From: Microthyrium microscopicum
Taxonomy: Eukaryota
Assembly (NCBI GenBank): GCA_010405405.1
Contig: MU004232.1
Span: 2,437,481 to 2,501,480 of the forward strand
Direction of reading: 5' to 3'
Length of the DNA stretch: 64,000 bases
Part shown: in pieces, positions 1 to 64,000 of the stretch
Layout: each line of letters starts with the position of its first letter
Position numbering within the stretch: position 1 is the stretch's first letter
Notes under the pieces: generated by a model
What the model saw: only the letters and a program-made list of their open reading frames with translations
The model's database searches: none
Told to the model about the DNA's origin: nothing
Translations under genes and position numbers: made by a program

Positions 1-13
1 ATGAAATACATAC

Positions 14-80
14 CTTTGACAGACGAAGAATCCTGTCTACCCAAGGAACCTTTGTTCCGGGCACCGCGTTTGCCGCGCAT
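14..80 (-). CDS. First coding exon (MRGKRGARNKGSLGRQDSSSVK) of a gene running off the left edge; product unknown
   Basis: ATG at 80 in GCCACCATG context, 22 open codons, then a GTATGT donor at 13; long pyrimidine-rich leader upstream on the minus strand. Confidence 0.55.
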
Positions 81-86
81 GGTGGC

Positions 87-422
87 CTTGATGGTTAGTT
101 GACACTTGGGCTTCGTCAGCTTTCCAAGTTTTTGCTTTGCGGATACGGTAGGCACGGGCTTGGCTCTTCAAAGGAGTGTGGAGAGCAGAAGTGCAAAGTC
201 AACCGCAAGAAATATTCAGATATGGCGTCAAAAGACGCTGCCTCAAATGGACAGGTCGCTTGAGGTTGAAAGCGTAGTGATAAACATTTGAGGGATTTGG
301 TATTGGTGTTGTGAAGGGAGGAAGCTGAAACAGAACCGCCACGGATTTGCAAGAGCATGTAAAGAAGGATAACAAACAAGTGTTGCTAAAAACAGAGCAA
401 ACATAGAAAGATGAAAACTTAC
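87..422 (-). other. Probable 336-nt 5'UTR intron of the left-edge gene
   Basis: GTAAGT donor at 422; ACTAAC branch followed by CATCAAG acceptor ending at 87, directly before GCCACCATG. Confidence 0.45.
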
Positions 423-1452
423 AGTCAGACTCTTTGATGAAAATTCTCGAAGGAAATGAAGCGAGAAAAGGTCGGCAGAATCGGGATCTGAGTCGATCTT
501 ATGTTGGCAGGCAGTGCTTCTTACAGGTGCGGCGATAACACGTAGTAGTTCATTCCAACCAACGGATGAAAGAAGTGACAGTGAAAACGAACAGATAGAA
601 GATCTCTGGATTGTAGTGACGCCAGAGATTCCTTGTAAAAAAATTATGAGAGAGTAGAAAGGTGAAAGAGTGCTGGGCCAAGCAGCAAAATAGACGATGA
701 ATGCTCAGCCAGCGTGAGCACAAAAGGAGAGTGGAAAAGAGAAGTAAGTACAATAGCAAAAGCAGAGCTATTGAAGATATCGTATCCTGATCAGTGAGGA
801 TTGAACAAACAATTCATCTCCGTCTTAATCAGAAGACTCTGGACAGCAAGTCAGGGAGCAGCACGCGAATGATGGAAATGCGAAACCAATTCATCTCAAG
901 TTCCGTTGGCTGTCAGTCCACCAACCCTACCCTTGGCTGCGCTTTACCAAACAGGAAGTCTCTATGCAATATTGCACTTTTGCAGTAATACTACAAACAT
1001 CAATACTAAATTTATCTACGGATTGCATTTTGATTTTACAAATTTGATAGACTTGATTGCTTTATCTCTTGCTCGCAAAACTTTCTCCGGGCCTCAATAA
1101 GCCTTATTTCGGATTATTGCCATTGATGTAGTCGATGCAATTGCCTCACTTGGATCAAGATAGACAAAGCGGAAGGAACGCACTTAAAACTGGCAGGAAT
1201 CCCTGGTCATCCCTGTCTGTTTGTCTCTCTGCTATACCCTATTTGGTATAGCACCGCTATTCTATTTGCGTGTGATCCTCATATCATGAAAAAATATCGA
1301 TCGTTGTCGTACATTTTCGGCTATGTCCCAAAGGTGACATGCCTAATAATCCCGAATATCCAGACTCCAGTGTATATGGAGATCCAGAAGCGCAGTACCT
1401 ATTATCATACATTTTGCACCACACTTACAACACCTTGCGTACAAACAGCAAT

Positions 1453-4022
1453 CTATAATTCATCCTTTGGCCCGTCATTTGACAAGTCTGGCATGGCCAT
1501 CATCTTGACCGTCAGGCTTGTCCAACCTGTAAAGTGCTGTGTCCGCTGTCCTTCACCTGTCTCGGGATTGTACTGCTCCCATGCAAATCCTGTAGAATCC
1601 CACGCCTTGGACACTGTGGAGACCAAGTTCTTTCGGAGTGAAATGTATACTTCCTTTGCCCGGGCTTGATTCGGGCCTTTGGTTTGTGCAACCTCCTATT
1701 GAAACTGTTAGCAGAGTGTCTGATCAATCAGTATAACGTCTAGATACTTACCAGAAGGCGCTGAAGAATTAGATAGTTCATGTTGATCCAGATCGGACTT
1801 CGCCAATAGTTCTCCGCAGAACCATAATGTTCATCACTTTTGCTCAGACTACGTATTCCATAGTCGCTCCATAACTCATTTGGATCTGAGATGACAGCGA
1901 GTAGCTTTGCGATCTTGGGATCCTCTGGTTTCATCAAACCGACCATGAATGGGAAGAGTGAAATGTAGCCTTTGTGGCAAACATGAACATCTTCCTCGTA
2001 CTGATCTATCGTAGCATCACAATATACGCCTGCTCTCTCGTCCCAATGTAATTCATCGAGATTCTTGATAATGGCTTCTTCTTGCTTGCCAATCTTTTTC
2101 GCATCGTCTTTCTCTCCAATGAAGGTGGCAATCTTGCGAAGTGACTGAGCCATGAGTCCAATCCAGCTCATGGCATCGACGTGTAGCTCGCCAGGATGAG
2201 GTGGTTGTGCCCGTGGATAATCATCGAGACCAGATGGAAGACAATGGGTGGGTGTGCGTCCTCGCCAGCGATATCCTTCTTTGCTGGAGAATGCTTCGCG
2301 GTCGTATGTTTCGATCTCTCCTTGTTGAGTTCGACGGAACCATTCATAGTGTCTCTTGAGAAGTGGATATAGCTCTGAAAGATACTTCTGTGCTGATTCC
2401 TTATTCAGTAGTAGTGAAGTCTTGTCTTTGTTGACATCTGATAGTGCCAATTTGTCGATGTATGTGGTAAGGATGAGGAACAGAGTTGGCGGATTGGCAT
2501 AGTGAGGATATTGTACCTGGAACTCCTGAGGGACTTTGCTGCGAGCCTCTTCACCTAAAATCTGCTCTCGTGCAATCCAGCCATCCTCATCAATGAGCTT
2601 GAACCAGCTTTGAACGATATTTAGCGCAAGGTCTACATCCCAGTCGAGTACAGGCATGAGATGGAAACCTTCATCCCATAGGAAACCTCGTGGAAAGAAC
2701 GGACGTGAAGGAATACTGGTGAATAACTCAACCGGCTCCTCTCTTTTTGGAACGACGCGCGATCTTGCGTCTGCTGTTTCGTCCCAAAATCCTTCGTTTT
2801 CCTCTTCATATTCAGGGGCGTACGAGCGATCAGAAACCCAGTCGCCATGGAAGTATCCGATACCACCGAGGAGATTGGAGAACAGAGCTTTGGACATTTC
2901 CAAGTACTTGTCGCCTTTGAAAGGCGCTTGAGGTTGGAATAGCTGCTCGAACTTCTTGTCAAAGGATTTGACAACTGTATTGATATCGGTGGTTAATTCT
3001 TCAACAGTCAGGGCCTTGCTTGATTCGGCTGAGCTGAAAACAACATCAAACTCGAATGCTCCTTCAAATACTTTCTGTACAAATTGCTGGTTACCAACAC
3101 CTGGTTTGTTGTTTAAAGTGAAGAATTGGAATGGAGGAGGTAGGTTATCGTTGCCCCATCTTTCGATCTGAGGGTCTATCGCGAGCTTGAGTTGAGAGAA
3201 GAGGATAGCTAGAAATGTTAGAAACGAAGATGATGATATTCCGAGAAGTCTTACGTCGAGTCTGCCAGAGCTGTTCTGCACCAAAGGTAGAAGTGGCCAC
3301 AAATGTTCTGTCCAATGGCTTCTCTTCAGCACTAGGATGAGTATGCATCGGCCGCTTTCCCTTCCCCTCTGTGACTGTAATTTTGTATTGCCCCAGGGTA
3401 GGGTCTTCTCCTTTGATAACAACATCTCCCTCCAAGCCTTTGGTATCTTGAAGTAGTTTTGGGTCCCCATCAACCTCCAACCCACCCAGACCGCTGGTGC
3501 TGGGTGAGGCTATGGAGAACACCACAGTAGACTTTAAATCTTCAGGAGCACCGGGTCTTGGTGTGCCTTTGATTCGTACAGCCCAGGTACCACCATTCTC
3601 GCCATCCGATGTATCCTTGACAAATGATGTTGTTATATCGATCTCATTTCCAGCATCGTGTATGGTTTGGATTCCACCGGTTCGAGGGTCATATCGATCC
3701 CAGCCATAACCGGCCATACCAGCATGTTGTTCGCACGTATATCGGAAATCTATACACCCAATGGTTAGAACTGGGACGTGATCTTTTAGGAATTGGAAGA
3801 CTTGCTATGTTGCACCGATTCGTAATCCTCCACTTTACTCCAGAGTAAACCCATCTGCAATCCATCTGGAGTTCGCGGCCGGATACCAAAATAGAGATTT
3901 GGTCTGTATGCGCCCCAAAAGAGCGATTGATTCGTAGCGCGTTCATAATCCTCCAGGTCGACACACGTCGCAAATGTTATCACAGTGCTTACTAGCACTA
4001 GAAACCTCAATAACGCCGCCAT
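1453..4022 (-). CDS. CWH41: Mannosyl-oligosaccharide glucosidase I (GH63); exons 4022-3806, 3749-3255, 3208-1752, 1695-1453
   Basis: Motifs WGAYRPNLYFG, FRYTCEQ, PSRPFFPRGFLWDEGFH, SGLDDYPR, WEQYNPETG and HFTGWT; N-terminal hydrophobic segment; C-terminal KDEL; splice phases consistent. Confidence 0.95.
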
Positions 4023-4712
4023 GATTGACACTGTACAAGCGTCGGAAGAGACAAGGAGAATCCCACAAGGAGGCTGCCTCTTTCTTCTCGTCTAAGAACA
4101 CGTTCACTGTTGAATTCATGATCCACGATTCAGCCAATCAGGGCCCAAAAATCCCGCCAAACTTGAGCTGACCTGCATTTTGCGCTAGCGTCGGCAAAAT
4201 AACAGGTCCCTTCAGATATCGTTCAGAAATCCAAGTCGCCATCATAGCATCTCCCTTCCATATAGATTATCAACTCTGAGATTGACGACTGCTTTCATGT
4301 CTTTATCGTTGAGTTCGACATCTTATTCACCTTCACCCGCGGATGGCTTTTCTCCCATCAACTGCGACCGCTACCATCGTATTTCATATAGAGAGGATAC
4401 TGTTCTTCCCAACGTACCTGATAAATCTTCCGTTCTTCTACAAACTCGATGGAAAGAAAGATAACTTGTCATGAAAACGAATCTCGATGGCAATCAGCGA
4501 AGCAGATGAAGGCATAACAATTATTTCTAAATTCTGCATTTGCATTGAAAATGAAGACGAAGATAATATGCAGACGCCATTGATCAGAGGTCTTATCTAA
4601 TCTACTGTCCAGGATCTAGTACGCTAGCATTGTTTTTTAGATTTAATCGTCTGCGATTTGCATCGCCCATATAATCAGCTGGTAACCATCGACTGTTATA
4701 TATGAGATCATC

Positions 4713-7052
4713 ATGCCGAGATCTAGTATTCTGAGTTCTATAGATCGCGAGGTCTATCAGATGGTCAAAAAATATCAGACCGCCAACCCAACTGCCGAAT
4801 TAAAAACACCTCTACTCTACTCCTTCATCCAGTCTTCCAATTCCCCACTCCGTCGCCGCCCAAAGCAGGTGGTAGAAACCAGCCTAGATCAAATCCTCTT
4901 TCTACAAAATCAGCCGGAGCCGGTAGAAGAAGTCGCAATGGCCTCGGAAAGAAATAATTCCAGGCCTATCAATCGGCCGATCACCTCCACAGGAAAAGTG
5001 GCGTCTGCGCCGGGAGAACGGCCATCAAAAAGAGTGAAGAGAAAGCAAGAAGTCCAAGATAGCATTGCGGACCAAAGCTACAGTCTCTATGATCTTGGTG
5101 GTCTTGATGAGACCATGGCTCGCCTAAGAAGGCTTATGTTTCCACTTGTAGCACCACAAGCATTTTCCCAGACTAATGCGCCTTACACAAAAGGCATTCT
5201 TCTCCATGGGCCTCCTGGATGTGGCAAAACAGCTCTCTGTAAAGCGCTAGCAGCAGCAAGCAACCTTCCTTTTGTGGAAATTCAAAGCCCTTCAGTGGTA
5301 TCTGGCATGTCAGGAGAATCCGAGCAAAACATCCGCGAGAAGTTTGAAGAAGCAAAGCGATTGGCTCCATCCATCATATTTATAGATGAAATTGATGCCA
5401 TTGCTCCAAAGCGGGAGTCATCACAGAGTCAAATGGAGAAAAGAATGGTAACTCAACTTCTCTTGTCCATGGATGGTCTTGCCGTACGCAGTGAAGACGA
5501 TAAGCCGGTGCTGGTTCTCGCGGCAACGAACCGACCAGATAGCATCGATCCTGCTCTAAGAAGAGGTGGGAGGTTTGGACATGAGATTAACATGGTAGTA
5601 CCGAACGAACCGATGCGAGAGGACATTCTCAAAGCATTGACACGAAATACCCAATTATCCGAAGATTTGGATCTCAAAACACTTGCGAAGATGACCGCAG
5701 GCTTTGTTGGTGCTGATTTGCAGGAACTGGTCGCCGGAGCGTGGGCAGAACGCATGGAAGAGGTAAGAAAATTCCTGATGCAAAATCATGCCATGTTTCC
5801 ATCGACGTCGATGGCTACCATCATCTTCTGTAAAAACCAAGTGTTTTGTTTGCCATCGCATGCGATATATTCACGAATCTCGATCGCATCCGATGGTAAG
5901 ATAAGCACTTGATGAGAAAGCGTAATTCATGGGAGACAGAGCACTGCATGGGACCACGACACTTTTTGGTACATGAAACCCGAAGCTAATAGTTTGTAGT
6001 ATACCATATCTCTTGAGCAAGAATCCATGGCGGATCCCACAGACACAGAGATGGACATAGATCCAACTCCAGCAAACGATCGCGCGAAGTCCTCGGAAGC
6101 ACGCATAACGTACAATTTCTTTCAACGTATGCAAGATTCGTCTAGACCGCCACCCGATATCAGCGCTCTCTCACTGGATATGAACTCTTTCCGAAAAGCA
6201 TTCCTCAAGATCGTCCCGTCTTCAAAGCGAGAAGGCTTTGCAACCGTGCCAGACACCACTTGGGCAGATATTGGAGCTCTAGAGGATGTTCGAAAAGAGC
6301 TCAACGATGCCATTGTTCGTCCCATTAAGATGCCAGAAGTATACAAAGATTTTGGCATCAAAGCTCCTACTGGAGTGCTACTATGGGGTCCACCAGGCTG
6401 TGGCAAGACATTACTCGCCAAAGCCGTCGCAAACGAGTCAAAAGCAAACTTCATCAGCGTCAAAGGTCCAGAACTGTTCAACAAATACCTCGGCGAATCC
6501 GAGAGAGCGGTCCGGCAGCTGTTCAACCGTGCCCGCTCATCAGTACCATGTGTCCTGTTCTTCGACGAGTTTGATGCTCTTGTGCCAAACCGCGATAGTG
6601 GAAGCGGTAATGAAGCCAGCTCGCGGGTGGTCAACATGCTTCTTACTGAGCTTGACGGCCTCGTGGGAAGAGAAGGCATATACGTAATCGCTGCGACAAA
6701 TCGACCTGACATTATCGACCCTGCTATGCTTCGCCCAGGACGCTTGGAGAAGATCATTTCAATTGGATTGCCCAAACCCGAAGAACGAGTTACCATCCTA
6801 CGTACGCTATTATCTCAGACAAAGATCGACCAATCGCTGTCTCATTTTGCATCTCGAGACGACTGTGCCAACTTCAGTGGTGCGGATCTCGCAGCACTGC
6901 TTCGACAGGCGGTTCATGGGGCCATTGAGAGGGAATCGCGCATCGTGGAGCTGCCAGACTTCGAGAAAGCCATCCAAATGGTTAACCCTTCGGTGAAGGA
7001 TTCTGCGGTTTACGAGCGCATGAAACGGAAACTATCCAAAAATGCGGGATGA
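4713..7052 (+). CDS. RIX7: Type II AAA+ ATPase of 60S biogenesis (Rix7/NVL); exons 4713-5762 and 6000-7052
   Basis: Two AAA modules (GPPGCGKT twice; FIDEID and FFDEFD), SGMSGESE and PSSKREGFAT motifs typical of Rix7/NVL; phase-0 intron 5763-5999. Confidence 0.92.
5838..5911 (+). other. Intronic stem-loop: 29-nt arms (26 paired, including G-U) and a 16-nt loop
   Basis: CAAGTGTTTTGTTTGCCATCGCATGCGAT (5838-5866) pairs with ATCGCATCCGATGGTAAGATAAGCACTTG (5883-5911). Confidence 0.8.
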
Positions 7053-7946
7053 ATAGGCGTCTCTTGCTGAATTTTGGTGGAAAAAGTCAGCATACTTCAA
7101 AAGTATCATATAACGTCTGTGAATGAGTCGTTGTGTATTGATAGAAATCATGCTGAAATATATCATTGCAATGGCTGCCATTGGCCCATCAAGTGCGGTG
7201 TCTACCATGTACTACGCTCTATTACGAGGTGCTTTATCTCCCAGCGAATCTACTAGAAGCCGGACGCTTTATCGAATTCGCTGGGAAGTAAGGCATGTTC
7301 TCGATATATAAGGCGGTGGTAGCCATCGTAGCTGCTGGAAGCTTGTGGTGTTCCGTCCATCGGTTGGGATTTGAATATTTGTGAACATATTATCTTATGC
7401 ACAGGTAGTAGTCGGAGCATTTTCGAATCTTTGCATACGATGCGATGGTCGCCATCGTGGTTGCTGGCAAAGATGATGGAGGAAGTTAAGATAAAAGTGA
7501 ATCTAACCTGATTGGGAATGAAGCTTCAAGGTTGCCTGCATTTGCCCTTTGGTGACAGCTCGAGCTGTCAATCCATCTCCACAACCTCCCAACCCATTTG
7601 GAGCCATTGTCCTCTAGAGTCAATTCCCTACCACTGGTGCTCTCTTTTCCACTCTACTGAGGCCCGACCAAAGCCTCACCTCCCTTGGCGCAATCTCCAC
7701 AAGCTTCCAGTTCAAAGGTAGTTCATATCTCATTCCAAGGCCGCTCCCAATACCCAGCTGGACACCATCCAAGTTCCCCTCATTTGTTCAGTCCCCTATT
7801 CTATCTTAGCCCCGCTCTCACGGCTTCTTATATCCTTCTTTCTTTTAGCATTGGCTTCCGTTTCAAGCCTCAGAGCTTGGGGTCACGCATTGTTCACCAC
7901 CTTACGCGTCGGTCGCATCCAAACTAAGTCTCCTCTCCTTCTCATC

Positions 7947-9080
7947 ATGTCTTCTGGGAAACGCAAACGAGCTAGTGACACCAAAAAGTTCTACTCTGTT
8001 AGAATTGGCAAATCCCCAGGAATCTATCATTCATGGGACGATTGTCTGTCACAGGTGAAGGGACAAAAGGGTGCTGTTTGTACGTGCTCGTTTGGGATCC
8101 AAGCCATTCACCATATCTAATGTTTTGCAGACAAGTCATTCACCTCGCTCACCGAAGCCGAAAACTTCCTTACCTCCAAAATGCCCCTGCGCTCCTCTGG
8201 TCCACAAAAGTTCTATGCGGTTCGTCGTGGTCACGAGCCTGGCGTATACAATGACTGGCCTTCTGCTCAGAAGCAAATAGCCGGCTTTCAGAAGGCACGA
8301 CACAAAAGTTTCCAGACTCGTTATGAAGCAGAAGAATTTGTTCGTGCCTTGTCTCCTGATGTAACTGCTGGCGAACCTGCTGCAAAGAAGCGCAAGGGCT
8401 CAGAGAACGCTACGCTGATCGAATTACCCGCCGGTCTAGGTCCTCTTCCACCAGATGCGGAAGATGGCTTCGATCATACAATCACACTTGATCCACAAAC
8501 TGGCTTACCGCGCAAGAAAACCGATGCCGAGTTGCGCTCCCTGAGGGCTGTGAGTCGCGAAGGTCCTGCCTCCTCCAAAGTCCTACAGATATGGACAGAT
8601 GGTGCTTGCCGCGCAAATGGCACAGCAAACGCTCGAGCTGGTGTGGGCGTCTTCTTTGGGCCTAATGATAATCGCAACCTAGCAGAAAAACTGCCAGGCG
8701 AACGACAAACCAACCAACGCGCTGAGCTAACAGCCATCAAACGAGCGCTGGACATCTGTCCTATGAATCAATCGTGCTTCATCTGGTCGGATAGCAAATA
8801 TGCTATCCAATGCGTTACCGTTTGGTTCCAGGCATGGGAGAGGAATAACTGGAAGAGCAGCAAAGGAAAGGCCGTCGATAATAAGGATATCATAGAAGAG
8901 ATCTTGTCACGTATTCGAGATCGCGAGAAATGCAAAGCCAAGACACAGTTCGAATGGGTGAAGGGTCATGGAGGTTCTGAAGAGAACGAGAGAGCTGACA
9001 AACTGGCCGTTAAGGGTGCTATGGGGGCCAATGGTATTGTCATCAACGCGCCGGAAGAGGACGAACTGCAAAATGCGTAG
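7947..9080 (+). CDS. RNH1: Ribonuclease H1; exons 7947-8079 and 8131-9080
   Basis: Two N-terminal hybrid-binding repeats (KFYSVRIGKSPGIY, KFYAVRRGHEPGVY); catalytic motifs WTDGAC, TNQRAEL, SDSKY, WVKGH and NERADKLA. Confidence 0.93.
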
Positions 9081-9536
9081 GTCACTCCAGCTTTAGCATT
9101 ACCTTTTAGGACAAACGCGCAGCTCGACTCGGAGATCCGAGTATATTATTGCCCGTCTTGCCTCAATTGCTTTGCGTTGTGGCAATATGAGAACAATACT
9201 CGACCATCATGGACAGTGAACACCAGCGCTCTTCTTCAAATAAGAGATTGTATTATTCCCATAGTCTTCAATAAGTATCAAATGATGAGCATTTTGGATA
9301 GGAAACAAGCCACCCGTTACTAAATCCAGTGATTACAGACTATGTACTTGATCAATCATATTGTTCGCCGGTCGAGTCATTCGATCACGCTATTTTCGAG
9401 TAGCATATGAGCTGTATCCATAAGTGTATCGATAAATTTTTTTGGATTGCTACCCCAATACTCCATTGCGCACTAAACTAACAAAACTAACAACAGTACA
9501 GCACAAAAGGAAATCTCAACATGTTCCCCGAATCGC

Positions 9537-11998
9537 TCACACATCCACAGCTCGCAGACTAGCCCCTTTCTTCACAAGAAGGTCAAACAACTCCTGTATA
9601 TCCGCGGAATCGTACTTGTCCTTCACCATAGTCACAACGTCCAACGCACTTGCTGCAGGATCCCACTTATCTGCCACAATCAACCCATTGGGATCTGCTC
9701 CATGGTTGAGTAAGATCTTCATGATAGAAACCCATCTCTTAATACCACTATCGCTCTTATCAGATTTTTGAATCCAGTCTCTGCGGTCTGCTTCTCTGAC
9801 GTACTTCAAAGCGAGCAACCACGGCGTCTCATCAGGCCCAATCAAGGGCTTATACACAATGTTCGGATCTTCTCCATTCCTGAGCAACATTTCAATGAGC
9901 TTTGGCTCTGCGAGAGGGTACACAGTTTTTCGGCGGTTTACTAGATGCTCCAACGCGTGACTGAGAATGGGAATACCACCTTGGTAAGGATATTTTCCTG
10001 TCTGAAGTTCTGCGTCCAGGTATTGGTCCAATCCGAACTTCGCTGATAGGGACAGAAAGGGGTAGTGATACGGCGTGCGATGCTTCATGCGTATCTCGTA
10101 GCTTGAGAATGCATTGCGAGCCCAGTTATCCAGCGGGTCTTTCTTGGGGTGCCAGTACCAATCGAGAGAATCTTTGAAGTGGTCCAGCAGTTCTACCTGG
10201 AGACTAATAGATTTCTCAGATGAAAATTTGGCATGGGTCATTGCTGATACAACATCCGTCCACCATTCGTCCAGTCTTCTATGCCGTTCTGGATATTCCA
10301 AGGGCAGCCGGAGCAGAAGAACATGGGAGCGTAGCATCGCGATGTGAGGATCGAAGCTGTCGCCGGAGTGCTTGATCATATGCTCAAGACCGCCTGCATG
10401 ACGGAGAAAGTCTCTGACTGTACGATGGAGATATCCGATTCGGCTTCGAGCCAGAGTTTCAGCACTAACTGTGTCTCCGAATCGAGCTCGTGAGCGGTTG
10501 CCGTTGCGTCGTTCATTGCTTTGATGCGCTTGTATTAAGTCTGCGCAAAGGTCGTGAAGGACGTTCTTCATGGATTCACAAAGCTCAATGACTGCCTCGT
10601 CTCCTGGTTGGGCTACATCTGTAATAACAATGGTCTCTCCCTCGTCGGCAAGCGCTAGCTGGTACAGAGTGACCGAGTTTGAACTTTCGTCCCGGGTGAA
10701 ATCGCAGATGTCTTCTCTAGCTCGGAGAGTTTGAAAGATTCGAGACTGTTGTTGTAGCTCCTCGCTAGTCTTCGACTCGAAAAGGAGATGCCTGTAAAGG
10801 TCGCCCAGATCCACAGGAAAGGTAGCCAGCTTGACGAGAAGGTCAGCAACTGTATCTCCACCGTTGGTTCGTTCAATCAAGGTCTTAGTTGCCAATGTTG
10901 CCCACAGAAAGACACCATCTGCATTCTCTGTCATCTGTTTCTTCAATGCTTCTGCCTGCTCAGGCTCTTTCTTCAGAATTCGACGCATTTTCGGAGCGCC
11001 CTCCAAATCATTGTCGACATATTGTAGAATGTCTTCCTGGTTCAGTTCTTGGAGCTTCAATTGTGGAACATCTGCAAAAGATTCGTTGAAAACTTTCCAA
11101 GGTCGACTAGAGACACAAGCTTTAAAGTCAGGAGAAGAATGCACGATATGCTGCAACATTTGCACCATTTTGAGCTGGTCTCCTTCCAGTTCGTCAAGTC
11201 CGTCAATGAAGAAGCATATTTTCAGCTCTCCAGCAACTAGTTCGAGAAACTTCTGCAGTGCTGGCATCATCATTTCGACTGACCAAGGAATTGTTGCAGT
11301 CGCTCGGAGCTTGGTATCTTGATATTTCAACCACATTTCAGGGAAGATCTAATACTCGTTAGAATATATAACCATAAGAATGAGATACGTAGCAGCTCGA
11401 AGCTCGAACTTACCCATGGAATCGAATCCCTTCGTTGCTCAAGTAATTGATGCAAGAGAGCTCTCAACAATCCAGCATGCGACCTCTGTTCAATCGTTCC
11501 ACTCGTCCAGAAGAAAAATCGTACCAAAAGCAGAGGCTTCTCCGCTGCCCAACTCTTCAATTGCTCAATAGTTTTCGTATTTTCGAAAATATATCGTACA
11601 AGTGTCGACTTTCCAGAGCCTGGTTTGCCATTGATCCAGAACACATTCGATTCATTCTTGCCAAGCAGCCAATCGTTGAAGTTGTTCTTTACCTGGGGCA
11701 AGATATGATCGCCAGCATCTGCCGTCTCATTGGAGTTGAAAATCCAATCAAATGTTGCTGTGTGGGCCTCTTGAATCTCATCTTCTCTATCATTCATAGT
11801 CGTGAATGCCAGACTCTCAAGGAAGAAGGTTTGGACAATGCTTGCCATACCCTTACTCCTCAAGGTCTTTTGAATGGCATCATGGGTGTCCACAGCCTTG
11901 TCAGCGTCGGATGGCTCATCGGTCAAGGTCAAGTGTCTCAGCTTTGGTGCGCTCTTGTCGAACAGAGACTGCACTTTGCCTTTGCCCTTGCCGTACAT
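9537..11998 (-). CDS. NACHT (STAND) NTPase, fungal NLR-like protein with ankyrin-like C-terminal segments; exons 11998-11414 and 11348-9537
   Basis: Walker A FWINGKPGSGKST, Walker B FFIDGLDE, VSSRPW, ADGVFLW, YLHRTVRDFL; C-terminal LLRNGEDPN, LLNHGADPN and LVKKGASL; phase-0 intron 11349-11413. Confidence 0.85.
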
Positions 11999-12733
11999 AT
12001 CGCTGATGATCTCGAGTCGTGATGACTGACTGCCGAGACACGAACGTAGAAATCAAGGGAGAGAAGTGAGGGTCTAGTTATCTAGAAAATCACCCAAGGC
12101 ACAATAGTTGTTTGTAGTATATAAAATGCTAGTCTATCACAATATTTGTTGCTTCCAGCTCTCCAAGCAGGTACAACCGAAGGTGCTACTTCCAAATCTT
12201 GTCGATAAAGTGAACAATGTGAAACGTGATAGGTCAATCAGCAATTGCGTAAAACACGTGCCTCGATCTCAGTAGAGTGTTGGTTGACTGTGGTCTTGAA
12301 CTCGGCGTGAAATTTGGATTTGAGTTCAATGTGGAAAGGGGAGGAAAGAACTTTCAAGAAGATTGGGGGAGCGACCTGTTTATGTACGACTCCGCAACGA
12401 CCGAGGCTGAGCAACGTGGGGGCTAAAAGATTGGCACTAGCATTCGAATCTTGTGTTCCATTGGCTACTGAGAGCTAGGTTGCGCTAAAAATAGACCACA
12501 TTGAAAGTCTTGAATCTTGATGCATTCTACCAGCAATAAAACATCGTGGAAGACGAGAATTACTATGCATCAAATAGTTGACGGCTGTTGTAACTAACAC
12601 AGTCTATTTGCAACAAAGTGTGAGCACTCCCACAAAATTGAAACATTTGGCATGCCTGAGGTAGTTGTTATTGAAGCAACATTCCCCAGCTAAGATAATC
12701 TTGTTCAGCGTATGATACAGATACAGCTCTTCA

Positions 12734-14021
12734 CTAAAGAACACTCGGACTGCTCCAAGGATTTCCTTCATCCCAAGGTACCCAGTCCTGGCTGGCAGCG
12801 GACGGCATGCATTGAACTAACTCTGGAGGATCCTGCTTCCAGTCGATCCGTTTATCGTCAGAGTTAACATCTTTCGTCCACTTGGACGTATACCCTTTCA
12901 GCTCTTTAATCTTCTTCGCCTGCTCATCGCTATACTCAAGGTTAATACTGGGTACAACCGCAATCTTCCCAAAGCCATAGTGCCACATGTCCTTGCAGAA
13001 TAACTTGGGCTCTCCCTGGAAGCACTCCTCTTCGCTATGATGTCGAAATCGAATCTTCTCCTCTAGGACTGGCTGTGCAGTGAAAGCAACACCGCCATTC
13101 CAGCAGGAGAAGACCTGGAAGGGTTGGTGCTTTGAAAGCTTGGACTTTGCAGGTTCGTCGTTCCAGAACAAATCCCAAGCGAGATTGTAGTCTCCATCTT
13201 CGGGAGCATTGAAGAAGGTATCTCCAGTTATTCCACGAGCAATCCAAATGTCATAAAAAGTGGGATCTGGACCGACATACGTCCAGTCCATTGGACATGT
13301 CATGTCTGCCCCCTGAAATACTCGTTGGTGAATGAGTTCTAGGATATCCTCGGCGCAGATTGCAACATCATTCAGGAACACGACAGTCGTGTCAGAAGAG
13401 AATCGCTGTTTGTGGGCCATGAGCGGTTCAAGTGCCATATTTCTTAGTGTAGCCAGAGTACCAATGCGGTCCCCGTGTGGGTCCAGATTACTTCTCTGCA
13501 AGAAATACTCAATACCCATGTTTTGAAGCTCATCTCCTAAAAGAAACAGTATCTCGAATGTGCCATCGGTTGAGCGACCCTCTACAATAGAAACTGCGCA
13601 GTTGCTGGGCCCGAGGAATATTATGGCTTCGACAACAGACCCGATCAGTCTTGGTAGGATATGCGCAGCCTCGTAAAGATCCAGAGCGAAGAAGTATTTG
13701 AGCTTTCCATCAACACTATGATTATCGGACGCCAGGTATGAGTATCGGTTCGCGTTTCCTAGACTACAGTCCAAGCGTGGAAACTGGGTGTCTTCGGGGT
13801 TCAAGATCGCTTCGATATAGGGGGGAGCAGCTGCAAGGAGCGTCGCACTTCTAGTCGATCTTCGCTCATGACCAACTATACGTTTCAGTTAGCTATGTAT
13901 TCAAGAGTGTCATTCATCTGGGTAGAAACTCACAATGATTCTGAAGGAGGAATACCCCTACGAATAGTAGCGAGACGGCTGCGGCAAGCGATCGCGATCT
14001 CCGATGGAGAGTTCGTGGCAT
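12734..14021 (-). CDS. CAP59/CMT1-like alpha-1,3-mannosyltransferase (GT69), type II membrane protein; exons 14021-13934 and 13875-12734
   Basis: Motifs KYFFALDL, SIVEGRSTDGT, LRNMALEPL, FLNDV, FYDIWIAR, PFQVFSCWNG and FCKDMW; N-terminal anchor MPRTLHRRSRSLAAAVSLLFVGVFLL. Confidence 0.88.
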
Positions 14022-15025
14022 CGGAATCCAGAGGTGCTGAGGTCACCATTTCGGCAAAGCAGTTGGTGACTGATTGAATAATGATTGCACGGTTATGCTC
14101 TCATTCAGAATCAGAAGTGTAGAAATGAAGGGGCATCATGTCTCTTTAATGGCGGAAGGACCCACCCGTAGGCTAGCCTCGCTACGCCACTAACTCCGAT
14201 AGTCAGTGTGAGTATGCGAGTTTGAGCTGCCAGATAGTCAAGGAAAGCTGGAATTCCAAGATAATTTTAAGGTCAGGTCCAGAGTCGCAGTCGTTGGCGA
14301 CCACTTTATGTGACCATCACGTTCAAATTCTATTGTTCCAGGCCCAAAAGGATATAATCCTCGAACTGAACATACTAAGTGTTCTTTCTTGCTAGAATTA
14401 AGACCAGGTTAGTTCCAACTTAGTGATGCGATCAGTCCATGATCAAACGAGCAGCTTGTCGACAAAATGAAGGCTTCATTCATGATTCAGTGCAATGGAA
14501 CTGTTCATAGGAGGGGAGCGCACCAGTCATTTTGGTAACAGCCATGAAGCCATTGGCTTTGCGTTGACTTTGTATAGTCAGCCGTGGTAGAGTATGATTG
14601 CAGATACTTTTGAGTATCAATCTTGTGAATGCTCTTCACAATTAAGTGGTAGTACAGACAATTCAGAATGATTGGTACGGTTGAAGGTCGCATAGACCAG
14701 TCGCGTGGTAATTGGAGGTGGTTTGCTAAAAGCAGGGGCAGAGCCCTAAGCAAGAAAGAGCTAACCGCTTTAACGCAAGCGCGCCACGCTATCAAGCCAT
14801 CAACGCGCTCCCCATTCATAGACAGTTAGGAGACTCGAACAGGCACTACTTTTGACATCTTTCTTCCTCCACACTCTTGCGCACCACCAATTAATTCTCC
14901 GCCCATCCTATCTCCAGATCACGATAGCGATTCTCTCCATTTGATACCCCTCATAATCCTTCCACTCCTTCTTTCCATGCTATTCGCGAGCCCTGATGAA
15001 CTGTCCTCTGATATCATAAGTCATC

Positions 15026-18000
15026 ATGGCTGGCCAACTCGCCGTCGGTGAGGTCAACGGGAATGGAGTCTCGACACAAATAGCGCAGGACATTGACCCT
15101 CAAATACTCATCGATCATCTCGCTCTTCTGCTACAAGTCACACTCGGCGCGACGTCGGAAGAGCTTCAACATACAGACAGCCTCCTTGGTTCGTCACGTC
15201 GAGAAGATACCCTGAAAGCCTGCGCTCGGTTCGCTCAAGAGGCCAAGGCTACCTCCATTTACATACAGAAGCTTCGGAGGAGCTCTTCAATATCAGATGA
15301 GGAGGACGAGGCAGAAGGTAGATTGTACTACTAAAATATTTCTAGTTATCACTGACCCCTGATTTGTAGATGTCTTTTCCTACCAATTACATGCTGAACA
15401 ATCATACGAGTATTCCAATGACTGCGTTGGATGCATCGCCGTTATGAAACCCGCCCAACCGATCGATACCACTCGAAAGATCACCTCCCAAGTCCGCGTA
15501 GTAGAATTGCCAGTCTCCTCGGATGACTCTTCTGCCTCTCGGTTTGAGGGTTTCTATAATTTGCTAAACTATGGTTTAATACCATCCTTTAATGCTTACG
15601 TCAAAAACAAAGATCAAGATGGCCCAGTGCGTGGCAAAGGGGAGGAGTCTCGAGGTAGTGGTGTTACAGGAGCCAAGAAAAAGATGGCCGAACTTGCGCT
15701 CAATTTACAACAGCTCCGAGACAATGAGGATATACCTGTACCAGTCTTTCATTTCAACCACGAGATTCAGCGCGTATTGGACCTAGCGAAAGCTCAGCGG
15801 ATACCACCTTCAATCGATCTCCTGGACGAATCTCTCATTAGCGACAGCGCGTTCATCCTGGATTTGCAGCGGACAGTAAATCATTGGATCCGAGAAATAC
15901 AGGCTACTACGGACTCTGCAAAGCGCGAGCCTACCTGGACAAGCGCCACCCAGGAAAAGAACTTTTGGTTGCGCATGGAGTCTGTGTTAGAAGACATTGA
16001 ACAGTCGTTATCTTCAGAAGGCGTCTCACTTACTCTAGACGTTCTCCGGAAGGCAAAGAGATTTACTGCAACTGTCAGTTTCCAAAATGATACCGACCTC
16101 AAGAAGACAGCCGAGATGGTCAGCAACTACAATATACTCATGCGAGATTTCCCACTGGACGAACTAAAATCCGCTCCATCACTCGAAAAAGTTCAGGAAG
16201 CTCTAGGCGATATTTTCTCTCATCTGAACAAGAAAATACGGCTGTGCAATTATCCCATACGGCGAGCATTAGCTCTAGTAGAAGCGATATCTGGGGATTT
16301 TGATCTTCAAATGCACACTCGTCTCAACGGCAAACAGCTTATGCACTACGACTATGCCACCTTTGTGAAAGTCATGAGAGAGGCTGAGGAATGTTTCATA
16401 GCCTGGGAGAGTCATCTCAAGGACTTTACCAACGCGGCTCGAGATACTTCACGAAAGCGGAATGAAAAGTTTATCCCTATCAAGGTCACCCCACGACACA
16501 CTACCACTCAATTGCGCCTTGAGTACATTCATCGCTTTCGGCGCAACCACGAGCAACTGCATCAGACCATTCTGAACGCAATCACTCCCTCGAAATTTTC
16601 GAATGGCGAGAGCGAGTCTATTGGAGTCATCTTGTCGGGTGATTTTGAAGATGCCGACCCTGTGGAAGAAGTCTCAGAAGCTTACGCTGCCCTCAAAGGT
16701 GTCGACGTACTGGATATATCTGAAGAAGGAACCACTTTGTGGACTAATGCCGAGACTACCTATAACGATCGCACTTCTCGTGTCGAAAATTCGATCATCC
16801 GTCAGCTCAGAGACCTCCTAGGGAAAGCGAAGAATGCCAATGAAATGTTTCGGGTCTTTTCGAAATTCAATGCCCTCTTTGTGCGGCCAAAAATTCGAAG
16901 CGCTGTGTCAGAGTACCAGAGTCAACTCATTGAAAATGTCAAGCGGGATATACAAGCTCTACACGACCGCTTCAAGGAGAAATACGGCTTTTCTGAGGCC
17001 TATGTCATGTCTCAGCTGCATGATATACCTCCAATAGCCGGTTCCATCATTTGGGCCCGACAGATCGAGCGACATCTTGACAATTACATGCGCAAAGTGG
17101 AAGATATTCTTGGTCCTGACTGGCACATGCATACTGCGGGAGAAAAGCTCCAGACCGAGAGCAACTCTTTCCGCAAAAAGCTAGAGACGAAAAAGATCTT
17201 TGACACATGGTATCGAGGAGTAATGCAGAAGAACACCACTATCAGCGGTCGTCTATTCAACATACACAAAGCTCGTGCCGCCGGCAATTCTTTCCAACTT
17301 ACGGTCAACTTTGATGGCGAGATTATATCCCTTTTCAAAGAAGTCCGACATATGAGTTGGCTACGTTTCCAGATCCCGAATGCTCTGAAAAATATTGCTA
17401 AAGAGGCCAAGAACGTCTATCCTTTTGCTGTCAGCCTAATGGAAACCGTTCATCAATTCACACAGACGACGCAGACAATTTCAGCAATGTCTGATGTGGC
17501 ACTCCTCTTGAATGTATTTCAAAACTCGGCATATTCCATGATCGCCAAAGGCATGTTCTTGAAATGGGAATCATTCGTTGATGTCTACGATCTACACACT
17601 CGAGTAACAAGCACAGGTACCGGTCGTCCAGAAGCGGGAAGCAAACACGTCCAATTCGTTCGCGACTTCGGAAGCGCTGTATCAGTGCTGCAGCGAAAAA
17701 CTGCTCTACTGGAAGAGATCAACTCAAGAATACAGATGCAGTTGAAGAACCTGGAATCTTGCCCTTACACTGCCCATCACTTCAAGAGTAGTATTGATGC
17801 TATTCAGAAGGACGTAGATATGCTCGAGTTGGAGAATTATTCTAATCGACAGCTCTGGGTGGATGGTTTGAATGATCGCATTGAAGCTACGCTTGCAAAT
17901 CGACTCAAGCAAGCCATCAGTGAATGGATCGAGGTATTTGATAGTACGGCCATGCCAATCGAGGAGGAAAGCAACCGGCCGCGCCGCGAAAGTGATCCAA

Positions 18001-21000
18001 ACTCGGGGCACCTGGAGTTTAAGCAGCTCACCCACGAGATCTCCATTCGCAATCAGACATTGTATCTCAAGCCGCCACTCGAGATGGCCCGGTCAACGTG
18101 GTTACAACAACTTCAATCTTGGATCGGAATTGTTGGGACGCTACAAAAGGTCAAAGGTAACCGGTATGACATGACTTTGGCACACCACATTAAAGAAGCG
18201 GTACCTACATTCTCATACCTTCCGGATCAGTGCGCATTATCGCTGGCCACCGCACATGATGCTATCAGCAAAAAGATCTCGGAGGTTTCGCAATACGTTG
18301 CCACATGGCTTCAATTCCAGTCGCTATGGGATCTTCGCCGAGAACAGCTTTTTGATGAGATACAAGAAGATCTTGCTAGGTGGCTACAACTTCTACAAGA
18401 AATTGTTCAAGCTCGAAGCACCTTTGACACTTCGGAAAAGAGTCAATCATTTGGCAATATCACCGTGAAATATGATCAAGTTCAAGTCAAGGTCAATGCG
18501 CAGTATGATCAATGGCAGCATGACATTGTGGCCCGATTTGCTACGCTCATTTCCGGACGCAAGAATATCGTGTTCACTGAAATCCAACAAGCTCGTAAAG
18601 AGCTCGAAAGCCAACGTCTGGAAGCGTCATCAACACAGCAAGCCGTCACATTCATCACTGTTTGCCAGAAATACAAGCGTATGGTCAAGGCCTGGGAAGA
18701 GGAAGTTGGTCTTTTCCGCCTAGGAGAGACTTCTTTGATGCGTCAACGCTTCCAGACTCCAAAGGGATGGCTCAGCATGTCTCAAATCGATGATCAGTGG
18801 TCGGCCTTCCAGCAAATCCTTAATCGACAAAGCAAGATTGTGCAAGACCAAAGCGACGCTCTTCGTGCGAAGATCGAAGCCGAGGACCAGGTTGTCAACC
18901 AGAAAATTGCCGATATCAATGTACAATGGTCGGAAGAGAAACCCGTTTCTGGTAACATGGCTCCCGCAAAAGCTGAAGAAGTACTCCAGTCATTCGAAAC
19001 TCGACTTGCCAAGCTACGAGACGAGGCTGAGGGCGTGTCCAAGGCTAAAGAGGCTCTTGATCTGGCGCCCAGCGCAGAGAACATGCTTCCTGCACTGCTA
19101 GAAGAGGTCCAAGATTTCCGTTCTGTATGGGCTAGTCTTAACACTATCTGGCTCAGTCTCAATGAGCTTCGAGAGCAACAGTTCTCCAGTGTTAATGCTC
19201 GAAAAGTAAAGGGAAAACTCAACGAGCTTGTCAAGATGATGAAGGATATGCCTTCACGTATGCGCCAGTATGCTGCTTTCACGTTCATGCAGGACAAATT
19301 GCGCAACCTCCTAAAGGCCAACTCCACGCTTTCAGACCTACGATCAGAGGCAATGCGCGACCGTCATTGGGCCAAGATCTTCAAAAGCCTAGGCCCATCA
19401 AAACGGTTCTCATCCTCAATGACACTTGGTGATGTATGGGATCTCAACCTTGTCGCAAGTGAAGTTGTCATTCGCGACGTGTTTACTCAAGCTCAAGGGG
19501 AAATGGGCCTCGAAGAGTTTCTTCGACAAGTCAAGGAAACCTGGCAAAACTATATGCTCGATCTGGTCAACTATCAAAACAAGTGTCGACTTATTCGTGG
19601 CTGGGATGACCTTTTTGCGAAGTGTAGCGAGCATCTCAATTCGCTACAGATGATGCGAAATTCGCCATACTATCGAGAGTTCCAACAAGAAGCAGTTTCA
19701 TGGGAAGATCGGTTAAACCAGGTCCATGTCTTGTTTGACGTATGGATTGACGTTCAGCGTCAATGGGTTTACCTAGAAGGCGTCTTTATGGGAAATGCCG
19801 ATATCAAATACCTGCTAAAAACGGAGACGGCGCACTTCAAGAGCATCAATCAGCGATTTTTCGAAGTCATGAAGCACGTATCGAAATCGCCATTAGTTCT
19901 GGATGTTCTGGCAATTGATGGTGTTCAAACCCGAATGGAAGAATTGGCAGCCCTTCTCACCAAGATCCAGAAAGCCCTTGGCGAATACCTCGAAAAGGAG
20001 CGGACAGCATTCCCACGTTTCTACTTTGTTGGAGACGAGGACCTACTTGAGATCATCGGCAATAGCAATGATCCACAGCGCGTTTCAAAGCATTTACGGA
20101 AGATGTTTGCTGGTATCGCAAGTCTCCTCACGACTGAGGACTCGATAATAGAAGGGTTCTTCTCGAAAGAGGGCGAGAGAATATTCCTGAATAAAGAGAT
20201 ATCTCTTGCCAAAACCCCCAAGGTCAACGAATGGCTCGGTCTTCTCGAAAGCAGCATGAAAACTACCCTGGCTAGCCTACTCTTCGATGCTGTTGGCGAA
20301 TACACTCAAATCATCAATGCTCAAACCCTTGACCGCGATGTATTTCAGAAGTTTGTCGATGACTTTCCTGCTCAGATTGTTGTTCTTGCTTCTCAAGTAT
20401 GCTGGACAACAGCTACTGAAGCAGCTCTACAATCCGGCAGCAGCGCGCTCGATGGATTATACGAGCGCCTTGTTGGACTCTTGCAAGTACTCGCAAGCGC
20501 CGTCCTGGGCGACTTGACGGTCTTGCAGCGCAAGAAATGTGAGCATCTGATCACTGAATTCGTTCACCAACGCGACGTTGTCGACAAGCTTCGAAAGGCT
20601 GGCGCAGATCCACATCATTACCTCTGGCTAACCCAAATGCGATATGTTTACCAACCTGAGGCTGAGCCCCTTGATAGATTACATGTCAAGATGGCCAACG
20701 CAAGCATTGTCTATGGATATGAATACCTAGGAGTACCTGATCGACTCGTCCGGACACCATTGACAGACCGTTGTTTCCTCACCCTTACTCAAGCTCTTAG
20801 TCAACGGTTGGGTGGTTCGCCATATGGTCCGGCTGGTACTGGCAAGACTGAATCTGTCAAAGCTCTAGGTCTTCAGCTAGGTCGCTTCACCCTAGTATTC
20901 TGTTGCGACGACACTTTTGATTTCCAAGCCATGGGTCGCATCTTCCTCGGTATCTGCAAGGTGGGTGCTTGGGGATGTTTCGATGAATTCAATCGATTGG

Positions 21001-24000
21001 AAGAACGCATTTTGTCAGCTGTTTCGCAGCAAATCCAGAATATCCAGCAAGGTCTACGCCGTGCAGTTACCAATGGCAATTCCGAAATCGAACTCATCGG
21101 TCGCAATCTCCAAGTCCATGGAAATACTGGTATCTTCATCACCATGAATCCCGGATATGCTGGACGTTCCAACTTGCCAGACAACTTGAAGAAGCTCTTC
21201 CGAAGCGTTGCCATGTCCAAGCCAGACAAGGAGCTGATCGCCGAAGTCATGCTGTACTCCCAAGGTTTCTCATGCGCCAAGGATCTATCTCGACAGATCG
21301 TCCCATTCTTCGACCGCTGCGCAGGCCGTCTGTCAAACCAATCACATTACGACTTCGGTCTTCGTGCACTGAAGAGCGTTCTAGTCAGCTCTGGTGGCCT
21401 AAAACGAGATAGACTTGCCACTGAGCAAGATGATAGTGTTCAAGATACAGTTGTCGAGCCTCAAATCATCGTTCAGAGCATTAGAGAAACACTAGCTCCT
21501 AAGCTTATTCGCTCAGATGTGGAGATCATGATTGATGTCGAGTATGAATCTTTCCCAGGAGTTGAATACATCCCAGCGCCTTTGGAGGATCTTCAGAATG
21601 CTATCAAACAAGAAGCTGCCGAGGCAAAACTTGTACCAACAGACTCTTGGATGACCAAAGTTATTCAGCTTTACCAGATTCAGCGCCTCCATCATGGTGT
21701 CATGATGGTTGGTTCATCTGGCTCGGGCAAGTCAACTGCTTGGCGCATTCTCCTCAAAGCTCTGCAACGAGTAGATGGCATTGAAGGAGTTTGCCATGTC
21801 ATTGATCCCAAGGTCATGTCCAAAGAGCATCTCTACGGCACTCTTGATCCTACCACTCGCGAATGGACCGATGGTCTATTTACCAGCATTCTCCGAAAGA
21901 TCATCGATAATCTGCGTGGTGAAGACTCCAAGCGTCATTGGATTGTGTTTGATGGTGATGTCGATCCCGTCTGGGTCGAAAACTTGAACAGTGTTCTGGA
22001 TGACAACAAGATGCTCACATTACCAAATGGTGAGCGATTAAATTTACCGTCAAATGTCCGCATCATGTTCGAAGTCGAGACATTGAAATATGCCACACTT
22101 GCTACTGTCAGTCGATGCGGTATGGTTTGGTTTAGCAGTGATGTTGTTGACCCTCGAATGATCGTCGCCAATTTCATATCAAATCTCTCCGAGGTACCCT
22201 TCGATGATATTGAAGATAGCTCTGTTGCGTCAGGTCAGCTAGCCCAGAAGCTTCTTGCGACTCAAAAGCAAACCGCAGACTACCTCCAAGCGCAATTCGC
22301 AGACGACAACTTCATCCAAAAGGCGCTCGAGGAAGCTCGCGGATACCGACACATCATGGAATTCACCGACATCCGTGCACTTAACACGCTTTTCTCCCTT
22401 CTCAACAAGGCGTGTCGCAATATTCTGGAGTACAACGCACAACATTCCGACTTCACACTAGAGGACGAGCAAATCCGCACCTATATCTCCAAGAAGCTCC
22501 TTCTCTCTCTCATTTGGTCGCTCACTGGAGATTGTCCATTGGCAGACCGTAAGGCTTTTGGTGACTCAATAGCTGGATCTGCTGCCATCGATCTTCCTAC
22601 CATTGGTGCCGATAACTCCATCATTGATTACGATGTTGTACTTCCACGTTCTGAATGGGAGCCATGGCAGAACCAAGTTACAGGCATTGAAGTCGATACA
22701 CACTCCGTCACTGATGCGGATGTTGTCATCCCAACTCTTGACACTGTTCGTCATGAAGACATTCTCTACTCGTGGCTCGCAGAGCATAAGCCACTCATCC
22801 TATGTGGTCCGCCCGGTTCTGGTAAAACAATGACGCTATTCAATGCCCTCAAGAAACTTGAGCAAATGGAAGTCATCGGTCTCAATTTCTCAAGTGCCAC
22901 AACACCCGATCTTCTCATCAAAACATTAGAGCAATACTGCGGATATCGAAAGACTCCAAACGGTGTCATGATGACCCCTACTCAAGTCGGTCGCTGGCTA
23001 GTCATCTTCTGTGACGAGATCAACCTTCCAGCACCAGATGACTATGGCACGCCACGAGCCATCTCTTTCTTACGTCAATTAGTAGAACAGAACGGCTTTT
23101 GGCGAACATCAGATCGCACCTGGGTCACACTCGATCGGATCCAGTTCGTTGGTGCTTGCAATCCTCCTACAGATCCTGGACGTACGCCACTTGGTCTTCG
23201 CTTCCTGCGCCATGCTCCAGTCATCATGGTCGATTATCCAGGAGAGCAATCACTTCATCAAATATACGGCACTTTTACCTCAGCTGTGCTCAAAATAGTG
23301 CCTTCTCTTCGTGGATATGCGGAGCTACTCACAAAAGCCATGGTTCAAGTCTTTTCGGAATCCCAGAAACGCTTCACTCCCGACATTCAGCCACATTATA
23401 TCTATTCGCCCCGTGAACTTACTCGCTGGGTGCGTGGTATCTACGAGGCTATTCGACCGCTCGACACTCTCAGCCTCGAAGGCCTCATCCGCATCTGGGC
23501 TCACGAAGCATTGCGCTTGTTCCAAGATCGTCTCATCGATGAAGATGAGCGAAAGTGGACCGAGTCAGCTATTACTCGCATCGCACTTGAATACTTCCCA
23601 ACATTGGACCAAGAAAAAGCACTCGCCGCACCAATTCTGTTCTCTAGCTGGGATTCGAAGAATTATGTGCCCATCGAGCGTGAGAAGCTACGAGAAATTG
23701 TAAATGAACGTCTCAAGACTTTCTGCGAGGAAGAAGTGGACGTCAAGCTTATTCCATTCAATGATCTCCTGGAACATGTTCTCCGCATCGACCGTGTTTT
23801 CCGCCAATCGCAAGGTCACTTGATACTCATTGGTGTAAGCGGAAGTGGCAAGACAACTCTTTCTCGCTTCGTTGCTTGGATGAATGGTCTCTCGGTGTAC
23901 CAGATCAAACTCCACGGCAAGTACTCGGCTGAAGACTTTGATGACGATCTTCGCGCAGTGTTACGCCGATGTGGATGTCAGGGCGAAAAGATTTGCTTCA

Positions 24001-27000
24001 TTATGGATGAGTCAAACGTTTTGGACTCTGGATTCCTTGAGCGCATGAATACACTCCTTGCTAATGCGGAAATTCCTGGTCTGTTCGAAGGCGATGAGTT
24101 TACTGCTCTCATGACCCAATGTCGTGAAGGCGCCCAGCGTGAAGGTGACAAGGGACATATGCTCGACTCAAATGAAGAGCTCTACAAGTGGTTCAAGTCC
24201 CAGATTGCCAAGAATTTGCATGTGGTTTTCACGATGAATCCACCGCAGGAAGGACTGTCCTCAAAAGCTGCTACTAGTCCCGCCTTATTCAATCGTTGTG
24301 TACTCAACTGGTTCGGCGACTGGTCCGATCAGGCACTGTTCCAGGTCGGGTCCGAACTTACTCAATCCATCGATCTGGATCGTTCCAACTACCAAGCTCC
24401 AAACTCATTGGAAGTTGCATACCGCGAACTTTCTCTACCACCAAGTCATCGAGAAGCAGTTGTCAATGCCATGGTTCATATACACTACTCACTCCATGGT
24501 ACCAATGAGAGTTTGCTTCAACAACAGAACAAGGTTGCCTATTTGACGCCTCGACATTTCCTCGACTTTGTTGATCAATTCGCCAAGCTACACTCAGAGA
24601 AGCGGGAGGATCTCGAGGAGCAGCAGCGTCACATTAACGTTGGTCTCGATAAGCTTCGTGATACCAAAGAAAAGGTAGAAGATCTGAACGCTGAACTCGC
24701 TGAGAAGCGGACACAACTTAAGAAAAAGGGTCGGGAGGCTGAAGAAAAACTTACCACCATCATCTCCGACGAGAAGACAGCAGAGAAAGAGAAACGGGGT
24801 TCTGAGGAGGTCCAAATAGCTTTGCAAAAGCAACAGAGAGAAGTCGCAGAACGAGAAGCAGTTGTCAGGGAAGATTTGGCGAAAGCAGAGCCAGCGGTCG
24901 CCGAGGCCAAACGGAGCGTCGGCAATATCAAAAAGGCGCAACTACAAGAAATTCGAGGAATGACTCGGCCACCGATGGGTGTCAAGTTGACTGTTGAATC
25001 AGTGTGCATGATACTTGGCCACAAACAAACTGACTGGAACACCTTGATGACAATTATGCGCCGAGATGACTTTATTGCCAGTATTGTCAACTACGACAAT
25101 GATTCGCAAATGACCAAATCTCTGAGAAGCAAGATGCGGCACGATTATTTGTCAAAGGAGGAGTTCACGTTTGAGCGCGCAAGCCGTGCCTCCAAGGCCT
25201 GTGGACCTCTTGTTCAATGGGTGACAGCACAAGTCGAATATGGCGATATCAAGGATCGGGTTGCACCACTCCAAGAGGAGCTGAAAGTTCTTCAGGAGAA
25301 AATGCTTAATACCAGGTCTCATGCTCAAGCAATTGACCAAGAAATACAACGCTTGGAAGACAGTATTGGACGATTCAAGGGCGACTATGCTGCACTCATC
25401 AGCGAAGTAGAAGCGATCAAAGCGGAAATGAAGCGAGTCGAATCCAAAGTCGAGCGCAGCGAGCGTCTTCTGGCAAGTTTGGGGTCCGAAGAGGATCGAT
25501 GGAAGAGCAGCAGCCAATCTTTTGACTCGCAAATCGACACACTCGTCGGCGATGTTTTGGTGTCTGCTGCTTTAATGGCATATGGCGGTTTCTATGATCA
25601 ACAGTACCGCAAGGCCATGACCGATGATTGGTATAAGCACCTGAGCTCTTCTGGCATCCGCATCAAGGATCACAATCCAGTCACAGAATATCTCTCAACT
25701 GCAGATGAACGCTTGGCTTGGCAACAACATTCTCTTCCAGTGGATGACTTGTGCACTGAAAACGCTATCATGCTCAAGCGCTTCAATCGTTATCCCCTCA
25801 TTATCGATCCTTCTGGCCGGGTCACGGAGTTCTTGCAGCAGGAGTACAAGCACCGCAAGCTTACCGTCACAAGTTTCCTCGACAATTCTTTCACTAAGCA
25901 ACTGGAAACTTCCTTGCGCTTCGGCAACCCAATCCTTATCCAAGATGCTGAACATTTGGATCCAATTCTGACACACATTCTCAACAAAGAATACCAAAAG
26001 ACAGGTGGTCGAGTTCTTATCAACGTTGGCAAGCAAGAAGTTGATTTCTCTCCTTCATTCAAGCTGTTCTTGTCAACTCGCGACCCATCGGCTTCGTTCG
26101 CTCCAGATATTTGCTCACGCACAACTCTTGTCAATTTCACTGTCACTAAGAGCAGTTTGCAAACTCAATGTTTGAATGAAGTCCTCAAATCAGAACGTCC
26201 AGACGTTGATGAGCGACGGTCAAATGTCATCAAGATGCAAGGAGAATTTAAACTCAAGCTCCGAAATCTCGAGAAACTGCTCCTCCAGGCGCTCAACGAG
26301 TCCCAAGGCAACATTCTTGATGATGACAAGGTTCTGAAGACCCTCGAAGATCTCAAGAAAGAAGCTGGTGTTATCACAGAAAAGGCCAAGGAAACTGAAG
26401 GTGTCTGGTCCGAAGTCGAAAGCATTACTTCACAGTACAGTGTCATTGCTGGCGTATGTGCTGCGACTTTTGCAACTTTGGAACAACTGCATCGCATGAA
26501 CCATTTCTACCAATTCTCTCTCCAGTACTTTATGGATATCTTCCAGGATGTTCTCAAACAAGTCAAAAAGTCGAGCGAGTCAAACAACAATGCCCGTATT
26601 GAGTTTATTATTCGAGAGCTTTTCATCAACACATACCGACGGACTTCACTAGCCATGGTTCAAAAAGATCGTGTCGCATTAGCAATGTTACTCGCTCAAG
26701 CTACCCCTGAGACCGGATCCTTTAAGATGGAGAAGGGTCTCATCGATATGTGCTTGAGAGAAGACCTTGAAGGACGCGATGTCTCTACAGACACTTCACG
26801 CCAGAACGAAGCAATGGCCCAAGCTAGCCAGCTGCAAATTTTCAAGGACTATATCAGCTCAGTCAATCAGTCTTCTTGGGACAGCTTCTTCACCGAAGAG
26901 CTCGCAGAAGACCACGTCCCCAAAGCTTGGCCTAGTGAAACATCGACCCTTGATCAGCATCTTCGATCTCTCATCCTTGTCAAACTTTTCCGTGTGGATC

Positions 27001-28108
27001 GATTTGTGCCTGCTGTCGAACGTTTCGTTGAGGCGGTATTTGGTGCAAACCTTTTGGATACAACTGGAGATCTGGGTGAAGTTGTTCAGCAAGTCTCGGC
27101 TAGAACCCCAATATCTCTCAGCTCCAGTCCTGGATTCGATGCCAGCTATCGTGTCGACAATCTGGTTGAGCGTACAAACGCAACCTGCACCAACATTGCC
27201 ATGGGTTCCAACGAAGGACTTGCCACCGCTGATAAGGCAATTGGTAATGCCGCTGCTACGGGCGCCTGGGTCCTTATCAAGAACGTGCATTTGGCGCCAA
27301 CATGGCTCCAGAGCCTTGAAAAGCGCATCGACTCTCTCAAACCTCATCCTGATTTCCGACTCTTCCTTTGCATGGATGCTAGCCCCAAGATTCCGGTCAA
27401 CCTTCTGCGAGCTTCCAGAATTCTTATGAACGAACAGCCTGCTGGTATTCGAGCTAATATGAAGGACTCGCTATCCTCACTTTCAGCTAAAGCTACGAAA
27501 GCACCTGTGGAGCGCGCTCGAGTATACTTGCTTCTTGCTATGCTTCATGCAGTTGTTCAAGAGCGTCTCAGATATGTGCCGATTGGATGGAAAGGCTTCT
27601 GGGAGTTCAATGACAGCGACGTAAGTTATTCCCCCTACTTCCTAATCAACTCTTACTAATAATATCATAGTATGAATGCTGTAGCTTCATTATTGATGCT
27701 TGGATCGAGTCTTTTGCCGGAGGTCGAACCAACATATCTCCCAAGAATATCCCCTGGGACATGCTACGCATGATGATCACCGAAATGTATGGTGGTAAGA
27801 TTGACGACGAGGGAGATTTCCAAACACTTTCTACCATTGTCGACAACTTCATGACACCCGCCGCTTTTGACGCAGACCACAATGTCCTACAAGGCCTTCA
27901 ATCTGGTCCAAACGCAAGCGAAGCAGTACTTTTGCTTCCAGATGGCACTACATGGAACGACTTCATGGGCTGGGTCCGCAAACTCCCCGAGCGTGAACCA
28001 CCCACCTATCTCGGCCTACCAGGCAACGCCGAAAAACTCCTCCTCGTCGGCCAAGCAAAACAAATGATGGGCAACCTCAGCTTGATCCTAGGAATCATGG
28101 ATCAATAA
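15026..28108 (+). CDS. DYN1: Cytoplasmic dynein heavy chain (about 4326 aa); exons 15026-15317, 15370-27620, 27671-28108
   Basis: Four P-loops ([32 protein letters not shown]), stalk coiled coil, [13 protein letters not shown] linker motif; consistent splice phases; orthologue of nudA/ro-1. Confidence 0.99.
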
Positions 28109-28839
28109 GCCACAAACAGTCAATTCGGCTGATCCACAACCACGTTTTTCTTTTGTCTCTTGTTTCTCATGTTGTATTATGAACATCGCCCAGCATCATA
28201 TTCACTTATCAGATTGATATCATTGGCATTGCGGGAGGAGTTTTCATGTTGTGTTCTTTTATGTTTTTGCTTTGAAAAAATTTGTTCCATGCATGGTCCG
28301 CTGTACAATCAGGTGTATTAGCGGGAAAAGGGGAAATTACTCATGTTATTGCTGTTGTTTGATACCCAAGTTGGAGGCGACAGAACCGCGTTAGATTAGC
28401 CTTCTTACTGCTCTTCTGTACACGTCCTTTCTTTTCTATTCTACTATGTACTTGTAATTTAGAACAATGTGCAATTATTTGCATTTAAAATTTTGTGTTT
28501 CTTGGTTGATTGTGATCTGACTGGGCGGCTTTTGCAGTATATTCTCACCAAAGTAAGTCGCTGGACGACGCTTCAAGGAAAATATACACAAGGATTAATC
28601 ACACATTTGACGTCTTGTCAATAGACTCTTTACATCATTCGGTTGTCACGTCTCATTCGAAACATTGTTTTCGCAACTTAGCAACTGGCCTGCCATCAAA
28701 GCAGAGCTCTAACAAGCCATGAAACAGTAGACGCCAGCAACATTTCCAACAAATACCTCTCTATCCCACTTCTCTCTCCACTTCTTTCGCATTCCTAGAA
28801 TAATGGAGCCATTAAAAACGCAGCACCAAGCATTCCACC

Positions 28840-30148
28840 ATGTTTAGCCTACCCCTATTGACAGCTTGGCTGCTCTCAACATACCCTCTCACAGTTCACG
28901 CCAGCACCTGTCCAACCAAACCAGTCTTACCTCCCTGGCTCTCCTCACCATGGACAGAAAGTGCTGAGATTCTCGAAAACCGCCCATGGACCTACGAGCC
29001 CGAATGCGTCGGCCCATCATGGAAACACGCTGAATTCAAAGACGTACGTTTCTGCGTCTTCACCACGGCACACTTCCACGAAGGCCGCGGTCTCGCCGTC
29101 ATCACCACTCCCGACGCCGCAGACAGCATCTTTCTATCCACCGGCTTCATGGCGCCCGAGTCACGACCCAGACTGCCAGACGTGCCCGCCTGGGAGGAGA
29201 AGAACCTACCCGGCCGCGGCATGGCATTAGTCGCAAACCGAACAATCAAGACCGGCGAGATAATCCTCATGGATCAACCAGTTCTAATCGTCGTCCGCGA
29301 AGCATACCGCCTGCTCACGGAAGTCGATCAGGAGATGTTACAATGGAAAGCGCTACTACGGTTACCAGAGGCTGGAAGGAAGGCGGCGAGAGGACTGGCG
29401 AAGGCGGGATTGGGCGATGAGATTATGGATGTGATGCAGACGAATGGCTTTGCGCAGGCGTATGGTGGTGTTGGCCATGTGCATTTAGTGCCGCAGGGGG
29501 CGCGGATAAATCATGATTGTCGGCCAAAGTGAGTCTTGTGAAGTATTTGTGGGGTGAGCTAATGGAATTGTAAGTGCGTATTATCGGTATGATGAGGATA
29601 TGATGACGCATGTTGTTTGGGCGCTGAGGGATATTGAAGCTGGAGAGGAGATTACGCATTCTTGTAAGAGGTATGTTCGTAGGTGTTGGGACTGTTATGC
29701 TGACCATATGGTAGATATTCACGATCCTGACGTTCCGTCGCAGAAGCGCAAGCAGGTATTGCGCGATACCTGGGCGTTCGAATGCAATTGCTCTATTTGC
29801 GGAGCATCGAAGAATAAAGTTGAAGAGTCAGATCAACGATTGGAGATAATAAGACGGCAGAAAGATCGACTATTTATCAGTGCTGGCGAACAAAAGAAGC
29901 CGAACATGACTGCGAGTATTGAAGAACTTCTGCAGCTGTATGATGATGAAGGTCTCATTTTCCCCAAAATCGAGTTATTTGAGCTTGGAGCCTATGCATA
30001 TGGGCAAATGGGAAAGGAAGAAATGGCTATGAAGTATGCTCATAGAGCGAAGCAATGGTGGAACTGGGCGGTTGGAAGCTCAGGTACGGAAACAGTTAGA
30101 ATAGACAAGTTTCTGAAAGAGCCTGAGAGGCATATTCGGCATAGCTGA
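28840..30148 (+). CDS. SET-domain protein with predicted signal peptide; exons 28840-29528, 29575-29663, 29715-30148
   Basis: GRGMALVA, RINHDCRPN and GEEITHSY (the last two completed by splicing), post-SET FECNCSIC; hydrophobic N-terminus ending in VHA-S. Confidence 0.85.
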
Positions 30149-32009
30149 TTTCAAATCTGTAAACAAATTGCCCATTTTTAATTGACTTTGCTGTGATATC
30201 CGCCAGTGTTTGTAGACTGAAGTCTATATTAGAAGAAATATGTGCTTGATTGAACATAACGTAACAAACCCAGACATATCTCGCGAAAACAGCTTCGACT
30301 GAATGACTATTGACATCATTCATATCACCATGATCAAGATATTTTAGTTCGTGATTGGTTATCAAAGCTCAAGCTCGAAAGTACGGGTCAAATATAGGCA
30401 TTTCAAGTTCGCTGTGGACACAGCGACTTTAGTCGGAGGAGTTCCTTCGTATATTTGAAGTAAAACCTAAACTTGAACGGTCTACCTACTACTGATTGTC
30501 GTAATAGAAGCTGGGAAGTGGTTACACTACATTGGTTCGCTGAGTTTTGTAACGTTGAGAGTCTTATCTAAAGACTTGAGCCTATTTTTGGCCACAATTA
30601 GCTATACTTGCTCACATAACGCACCCAATTATAAGCTGCTCAAACGTCGAAAGCTGTAACTCCTTCTAGGTCACAAAATCGGAAGATCCGTAAATTGGCG
30701 TTATGTCATCCCATCAGATTTCGCGTGTTTTCCAAGCCCATCTTTCTCATGAGCCTCTTTAAGCTCAGACTCTTGTGAGAAAGTTACGAACCAAACCAAA
30801 ACAAAAACATGACTTGATCAACGTCAGCATTGTCGATCAGCGTTTGTATAATAGATTGGAAACCAAGCGTTCATGGCAGAATTAGATAGCCAATGAGCCC
30901 AAAATAGCCCCCAAGCACAGGTTAAGACGTCTGATAAGGCGATCATTTCAGGAATATAAATTATCAAGTCGGGTTCAAGCCCTGAGATTCGGTTCCTCCG
31001 GCCACCATCCACCTGGATTTAGGACGGCGAAGCTTACAGGCATAGCTGTTCCACGGCACTCATTGTGTCATTTTTCTGGCGGCGCAGTTGCAGTGGGATT
31101 GCATGTTGGACAGAATGACCACATATCTGGGCGAAAAGTCGTGCGAATCAGATGGATGGGAGGATTTGAACTGATAACAGTTTGATAGGATTGAGGCCAA
31201 GGAGATACGAGATTGCCCCGCGCTTTGAAAGCTGTTGGGACTGCTTTTGGACTGGAGGGTGGACTGAACCTGGTTTGTTGCGAAGCAGTGATTGTTTGAG
31301 GTGTTGGAGGGACCAACCAGGCGGCTAGGGACAGTTGTGACAGATCCTAATGCAGACAAGTCATTACTACGACATCTGTCATTGTCTGTCGTTGAATCAG
31401 TCGTTTGTCAGTCGGGGTTGATTCAGTTCAAGCAGGGCCCAAAAGAATTTCAAGCCTCAGAAACACCAGTACTTGGGGTTGTGATGAAGAAGAAAACTCT
31501 TCAAGAGACCAAAAGCAACGGAAGTAAGCCAAGTGTCTTTAAGTGTATGTACTTGTCGTTAAGAGTCTAAGCTTCTCTTCTCGCAACGCGACGCCAAGGA
31601 CGTTGTATTGTGGCTTTTGCTGGCTAGACCTGTGAAAGGAATCGAAACGGTCGACGCTATCAGCGCACTTGCAAAGCTCGCATGTTGGCGGCGCGGCCTC
31701 GCAGATCGTGCCAAATCCAATAAGCACGATGTTCCCCAGCACGTTGCTATCTTTCTTTCTTTGACTGAACAAACTGCTCTTTATTCCTTCTGTTTTCATC
31801 CCTAACGTCCAGCCTATTCTTCGTGAGCGGCGTTGTTGACCAATATCAGCCGTATCGCACCCTGTACACCCCTTTCCTGTTCCAGAGCCTGGTCACCAAC
31901 GCCTTTACTGCTTTTGGCCCAGCCTGAGCCTCGTTTTACTTCATTCTTTCTGAGGTAGTATTCGATTATTCTTACCAAATTTCTCAAGGCCTGGGGGAAC
32001 ACGCCCCTT

Positions 32010-32015
32010 TATAAG
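32010..32015 (+). promoter_or_regulatory. Possible TATA box upstream of the GNAT-like gene
   Basis: TATAAG directly before a C/A-rich leader region. Confidence 0.3.
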
Positions 32016-32538
32016 GAGGCCATGGCCGCCTCATCAACAACCCATCACCACCATCACCACCGATCATCTTCCACAAGATCTTCCTCATCGCAATCTTCAA
32101 TCGGCGCATTCACAACTGCCAATCTCTTTAAAACCAACGGCCGATTAGCAACTGTTGGCACCACCGTGGGCGAAAAGATACCAAATTATATTCCAGGATT
32201 CAAGACATCTGCCAGTAAGTTACTCTTCACCAAGCTTTCCTGGTTCCGTTGTAGGACAAAAACCACAAAAAGTCCGACTGCGGGGGATAGTCTGAAGATT
32301 CGTACCACGCGGCCTCACAACCATCGCGTGGTCCAAGACGCGGCTTTTCAGCCTCCAACCCAAGCAAATCTTCTCCACCGCAAATTCACTGACAAATTCT
32401 TCAGCATTTCTCACATCTTTGAGCGCAAACTTACGAATCCCCGACGAAGCTCTCCTCCCATCCCCTATATCCACTCCCGTCTCCCTACGCGCTTGCGACG
32501 CCTACAATCTCCCACCCCCTTCACCCTTTACCTCTGCC

Positions 32539-33367
32539 ATGTCGACGAACGACGACTTTGACTCTGGGACCGGGTCCGCGACGCTTCTTACGCCGTCCAC
32601 TAGCTCACCCGACGAACTCACCAATCCACTAGACGGCATCCCTGACCTCAGCACATACATCGTCACGGAGGAACCTGAGCGCGTTGAAGCACTCAAGCTT
32701 ATCGCCGATAGTGTTGCGCAACAACGACAAACAGCTAGTCGAGTTCTAATATCACATCCCTTTAATCTTGCTGCAGTTGGAATTTTGATGGCAGTGGGCG
32801 GGCAGATACTATACGGTTATAGACGGGATTGGGTGACGCTGTTCTCGACGTTTGTGGGATTTACGATGGCATGTTTGGTTGCCGTGCGGTGGGTCGTGGG
32901 TCCGTATCTGCAGATTGCGGAAGAAGTCAATTGGGACTGGCTGGATGACGATACGATCATTGCGACAAAGTACGGCGATCACATCATCGGCTCGCTGGTG
33001 CTGGGCTGGGAATCGCCCGCTGGAGGAGAGAAAAGCAGTAGGAGTAGGAGAAAGAAGGGTGGAAAAGGGATCATTCGTGGGTGGACGGTTCATTTACGGT
33101 ATCGAGGCAAGGGAGAGGGACGCGCATTATTGGATGAGGCGGCGCAAGTTGTGCATAAGAAGGGAGGAGATGGACTTGAGTTTGAGGAGGACAATATCTG
33201 TGAGTTTGATCTGTCGCGTTTCTTTGAGGGTTGCTAATAAGTGTTTAGATTCACGGAGGGTGCTGCCAAATTTATATAACTCGGCTTTCAACAGACGCGA
33301 TCGCAAGGCGTATATAGCGTTAGATCAGGTTGTCAAAGATCATGGCAATTTCTTGAAACGAAGATAG
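32539..33367 (+). CDS. Membrane-associated GNAT-like acetyltransferase; exons 32539-33199 and 33249-33367; start may lie further upstream
   Basis: Acetyl-CoA-binding-type motif WTVHLRYRGKGEGRALL; two hydrophobic segments after ALKLIADSVAQQRQ; in-phase intron 33200-33248. Confidence 0.75.
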
Positions 33368-33627
33368 ATGAGACACGATTTTACAATTACTACATAATAC
33401 CCCAATGAAAGAAATGTTCGCATAGAGACTGCGACCAATTACCTGACATCGAGTATCTTGAATTGATCAAAGTGGAAGGAGGGGCAAATGGGAGGGATAT
33501 AATGTCTCAACCGAGAGCAAGCTCTAGCTACAGAGCTCCCAAGCTCAGTCCAAACCTCCACAGCTCACAGCTCAAATTATATCGCCATTTCAACCTTTGA
33601 CATCAAACACTGACTCTCGGAAATACC

Positions 33628-34374
33628 ATGTCGCATTCTCACGACCACTACGACGGCGCAGAACCAATAGACCATTCCCATGACCATGATGGCCACGACC
33701 ACAACCACGACGACGACATTACCCCCGCCCTCCAAAACCTCCTCTATGAACAAATCGACTTCAGCGCCGTGACATGCCTCAACGAAGCTACTCCCCGCTC
33801 TGCAGCCAAAATCCTCCAAAAGACGTGGGCACAACGCTTAGAACCCGACCCTGAGCTCGCCAGTGATGCTGACGAGCAACTCCTCCTTCACGTTCCGTAA
33901 AGGACCCAGCATAGTCCAAATGCCCATTGTACTAACGGGACTAGATTCGCTGGCCAAGTCCGTCTACACTCCATCCTAATCCGAACCTCCGCTAGCGATT
34001 CAGCGCCGATGAACTTGAAAATCTTCATCAACCGTGACGATCTCGACTTTTCTACAGCCAACGATCTAGCACCTACGCAAGTTCTATCGATTGCACAGAG
34101 TAATACCGTACAGGAGTACCCAGTGAAGCGCGCACTGTTCAATTCGACCCGAAGTTTGACGCTATTCTTTGAAGACAATTGGAGCCAAGGAGAGGAAGAT
34201 GTGACGAGGGTGAGCTACCTAGGATTCAAAGGCGAATTTATGAAGCTAAACAAAGAGCCGGTTGCGTTTCTATATGAGGCCGCTGCAAATCCAAGAGACC
34301 ATGCGTCGATTATAGGAACGAAATCTGGCGTGGGAAGCCACATTGGAGGAGCAGGCGGACGAGGAGGTTTCTAA
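33628..34374 (+). CDS. PITH (proteasome-interacting thioredoxin) domain protein, PITHD1-like; exons 33628-33896 and 33945-34374
   Basis: His/Asp-rich N-terminus; LYEQIDF, SDADEQLLLHVPFAGQVRLHSI and YEAAANPRDH motifs. Confidence 0.92.
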
Positions 34375-34548
34375 TTTACCGGGGAAGACGAAAGTATCGA
34401 TTCGTAACGGTACAGATATTTCGATCAACATATATTCCAAGGGGGTATTCATCCAAACGTTCAACGGCTCCAAATCGCGCCCAGCTAAGAAGAGAAATCG
34501 TTACAGCCAACAGCCAACACGAACTCGTAACAATGTTCAGATCAATCG

Positions 34549-35625
34549 CTACCCAGAAGCCGTACCGTTTTTAAGCTTTCGGCCAGACTTTCTCATATTC
34601 AGACCAACAGAATCCAACAAGCTTCCAGCCTTGTCCGCGCCATCCTGGACCTTATCATCCATATCATGTTTATCCCACTCAGCCTTGAGATCATCAACAA
34701 CATCACCACCAACACTTGTTCCAGAGATCCAATCAACAGCACCAAAGGCTGCAAAGTTGCCCTTGCCTTTGGTCAGGAAATGCAAATCTGTCCGGCGTGC
34801 CATTCCCTTGACCAAGATCGCGCTTGGTAGCACGGAGTAGCCCGAATACGTCAAGAGCTCTTCCATAGACACAATGGCTTCGATGACCATGAACGGCAAC
34901 AAATGCGTTCTAAAGAAGATTGCGGGAACATATAGCGGGATCCAATGGTGCAGTAAATACGGCAGCGGGTGATCGTATGCCGCGACCAGCGAGAAGGGTG
35001 ATGCGACGCTATGTTGCCAGCTCTTGTGTAGTTTAGCCACCGGGCTGCGTCCCTCATGCAGCACGAATCGATGAATAAGATATTGTAGAACCTAAAAACC
35101 ATAAACATTAGTCTCTCTCTCTCTCTCAAAAACAGCAAGATCTTGATTTAAACTTACACCACGATTAAACAATCCCCAAAAAATACTCTGCACCGCCTTC
35201 CACGGCATCGGCAACTGTTTACTGACACTCAACAACGTCCGCCATCTCAAAACCTTCGTACTCAACACTTCCAGCCCCACCAACAATCCAACTCCCAACA
35301 ACGTATTGAACACACTAACAACCACCACCTTTCCAATCCGTCGTCGCGCACTAAACGTCGGTAGAGCATATTTTCCCTGCGCCTTGATTTGTACCGCGAC
35401 GCTCGGTATACCCGTGTCAAACGCCAGGAAAATCAGGGCCGGGATTAGGAAGAATAGGAGACGCATTATCAAAATGCCATAGAGCTCGACGACGAGCGGT
35501 GGGTGCGTGAGGAGTAGGATGTACCAGTTTAGAGTGAAGAAGAGGAGGTTGAGAGATGTTGTGTAGGAGCTGAACAGCGGGACGGCCATCATTGTGGTTA
35601 GTGGGAGGGATATGAAGGCGCCCAT
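34549..35625 (-). CDS. Sterol desaturase / fatty-acid hydroxylase superfamily membrane protein; exons 35625-35158 and 35091-34549
   Basis: Several TM segments; YLIHRFVLH, LHKSWQH, AAYDHP, YSGY and GNFAAFGAVDWISGT; phase-0 intron 35092-35157. Confidence 0.8.
35112..35127. repeat. (TC)8 microsatellite in the desaturase-like gene intron
   Basis: TCTCTCTCTCTCTCTC read directly. Confidence 0.9.
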
Positions 35626-36510
35626 TGTTGCGGTTGTATTGGAGATGCTGGAGTTGGTGGTTGTGAGATGCGATGCGATGGTGGTGAGTGAGCAGGAAGA
35701 GAGAGGTTGTCTCGCGCTTCGGGTGTAGGCTTTACAGCCAGCCTTGTCGTTTTGGTCGCGACGCGCAAGGAAGTTGGGTGACGTCAGTGGTTAGATTGAT
35801 GGGTGCCTTGCGCGCAAGGCAGCAAGTCAGGCGTCAATGTTTGATGTTTTTGCAACTTCATGGATCGATCTAGGGGTGCGTTCTTCACTGCGCTCGAATA
35901 GCTTGATACTGAAGAAATTGCGGATGGTAATCACAAGAAGGCGAAGATGAAATAGAATAGAGAGAAGGTAAGTATCGATCGTCGGAGGCGACGTCAAAAA
36001 TATTCTAACAGTCTTGCTGAATGCTGACCTGGGGTCTTGTTCACAAGCCAAGTTCACTTGAACTACCTGAATATAGAAAATATATCTCTCTTATGAACAG
36101 AATGAGGTATCATGACCTAGTACCTGATATAGAAACTAATTCAGAGCGAGGTGAAGTCAAACAACCTCAGCCTTATAACGAGCCGGATAAGCGCGTGGAC
36201 TAGCACACAGAAACGCGGAAGCTCCCGGAGGCTGGGCATGTGCAACCTCCTCCAGTAACAATGAGCCTACTTTACTTAGTAATACTCAGCCCTCCTAGCG
36301 CCTTTTCAAAAGCGGAAGCATGATGTCAGCTTTCCCCAAACCGCTCCATCCCCGTATTTTTCTCGCCGCCCGTAACTCACTAGCCGCCGCCTCCAACTTC
36401 ATCTTCATCATCCCACCAGGCACATCACCAACCCAACTCACCACTTGAACATTTACAACTCACCACATCCCAAACTAACATACACAAACAAACACCACCA
36501 ACAATCCACC

Positions 36511-36867
36511 ATGGCATCCCGAATCGCCTACGTCCTTCTCGTCATCCTCTCCCTAATCCTACTCGCCAGCGCCGTCAAACTGCCGCAAAAGTCCGTCGTC
36601 ATATCCTTCCCCAAAGACACACCAGGCCACATCCTCGACCAGGCAAAAGAAGCCATCACCCAGGCGGGCGGATTCATAACCCACGAGTACAAGATCTTCA
36701 AGTAAGGCACACATCATCCGCGCTAGAAACAAAGAGTGTGGACACTAACAAAGAATATTAGGGGATTCGCAGCCACGGCACCAGTCAAGGCTTTTGATGC
36801 GGTCAAGGCGCTTTCCGCGCAGTATTTGCCCGTCATCGAGGAGGACCAGATTATTACAGCTCAGTAG
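36511..36867 (+). CDS. Small secreted subtilisin-propeptide-like (I9) protease inhibitor, 98 aa; exons 36511-36701 and 36762-36867
   Basis: Signal peptide; spliced GGFITHEYKIFK-GFAA and IEEDQII motifs typical of the I9 family. Confidence 0.85.
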
Positions 36868-37135
36868 TAGAGACGTGGGTGGCATGGCGTAATGAATTGC
36901 ATTGTACATATATGGCGCATGGGAAGGCATAGAGATAATGGGTGAACGGTTTTATTTGGGATGTTGAGTCGTGAGACGACTTTGACGTATGTCACGATAG
37001 ATTGATGGGGGATGAGGCACCTATAGGAAATGGACCTAGACACATAATGATAAACGTTTTTCATGATGCGTTATTATTTATAGGCTACGTAGCAGTATTG
37101 CACAAAATATTGGCTTTTCAGCCTGGGGTATCTAT

Positions 37136-39868
37136 TTATGGATAATCAATGTCGTCGTCCTCTGCGGAGTTCTCATGCTGTTCATATTCTTCCCACGCTT
37201 GCTCGACCTTTGATCCCACATGGATTTGATTAGCGGCCTGCTGTTTAGCAAGATGATCGGCATGGGCTGGATAATGTATTGTTGCAGCTGCTTGATATCC
37301 AGCTTCGTTTGGCTCATATATCTCTGATTCTTGAACAAGTGCCTGTTGCAAAGCGGCGTGATGACCATCGTTTTGGACTTGATACTGGTATTGGTATTGC
37401 TGTTGTTGTTGCGCAGGCTTACGATTCGCCTGCACACTTTCCTTCTGGTCAAGTCTTTTGCGCTCTTGAAACTTTGCCAGTCGTTCGGCATGGCTAGCTC
37501 TAGAACTAGTCTTTTGCTGAGAATGTTTCTCTAGGACATGAACACGTTCTGCTTCCTTGGGCGCAAGCACTTCTGTCGACGAAGGTGCTCCTTTTGGCTT
37601 GTAACCTGCTCTTGGCCTAGGATTATGCTGTTGCTGCAAAGCTGGCGGATGTTGCCACTGTTGTTGCACTACTGGCTGCTGTTGTTGACCCTGCCACAGA
37701 GACTGCCAAAGCTGCCACTGAGGAGTTGATTGCTGATTTCTTGTTTGCGGCGAAGAAGCAGCTTTGTGGTTTGCCCAATCCCAAGCCCAACCAGAATTAA
37801 TTTGGAAAGGTTGTACCTTGATGACAGCACTGGCATTGTCGTAGTCGCTAAGATAGACGAGATAAGCCAGCACCTGACCAAGCACATCACCTTCGGCATC
37901 TACATTCGCACGTTTGAACTCTGGGATTTGACACAAGTTGTGTGGCTCAGTGATGGCTTTGAGCGCCGTATCATCAAGTAGCACGGTGTTAGTCTGATTC
38001 CATATTTCACCTTCAGGATGTCTCTTGGACAAGGAGGGGTCTGTCCAGATCCAAGATAGCTGCTTATACACTTGTACCTTGGAATTGTACTGCGCTGGGG
38101 TGAGGCGAAGATGGTCACGGCTCCAAACACCAACAAGTTGGTTCTGGGTTCCAGGAAACAGTTGGTTGACCATGTTCTTCACGTTCTCGGGCTTACTGGA
38201 CGACCAGATCATGATGTTGTGGTGGACAAGTAGATACGCAAGGAACGAACTCAGGTTCTGACGAGGCACGAAATTGCTCTTAAAATTTGTGCGTTCGAGC
38301 AGAGTGCCGTTCAGATCCATTACTATCAGCAGCCGTTGTCTAGTAGGACGCACGGAGAATGGTGAATCTGCCAAGCGGCGATACTCTCCACTCTGACGAG
38401 GAATAGCGAGTGCCAACGACTGATTCATTTTTCCACGACTATGTGAACCAGATTGAAGTACCTCATGTCCTGCTCCATAAATGCTTTGCACAGAAATGCT
38501 TTGATTAAGAGTGCCTTGACCAGGCTGTGACAGCTCGGAGTTGTACGTCTGGGGATATAACCTCAATGGTAGCGTGGTAGTTCCAAAAGGTGGTACTGGC
38601 GGTTGAGATTGAAGGGAGCGTAGAGGATACCTTCCAACATTCTCTTTTTGTGGACTTATGTTCGAAGCATTGCCATTGACCAACAAACCCGGACTTTGAA
38701 ATGGCGCATTGATAGGTTTGAAGGTAGCTTGAACTGGCGTCGACCACTTCACAGGGGAAGGAAGAGACGAGGTTTGATTTGTTTCCATAGCACGCTTCTT
38801 GCGTCGAAGTTCCCGCTGATACATATGACTTTCTTCTGGCTGATCGAAACCTGCAATGGCTGGAATCAGGAATTGGTGTTGGTTCCCATCGCTTCTATAT
38901 GTAGAGAGTTTCGCGGAATATGCATCAGAAGAAAGAGCTGCAAGTAAAACTTCATTAGAGCTTTTGGTTTGCTGCGAGATGATTCCTTTTCTAGGTCTAG
39001 GGCCCCTGCGACGACGATTACTAAATTCACCAGGGAGCATGCTGTCGGAGGTCCGGTCAACCTCATACGGATCATAAGGTGTTTCTGGATCCGGAGAGAA
39101 ATTGGCTGATCTGGCGCTAGAAGCAGAGAAAGGAGGATTAGTGTTGTTCGAAGTTTGGTCAAAGGGCCAATCGCTTGCGCTGGAATAAACCGTAGTACTA
39201 AGCAAACGGGGCTTAGTGCCAGGAACTTGCCAATTGGCCGAAGATCCAGGAGGAGCTTTTTGCGAACCGGAGCCAGTATAACGCGACGTGGACAAATCGC
39301 TGGGTGGTTGATGCTGTCCATAGCTCAATCGATGCGATCCATGTTGCTCTGCTGTAGACATCCCCTTGTGTGGTCCCAATGACTCATACGCTGCTGGTGG
39401 TGAGGGCGTGGTGAGATCGACATAGTCTGCCTGACGTGGTGGAGTTGTGAGATTAACATAATCTACTTTATGAGGCGGCGTAGTGAGGTCGACATAGTTT
39501 GCATAGTTTGCCTGCTGAGAAGGTGCTGTCATCTTCCTCTGGTCAGTTTGCTGGGGAGGTTTAGCGGGTTGCACGTTAGACTGCGGGTGATAGGCAAAGC
39601 GCACTCTCTGACTAGAAGGTCCTGGAGGAGGCGAAGTCTTGCGCTTGGTGGTGTTTTGCTTGGGGTTTAGCGCATTCAGCAAGGCCTGACCAACGAACTC
39701 TTGATAGTCCGAGTCGCGACGGCTCATCTTTCCAGACGCCAGGAGATGGCTATTCTTGAATGCCTCAATTTGTGTTGCGACCTTTGCGGACAGATTAGCA
39801 AACGGGTTTTTGACAGGAGAGGGTGTCATAAGGTTCTCGTACTGTGAGGTTCCTAAGCTGAGGGTCAT
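37136..39868 (-). CDS. NIF/FCP1-like HAD-fold domain protein with long disordered N- and C-termini, 910 aa
   Basis: LLIVMDLNGTLL, MIWSSSKPENV, KQLSWIW and NTVLLDD motifs; single long ORF; Q-rich tail. Confidence 0.85.
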   Translation of the reverse strand: MTLSLGTSQYENLMTPSPVKNPFANLSAKVATQIEAFKNSHLLASGKMSRRDSDYQEFVGQALLNALNPKQNTTKRKTSPPPGPSSQRVRFAYHPQSNVQPAKPPQQTDQRKMTAPSQQANYANYVDLTTPPHKVDYVNLTTPPRQADYVDLTTPSPPAAYESLGPHKGMSTAEQHGSHRLSYGQHQPPSDLSTSRYTGSGSQKAPPGSSANWQVPGTKPRLLSTTVYSSASDWPFDQTSNNTNPPFSASSARSANFSPDPETPYDPYEVDRTSDSMLPGEFSNRRRRGPRPRKGIISQQTKSSNEVLLAALSSDAYSAKLSTYRSDGNQHQFLIPAIAGFDQPEESHMYQRELRRKKRAMETNQTSSLPSPVKWSTPVQATFKPINAPFQSPGLLVNGNASNISPQKENVGRYPLRSLQSQPPVPPFGTTTLPLRLYPQTYNSELSQPGQGTLNQSISVQSIYGAGHEVLQSGSHSRGKMNQSLALAIPRQSGEYRRLADSPFSVRPTRQRLLIVMDLNGTLLERTNFKSNFVPRQNLSSFLAYLLVHHNIMIWSSSKPENVKNMVNQLFPGTQNQLVGVWSRDHLRLTPAQYNSKVQVYKQLSWIWTDPSLSKRHPEGEIWNQTNTVLLDDTALKAITEPHNLCQIPEFKRANVDAEGDVLGQVLAYLVYLSDYDNASAVIKVQPFQINSGWAWDWANHKAASSPQTRNQQSTPQWQLWQSLWQGQQQQPVVQQQWQHPPALQQQHNPRPRAGYKPKGAPSSTEVLAPKEAERVHVLEKHSQQKTSSRASHAERLAKFQERKRLDQKESVQANRKPAQQQQQYQYQYQVQNDGHHAALQQALVQESEIYEPNEAGYQAAATIHYPAHADHLAKQQAANQIHVGSKVEQAWEEYEQHENSAEDDDIDYP
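39395..39502 (-). repeat. Three 36-nt coding tandem repeats
   Basis: Encode ANYVDLTTPPHK / VDYVNLTTPPRQ / ADYVDLTTPSPP. Confidence 0.85.
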
Positions 39869-40248
39869 TGTTGCGGGAATGGCGGCTGATGGTGGGGCGT
39901 TTTTGGAGTGTTAGTGTTCTAGCAATTGGAAGGCGCGCTTTATATATGGAAGGAGTGAAGGACATGAAAATTACTATGAGATATTGATGGCAGGTGCGAT
40001 GCATAAGGTACCTAGCGCTTGCTCTGCCTGATAGCATCACGTGGCGTTCATGTGGCTGAAAACTGAGCCTGCGCTCCTTTAGGTTTAGCTTGCAGAAATC
40101 ATCCCTGACAAGTTACAGCTCTCCTGTTTCTCCAAGCTGGGCAGCATTTATATCCAACTTCACGAACACCTGCACTAATGACGCTTTCTTACTTTCAAAA
40201 GTTATCAAGAGGCTCATTGCAAGACTACGGTTAGTCACAGGATAAATA

Positions 40249-41714
40249 TCAAGGCAGAGCAAACCGCTGCTTATTCAGGTCCATCACAACTTCCGTTGTA
40301 GCTCCTTCAAGGAAATCATTCATAACCACCAACAATCGCTCCGCCTTCAACCTATCCATTGCGTTGTCCCGTAGCCAAGGCAATGTATGTCTGTCCAGGT
40401 CCGCCTTTGTCGAAGTCAGGCATGAGTTGACACGATTTGCCGTAAGTACGCTGTGGACCAACACCTCCTTGATACTCTGAGAAGTAGCTTGACACTGCAA
40501 AATGGTAACGTCCGTCGCTTCCTGGCCAGCCGTGTTCATACCTTCAAACTGTTTGATGATCGAATCTGCTCTGATCGTAGCATATGCTTGGGCAGTCCAT
40601 GAATCATATTTATCAGCCTCGATGATTCGGATCAACCGTCGACCGTCTGCTCGTAAAGTGGCTACAGACTCCTTGAAGCACTCGTGCTTTCCCCACTTAA
40701 GCCCGCTTTTGGTCGCGCTAGAAATGGCAACGTCAAATGCATGATCTAGTTCTTCGGTGGTTGGTTTTCTGCAGTCTGCGACGATGTTGTCCCATCGAAT
40801 ATGCACAACGACGTGCTCCGCGGGATTGTTATCCAAGAAAACCGCAATGTCGGTCAAAAAGTCTTCAAACGCTACTCCTGGGATGCAAGCATGTTGAAAG
40901 TATGGTCGACTCTTTTTGTGCTCGTTTTCGAAAATGGGAAGAAGATGTGCTGGTCTGAACTCAAAGTAACGAGCTCCAGTCTCCAGTAACACTGAAATCG
41001 GGTCCTTTTGTGTGATAGCGAGACCATATATGAGATTTGGAAGCAGCTTGGTGATCATGCTATGACTGACATGCTCAGCGAGCCATCCAATGGCAGGAAT
41101 ATGCTCAGACAGAACCGCGATGATAGCTTCGTCTTTATCCTTCAGTACTTCTTCACTAAAACTGTCAGCAATTTCCAGTATTCAACGGTTCAAACTTACA
41201 CTGTCGCTAGTCCAGACATAGGCCCATCATGTGGACTGGCCAACGCGAATCTCGAAAATGGTTTCTGCTCTGCTTCGCCTCCCGGAGGCACGATATTGGT
41301 CATCCAAGTCCGATGTGCTGTTCTACTAACTGCAGTCACGTAGCACTGATTCATATTCGTAAGACCAAATTCACCGTGTCCAGCTCCATAAAACCCATAG
41401 GATATAATCGCATCGTCGGTAAGTATTGTCTTCTGGTCCTCACTAGCAAGCATTGTTCCACCCTCGAGTTTGCCAGTGAAGCTGTCGATATCAACATATT
41501 GCGTGGTAACTTGAGACTCGCCGTTCAGGACTACAAATTCGAATCGGCCAGTGAAGTTTGCGAGACCTGATATATCCTTTGATTCAACTTCCAGGTGGGT
41601 TGAAGTAAAATTATCCTGTTCGGTTCGCACTACGTTTCCTCCTGGTACGCTGAATCGCACAGAGTAATTTGGTAGTTTGATGAAAGAGTATGTTTCAATG
41701 CCTTTGCTAGGCAT
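40249..41714 (-). CDS. PLC-like phosphodiesterase (PI-PLC X-domain superfamily); exons 41714-41200 and 41155-40249
   Basis: FALASPHD, AITQKD, GARYFEFRPA, YFQH and VVVHIRWD motifs; 44-nt phase-2 intron. Confidence 0.8.
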
Positions 41715-42035
41715 GATGATCGAGTCAAGATTTGGTATCAAGTCAAGGACAGGCAGGTTGCTTGGCACGCTTAGATATAATTAGAATGGTTATGCTCAGT
41801 GGGTATCTTGAGATATGTACTGTACCCCACTAAAGCTATGTGCTTATCCAATTGGATGGAGGCTAGAGTACGAGGCAATACAATCGCTTTAATGGAGTCA
41901 GGAATCAGTTAGAGTTGATCGAGCGAGATTCAGTCAGAACACGGGAATCGCTGACTACAATGAGATTTGTATCTACGCGGGCGCTATGGTATCATGAACT
42001 CAATACACAATTACTTCAGACCTTCTCATCATACA

Positions 42036-43846
42036 TTAGTGGCCATGTCCATCATCTTCGCCTCTTTGTTCAGGGTCGAGCTTGATCAGGGTATCTATTC
42101 GCATGATTGCAACACAGGCTTCTACTGCACTCTTGAGCTGCTTGACTTTGCTCATGGCTGGCTCCAATACGCCGGCTTTGATCACGTCGTGCACCTTCCC
42201 TTTGCTAAGATCAAGTCCGTAGTTCCGGTAGTTCTTGCGGCGAGCCAACATCTTCTCGTCTTCGGTTGTTGAGTCTTCCACGGCACGCTGGGATAGGGCG
42301 TGTCTTGAGCGAAGTTGAGCAACTAGCTCGGTGGCGTCGAGTGCGGCATTGACGGCCAAGGTCTTGGGAATAATGAGGAGGGATGTTGCGAAAGCGGCAA
42401 TGGCAAGTTGTTCACGAGAGCCCTATTCATGTTAGTCATAAAGTATCCAAAGTAAAATTACAAAGAGAACATACCACAGATGTTGCCCACTCTTCCAGGT
42501 AGATGTGCAACGCTGTTTCCACTGCGGCGCCACCAGGAACAACCTTCCCGCTTTCGAGTGTTCGCTTGACTGCGGATAATGAATCGTGAACTGATCTTTC
42601 CATTTCATCCAAGGAGTAGTCGTTTGCGCCTCTGAGAATTATAGATGCTGATGAATGAACTTTGGTACCTTTGACAAGGATACACTCATCATCAGATATC
42701 TTCTCTTGTACCACTTCGTCTGCTTGACCCAAACTGCTAGCCTCGAACTTCTCGTCACCGTTAAGATCTGACAGAGTACTGATAAGCTGAGCACCAGTAG
42801 CCTTGGCGATACGTCTTAGATCTTCCTTTTTGCAGCGGCGAACACCCATAGCACCCTTTTCGACGAACATCTTGAGGCAGAGCTCGTCAATGCCTTTAGT
42901 GGTGAGGATTACGTTGGCTCCAGCTTTCAGGATCATCTCTACGCGGTCCAGAACTATGCCAGCTTCTCGTTCTCGAATCTTCTCTAATTGTGCGGGATCG
43001 TCGATCGTGATGTGAACGCCAAGCTTCATGCGCTCCTTCTGTAGATTGATATCGAGACAGGCAATCTTCGCATCCTTTGTCCGAGTAGGCATAGCCTGTG
43101 AAGCCACGGTGCAGTTCAGAGCATATCCATCGACAAGTAGAGACTCGGTCGCTGATTTGCCATGCGCTTTGAGAATGTTGACCGCCTTAACAGGGTATTT
43201 TATCTCGTTTCGATTGTTGGTGTATTTGACTGCTGTCATGGCATCGACGACCATATTGGCGAAAAAGTCAGAGTCGCCGCCAATGATTTTGGAGGACATG
43301 CTAGTCTTTGCGATGCTAATCAAGGACTCGCGACCGAGTGCATCTACTCTCGTAGCAATGTTCTCACTCATGTATCGGACAGCTTCTCGGAGCGCAAGGC
43401 GGTAGCCTGTGATGATCGTAGTGGGGTGAATGCGATTTTTCATGAGTTCGTTCGCTCGTTTCAGCAACTCAGCAGCAATCAATACTACAGAAGTAGTTCC
43501 ATCGCCAACTTCACGATCTTGCTGTTGTGCAAGATCCACCAAAATTTTGCCAGCGGGATGGTCGATGTCGAGAAGGGAAAGAATGGTAGCGCCGTCGTTG
43601 GTGACTGTGACATCGCCGATATCATCTACCATCATCTTATCAAGGCCTGAGGGCCCAAAGGAAGACTTAACGACATTGGAGATAGCTTGGGTAGCGGAAA
43701 CGTTCTGATCGCGAATATCCTGGCCAGAGATTTTTTGGCCGCCTAAAACTGAGGTAAAAGTTAGCATTTTTGAGAGCCTACAGGCAAACAATGAGATCCT
43801 TACACAGTGTTCCGGCATTCCGGGGCTGTTCGAATAGACTTGTCAT
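42036..43846 (-). CDS. TCP1: T-complex protein 1 subunit alpha; exons 43846-43804, 43748-42475, 42422-42036
   Basis: [39 protein letters not shown] and VVPGGAAVE motifs; N-terminus typical of the alpha subunit. Confidence 0.97.
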
Positions 43847-44633
43847 TCTGGCGTTGATACTCTAATTTGAAGCTGGGAACGTGAACTTTTTTCATGGAAC
43901 GCGTCTGCAACTTAACGTTGGTGGAGCAGAAGCCTTGGAGGGGCAACGCCGAAGATTCTCCGCATTTAGCTGCGTTTCCCCATCAGCTTCGCTGGCTCCC
44001 ATCAACGCTACTCTTTTAAAGGTGCTATATTTGCCATTGCATTCGATAAAATGTCCAATTCTGAACGCCCTCGATGGCAAATAAAGCACTCGATCATTGA
44101 GTGTAGAGCGTGGGAGCCATCGAAGTTGATGGGCGCGCGCCACTTACCTTGTCTATTGGTTGGTGCAATGCAAGGGGCGGCCTCTTCAGCCTTGTCGTCA
44201 GCCTGATCGTAACTACCTCTCTTCAGACCATGAGATCACCAGTGATAAAAGGAATAAGAGCAAGGTTCGACTGCATGTTTCGTCCAAAATTAGCATTGGT
44301 GGACCTATCATAGCTCCACATCTTTGTGGCTGAGTATTAATTATGCATTCTATCTAGGTAGCCTATACGGCATACGCTGGAAATACGCTATACGGCCCTG
44401 AGTAAACCTGCATGTGTCGTAATGCTGTCCTATTGTGTCATCAATGAGTTCTAAGACGGCCGTTAGCATTTGAGCTTATAGTTACTAATTTGAGATTATG
44501 CCCCTAATTCGAATTCGAGTTGTTGAGGCATGGTGCTGATTTCTATGATCAGTTCCACCAGACATGTAACCTATTATCTTATTTCTACGTTAGCAATTGA
44601 GAGGCATTTGATGAATCTACCTAAGATAAAGTC

Positions 44634-45456
44634 ATGTCAGATACAGTACAATCTACCTCTAAGTCCACAGCAGATCATCCTGTCATCGCGTAAGTCTCGT
44701 CTAGGCGCAAGCACAGGTCTCACATTTTAACTGATCTCATAGCTTTGATGGTGCCATTACAAGCACCACGCTCGTCCAACCGGGTCTTGCATTCGCTGCG
44801 GAGGTTATTTTCTATCTCCAACACCCTCAGCTTCGAAAACTTGCCTCTCAGAAGCCTCCTCTGCATTTCCATTGCTACCAAGAAGAATATATTGAAGTCA
44901 CGGAAGGAAAACTAGCTGTAGAAGCAGATGGGAAAGAACAGGTCCTCACGCCAGAGGATGGAGTCTTCCAGATTAAACCATGGACCCATCATCGACTATA
45001 CCCGCCTCCAGATGATGGTTCTGAGATTACGAAATTCATCTTATCGGGAGCAGAAACAGAAGAACAGTACCAGCTAGATCATTTGTTCTTCTCTAACTGG
45101 TATGCCTACCAAGACACAGTTTTTGTTCAGGGAGGGAAATTTAGCTTGGTACAGATTTTGTCGGTACGTAATGTGGATACTTTCCCATGCCAAAGTCTAT
45201 ACACTTCTATCAGTCAAGCTAAGAAACGATGCAGATGTTCGATGCTGGTGGCTCTTACCTTTCCTTCCCTAAGTGGGTGCCAGGCGGCCGTACATTGTCT
45301 AGATTAATGGGCATCGTAGTTGGAAGGTGGATTGGTGGTTTAATGGGCTATCAGCCATATTACAAGGAATGGAGCACTGATTGGGAATTGGCATGCAGGC
45401 GTATGGAAGGTTCATATTTCCAACGACGCTTCATAGATCGTTTGAGGAGCGGATAA
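44634..45456 (+). CDS. Cupin-domain (RmlC-like) putative oxidoreductase; exons 44634-44689, 44743-45163, 45235-45456
   Basis: Cupin motif 1 PPLHFHCYQEEYIEVTEG and motif 2 IKPWTHHRL found by manual translation (absent from the ORF track); canonical splice sites in phase. Confidence 0.82.
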
Positions 45457-45583
45457 ATTTGACTGTATGATACTCACCTCGACAATATTTTGCCCCAAGC
45501 AGAACGTCAAGCGCTCTTCTACGAGTAATTACTTGTACAATGATCTCTGCGCCCTGGAAATGCATCTTGATTCAATAAGAGCC

Positions 45584-46594
45584 TCAGGTATTCTGTCCAG
45601 CAAACTTATACTCTAGCAGCAATCCAAATACAATGGCTCCTCCTGTATATTGAAAACCATGGCGGAACCACCAAGCGCAGCTCTTTGGATTTCTTAACTC
45701 CACCCTTGTTATCATCAAGGACAAACTGACAAATGACCCGACCCCAGATACCAGAAAGTATGAGATCCCTAGTCCGCCAGTAAAGCCTGAAACCGCGATG
45801 AATAACATCATCAGGGCGAGACACAACCAGAGAAACCCCTTTGTTCTATCTCCAAACAAAACAGCCGTACTGCCCACCGACAACTTAATGTCTTGTTTCA
45901 AGTCCAGATGCGCATACACGGTGTCGTATATGATAGTCCAAAAAGTGCAAGCGATCATCAGTGTTATGAGTGGAAGAGATATTCTTTGAACGACGACTCC
46001 TTGCGAACGCAGGATAAGTAAGAAAGGCCTGACACCCATGGCTAACCCGCCGATCAATATGCCCCAAGATAAACAAAATCCAAGTACTAGTTGAGGAAAG
46101 TTTGTATGTCGTTTCGCGAGCGGATAATAGGCTGTAGCGATGACATTCGGTAAGGCATACAGAGCGCTGTCTCTGAACGGAAATGGGATGAAGCAGAGCA
46201 GAGCTAAGATAGCCTGTGAGATAGCGAAGAATTGTGCGTTCTTCTTGGTCACAGCTCCCCGTGGGATTGGACGGTTTCGAGTTCGGTCGACCTTTGCGTC
46301 GATATCTGCATCGACGATATCATTCCATATGTGTGCAGCATTGGAGAAGAACACACTCCCTGCTGCTACGATAGCTGAAGTATGAAGTGTCTCTGATAAG
46401 GGACTTCGCTGAAGAGTTGCCGCGTAGATGATCCCAAAAAGATGCGGCAAATATATGAGCAGGATCGGGGCGGGAGACGTAAGCCGAGTGAGTTGGATGT
46501 AGGGTGTCCAGGCGGGAGGAAAGTAAGACATCCAGCCCGTTTGCTTGTTGCCTCCAAGAAGCAGGTGTGCTGAAGAGCTTGGAGCAGTGTTCAT
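45584..46594 (-). CDS. UbiA-family aromatic prenyltransferase, secondary-metabolism type
   Basis: WNDIVDADIDAKVDRTRNRP and IYDTVYAHLDLKQD aspartate motifs; YPLAKR; multiple TM helices; no long mitochondrial presequence as in Coq2. Confidence 0.92.
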   Translation of the reverse strand: MNTAPSSSAHLLLGGNKQTGWMSYFPPAWTPYIQLTRLTSPAPILLIYLPHLFGIIYAATLQRSPLSETLHTSAIVAAGSVFFSNAAHIWNDIVDADIDAKVDRTRNRPIPRGAVTKKNAQFFAISQAILALLCFIPFPFRDSALYALPNVIATAYYPLAKRHTNFPQLVLGFCLSWGILIGGLAMGVRPFLLILRSQGVVVQRISLPLITLMIACTFWTIIYDTVYAHLDLKQDIKLSVGSTAVLFGDRTKGFLWLCLALMMLFIAVSGFTGGLGISYFLVSGVGSFVSLSLMITRVELRNPKSCAWWFRHGFQYTGGAIVFGLLLEYKFAGQNT

Positions 46595-47349
46595 TGCCGT
46601 CTGTTGACCCAATCAATAGATGACAGCTTATCTAGAGGGTACCTAACGTTATAGAATGAAACTACCTAGAGGCTAGGTTGTTGCTGAAGCTGGTCAAGAA
46701 TAAGAAATATGGAAGGCTAACTTGTGAAGTATTGCAATGCAGTGGAAGACAATGTGGTGCTCAAGAATATTTAGGTAATTGCAAACTTGCAGTAATCTTT
46801 GAGATTCTTTCATGAATGTCGATCGATTTTACAATGGATACCTTGAATACGGCCTTGTATACGGTTCTTACGGCCCCAGTGGACTGCAGACAAATACAAG
46901 CCTTCATGAACAACGTATGGTAGGGTACTCTTTCTTCCCGAATCTCGAGCACTTTATCTCCCGGCAAGTCCAGAGGTATTAAAAACAACCAGTCAACAAA
47001 ATTTGGTTGTGATAGAGGGCGATAGTGTGTTGTGAATGGGTTAATTCGATATGGTGCATCCCTTGTCAATAGTAGTGTCATCATGGCCTGGACTCTTCCA
47101 AACTTTAGGGGGCGGTGACCGTAATACACGGTATCGCTTTATAATGAATGAAGCGATGTTCGAGTACAAAACATACAGCCTGTATCTAATGAGCGTTAAG
47201 ATAGGGTACTCTAGGTATTTATGAAGCATGAAAACATTACAAAACTGTATTCATGATTCGAGTGCTGCCCAATAGTATCTACAAAAACCACTGTAGCTAT
47301 TTCCAACTGTTCGCCTCGATACCGTTCTCTCCAGCAATAGGTAGATAGC

Positions 47350-48378
47350 TCAAAGGGCTATCAGGCTGGGTGAGGGCGCAGTGTTTTCAAGCTGCCTTTC
47401 AGCCTCGTTTCGCCATTTCAACCAGTACTCGTGGGCTACTCTCCGGATAATTAGAATATCAGCTGCCGACCAGAATTCAAGCTGTTTCCCAAACCACCCA
47501 GTCTTTTGTTGTATTTCGACCTGGTACCCTGCTGTCTGCACATAGTCCACAATCTCTTTACGCGCAGGAATGTCACATGAACGTTCTGTCACCGCCCGAG
47601 CAAATCGAGCCTTGCTCCAAATTTCTACAGGGAACAGGTACTCGGACGTCGGCACATTATCAAGCAAGTAATCGTGAAATGGCTGCCAATCAACATGCTT
47701 TTTGAGGTCTTCTATTTGTGCAGAAAGCCATATCGTCGCGTCGCGCTCCTCAGGAGGATTCCACTGGATATTCGAGATAGAAATCCTGTTGTTGAACAAA
47801 TCTCTAACATGACGCGCTCCTGTATCCCCGCATCCGAGGAAGAAATAGTCTGGAGCGTGTAAAGGGACTCTTCCTATTCGATGCGAGGCTCTTACGATCG
47901 ATTCAATAATGACATTGTCGAAGTCGAGATATCGTTGTAGTTCGTCGCCAGAAAGGTATTTGCCGGCGAGACCGCGATGCCTCCACGGGTAGCCTTTCAG
48001 CTCTGAAAATCCCATGATATTGGGAACTGTCCAAAAAGGAGGCACTTTTTTATGTTCGTGGAACATTTGTACCAGATCGTGGAAAGTCGCTGGTATTGGT
48101 TTGATTATGGTATGATAGCCTCTGGATTCGCTATGCACTTTAAGAAGAAAGAATCTGCAGGTGGTAAGACTCAAGTCGTGTATATTCTCCTTAGTCTTCC
48201 AAGTGCGCTGCTCCCATATCTGTCGTGTTCCCCTGGATGATGAAGATGTTTCATCATCATCTCCAGTGATCGAGGACTTCTCTTCGGATATGTGGTCATC
48301 ATGGTCGCCATGACGAGATCGTTGCCTGTTCGGTGAACCAACCGACTGGCCCACACGGAGTTCTCTATTGTGTTGCAT
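47350..48378 (-). CDS. Hypothetical protein, 342 aa
   Basis: Long ATG-initiated ORF; disordered N-terminus, globular-looking remainder; no recognised motif. Confidence 0.6.
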   Translation of the reverse strand: MQHNRELRVGQSVGSPNRQRSRHGDHDDHISEEKSSITGDDDETSSSSRGTRQIWEQRTWKTKENIHDLSLTTCRFFLLKVHSESRGYHTIIKPIPATFHDLVQMFHEHKKVPPFWTVPNIMGFSELKGYPWRHRGLAGKYLSGDELQRYLDFDNVIIESIVRASHRIGRVPLHAPDYFFLGCGDTGARHVRDLFNNRISISNIQWNPPEERDATIWLSAQIEDLKKHVDWQPFHDYLLDNVPTSEYLFPVEIWSKARFARAVTERSCDIPARKEIVDYVQTAGYQVEIQQKTGWFGKQLEFWSAADILIIRRVAHEYWLKWRNEAERQLENTAPSPSLIAL

Positions 48379-48875
48379 GTTCGGGTATAGGTGATGTTTT
48401 GTATACTGACGTACTGACTATTAGCAAGGTTTTTGTGCTGTGATGCGATAGTATCAATCTGAAGTATGCAGCAGTTGACCTACTTGAACACGTTGATGTA
48501 TCAAGAAAGCTGGAAATACGATGGATAACCTGAGCCAAGTGGATCTGATTGCGATAGTGTTCCTTTAGTGCAGACTTTCACGGCTGCATTCGCTTAGCTG
48601 TACCAAAGGCCCAAAGCAATACAACTTGGCTCATCAATACCATGGGACAGCAAAAAAGTTCAAAAGCTGGCGTAATCCCATGAACTAACGGTTCCGACCT
48701 GGGTTTTAGTCTTCGTCTCGTTATGTAAAAGTGGGCAAGTCAGCAAGTCGGCATGAAGGACTATCGAAGACAACGGAGCAGTATATAGTATTGCTGTTGG
48801 TAAAGGTAACTTTACGGTGTTTAGAGCATAAACAATCTAATGGCGCTTCTCAGTACGTCCATTCTTTATGGAAGG

Positions 48876-49499
48876 CTAGGGTTGGAGCTGCCTAATCAGC
48901 ATGAGCACTGTGTTTATGTCATGTGAGACTGCGTAGTCTACACCTTGTACCGTCCACCTTTGTTGGTGCTTTGTGGCAGACACCAGCTCATATGATAGAT
49001 TGACGCGTTGCTGCTGCTCTTGAATTGTCGCGATGGATCTGTAGTTGCCGCGGATAGGTTTGTTGAGCCAGAGTCGAAGCGTTTCGGTCTCGTAAATGTC
49101 CTTAAACCTAGGATCAAGAAGCACGCTGCGGAGGCTGGGAGCAACGCCGAGTTTTTGAAAAGTAGAGGTATGGCTGACGAGAGCTGAGTGTTGGTACTTG
49201 GTGGCAGACACTAGCTCATAGTTTGGCTTGAAGCGTTGGTGGTTGAGAAGTGGCTGGATGAGGTGTGAGATGGACAGAAGGTCATGCTAGTCGAGGAAGC
49301 AGATGTTGTCAAGTGACGAGAGGTAATGCCGGCCGATAAGGGCTCTCCAAAGCGTTGCTATGGGAGAGATGAGCAAATCGTGCATCGTAGGGACGACGAG
49401 CTGTCGTTGATGAGCTCGAGACTGGTCTTTCTGAGGTTGGAGATCAAGTGCTGTCGTCGATAAGCTCGAATGCTGGTCGTTTCTGAGATCGGAGACCAA
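48876..49499 (-). pseudogene. Possible degenerate or orphan reading frame with internal repeat and one in-frame TAG
   Basis: ORF-track entries 49287-49499 and 48876-49211 share a frame, separated only by TAG at 49287-49289; repeat YELVSATKYQH / YELVSATKHQQ. Confidence 0.3.
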
Positions 49500-49527
49500 G
49501 AGCTGTCGTTCTGAGATCGAACGCTGC
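49395..49527. repeat. Degenerate tandem repeat, about 50-52 bp, roughly 2.5 copies
   Basis: Units start at 49395, 49445 and 49497, all with GCTGTCGT...TCGA; the two full units continue CTGGTC..TTTCTGAG...GGAGA. Confidence 0.7.
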
Positions 49528-50035
49528 TCATAAGTGGTTACTTCAAGTCAAGGACATATAGACTTAGAGCTTGCCAGAGGCCCAAGGTTCAGGTTCCAGA
49601 AGTAGGTGACAGAATAGATGGCGCGTTCCTAGCAACTAAGACCTCTCTCAGGCACTGCTTGATGAAATGATACGTTAATTCCCATTTGGTTCGATAGATA
49701 TTCGAGCATTATCGGCATTCGATGGAAAATAAGGCACCTGATCGTGGAGCTTAACAGATGGTAGATATCAAACTTGATTCAGAGCGTGCCAATTATTTTA
49801 TCGCCTGGTTAGCAGTCATACTGAGTATTCAGGAGCGCTGCTACCAAGGCAGTCGCATTCCCTAATGTGTAATATCTTTTATTTCAGTAGGTACTACTAA
49901 AGTAATTGATGGAACTTGCCTTATAATTGAACTTGCTACATTGCTGTTGCTATTATACAGTATACTTTAGAGAAGCACAGTAAGGTGGACCGCAGCGGCC
50001 AGAAGCACTATTCATACGTGAACGGCCAAGAGAAC

Positions 50036-52456
50036 TCAGTCCACCTCCGAGTCGTCTTCACTTCCGGCCTCCTGAGCGGTTTCTAGGCTCTCAGCATGCT
50101 TTCGGATCTTGTTGAATTGGTACTCCATGCTTGGATACAAGAATGGCCGCAGATCATGTCGATTATCGTCCGGATTATATCCGCTCATATGAATGCTTGG
50201 AGTCATAATAGTCGACTTGTGTCGATTGATGCAGTAGTACCGGAAGAACTTGATCGTCTTCTCTGCAATTACACTCGGCGTATGACCAGGCCGCTCCTTC
50301 CAGTCTCCTAGCAGACGTAGGTAGCTCGAGAAAGCACCAAGCTTCTCGACCTTTCGCAGGATACCATAGACTTGGAGATCGGAATAGCTAATACCCATCT
50401 CACTATCACTTTCGTCATCCTGTACGCCGGCGCTGAGGGGCAGGAGTTCGGCGGTTGGTGTAGCGTCGATGAACTTATTGAGGATCGGGAGATCCCATTT
50501 GGCGCAAGCCCATCTTAAAAAGTCCTTTGCGTCGTTCTTGCTGATGGAGCCTAGGGGTGCGATGTCACCGGAGCTCGCGTCGTATTTGGTCACGTAGCCG
50601 CGCAGATTTTCGTCGACGTTGCCGGAGGTGACTACGAGGAGGCTGGCACCAGCGCGGGGAAGCTTACGGGCTGTGGTGGAGAGTTGGGCGTATTCATAGG
50701 ATATGACCATTCGATTACGGGCTTGGATGTTCTGCTTGGCCAGCGATTCTGCTGCAGAGCCACCCTCAACTGAGTATTTGGGTATGAAGCCCAGACCTTG
50801 CTTGATGATGGCTTCGTGGGCAGTGATAACTTCATCAATGGTCAAATCGCTATGATAAGCTCCAATGATCTTGGACAGGTCTCGAGCTCTTGAACGCGTT
50901 TCTTCGCTAGAGTTGACTGTGCCCATATATGCAGTGTGAAGTAACAGGCTCGTAATCTCTTCTGGCTTCGTTGGCTGGAGATCCTTGACTCCTGTAATGC
51001 GACGCAGCTCGTTCAAAGTAGTTGTCTCGCCAGCTTGGATGGACTGTAAAACAAACTTGGCCATACCAAATATGAAGCAAGCCACTGTGCAAGAATCCAA
51101 ACCACCAGAGAGAGCCAAGAAGAATCCTCCGGCGCTGGAGCGACACAGATATTGCCAAAGGAAGACGGATTCAGCAAGCCATATCTCTTCCATAGGATGA
51201 AGAATTTGAGCTTGAATCTCCTTGGTGACTGTGAGAGTTTTGGACAGGTAAATCTCACGAGCAGTGCGAGACAGCTTCAAGTTGCACTCGACTCTTGGAT
51301 AATCAGTTTGATGAGAAGCCTGAACAGATCGAGCGGAATCAGCAGGACGTTTAGTTCGGACAGCCTCTATGTCGATAGTAGCGATCGTTACTTCAACAGG
51401 TTTGAGACTGAATTGAGAGCCCTGATTGAGAATCTTTCCATTGACAAAGATGAGAGATGAACCATCATACATCTGTCGGGCCTCACTATCGACTCCAGTA
51501 GCGTTAGCATAAACGTAGATACCACCAAGCTTCCGTGTGCAGTTGGCAATCAAGTCTATACGAGTGTTGAGTTTTCTTAGTTCAGCATGGGATGCTGACG
51601 AGTTGAGAATGATCTCGCATCCATTGAGCCCCATGTAACTGGATGGATTCAAGGGGGTAAAAAGTTCCTCACAGCTTTCACAGCCTATAGCGGTGTCTAG
51701 GGTTGACAGAATGCCGTCGCCAAATGGAACTGTCCTTTGACCAGTCGCCTCTCGAAGACCATGCTCAAGATAGTAATCCTCAAATATACGATGCTTTTCC
51801 ACTGCCCATGCAGTGAAATGCCGAGTCTCACGGTAAAGACCATCGTTTGCTAACGACTGTTTCGGCCGAATGAAGTAGATGTGTTTGAAAGTTGCCAGAA
51901 CTCGACAATTATAGAGGGTGTTTCGATGGCGCATGGGAAGTCCAAGGTCGATCACCATGTCCTGGCAAATAGGATCGCTGATTATTTCGGTCAGCATTTG
52001 GATACTATCCTGAACAGTGTCGGCCTCCAAGAAATGATCAAGGCACCCATAGCCGGAGATTTCTAGCTCAGGACCTGATTTTCGTGTCAGCATCTGCCAA
52101 CTAAAAATCAAAATGAACGGCCCACTCCCATCAAAGCCGATAGCTATCAGCATCCCTGTTCTTCGAAGGATACTTTGTTCTCCATGGCATTCGATAATAA
52201 ATCAGAGCCTGAGCGTCTTTCATGACAAGTAGAACAGTCGGTGTTAGAGCGTGGCGGATGGTAGACATGGTAGATGATGGGAGCATGCCACGTGTATTAC
52301 AATCCCGCAGCGAATTGGAAGATATAACTTACCCGTTCTTAGTCGAGCGCCTTGAGCTTTTGCAATACGGATAGATTCGAGAATTCGATCTCGGTTGCCT
52401 CGAAAGTCTAAAGCAATAGAAGGAAGCGTCGCAGCTGCGACTGTGATGTAGCTCAT
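50036..52456 (-). CDS. QNS1: Glutamine-dependent NAD+ synthetase (nitrilase plus synthetase domains); exons 52456-52333 and 52074-50036
   Basis: Spliced RTGPELEISGYGCLDHF; E-K-C triad (PELE, RPK, CEEL); LSGGLDS, QNIQARNRM, GYVTKYD and PTAEL motifs. May be a paralogue rather than the main orthologue. Confidence 0.93.
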
Positions 52457-53407
52457 GATGGTTGATGGGAGATCGGGTAGTGGATGGAAGAGTAGGGAGT
52501 GGGCGTGAGGATGATGTCTCAATGTAAGTTTGAGAATTTCAAGTTAAGTGAAGAACTGCTGGTAGTAGATCGGAGTTTGCGACTTGTATCGTTAGTAGCT
52601 TTCGAAGACAACTGGATGGTTGGCCAACTTCGGTCGATATAACGAAACGTGTGCAAGAGTTTGGCTTACTCTGGATTCGCCTGTAGAAATCTGGATGTAC
52701 AGTGGAGTAATTTCGTGCCGGATTTAGGCTGATGCTATATTCAGTGATTCACCCTGTTGAAGGCAAAACGATCGATAGTTTGGGACGTATTTGGGAGTGG
52801 CCGCACCAGTGAAATGGTGACTGCAAGCAAGCAGTATCTACCCCAGACTCCAAGGGGAGACGGAGTTGAGAACAATATGTTATCTTGAAGGCTTGATAAT
52901 GAAGTTTGTTCTGGGCAGTGTGATATATATGATGTTATCTCAATCTTGAAGGATGAAGCTGGTGGAATGGTCCCCTCTGAGTCTCTAGTAGCCTAGTAGG
53001 AAATGGGTGACTGGAATCTGAACTGCTGTTGGCGAAGTAAAAGGCTTGACATTCGACCATGAAATCAGATGTTTGAACTTCTTAGTTCACCCCAGATCAA
53101 TTATTTACTGCCAATAAGAAAAAGAAGCGGTGGTTCTGACTTCACCACCGCTGATAATGGATACCGCAGCCTTACTAAGCAGGCAGTTTTGACTTCGCGA
53201 GATCCTTGCTACTGACCTCGACTGTCGCGTCTTAACTCCAATCAAATCCCAATCAACTCCCATCTTTGCCATCCTACACTCGGCATTTCACATCCCATGG
53301 AGCCTTCTCGTATTGGCGGCATCGGTTCGTAGCATTGCTGAGCTATGGTACGCACAATTGTTGTCGAGATGCTTGCCTTCAACCGCCCATAGCACGTCGA
53401 TCAACAC

Positions 53408-55085
53408 ATGTTCGGACGATTCTCTTCTCACGACGGCCGGCCAACGGAAACCTACAAGTTCAGCAAAATGTACCTTCCACCTAAGCATTTCCAATTCAAT
53501 ACCAATCGATCTCCTTCTCCTGTGCGGCCCGGAATTGGAGACGGATCTGAAGTTGAGAACGGAACTGGAGCAACTGGACCGGCCATTGCTTCTGTACAAA
53601 CACAGGAACAAGCCTCGCCTCCAAACACCGAAAGCAATCCGCCCAACACATTCAATAGCATAAGCAAAGGTATTGCACTGGTGGATCGCACGGATCCTCT
53701 CTCAATAAAAAGTCCAGTCGTCCAAGTCACAAGCAAGTCTTCCACAAATGGTGACCATGAAGAGGTAAGCCGGATCACACGCTCTTTCTTCAAAGCCGTC
53801 TTCTATTCATATTAACGGATTTAGCCTCTACATCCTCCTATGGCACGCCAATCATCTCAGCAACTTCCAGAAAATAACATAATTTCAAGTTCGATACCTC
53901 TCATCATCACCCACTCTATGAATAGATCTAACATGTATAGAATCCTTTACCTCGGCCACTGAGCGACGGACCTTGGACGATCTGGTACCGGAGTCTGAAT
54001 CAGACGATACCGACTTCCTGCTTGCGCCTGGTGGCAACGAATCTGAGTCTGACACCGAGCTTCCATGGTCCACTTTCAACCTGTATGCCTCCAAAGATAT
54101 TCCTCTGACGCCAAGCATGCGCCGTCAACCACGCGCACAAGGGCAATGGTGGACGATTATACAACAAGCTTGGGCAGCGATGGGAGATCCACGACGCCGA
54201 ATCGTTACATTAACAGGACTTATGATGGAGACGGAGCACGGGCAAACCCAGAATCCGTGTCGAACTTGTCTAGAGATTGGCTCCACATGTCGAAATTTCA
54301 AATTATCAGCCAGAGAAGGACTCAACTGCTACACTGATCGATGCGCTCAGTGTATGTTTCGACAGGTGTCGTGCACTCTTGTAGTGGGAGGCGCAGCCCA
54401 CCAGCGATTGCATGCGGATGAGAAACCTGCTCCTAAGCCCAAAGCAACAACCAAACCGAAACCGAAACAGCCAGAGAAGACGGACGAGGCTGACACTGGA
54501 AGGCCCAAAAGAGCCACCGCGTTTGTGGGATCTATGGATATGACAGTACATCGTCGCACATCTGCGCGGCAGACTCCCGCAAAGCAATCACAATCCAAAC
54601 CTGACATTAATCTTCAGCGCAAACGTCAGAGGCCGTCTGATGCAGAAATCGCTGCATCTGCCAGAAAAAGATTTGAGGGAAGAGGATTCACTGACGGTTT
54701 CAAGAATCTTGATGCTGCGCACTTCGGGAAGCGTGGGGGCGAATCCTCAGCTTCCCCGATAGAGTCTCCCGCGGATATGGATCCACCTGCGAGGCTGTCC
54801 AAATCTCATTCCAAGAAAGCACCAAACGCTCCGGCAGCTCCAGCAGCTCCAGCGCAAAGCTCAGCAGTCAGCAATCACAACAACACATCCACATCCAAGT
54901 CATACACAGGAAACGACGAGCACGTTAAAGAAATAGAAAGAAAGTTCAGAAAACGAGTTCGACAACTAGAAGGGGAAAACAAGCGGCAGAAATTAGAGAT
55001 TGACTACCTTCAGAAAGCTCTTCGACTTGAACGGGAATTGCGAACTGATGGCTCAGATGAAGATGAAGATGCGGCTATGGATTAA
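53408..55085 (+). CDS. Hypothetical protein with atypical six-cysteine cluster and C-terminal coiled coil; exons 53408-53764, 53825-53888, 53941-55085
   Basis: Two introns with branch and acceptor sites join the ORFs in frame; Cx2Cx6Cx17Cx2Cx6C; basic QRKRQRP segment. Confidence 0.65.
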
Positions 55086-55814
55086 CCGAATGAAAGTGTT
55101 TTGATTCTTGAAATGATACCCCCTGTATTTTGGTTGCTGTACGTATAAAGCTACAATGAACTGAACGTTTGATCACTACCAAGTTACTCCCATCCGGCTA
55201 ACGCTTAGTCCTTTGTCGTACGCTCAAAGTATGGACTCCTTTCAGCCTGGGAGCAGAGTCAGTCTTCTGCTCCTGAGCGAACTGAGTGATCTTCAACTCC
55301 ACGCGATCAGCATCTCCAACTTGTCGCTTGCTGTCGCTTCCTACAACCTCTTAGGAATAACTACCAACACCTATCTTCATTATCCTCGTCGCATTAGTCC
55401 CAGCGTACTATACTGCACGTAGAGGCACACGCTGCCCTCAGCTTCTTGACCTGGCTTTGTTAGAACCACCACCTGGACATGAGGCAACACTATACTCCTA
55501 AACTGGAAGAGTTCAGTCGCGATATCAACGGAAACTACCAGATCCGGCAGTTGAACTAGTACCAACCCTGCGATACCTTCACTATGGCCCTGATCGCCAT
55601 GGCTCGCTGCTGGAAATGCCAGCTATTTGATCGAGCCACCCTCATCATCATCTTCCTCTTCCTCGTGCCTGTCCATCACTTCAGCTTGTCTCGGCCATCA
55701 TTACCACAGCCCATTACAACACTCCTTTGGCAACACCAACGACTTCTCTCCAGTCTGATCTTCTCCAACAAAACACCTACTCCTGTCTCGCTGGCCACAC
55801 CAGCAACCACCACC

Positions 55815-56650
55815 ATGGCACCAAACCACCAACCACCAACAACCCCCGTCCGCACATCGCATCGATCACGCTCTTCCTCTCCAGCCCCGAACCGTCAAGA
55901 AACCACCGGCTCTTTCTCCCAACGCATGCCACTCGCAGACATCACCGCCCTCACAGCGCCCTTCCAAGTCTACGAAGACCCAGACTGCCGTCAACCCAAC
56001 CGCACTTCCCGCCATCGACGACAAGCATCCGGCAAGGAGAACACACCACCAGAGCAGTCAAGCAAGAAGCGCGACATCACGATTCTAAATGTCGGCAAAC
56101 CGCTAGCGAATCCCTTCTATGATGGCACCTCTTCGTTCTCAAGCACAGTTTCCGCAGGTAGTACGCCTACGCATAGCTCTTCCTCACGTAATGCTTCTCG
56201 CCATAGGACTTCGCTGTTCAAGCGCTACGTCTCAATCAACTCGGAGACTACGTATGAAGGAGACTCGGATTCGGAGACGATTACGGTACGTATCTTTCTC
56301 TCCCACCCAGCCTGCCCAATACACCTACCGCATTCAGTCACTGCCAAAGTCAAGTAGTTCTAAGATAGGTAATAAACATATTTCATTTCATCGTACTGAC
56401 TAGAATATAACAGAGCCAGGACGCAGCAGAAGACAGCAGCAGCACCAACGCCAATCGCTCAATGCCAGAGCCCAAGAAAAGTGGTGTAGATGATGATGAT
56501 GATAATGAGCACGTGAAAGACAAATACCGAAAAGTCGCCATGGACCGAAAGGCGGCCGTGGGCTACATCAAGGGACAAACCGAAATACGCCGTCGCCGTC
56601 GAAATGCTGAGCGTGGAGCCGGAGTTGGCGAGCCGTGGAAGGAAGAATGA
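55815..56650 (+). CDS. Small disordered protein with D-box, ABBA and KEN-like motifs; exons 55815-56285 and 56414-56650
   Basis: ACCATGG start context; phase-0 intron GTACGT...TACTGAC...CAG joins two ORF-track entries in frame. Confidence 0.65.
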
Positions 56651-57142
56651 GATGTGATGTAGTTGGTGAGGAGGGTGGAATGGGACCTGGGATGGTGGTT
56701 TCGTTCTGATGTGTAGTTGTTGTCGGGTGCTGTAGAAGTGGTTGGTTGGTTGTTAAGCACCCGCGTTGTGTAGCTGTAGACTCAAAAGGCTTTCGTAGCC
56801 TGTTTTATGTAGTCTGGGCCAATTGTGCCTTGAATTATTGATGTTATACGATCAGAGTCTGGATTGTGACAGGATACCAGAAAGTGATGCTGAGTGCCGG
56901 AAGAACGGAAATATATTGGAAGTTGAACGCCGAGAATAACGTTATCCTTCGGACCCAAGCTTTGCAGAAAGCGATGATAGCTCTTCACAACGCAATACAA
57001 AGTGAGCGTATCCCTTTATAAGAAACCAGTTGTCCTAGAGATAAAGCCGCTTGAAAAAACATACACAAAAAACCGGAGGTATTTGACGATAAAGTTGGAA
57101 AAAAGGACTTTTTGTGTGCTGATTGATATTCGAAAGAGGCCA

Positions 57143-57325
57143 TCACCGTACCTGCATTTGAAGTCTATTGCACTCAAAGCAGTACTGATCCGACGCCTTT
57201 GTTTTCTCCCTGGCCACCTCCTTGCACCGGCTTTCCGAGCCCGCGTCAATCCGTCCACAGTTGCGTATTTCCTGTTTTATAGTGTGGCCACAGATCTGAG
57301 CATTGACCTTGCGGATTAGACACAT
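57143..57325 (-). CDS. Possible small Cys-rich zinc-binding protein (MC-x9-CGH...C...C...CxxC); 3' end uncertain
   Basis: GCCATG context; cysteine spacing resembles small fungal Cys-rich proteins; possible CAG/GTACGG donor near the stop. Confidence 0.4.
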   Translation of the reverse strand: MCLIRKVNAQICGHTIKQEIRNCGRIDAGSESRCKEVAREKTKASDQYCFECNRLQMQVR

Positions 57326-58972
57326 GGCGAATCGAATCGCTGGAAGGGGTCTCTTTTTTCTGTTGTTGATAAGGCGGGGTTGTAGATTACGAAGGTTTTC
57401 TGCAGGCGGCTCGCTTAAGGGTTTGTCTTGGTTTTTTCTTCTCTTGTTTTTGGAAGGCCGAAGGCACACACTGGGGAATTGTGGAGCTTGGAGGGGAAGC
57501 TGTTTGGAGGTATGATGTAAGGTTTTGAGCAATTGTGTTGTATGATTTTTGAAAAGGACGGATTCAAGAGTTCAACGGAGGGCAGAGAGGTACTCTAGAG
57601 TAGCTTGAGGTAACTGCGCACATGCAAAGCGAAAGCTCGAGAGAGGCGAAATGTGACCTTGTACAGCGTCGTCTGGTGGATCGGATAAAGCTCAACAAAG
57701 TGGCAAGACGATTGTGGGGAGGGACCAGCCGTTCAAGTAGGAAAGTTCGTATGCGAAAGATTTTTCCCGGGCCGATATGTACTTGAGAATAGATAGATCA
57801 AAGGTTCTGGATGGGGTGTATGTTTATGAAAAGTAGATTACGCACGGCGTTTAGCTTTATATACAGGCAAGACAGGTACATGAGCCTTTGGGTTGATAAT
57901 TGACTACCAGGTAGTTCTGGGCCCATTGAGCTTTTTTCTTTGAATCACCCCAGGCGGTTACAACCATTGCACCTTGCCTGCTGGTTAATGGGCCCCTTGA
58001 CGGTTGTATATTGCTACCTCATTGGGAAATAAATAGGCGTTAAACCCAAATCGAAGTGCGGCACCTTGCACCGAGGGCTGGTATTGGGTTAGTAGATGGC
58101 CGGTTTGAGGGAAGGGGCCATTGGGGTGCTGTAGATAGCCGATTTAGGGGTCAGTTGCAGTCGAAACATGCATATGGTAATGTGAAACCCGCAATGACGG
58201 CGGGAAAAGAGACTAATAGACGTGCATTTTACGGTTATGTATGGTACGGACCACGCGGGACCTTGGCGACGGCACGGAGCCACAGCGTTTAGCTAGCGAC
58301 CATGAGTATTCCCGGTACGTAAATTTCCAATTGAGAGGCGAAAGATAGGGAACATTTGAAGAGAAAGTAACGATAGGATGTTGTGGTGGTGGAGGGACCT
58401 GTACCTTAGGTGGAGCGACTGAGCTTGAGCCTTGACGGGAGCTCGAGAGTTAGCGCTTGCGTATCACGATTGGTCTTCTGTTAACGGCTGGTAGTGGACT
58501 GGAAGATCAGATCTTAATCTCGAAATGCGGAGAAGTTAGAATTGGGTGCTAAGTCGTCGCTAGAGCGTCCAAATTGAAGTCGGATTCTACTCCGTAACCC
58601 TTACAAGAAATGAGGTTCAGCGGATCCGTGGGAGGTTGGAAGACGAGTGGGATCCCCTGTCTGGTTCGTCGTGAACTTGGACAGGCCTTGGAGGGTTAAA
58701 AGCTTCCCATGTCCGCAAACTACTAAAGTACCTGAGGATCTTGAACACATTAAGACTCAATGTTCTAGCGTTGGAAATTTCCAACCCTACCTTAGGTACC
58801 GTATCCTAACAGGTATCTGATGCCAAGGGGGCCATAACGGGAGAAATGTTGGGGGCGGACAGCATTTGATTTGGCCAAGAACGGATGAAATAACGTGTCG
58901 ACTGTCGAGGACTTCAGGTGCGGGAACAGATGATGGTGGTTGGTTTGGTTCAAATGCAGAGAGCTTGCTGTA

Positions 58973-58999
58973 GATCTTACTGATCTTACTGATCTTACT
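58973..58999. repeat. (GATCTTACT)3 tandem repeat upstream of the PhoD-like gene
   Basis: Three exact 9-bp copies read directly. Confidence 0.9.
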
Positions 59000-59380
59000 A
59001 CTGCCACACGATACGCTTGCCCAAATTGGGGATCGTGGCTGCCATCATCTTATCCCCATCGGGTTTCTTGGAGGAAAGCTTGCCCAGGCTTGATTCCATC
59101 GCAAGCTGCGCCCTCCAGTCTACGAATCATGCCAAATGCCAAGATAAACATCTCCAAACACTCCTGTCCCCTTCATTTCCTCTAAGCATCCTTCTTCGTC
59201 TTCTTCTTCTTGTCCTATTTTGTTGCTGTCGCATTGGCCCATTTTTGCTGCATTCTTCCCGATCCATACCCCTGTTATCCCCACCCTTTCGAGCTTCATT
59301 GAGTAAACTGTTGTTTGATGCTTTTTTAGGCCTACAGTTCGCGCTTGAAACCACTCTTCCACTTGATCTGATTCGCGGTC

Positions 59381-61559
59381 ATGACTACTCCTCAGCCTAT
59401 CCTAGACAATGCGCCCATTGCCCCCGCCAACGGAACCGCTATAACAAACGGCAATGGCGCTATACATGACGGACCCGTCAGTCATGGCGATGTCATTTGC
59501 GGTCCGCTCATCAACTACAAGCGCATGAGCAATGAGCTTACTGAGCAACCACTATGGCATGGCAGCGTTCTCATTGTCACCAGGGCCGGCTTAGACACCC
59601 CAGAGCTTCGCCTTGGATGTATAGGGTCCGTCTCTGGCAAAGGACCTGAGGGTGGATTTACACTACCAACTCAAACATTTCCAGGCGAAAAGCTGTATGA
59701 GGATTCGGCGAAAACCTTTTATCGATTCGTCATACAAGCCCCCATTCAAGATTTCGAAGCCAAGTGGGAGTATTCCCTAAGCCAGAACCTCAATGTCGCC
59801 GCGAAAGTTTTCGTTATTCCTTCCAAGCAACAATCGATGCGCATTCTTTTTCATTCCTGCAATGGATTCAGCGTCGGTACGGATGAAGATGCTTGGAGCG
59901 GACCCGCACTATGGAACGATGTCAACCGAGTCCACGCGACCAAACCTTTCCATGTCATGATCGGTGGTGGGGACCAAATCTATAACGACAATGTTCGAGT
60001 CACAGGACCATTGAGAGAATGGACTGATATTGGCGATCCCATCAAAAGGAGAAATTACCTTTTCAACGAGGATATGCGCTTGAAGTGTGACGAACACTAC
60101 TACAATAATTACATCCGATGGTACGGGCAGGAGCCATTCAAGAGCGCAAACTGTATTATTCCACAAATCAATATTTGGGATGATCATGATATCATTGACG
60201 GTTTTGGATCTTACACCGATCACTTCATGAAATGCCATGTTTTCCGCGGAATTGGCGGCGTCGCGCACAAGTATGACTTCTGTTACTACATTTGATCCAC
60301 CGCTAACATCATACAGATATTACCTCCTATTCCAGCATCACATTGCCCCTCCCCCGAGTACATTTACTTCCGATCATGTGGCAAGTCAACATGCAGGCGG
60401 AGCTCCAGATCCTGTGCAATTGGAGAAGAGCTTCGTTCTTTCTGAAACTGTAGAGGATCCATCCTTCATCATCGGACGGAAACCTGGTCCATACGTTGAA
60501 GAGCCTAGCCGAAGCATCTATTGCCAACTGGGTGCGCGTATTGGATTCATTGGGGTCGATGCCAGACAAGAGCGAACGAGACATCAAGTCAATTATCCAG
60601 AGACGTACGATCTAATATTTGATCGGCTTACCAAGGAGTACACAGCACATCCAGAACTACAGCATCTGGTCGTGCTCTTGGGTGTTCCAATCGCATATCC
60701 CCGTCTTACATGGCTCGAAAACATTCTCAGCTCACCACTTATTGCACCCATCAAATTTCTCAACAAGCGCTTTGGACTCGGTGGTTCGTTGTTCAACAAG
60801 TTTGATGGCAAAGTCGATCTTCTGGACGACTTGGATGATCACTACACCGCGCGCCAACACAAGCACGAACGCTGCGAACTCGTTCAACGACTCCAAGTCC
60901 TCGCCAAACAATTCAACGTCCGCGTCACCATCCTCGGTGGCGACGTCCATCTTGCCGCCGTCGGCCGCTTCTACTCCAAACCCAGCCTCAAAATACCCGC
61001 CGAGCAGGACTGGCGCTACATGGTCAATGTAATCTCCAGCGCAATCACCAACAAGCCGCCCCCATCCGGCGTCGCCAACCTCCTCGCCCGCCGCAACAAA
61101 ATCCACCATCTCGACCATGAAACAGACGAAACACTACTCGAATGCTTCGACCACGACCCAGGCATGGCTCCCAATAGCGTACAGCATACAGACACAAACG
61201 TTGCCAGAAAGACTAAGGATACCAACCACGCGACCATGCCTTCTCGCAACTATGCCATCATCACAGAAAGTCAGCCTCTTGGTGCAGAAGCCCAGTCCGT
61301 GCATTCTGAACATCCAGCCCTCAATACCAACAAGCCTAACATGCGTAAACCAATGCACGACGGTGAAAAGGAGGCCGGCACAACCCATCCAGCAGCCAGT
61401 GGAGTAGAGCCCAGTGGACGCGGAGGCCAGTATGGACTTGATGTCACTTTTCGTGTGGAGATCAGCAATAAGGATAAAGAAGGAAACACGGAGGGCTATG
61501 GCTTCACTATTCCTGGATTGAATGCTAGTGCATATGCTCAGGAGGGGACGAAGTGGTAA
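59381..61559 (+). CDS. PhoD-like metallophosphatase domain protein (conserved fungal family); exons 59381-60270 and 60317-61559
   Basis: FHSCNGFS, GGGDQIYND, WDDHDIIDGFGSY and GGDVHLAA motifs; phase-2 intron. Confidence 0.88.
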
Positions 61560-62628
61560 CGTGAGAAAGTTGTGTGGGTATTGTTATTTTTAGGGAATGG
61601 GAGGAAGTCTTGGTTGTGATTGATGGTTGTCTACGTTAAAAGGCCTGGGCGTCTTTAGTTGTTGTTACTTGTACTATACGCTGTTGTACTTGTAGCTGTA
61701 TCGCTTTGGTTGTTTGGATGGATGAATACCCTTTTGTTAATGGAGTGTATTCACTTGTAATGCGTTTCTATATGTAAGATGGGCGGTAGATAGATAAATT
61801 GAGTGATGCTTTGATACTTCTGGGTAATTGATGATTAAGTGTCTGAATACTTTTCGATTTAGACACTCCGTACTGACACTGGTAGGAAGACAATAGAGGC
61901 TCCAGCATATCACTTCAAAGGCATATGGTAGGTCTCTTGTTCAAAATCCAGGTCAAATGTGTGCAGTCACTGGCTGAACAGAATAACTGGCGAGTTCCCA
62001 TCGACTTCGTTGGCCGCCATCCACGTCGCTTCCTTATGACTGCGTTCTTTTCAATCGACCGCGCGAAACAGTTATACTTAATTGATTATGGTCGGAGAAT
62101 ACGTATATTTCGAATGTAGGGATGGTGGCAGCCATCACCGTCCATGAGAGAATGCCGTTTATCCTGCAAGGCTGAATGCCTCGGATATATGGCGAATACT
62201 GCCTGTGGCAACAAGGATAAAAGGCGTCAAAAATGCCACATGGACATTTTTGCAGACGGGAAGGAGCATAGAAGTGGTGGCTTGAGCTTCTGATGTTCCT
62301 CATCAACAAGGCTGCCTTCAATTCTAAACATTTTCTCATCCTTTCTTCTAGCACATTCTACTACTATACCAAGACTCAGCCCCAGTAATCACTTTCCAAT
62401 CCGTGAACTCCTAGGACCAGACAACTCACCGGACCTGCACCTTTGACTGCTCCAACAGCAACAGCTACCAACCCCAGCTCCAGTCTCTCGCCACAGCCCC
62501 ACCAACTACCAGTTAACCATTCCCAGTTAAGAAGCCCTTCCCTCCGCGGTTCGGGCTTATAAAGCTTCAAGCTGGGGACTAAACGCAAGCAATCTTTAAG
62601 CCTGCCATACGGCTCGAGCAAAAAAATC

Positions 62629-64000
62629 ATGACAGTACGTGTTCCTATGCTATACCTTGTGAATATACCCCTGGTAGACCTTCATTCTACTGTTGTTCAG
62701 CAGTCAGGACGTTAGGCGCCCTAGGCTGCACCACTTTACTATCAACACTACGGTTTACTACATAGGCAAGATTCTGACTTTTTGTTCTTCTAGGAAATGC
62801 AAATAGACGATCCTGCCGCAGCAGCGGCTGAACTGAAAGATTCTCATGGCGAAATCGACGAATCGTTGTACAGCCGACAGCTCTACGTCCTGGGCCACGA
62901 GGCCATGAAACGTATGGGTCTGTCGGATGTGTTGGTTGTTGGCCTTCGCGGTCTTGGAGTCGAAATAGCAAAGAACATTGCTCTCGCTGGCGTCAAATCT
63001 CTTACTCTCTACGATCCCAAGCCTGCCCTTCTATCCGACCTCTCCGCTCAATACTTCCTACATCCAGCTGACGTTGGCAAGCCCCGCGCCAGTGTCACAG
63101 TTCCTCGTGTGTCCGAACTGAACCCATATACTCCTATAAAGGAATTGCAGGCAAAGGATTTGACGAGCGATCTTAGCTTGTTGGATCAGTTCAAAGCTAT
63201 TGTGCTTACTGATACCTCACTCAAGGACCAGTTGATCATTGCGGACTATTGCCACAAGAAGGGGATATATTTGGTCATCACGGATACCTTCGGTCTCTTT
63301 GGCACGATCTTCACGGACTTTGGCGCGAACTTTACCTGTGGCGATCCAACAGGCGAAAACGCGCAGACTGGTATCGTGGCTGGCATTGATGACGAGGGTA
63401 TTGTCACCGCATTTGATGAGACACGACATGGCTTGGAAGACGGAGATTTCGTGACATTTCACGAAGTAGAAGGAATGGAAGGTATCCATGATGCTCCGCC
63501 TTTCAAAATTGAGGTGAAAGGACCCTACACGTTCAGCATTGGCGACGTCTCGAAATTTGGCCAATACAAGCGTGGTGGCATATTCACTCAAGTCAAGATG
63601 CCTAAAATCATCGACTTCAAGCCAATGTCAGAAGAGATAAAGAACCCAACACAGCTTATATCCGACTTTGCAAAATTTGACCGACCAATGCAGCTACATG
63701 TTGGTTTTCAAGCACTACACAAGTTTGCAGAATCTCACGGGGCTCTTCCTCGCCCACACAACGATGCGGATGCGGCGCAAATCTTGAAGCTCTCCCAAGA
63801 AATCAATGAAACTCTCGGCGAGAACAAGGCAGAGCTATCCGAAGATTTACTCAAGGAGCTCAGCTATCAAGCTCGTGGCGAACTTGCCCCAATGACTGCT
63901 GTATTTGGTGGACTTGCCGCACAAGAGGTCTTGAAATCTGTATCTGGCAAATTCCACCCAATCGTCCAATGGATGACTTTCGATTCCTTGGAGTCGCTAC
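62629..64000 (+). CDS. UBA1: Ubiquitin-activating enzyme E1, 5' part; 6-nt first coding exon 62629-62634, then 62794 to the window end
   Basis: Manual translation gives EIDESLYSRQLYVLGHEAMKRM, GLRGLGVEIAKNIALAGVKS, RHGLEDGD and GGLAAQEVLKSVSGKFHP; not in the ORF track because it runs off the edge. Confidence 0.97.

Follow-up and report, generated by a model that had tools for sequence, protein, structure and literature searches.

Does the gene for the ubiquitin-activating enzyme E1 of Microthyrium microscopicum encode, in addition to the protein that starts at its first AUG, a longer protein that starts at a CUG codon a short distance upstream? A preliminary description of a 64,000-nucleotide stretch of contig MU004232.1, here referred to as the window, had raised this possibility and had suggested that the fungus might split its E1 between nucleus and cytosol, as mammals do. 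By its domain set and by orthology, the gene in question is UBA1. The open reading frame at positions 62797 to 63999 is 100% identical to the stored protein P0001 (1028 aa), in which the Pfam E1 domains PF00899, PF10585, PF16190, PF16191 and PF09358 are found, and it shares 73 to 83% identity with named fungal E1 proteins.

The features at the 5' end of the gene are collected in Table 1. Reading of the sequence bore out the positions given in the preliminary description, namely, an in-frame TAA at 62560, a CTG at 62572 flanked by A at -3 and G at +4, an ATG at 62629 and a TATAAA at 62558. The stop and the CTG are separated by the codons AGC, TTC and AAG, and from the CTG to the ATG the frame stays open for 19 codons. 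Translated from the stop, the region reads *SFKLGTKRKQSLSLPYGSSKKIMT, and the part that precedes the methionine of ATG 62629 reads LGTKRKQSLSLPYGSSKKI; it contains KR, 11 residues and then KK, which agrees with the arrangement and the length reported earlier. An open frame of 19 codons has a probability of approximately 0.40 under uniform codons, and the window alone is therefore weak evidence, any significance coming only from relatives. Two features of its surroundings help. No ATG occurs in any frame in positions 62294 to 62628, whereas the 254 nt that the RNA covers should by chance contain approximately 2.25, and within 62375 to 62628 the CTG is the sole near-cognate codon that has a purine at -3 together with G at +4.

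Table 1. Features at the 5' end of UBA1 in the window
Feature	Positions	Strand	Basis
5' leader of the UBA1 mRNA, ATG-free	62375..62571	+	Contig of run X1, no mismatches over 62375-62634
TATAAA, overlapping the in-frame stop TAA 62560-62562	62558..62563	+	Read directly; inside the transcribed leader
Initiation context TTC AAG CTG G	62566..62575	+	A at -3, G at +4
CTG, proposed non-AUG start of the long UBA1 isoform	62572..62574	+	Homologous codon in 43 groups
N-terminal extension, 18 codons (GTKRKQSLSLPYGSSKKI), with basic clusters KRK and KK	62575..62628	+	Translation; peptide kept in relatives
ATG ACA: first AUG, proposed start of the short isoform, end of exon 1	62629..62634	+	RNA contig joins 62634 to 62794
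Intron 1, 159 nt, GT..AG, phase 0	62635..62793	+	Splice joint in run X1
UBA1 exon 2, continuing past the window end; P0001 starts at ATG 62797	62794..64000	+	ORF 62797-63999

Only one public sequencing run, X1, contains this stretch; no such run is recorded as RNA, and the kind assigned to X1 is a guess. Its contig of 821 nt joins 62375-62634 to 62794-63353 and has no differences from the window. Since the joint skips exactly 159 nt with GT..AG ends, the run holds spliced UBA1 RNA, and intron 1 is confirmed. The contig, which is spliced to UBA1 exon 2 and has a mean depth of 2646, starts at 62375, and the transcripts therefore include the CTG and reach at least 197 nt upstream of it; over these 197 nt, the RNA is colinear with the genome and free of ATG. 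Spliced, mRNA-like contigs from four relatives (L006, L018, L053 and L058) likewise extend beyond their own CTG by 147 to 323 nt in the upstream direction. When the window is read across the junction in its spliced form, it matches the Venturia inaequalis protein P0033, which contains the residues MTEMQIDDP. It had been predicted that annotation would miss the extension, and in fact the omission goes further: the stored model P0001 begins at ATG 62797, so that exon 1, with its two codons from the first ATG, has been missed altogether.

The decisive evidence comes from relatives. We aligned 24 Dothideomycete E1 proteins (alignment A1) and scanned metagenome contigs, which yielded 80 UBA1 loci; the gene start could be located in 69 of these, the other 11 lacking the 5' part of the gene. 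A short exon 1 is present in 51 of the 69. Together with the window, these make 52 sequences, which we collapsed into 43 groups lying below 90% nucleotide identity to one another. The 18 loci outside the counts comprise 4 with short upstream sequence (L017, L024, L048 and L055, with 209 nt or less), L039, in which a divergent, basic-rich upstream frame is open and the start codon cannot be placed, and 13 distant loci. No such exon was seen in these 13, which are at most 63.3% identical to every named Pezizomycotina E1, 7 of them having less than 200 nt of upstream sequence; judged from their identity values and N termini, they look like yeasts and other non-Pezizomycotina fungi. The named proteins nearest to the surveyed loci belong to Dothideomycetes, Lecanoromycetes, Eurotiomycetes, Leotiomycetes and Sordariomycetes, class having been checked for five anchor species and being presumed for the others, and two further, deeper lineages are only 64 to 68% identical to anything named. 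The UBA1 of the window is itself nearest to Venturiales (78%).

In the relatives, exon 1 follows the pattern x-L-G-K-R-K-x-S ... K-K-x-M, one codon and then GT, so that the end of the exon, an ATG plus one codon before the splice donor, is kept as well, and in spliced or intron-less contigs exon 1 is fused in frame to the main ORF. The same peptide is found in named protein models that read through the region (Lachnellula P0179, Chlorociboria P0190 and Emarellia P0180) and, with an ATG start, in Venturia P0033, Zasmidium P0144 and P0170 and Lecanosticta P0159. Searching a word index with residues 1 to 40 of P0064 gave 2 proteins only and does not amount to a survey of annotated extensions.

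The codon homologous to CTG 62572 is in every one of the 43 groups either AUG or a one-base variant of AUG: CTG in 35, TTG in 3 and GTG, ACG, ATT, ATA and ATG in 1 each, with the placement in L032, L033, L041/L042 and L056 depending on ungapped alignment to the KRK cluster. The first 33 sequences were collected by means of a peptide pattern that leaves codon choice free, and the leucine is nonetheless CTG in all 33. Codons on either side of the start have changed synonymously many times; among the same 33 sequences, the lysine codon at -1 is AAG in 18 and AAA in 15, and the codon after the leucine is GGG in 19, GGT in 10, GGA in 2 and GGC and TTG in 1 each. Of 2216 leucine codons in the main ORFs of these loci, 24% are CTG and 42% are CTG or TTG, and the remaining 58%, that is, CTC, CTT, CTA and TTA, do not occur once at the homologous start position. 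That all 38 leucines should be CTG or TTG has a naive p of 4.5e-15, a value that overstates independence, since the 43 groups share common descent. Third-base conservation is 95% in the start codon and 30 to 63% in the codons downstream. The context is retained along with the codon: A stands at -3 in 40 of 43 groups, codon -1 being AAR or another codon that begins with A, and G stands at +4 in 36 of 43. Only 3 of 43 groups contain an ATG in frame between the start codon and the stop nearest upstream of it, and 31 of 43 are free of ATG in all frames over the upstream sequence at hand (up to 200 nt).

Conservation also has a sharp edge at this codon. No residue exceeds 26% at any of the codons -10 to -3, and the sequence upstream cannot be aligned; downstream of the start, by comparison, the consensus residues are found in 32 (G), 36 (K), 36 (R), 40 (K or R) and 33 (S) of the 43 groups. 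In four Sordariomycete-like loci (L043, L044, L047 and L050), the 63 nt from the CTG onward are identical, and divergence sets in from about -12 upstream. The preliminary description had proposed that leaders be compared across Pezizomycotina for a conserved in-frame CUG, for basic residues and for synonymous-biased change, and the comparison turned out positive on all three. An open frame covered by mRNA and followed by an intron, and a start-codon class, a context and a peptide that are conserved across Pezizomycotina, are thus established here.

The best explanation of these data would be that the UBA1 mRNA carries an AUG-free leader and that a part of the scanning ribosomes initiate at the CUG at 62572, which lies in a strong context, to produce a long isoform whose N terminus is extended by 19 residues, of which the first is read as methionine. 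Other ribosomes would leak past this codon to the AUG at 62629 and produce a short isoform. The extension, in which 11 residues separate the basic clusters and a [KR][KR]xS motif is present, would then most likely act as a nuclear-import signal that is possibly controlled by phosphorylation, and a single mRNA would supply both a general pool of E1 and an E1 enriched in the nucleus, in a manner similar to the two-AUG arrangement of mammalian UBA1a and UBA1b. We infer the ribosomal start at the CUG from its conservation only, and with it the proportion of the two isoforms and the nuclear import of the longer one. It is very likely that translation from CUG 62572 gives a long UBA1 isoform and that this isoform is conserved across Pezizomycotina; the explanation as a whole, in which a CUG-initiated long form, a short form made by leaky scanning to the AUG and an import signal are combined, we regard as probable.

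With regard to the role of the extension, two basic dipeptides stand 10 to 12 residues apart in 37 of 43 groups when the initiator is counted as methionine. The strict bipartite nuclear localization consensus consists of KR, 10 to 12 residues and then K[KR][KR] or K[KR]x[KR]. This strict form was found in only 5 of 43 groups, and the window, which has KKIM at the second cluster, is not among them. The motif thus fits only the loose bipartite pattern, so that a nuclear/cytosolic split is suggested by analogy with UBA1a and UBA1b. In mammals, the first 11 residues of UBA1a contain a nuclear localization signal together with phosphorylated serines, and translation of UBA1b begins at a downstream methionine (part of PMC4596250). 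The fungal arrangement resembles this one in having two in-frame starts on one E1 mRNA and a basic N terminus that is confined to the long form, but it differs in that both mammalian starts are AUG and the mammalian extension has 40 residues (part of PMC4596250), whereas the fungal extension would start at CUG or another near-cognate codon and has approximately 19. In a phmmer search of PDB chains with the N terminus of the relative L058 as the query in place of the window, the extension aligned to no solved E1 chain, and the alignment to the full-length human chain 9mc4_A (1058 aa) begins no earlier than residue 40 of the query and residue 44 of the chain. The likeness to UBA1a is therefore one of functional analogy and not of demonstrated homology. 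Nuclear import appears to be the best reading of the extension's role, and a plausible one towards which we lean slightly.

It is conceivable that translation does begin at the CUG but that the extension serves another purpose, such as tuning translation of the main ORF, providing a phospho-regulated interaction or degradation signal at [KR][KR]xS, or directing the protein to another compartment. The scarcity of the strict consensus would be in line with this, as would the retention of [KR][KR]xS in 37 of 43 groups and of the serine at +6 in 33 of 43. Furthermore, Uba1-GFP of yeast has been reported to be mainly nuclear (part of PMC4544378), and the yeast-like loci in our survey show no extension of this kind, so that an E1 can reach the nucleus without it. 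However, a bipartite signal accounts for the spacing of the two basic clusters better than a lone kinase site does, and the part that is unique to the long mammalian form combines a nuclear localization signal with phosphorylated serines (part of PMC4596250), which indicates that roles in import and in phosphorylation need not exclude each other. We therefore consider a role other than import unlikely, although it deserves to be kept in mind, and retain nuclear import as the preferred reading.

A second alternative concerns this fungus only. Its CTG could be a relic, with most transcripts starting downstream of the TATAAA and giving rise to the short form alone. This element, which is specific to the lineage and overlaps the in-frame stop, had been put forward in the preliminary description as a reason why transcription might begin after the CTG, and since contigs cannot show where transcripts start, additional shorter transcripts that begin after the CTG may exist. 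The caveat is weakened by the spliced, deeply covered contig that begins at 62375 and by the absence of a conserved TATAAA in relatives, and the CTG, its context and the peptide are all intact in the window. A relic is improbable for these reasons, and the CUG of this fungus is better regarded as a probable start codon of the long isoform.

It could also be argued that the conserved stretch is not coding at all but a leader element acting as a promoter, as a protein-binding site or in the RNA, and that the AUG at 62629 or the one at 62797 is the sole start. The presence of the TATAAA would suit such an element, translation of the extension is deduced from its conservation, and codon -2 is kept as nucleotides and not as an amino acid: it is GNC in relatives (G in 86%, C in 84%), and the residue varies between A, G and V. 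This last feature fits an initiation context and not a coding constraint, as would be expected next to a start codon. Within the extension itself, though, the pattern of change is that of a coding sequence. All 52 sequences preserve the reading frame, although the length ranges from 18 to 36 codons. In 23 gap-free sequences, third positions vary most, the mean pairwise differences at codon positions 1, 2 and 3 being.41,.38 and.54 in the extension versus.72,.69 and.72 just upstream, and the pN/pS of the extension is.53, with pS near saturation. Between the close relatives L058 and L043, all changes within the 18 extension codons are synonymous. The simple difference counts for the upstream region include some pairs that are misaligned by indels. 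Moreover, lineages with an ATG at the homologous position, namely, Venturia inaequalis (P0033) and the group of L019, L028 and L029, have the extension annotated as coding. A hairpin downstream of the CUG is not supported either, the fold of positions 62566 to 62634 having given a z of -0.60, and the TATAAA is not shared by relatives. A purely non-coding element is thus very improbable, and the data argue for a translated extension.

Finally, that the extension is coding but is reached from a different start, be it another near-cognate codon or an upstream AUG exon spliced on to it, is hardly credible. In its favour, the codon at -1, AAG, has AG as its last two bases and could serve as a near-cognate start, if a weak one; in L008, an in-frame ATG is found 9 codons upstream, and P0064 begins with an ATG that precedes its leucine by 5 codons. 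However, the AAA present at -1 in 15 of 33 sequences is neither an AG acceptor nor near-cognate, and on this ground, together with the colinearity of the RNA over 197 ATG-free nucleotides, we rejected an upstream exon or an acceptor at AAG. In-frame stops lie 4 codons (window), 5 codons (L007) and 6 codons (L041/L042) upstream in three lineages, and conservation begins at the context of the CTG and not earlier.

Conserved non-AUG N-terminal extensions are already known in fungi. In cpc-1 of Pezizomycotina, 73 of 100 species have CUG as the conserved start codon and 4 have UUG, and the context comprises A at -3 and G at +4 (part of PMC5487733). As in UBA1, and in the same subphylum, the position is kept and the codon alternates between CUG and UUG in the same context, and the cpc-1 extension is also under purifying selection in the main frame (part of PMC5487733). 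Differences are apparent in that the cpc-1 extensions have approximately 180 residues, overlap uORFs and take part in the translational control of a transcription factor, whereas the UBA1 extension is short, involves no uORFs and has the look of a targeting tag; in addition, initiation has been demonstrated by experiment for cpc-1 (part of PMC5487733), and the CUG start of UBA1 is predicted here from sequence conservation. A second precedent is the peroxisomal 6-phosphogluconate dehydrogenase of fungi, which is likewise a housekeeping enzyme with a conserved cryptic targeting signal in what is annotated as 5' UTR, and in which near-cognate initiation leads to dual localization (part of PMC7214817). 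There, the signal is a PTS2, the start is AGG AUU and the evidence was obtained in Ustilago (part of PMC7214817), whereas for UBA1 an NLS-like signal and a CUG start are predicted from the sequence alone. For UBA1 itself, the full-text literature searched, from which subscription journals were largely absent, contained no earlier description of a non-AUG start or an N-terminal extension in fungi, and the word "ubiquitin" does not occur in the supplements of the cpc-1 study (PMC5487733).

Arabidopsis UBA1 also exists as two N-terminal proteoforms from alternative starts, with Met63 listed, and in this case the second start is a downstream AUG (part of PMC8770321), unlike the proposed CUG/AUG pair of the fungi. 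A split into long and short E1 forms might thus be ancient and have been repeatedly maintained in eukaryotes, by two AUGs in mammals, by Met1 and Met63 in Arabidopsis and by CUG and AUG in Pezizomycotina; we offer this as a tentative and rather doubtful suggestion. UBA1 stands at the top of nearly all ubiquitylation, and if the suggestion were correct, start-codon stringency would set the ratio of the isoforms in filamentous fungi, and conditions that alter near-cognate initiation, such as eIF1 and eIF5 levels or stress, would directly retune the nuclear ubiquitin-activating capacity. If a CUG-started E1 is indeed directed to the nucleus, gene models across the subphylum omit a real isoform, and the supply of E1 to a specific compartment becomes directly testable by simple reporters. 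UBA1 would, moreover, be a further instance of non-AUG initiation that is clean, short and deeply conserved, with no uORFs, one dominant codon and a sharp edge of conservation, which would make it convenient for studies of start-codon stringency in fungi.

Two smaller observations concern the extension itself. N-myristoylation calls for a small or hydroxyl residue four places after the glycine. A glycine follows the start in 32 of 43 groups, giving Met-Gly, and we discarded this modification as a general explanation since the position four places further on is variable (L in 15, A in 8, V in 6). The distance from the start codon to the ATG is 18 to 22 codons in 41 of 43 groups; this spacing is broken by L012 and L037, in which the extension is 35 to 36 codons long.

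The protein stored for the window locus (P0001) starts at ATG 62797, and its gene model lacks the two-codon exon 1 (ATG ACA) and the intron at 62635-62793. The exon and its intron were missed by this model, since both are shown by the spliced RNA contig and by relatives whose proteins begin with MTE or MTD. Upstream of UBA1, the window carries another transcribed gene and a separate RNA piece of low depth, both listed in the table below, and RNA contig cover is absent on 62291-62374, immediately before the start of the UBA1 contig.

At four of the metagenome UBA1 loci, the N-terminal extension and the main open reading frame are contiguous (see the table). For long contigs, such as that of L007 (16 kb), this arrangement points to intron 1 having been lost in some Dothideomycete lineages and not to the contigs being derived from RNA.

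Features of the upstream region in the window and of metagenome UBA1 loci without intron 1
Feature	Position	Observation
Upstream gene	60237-61559 (ORF)	3' side under RNA contigs to about 61808; depth 705
Separate low-depth RNA piece	61803-62290	Depth 42.7
Extension and main ORF contiguous	L007:2920-3070	No intron past first ATG
Extension and main ORF contiguous	L032:307-454	No intron past first ATG
Extension and main ORF contiguous	L037:212-419	No intron past first ATG
Extension and main ORF contiguous	L008:1241-1364	No intron past first ATG

The start codon is TTG in three loci with Alternaria as the nearest relative (L035, L036, and L045), where it is followed by A-S-K-R-K rather than G-K-R-K; the start codon and the +1 residue are thus both swapped in a lineage-specific manner. 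A divergent, transcript-like E1 contig (L039:16-394) shares at most 74% identity with named proteins. Its upstream frame is open over 126 codons, with RKR and KK clusters, and the first ATG lies only 24 codons ahead of the conserved core; CTG at 139 or ACG at 151 is a possible start.

Six named fungal E1 models (P0058, P0178, P0180, P0182, P0186, and P0190) are 1250 to 1472 amino acids long and contain foreign Pfam domains, of the GST type or others. These models look like fusions to adjacent genes, and in P0180 the extension peptide is exposed by read-through. Two E1 proteins labelled Quercus suber (P0164 and P0183) were among the top-scoring matches to a fungal profile. Both appear to be fungal sequences that contaminate the oak entry, and P0183 contains the fungal extension peptide in a form near-identical to that of L007.
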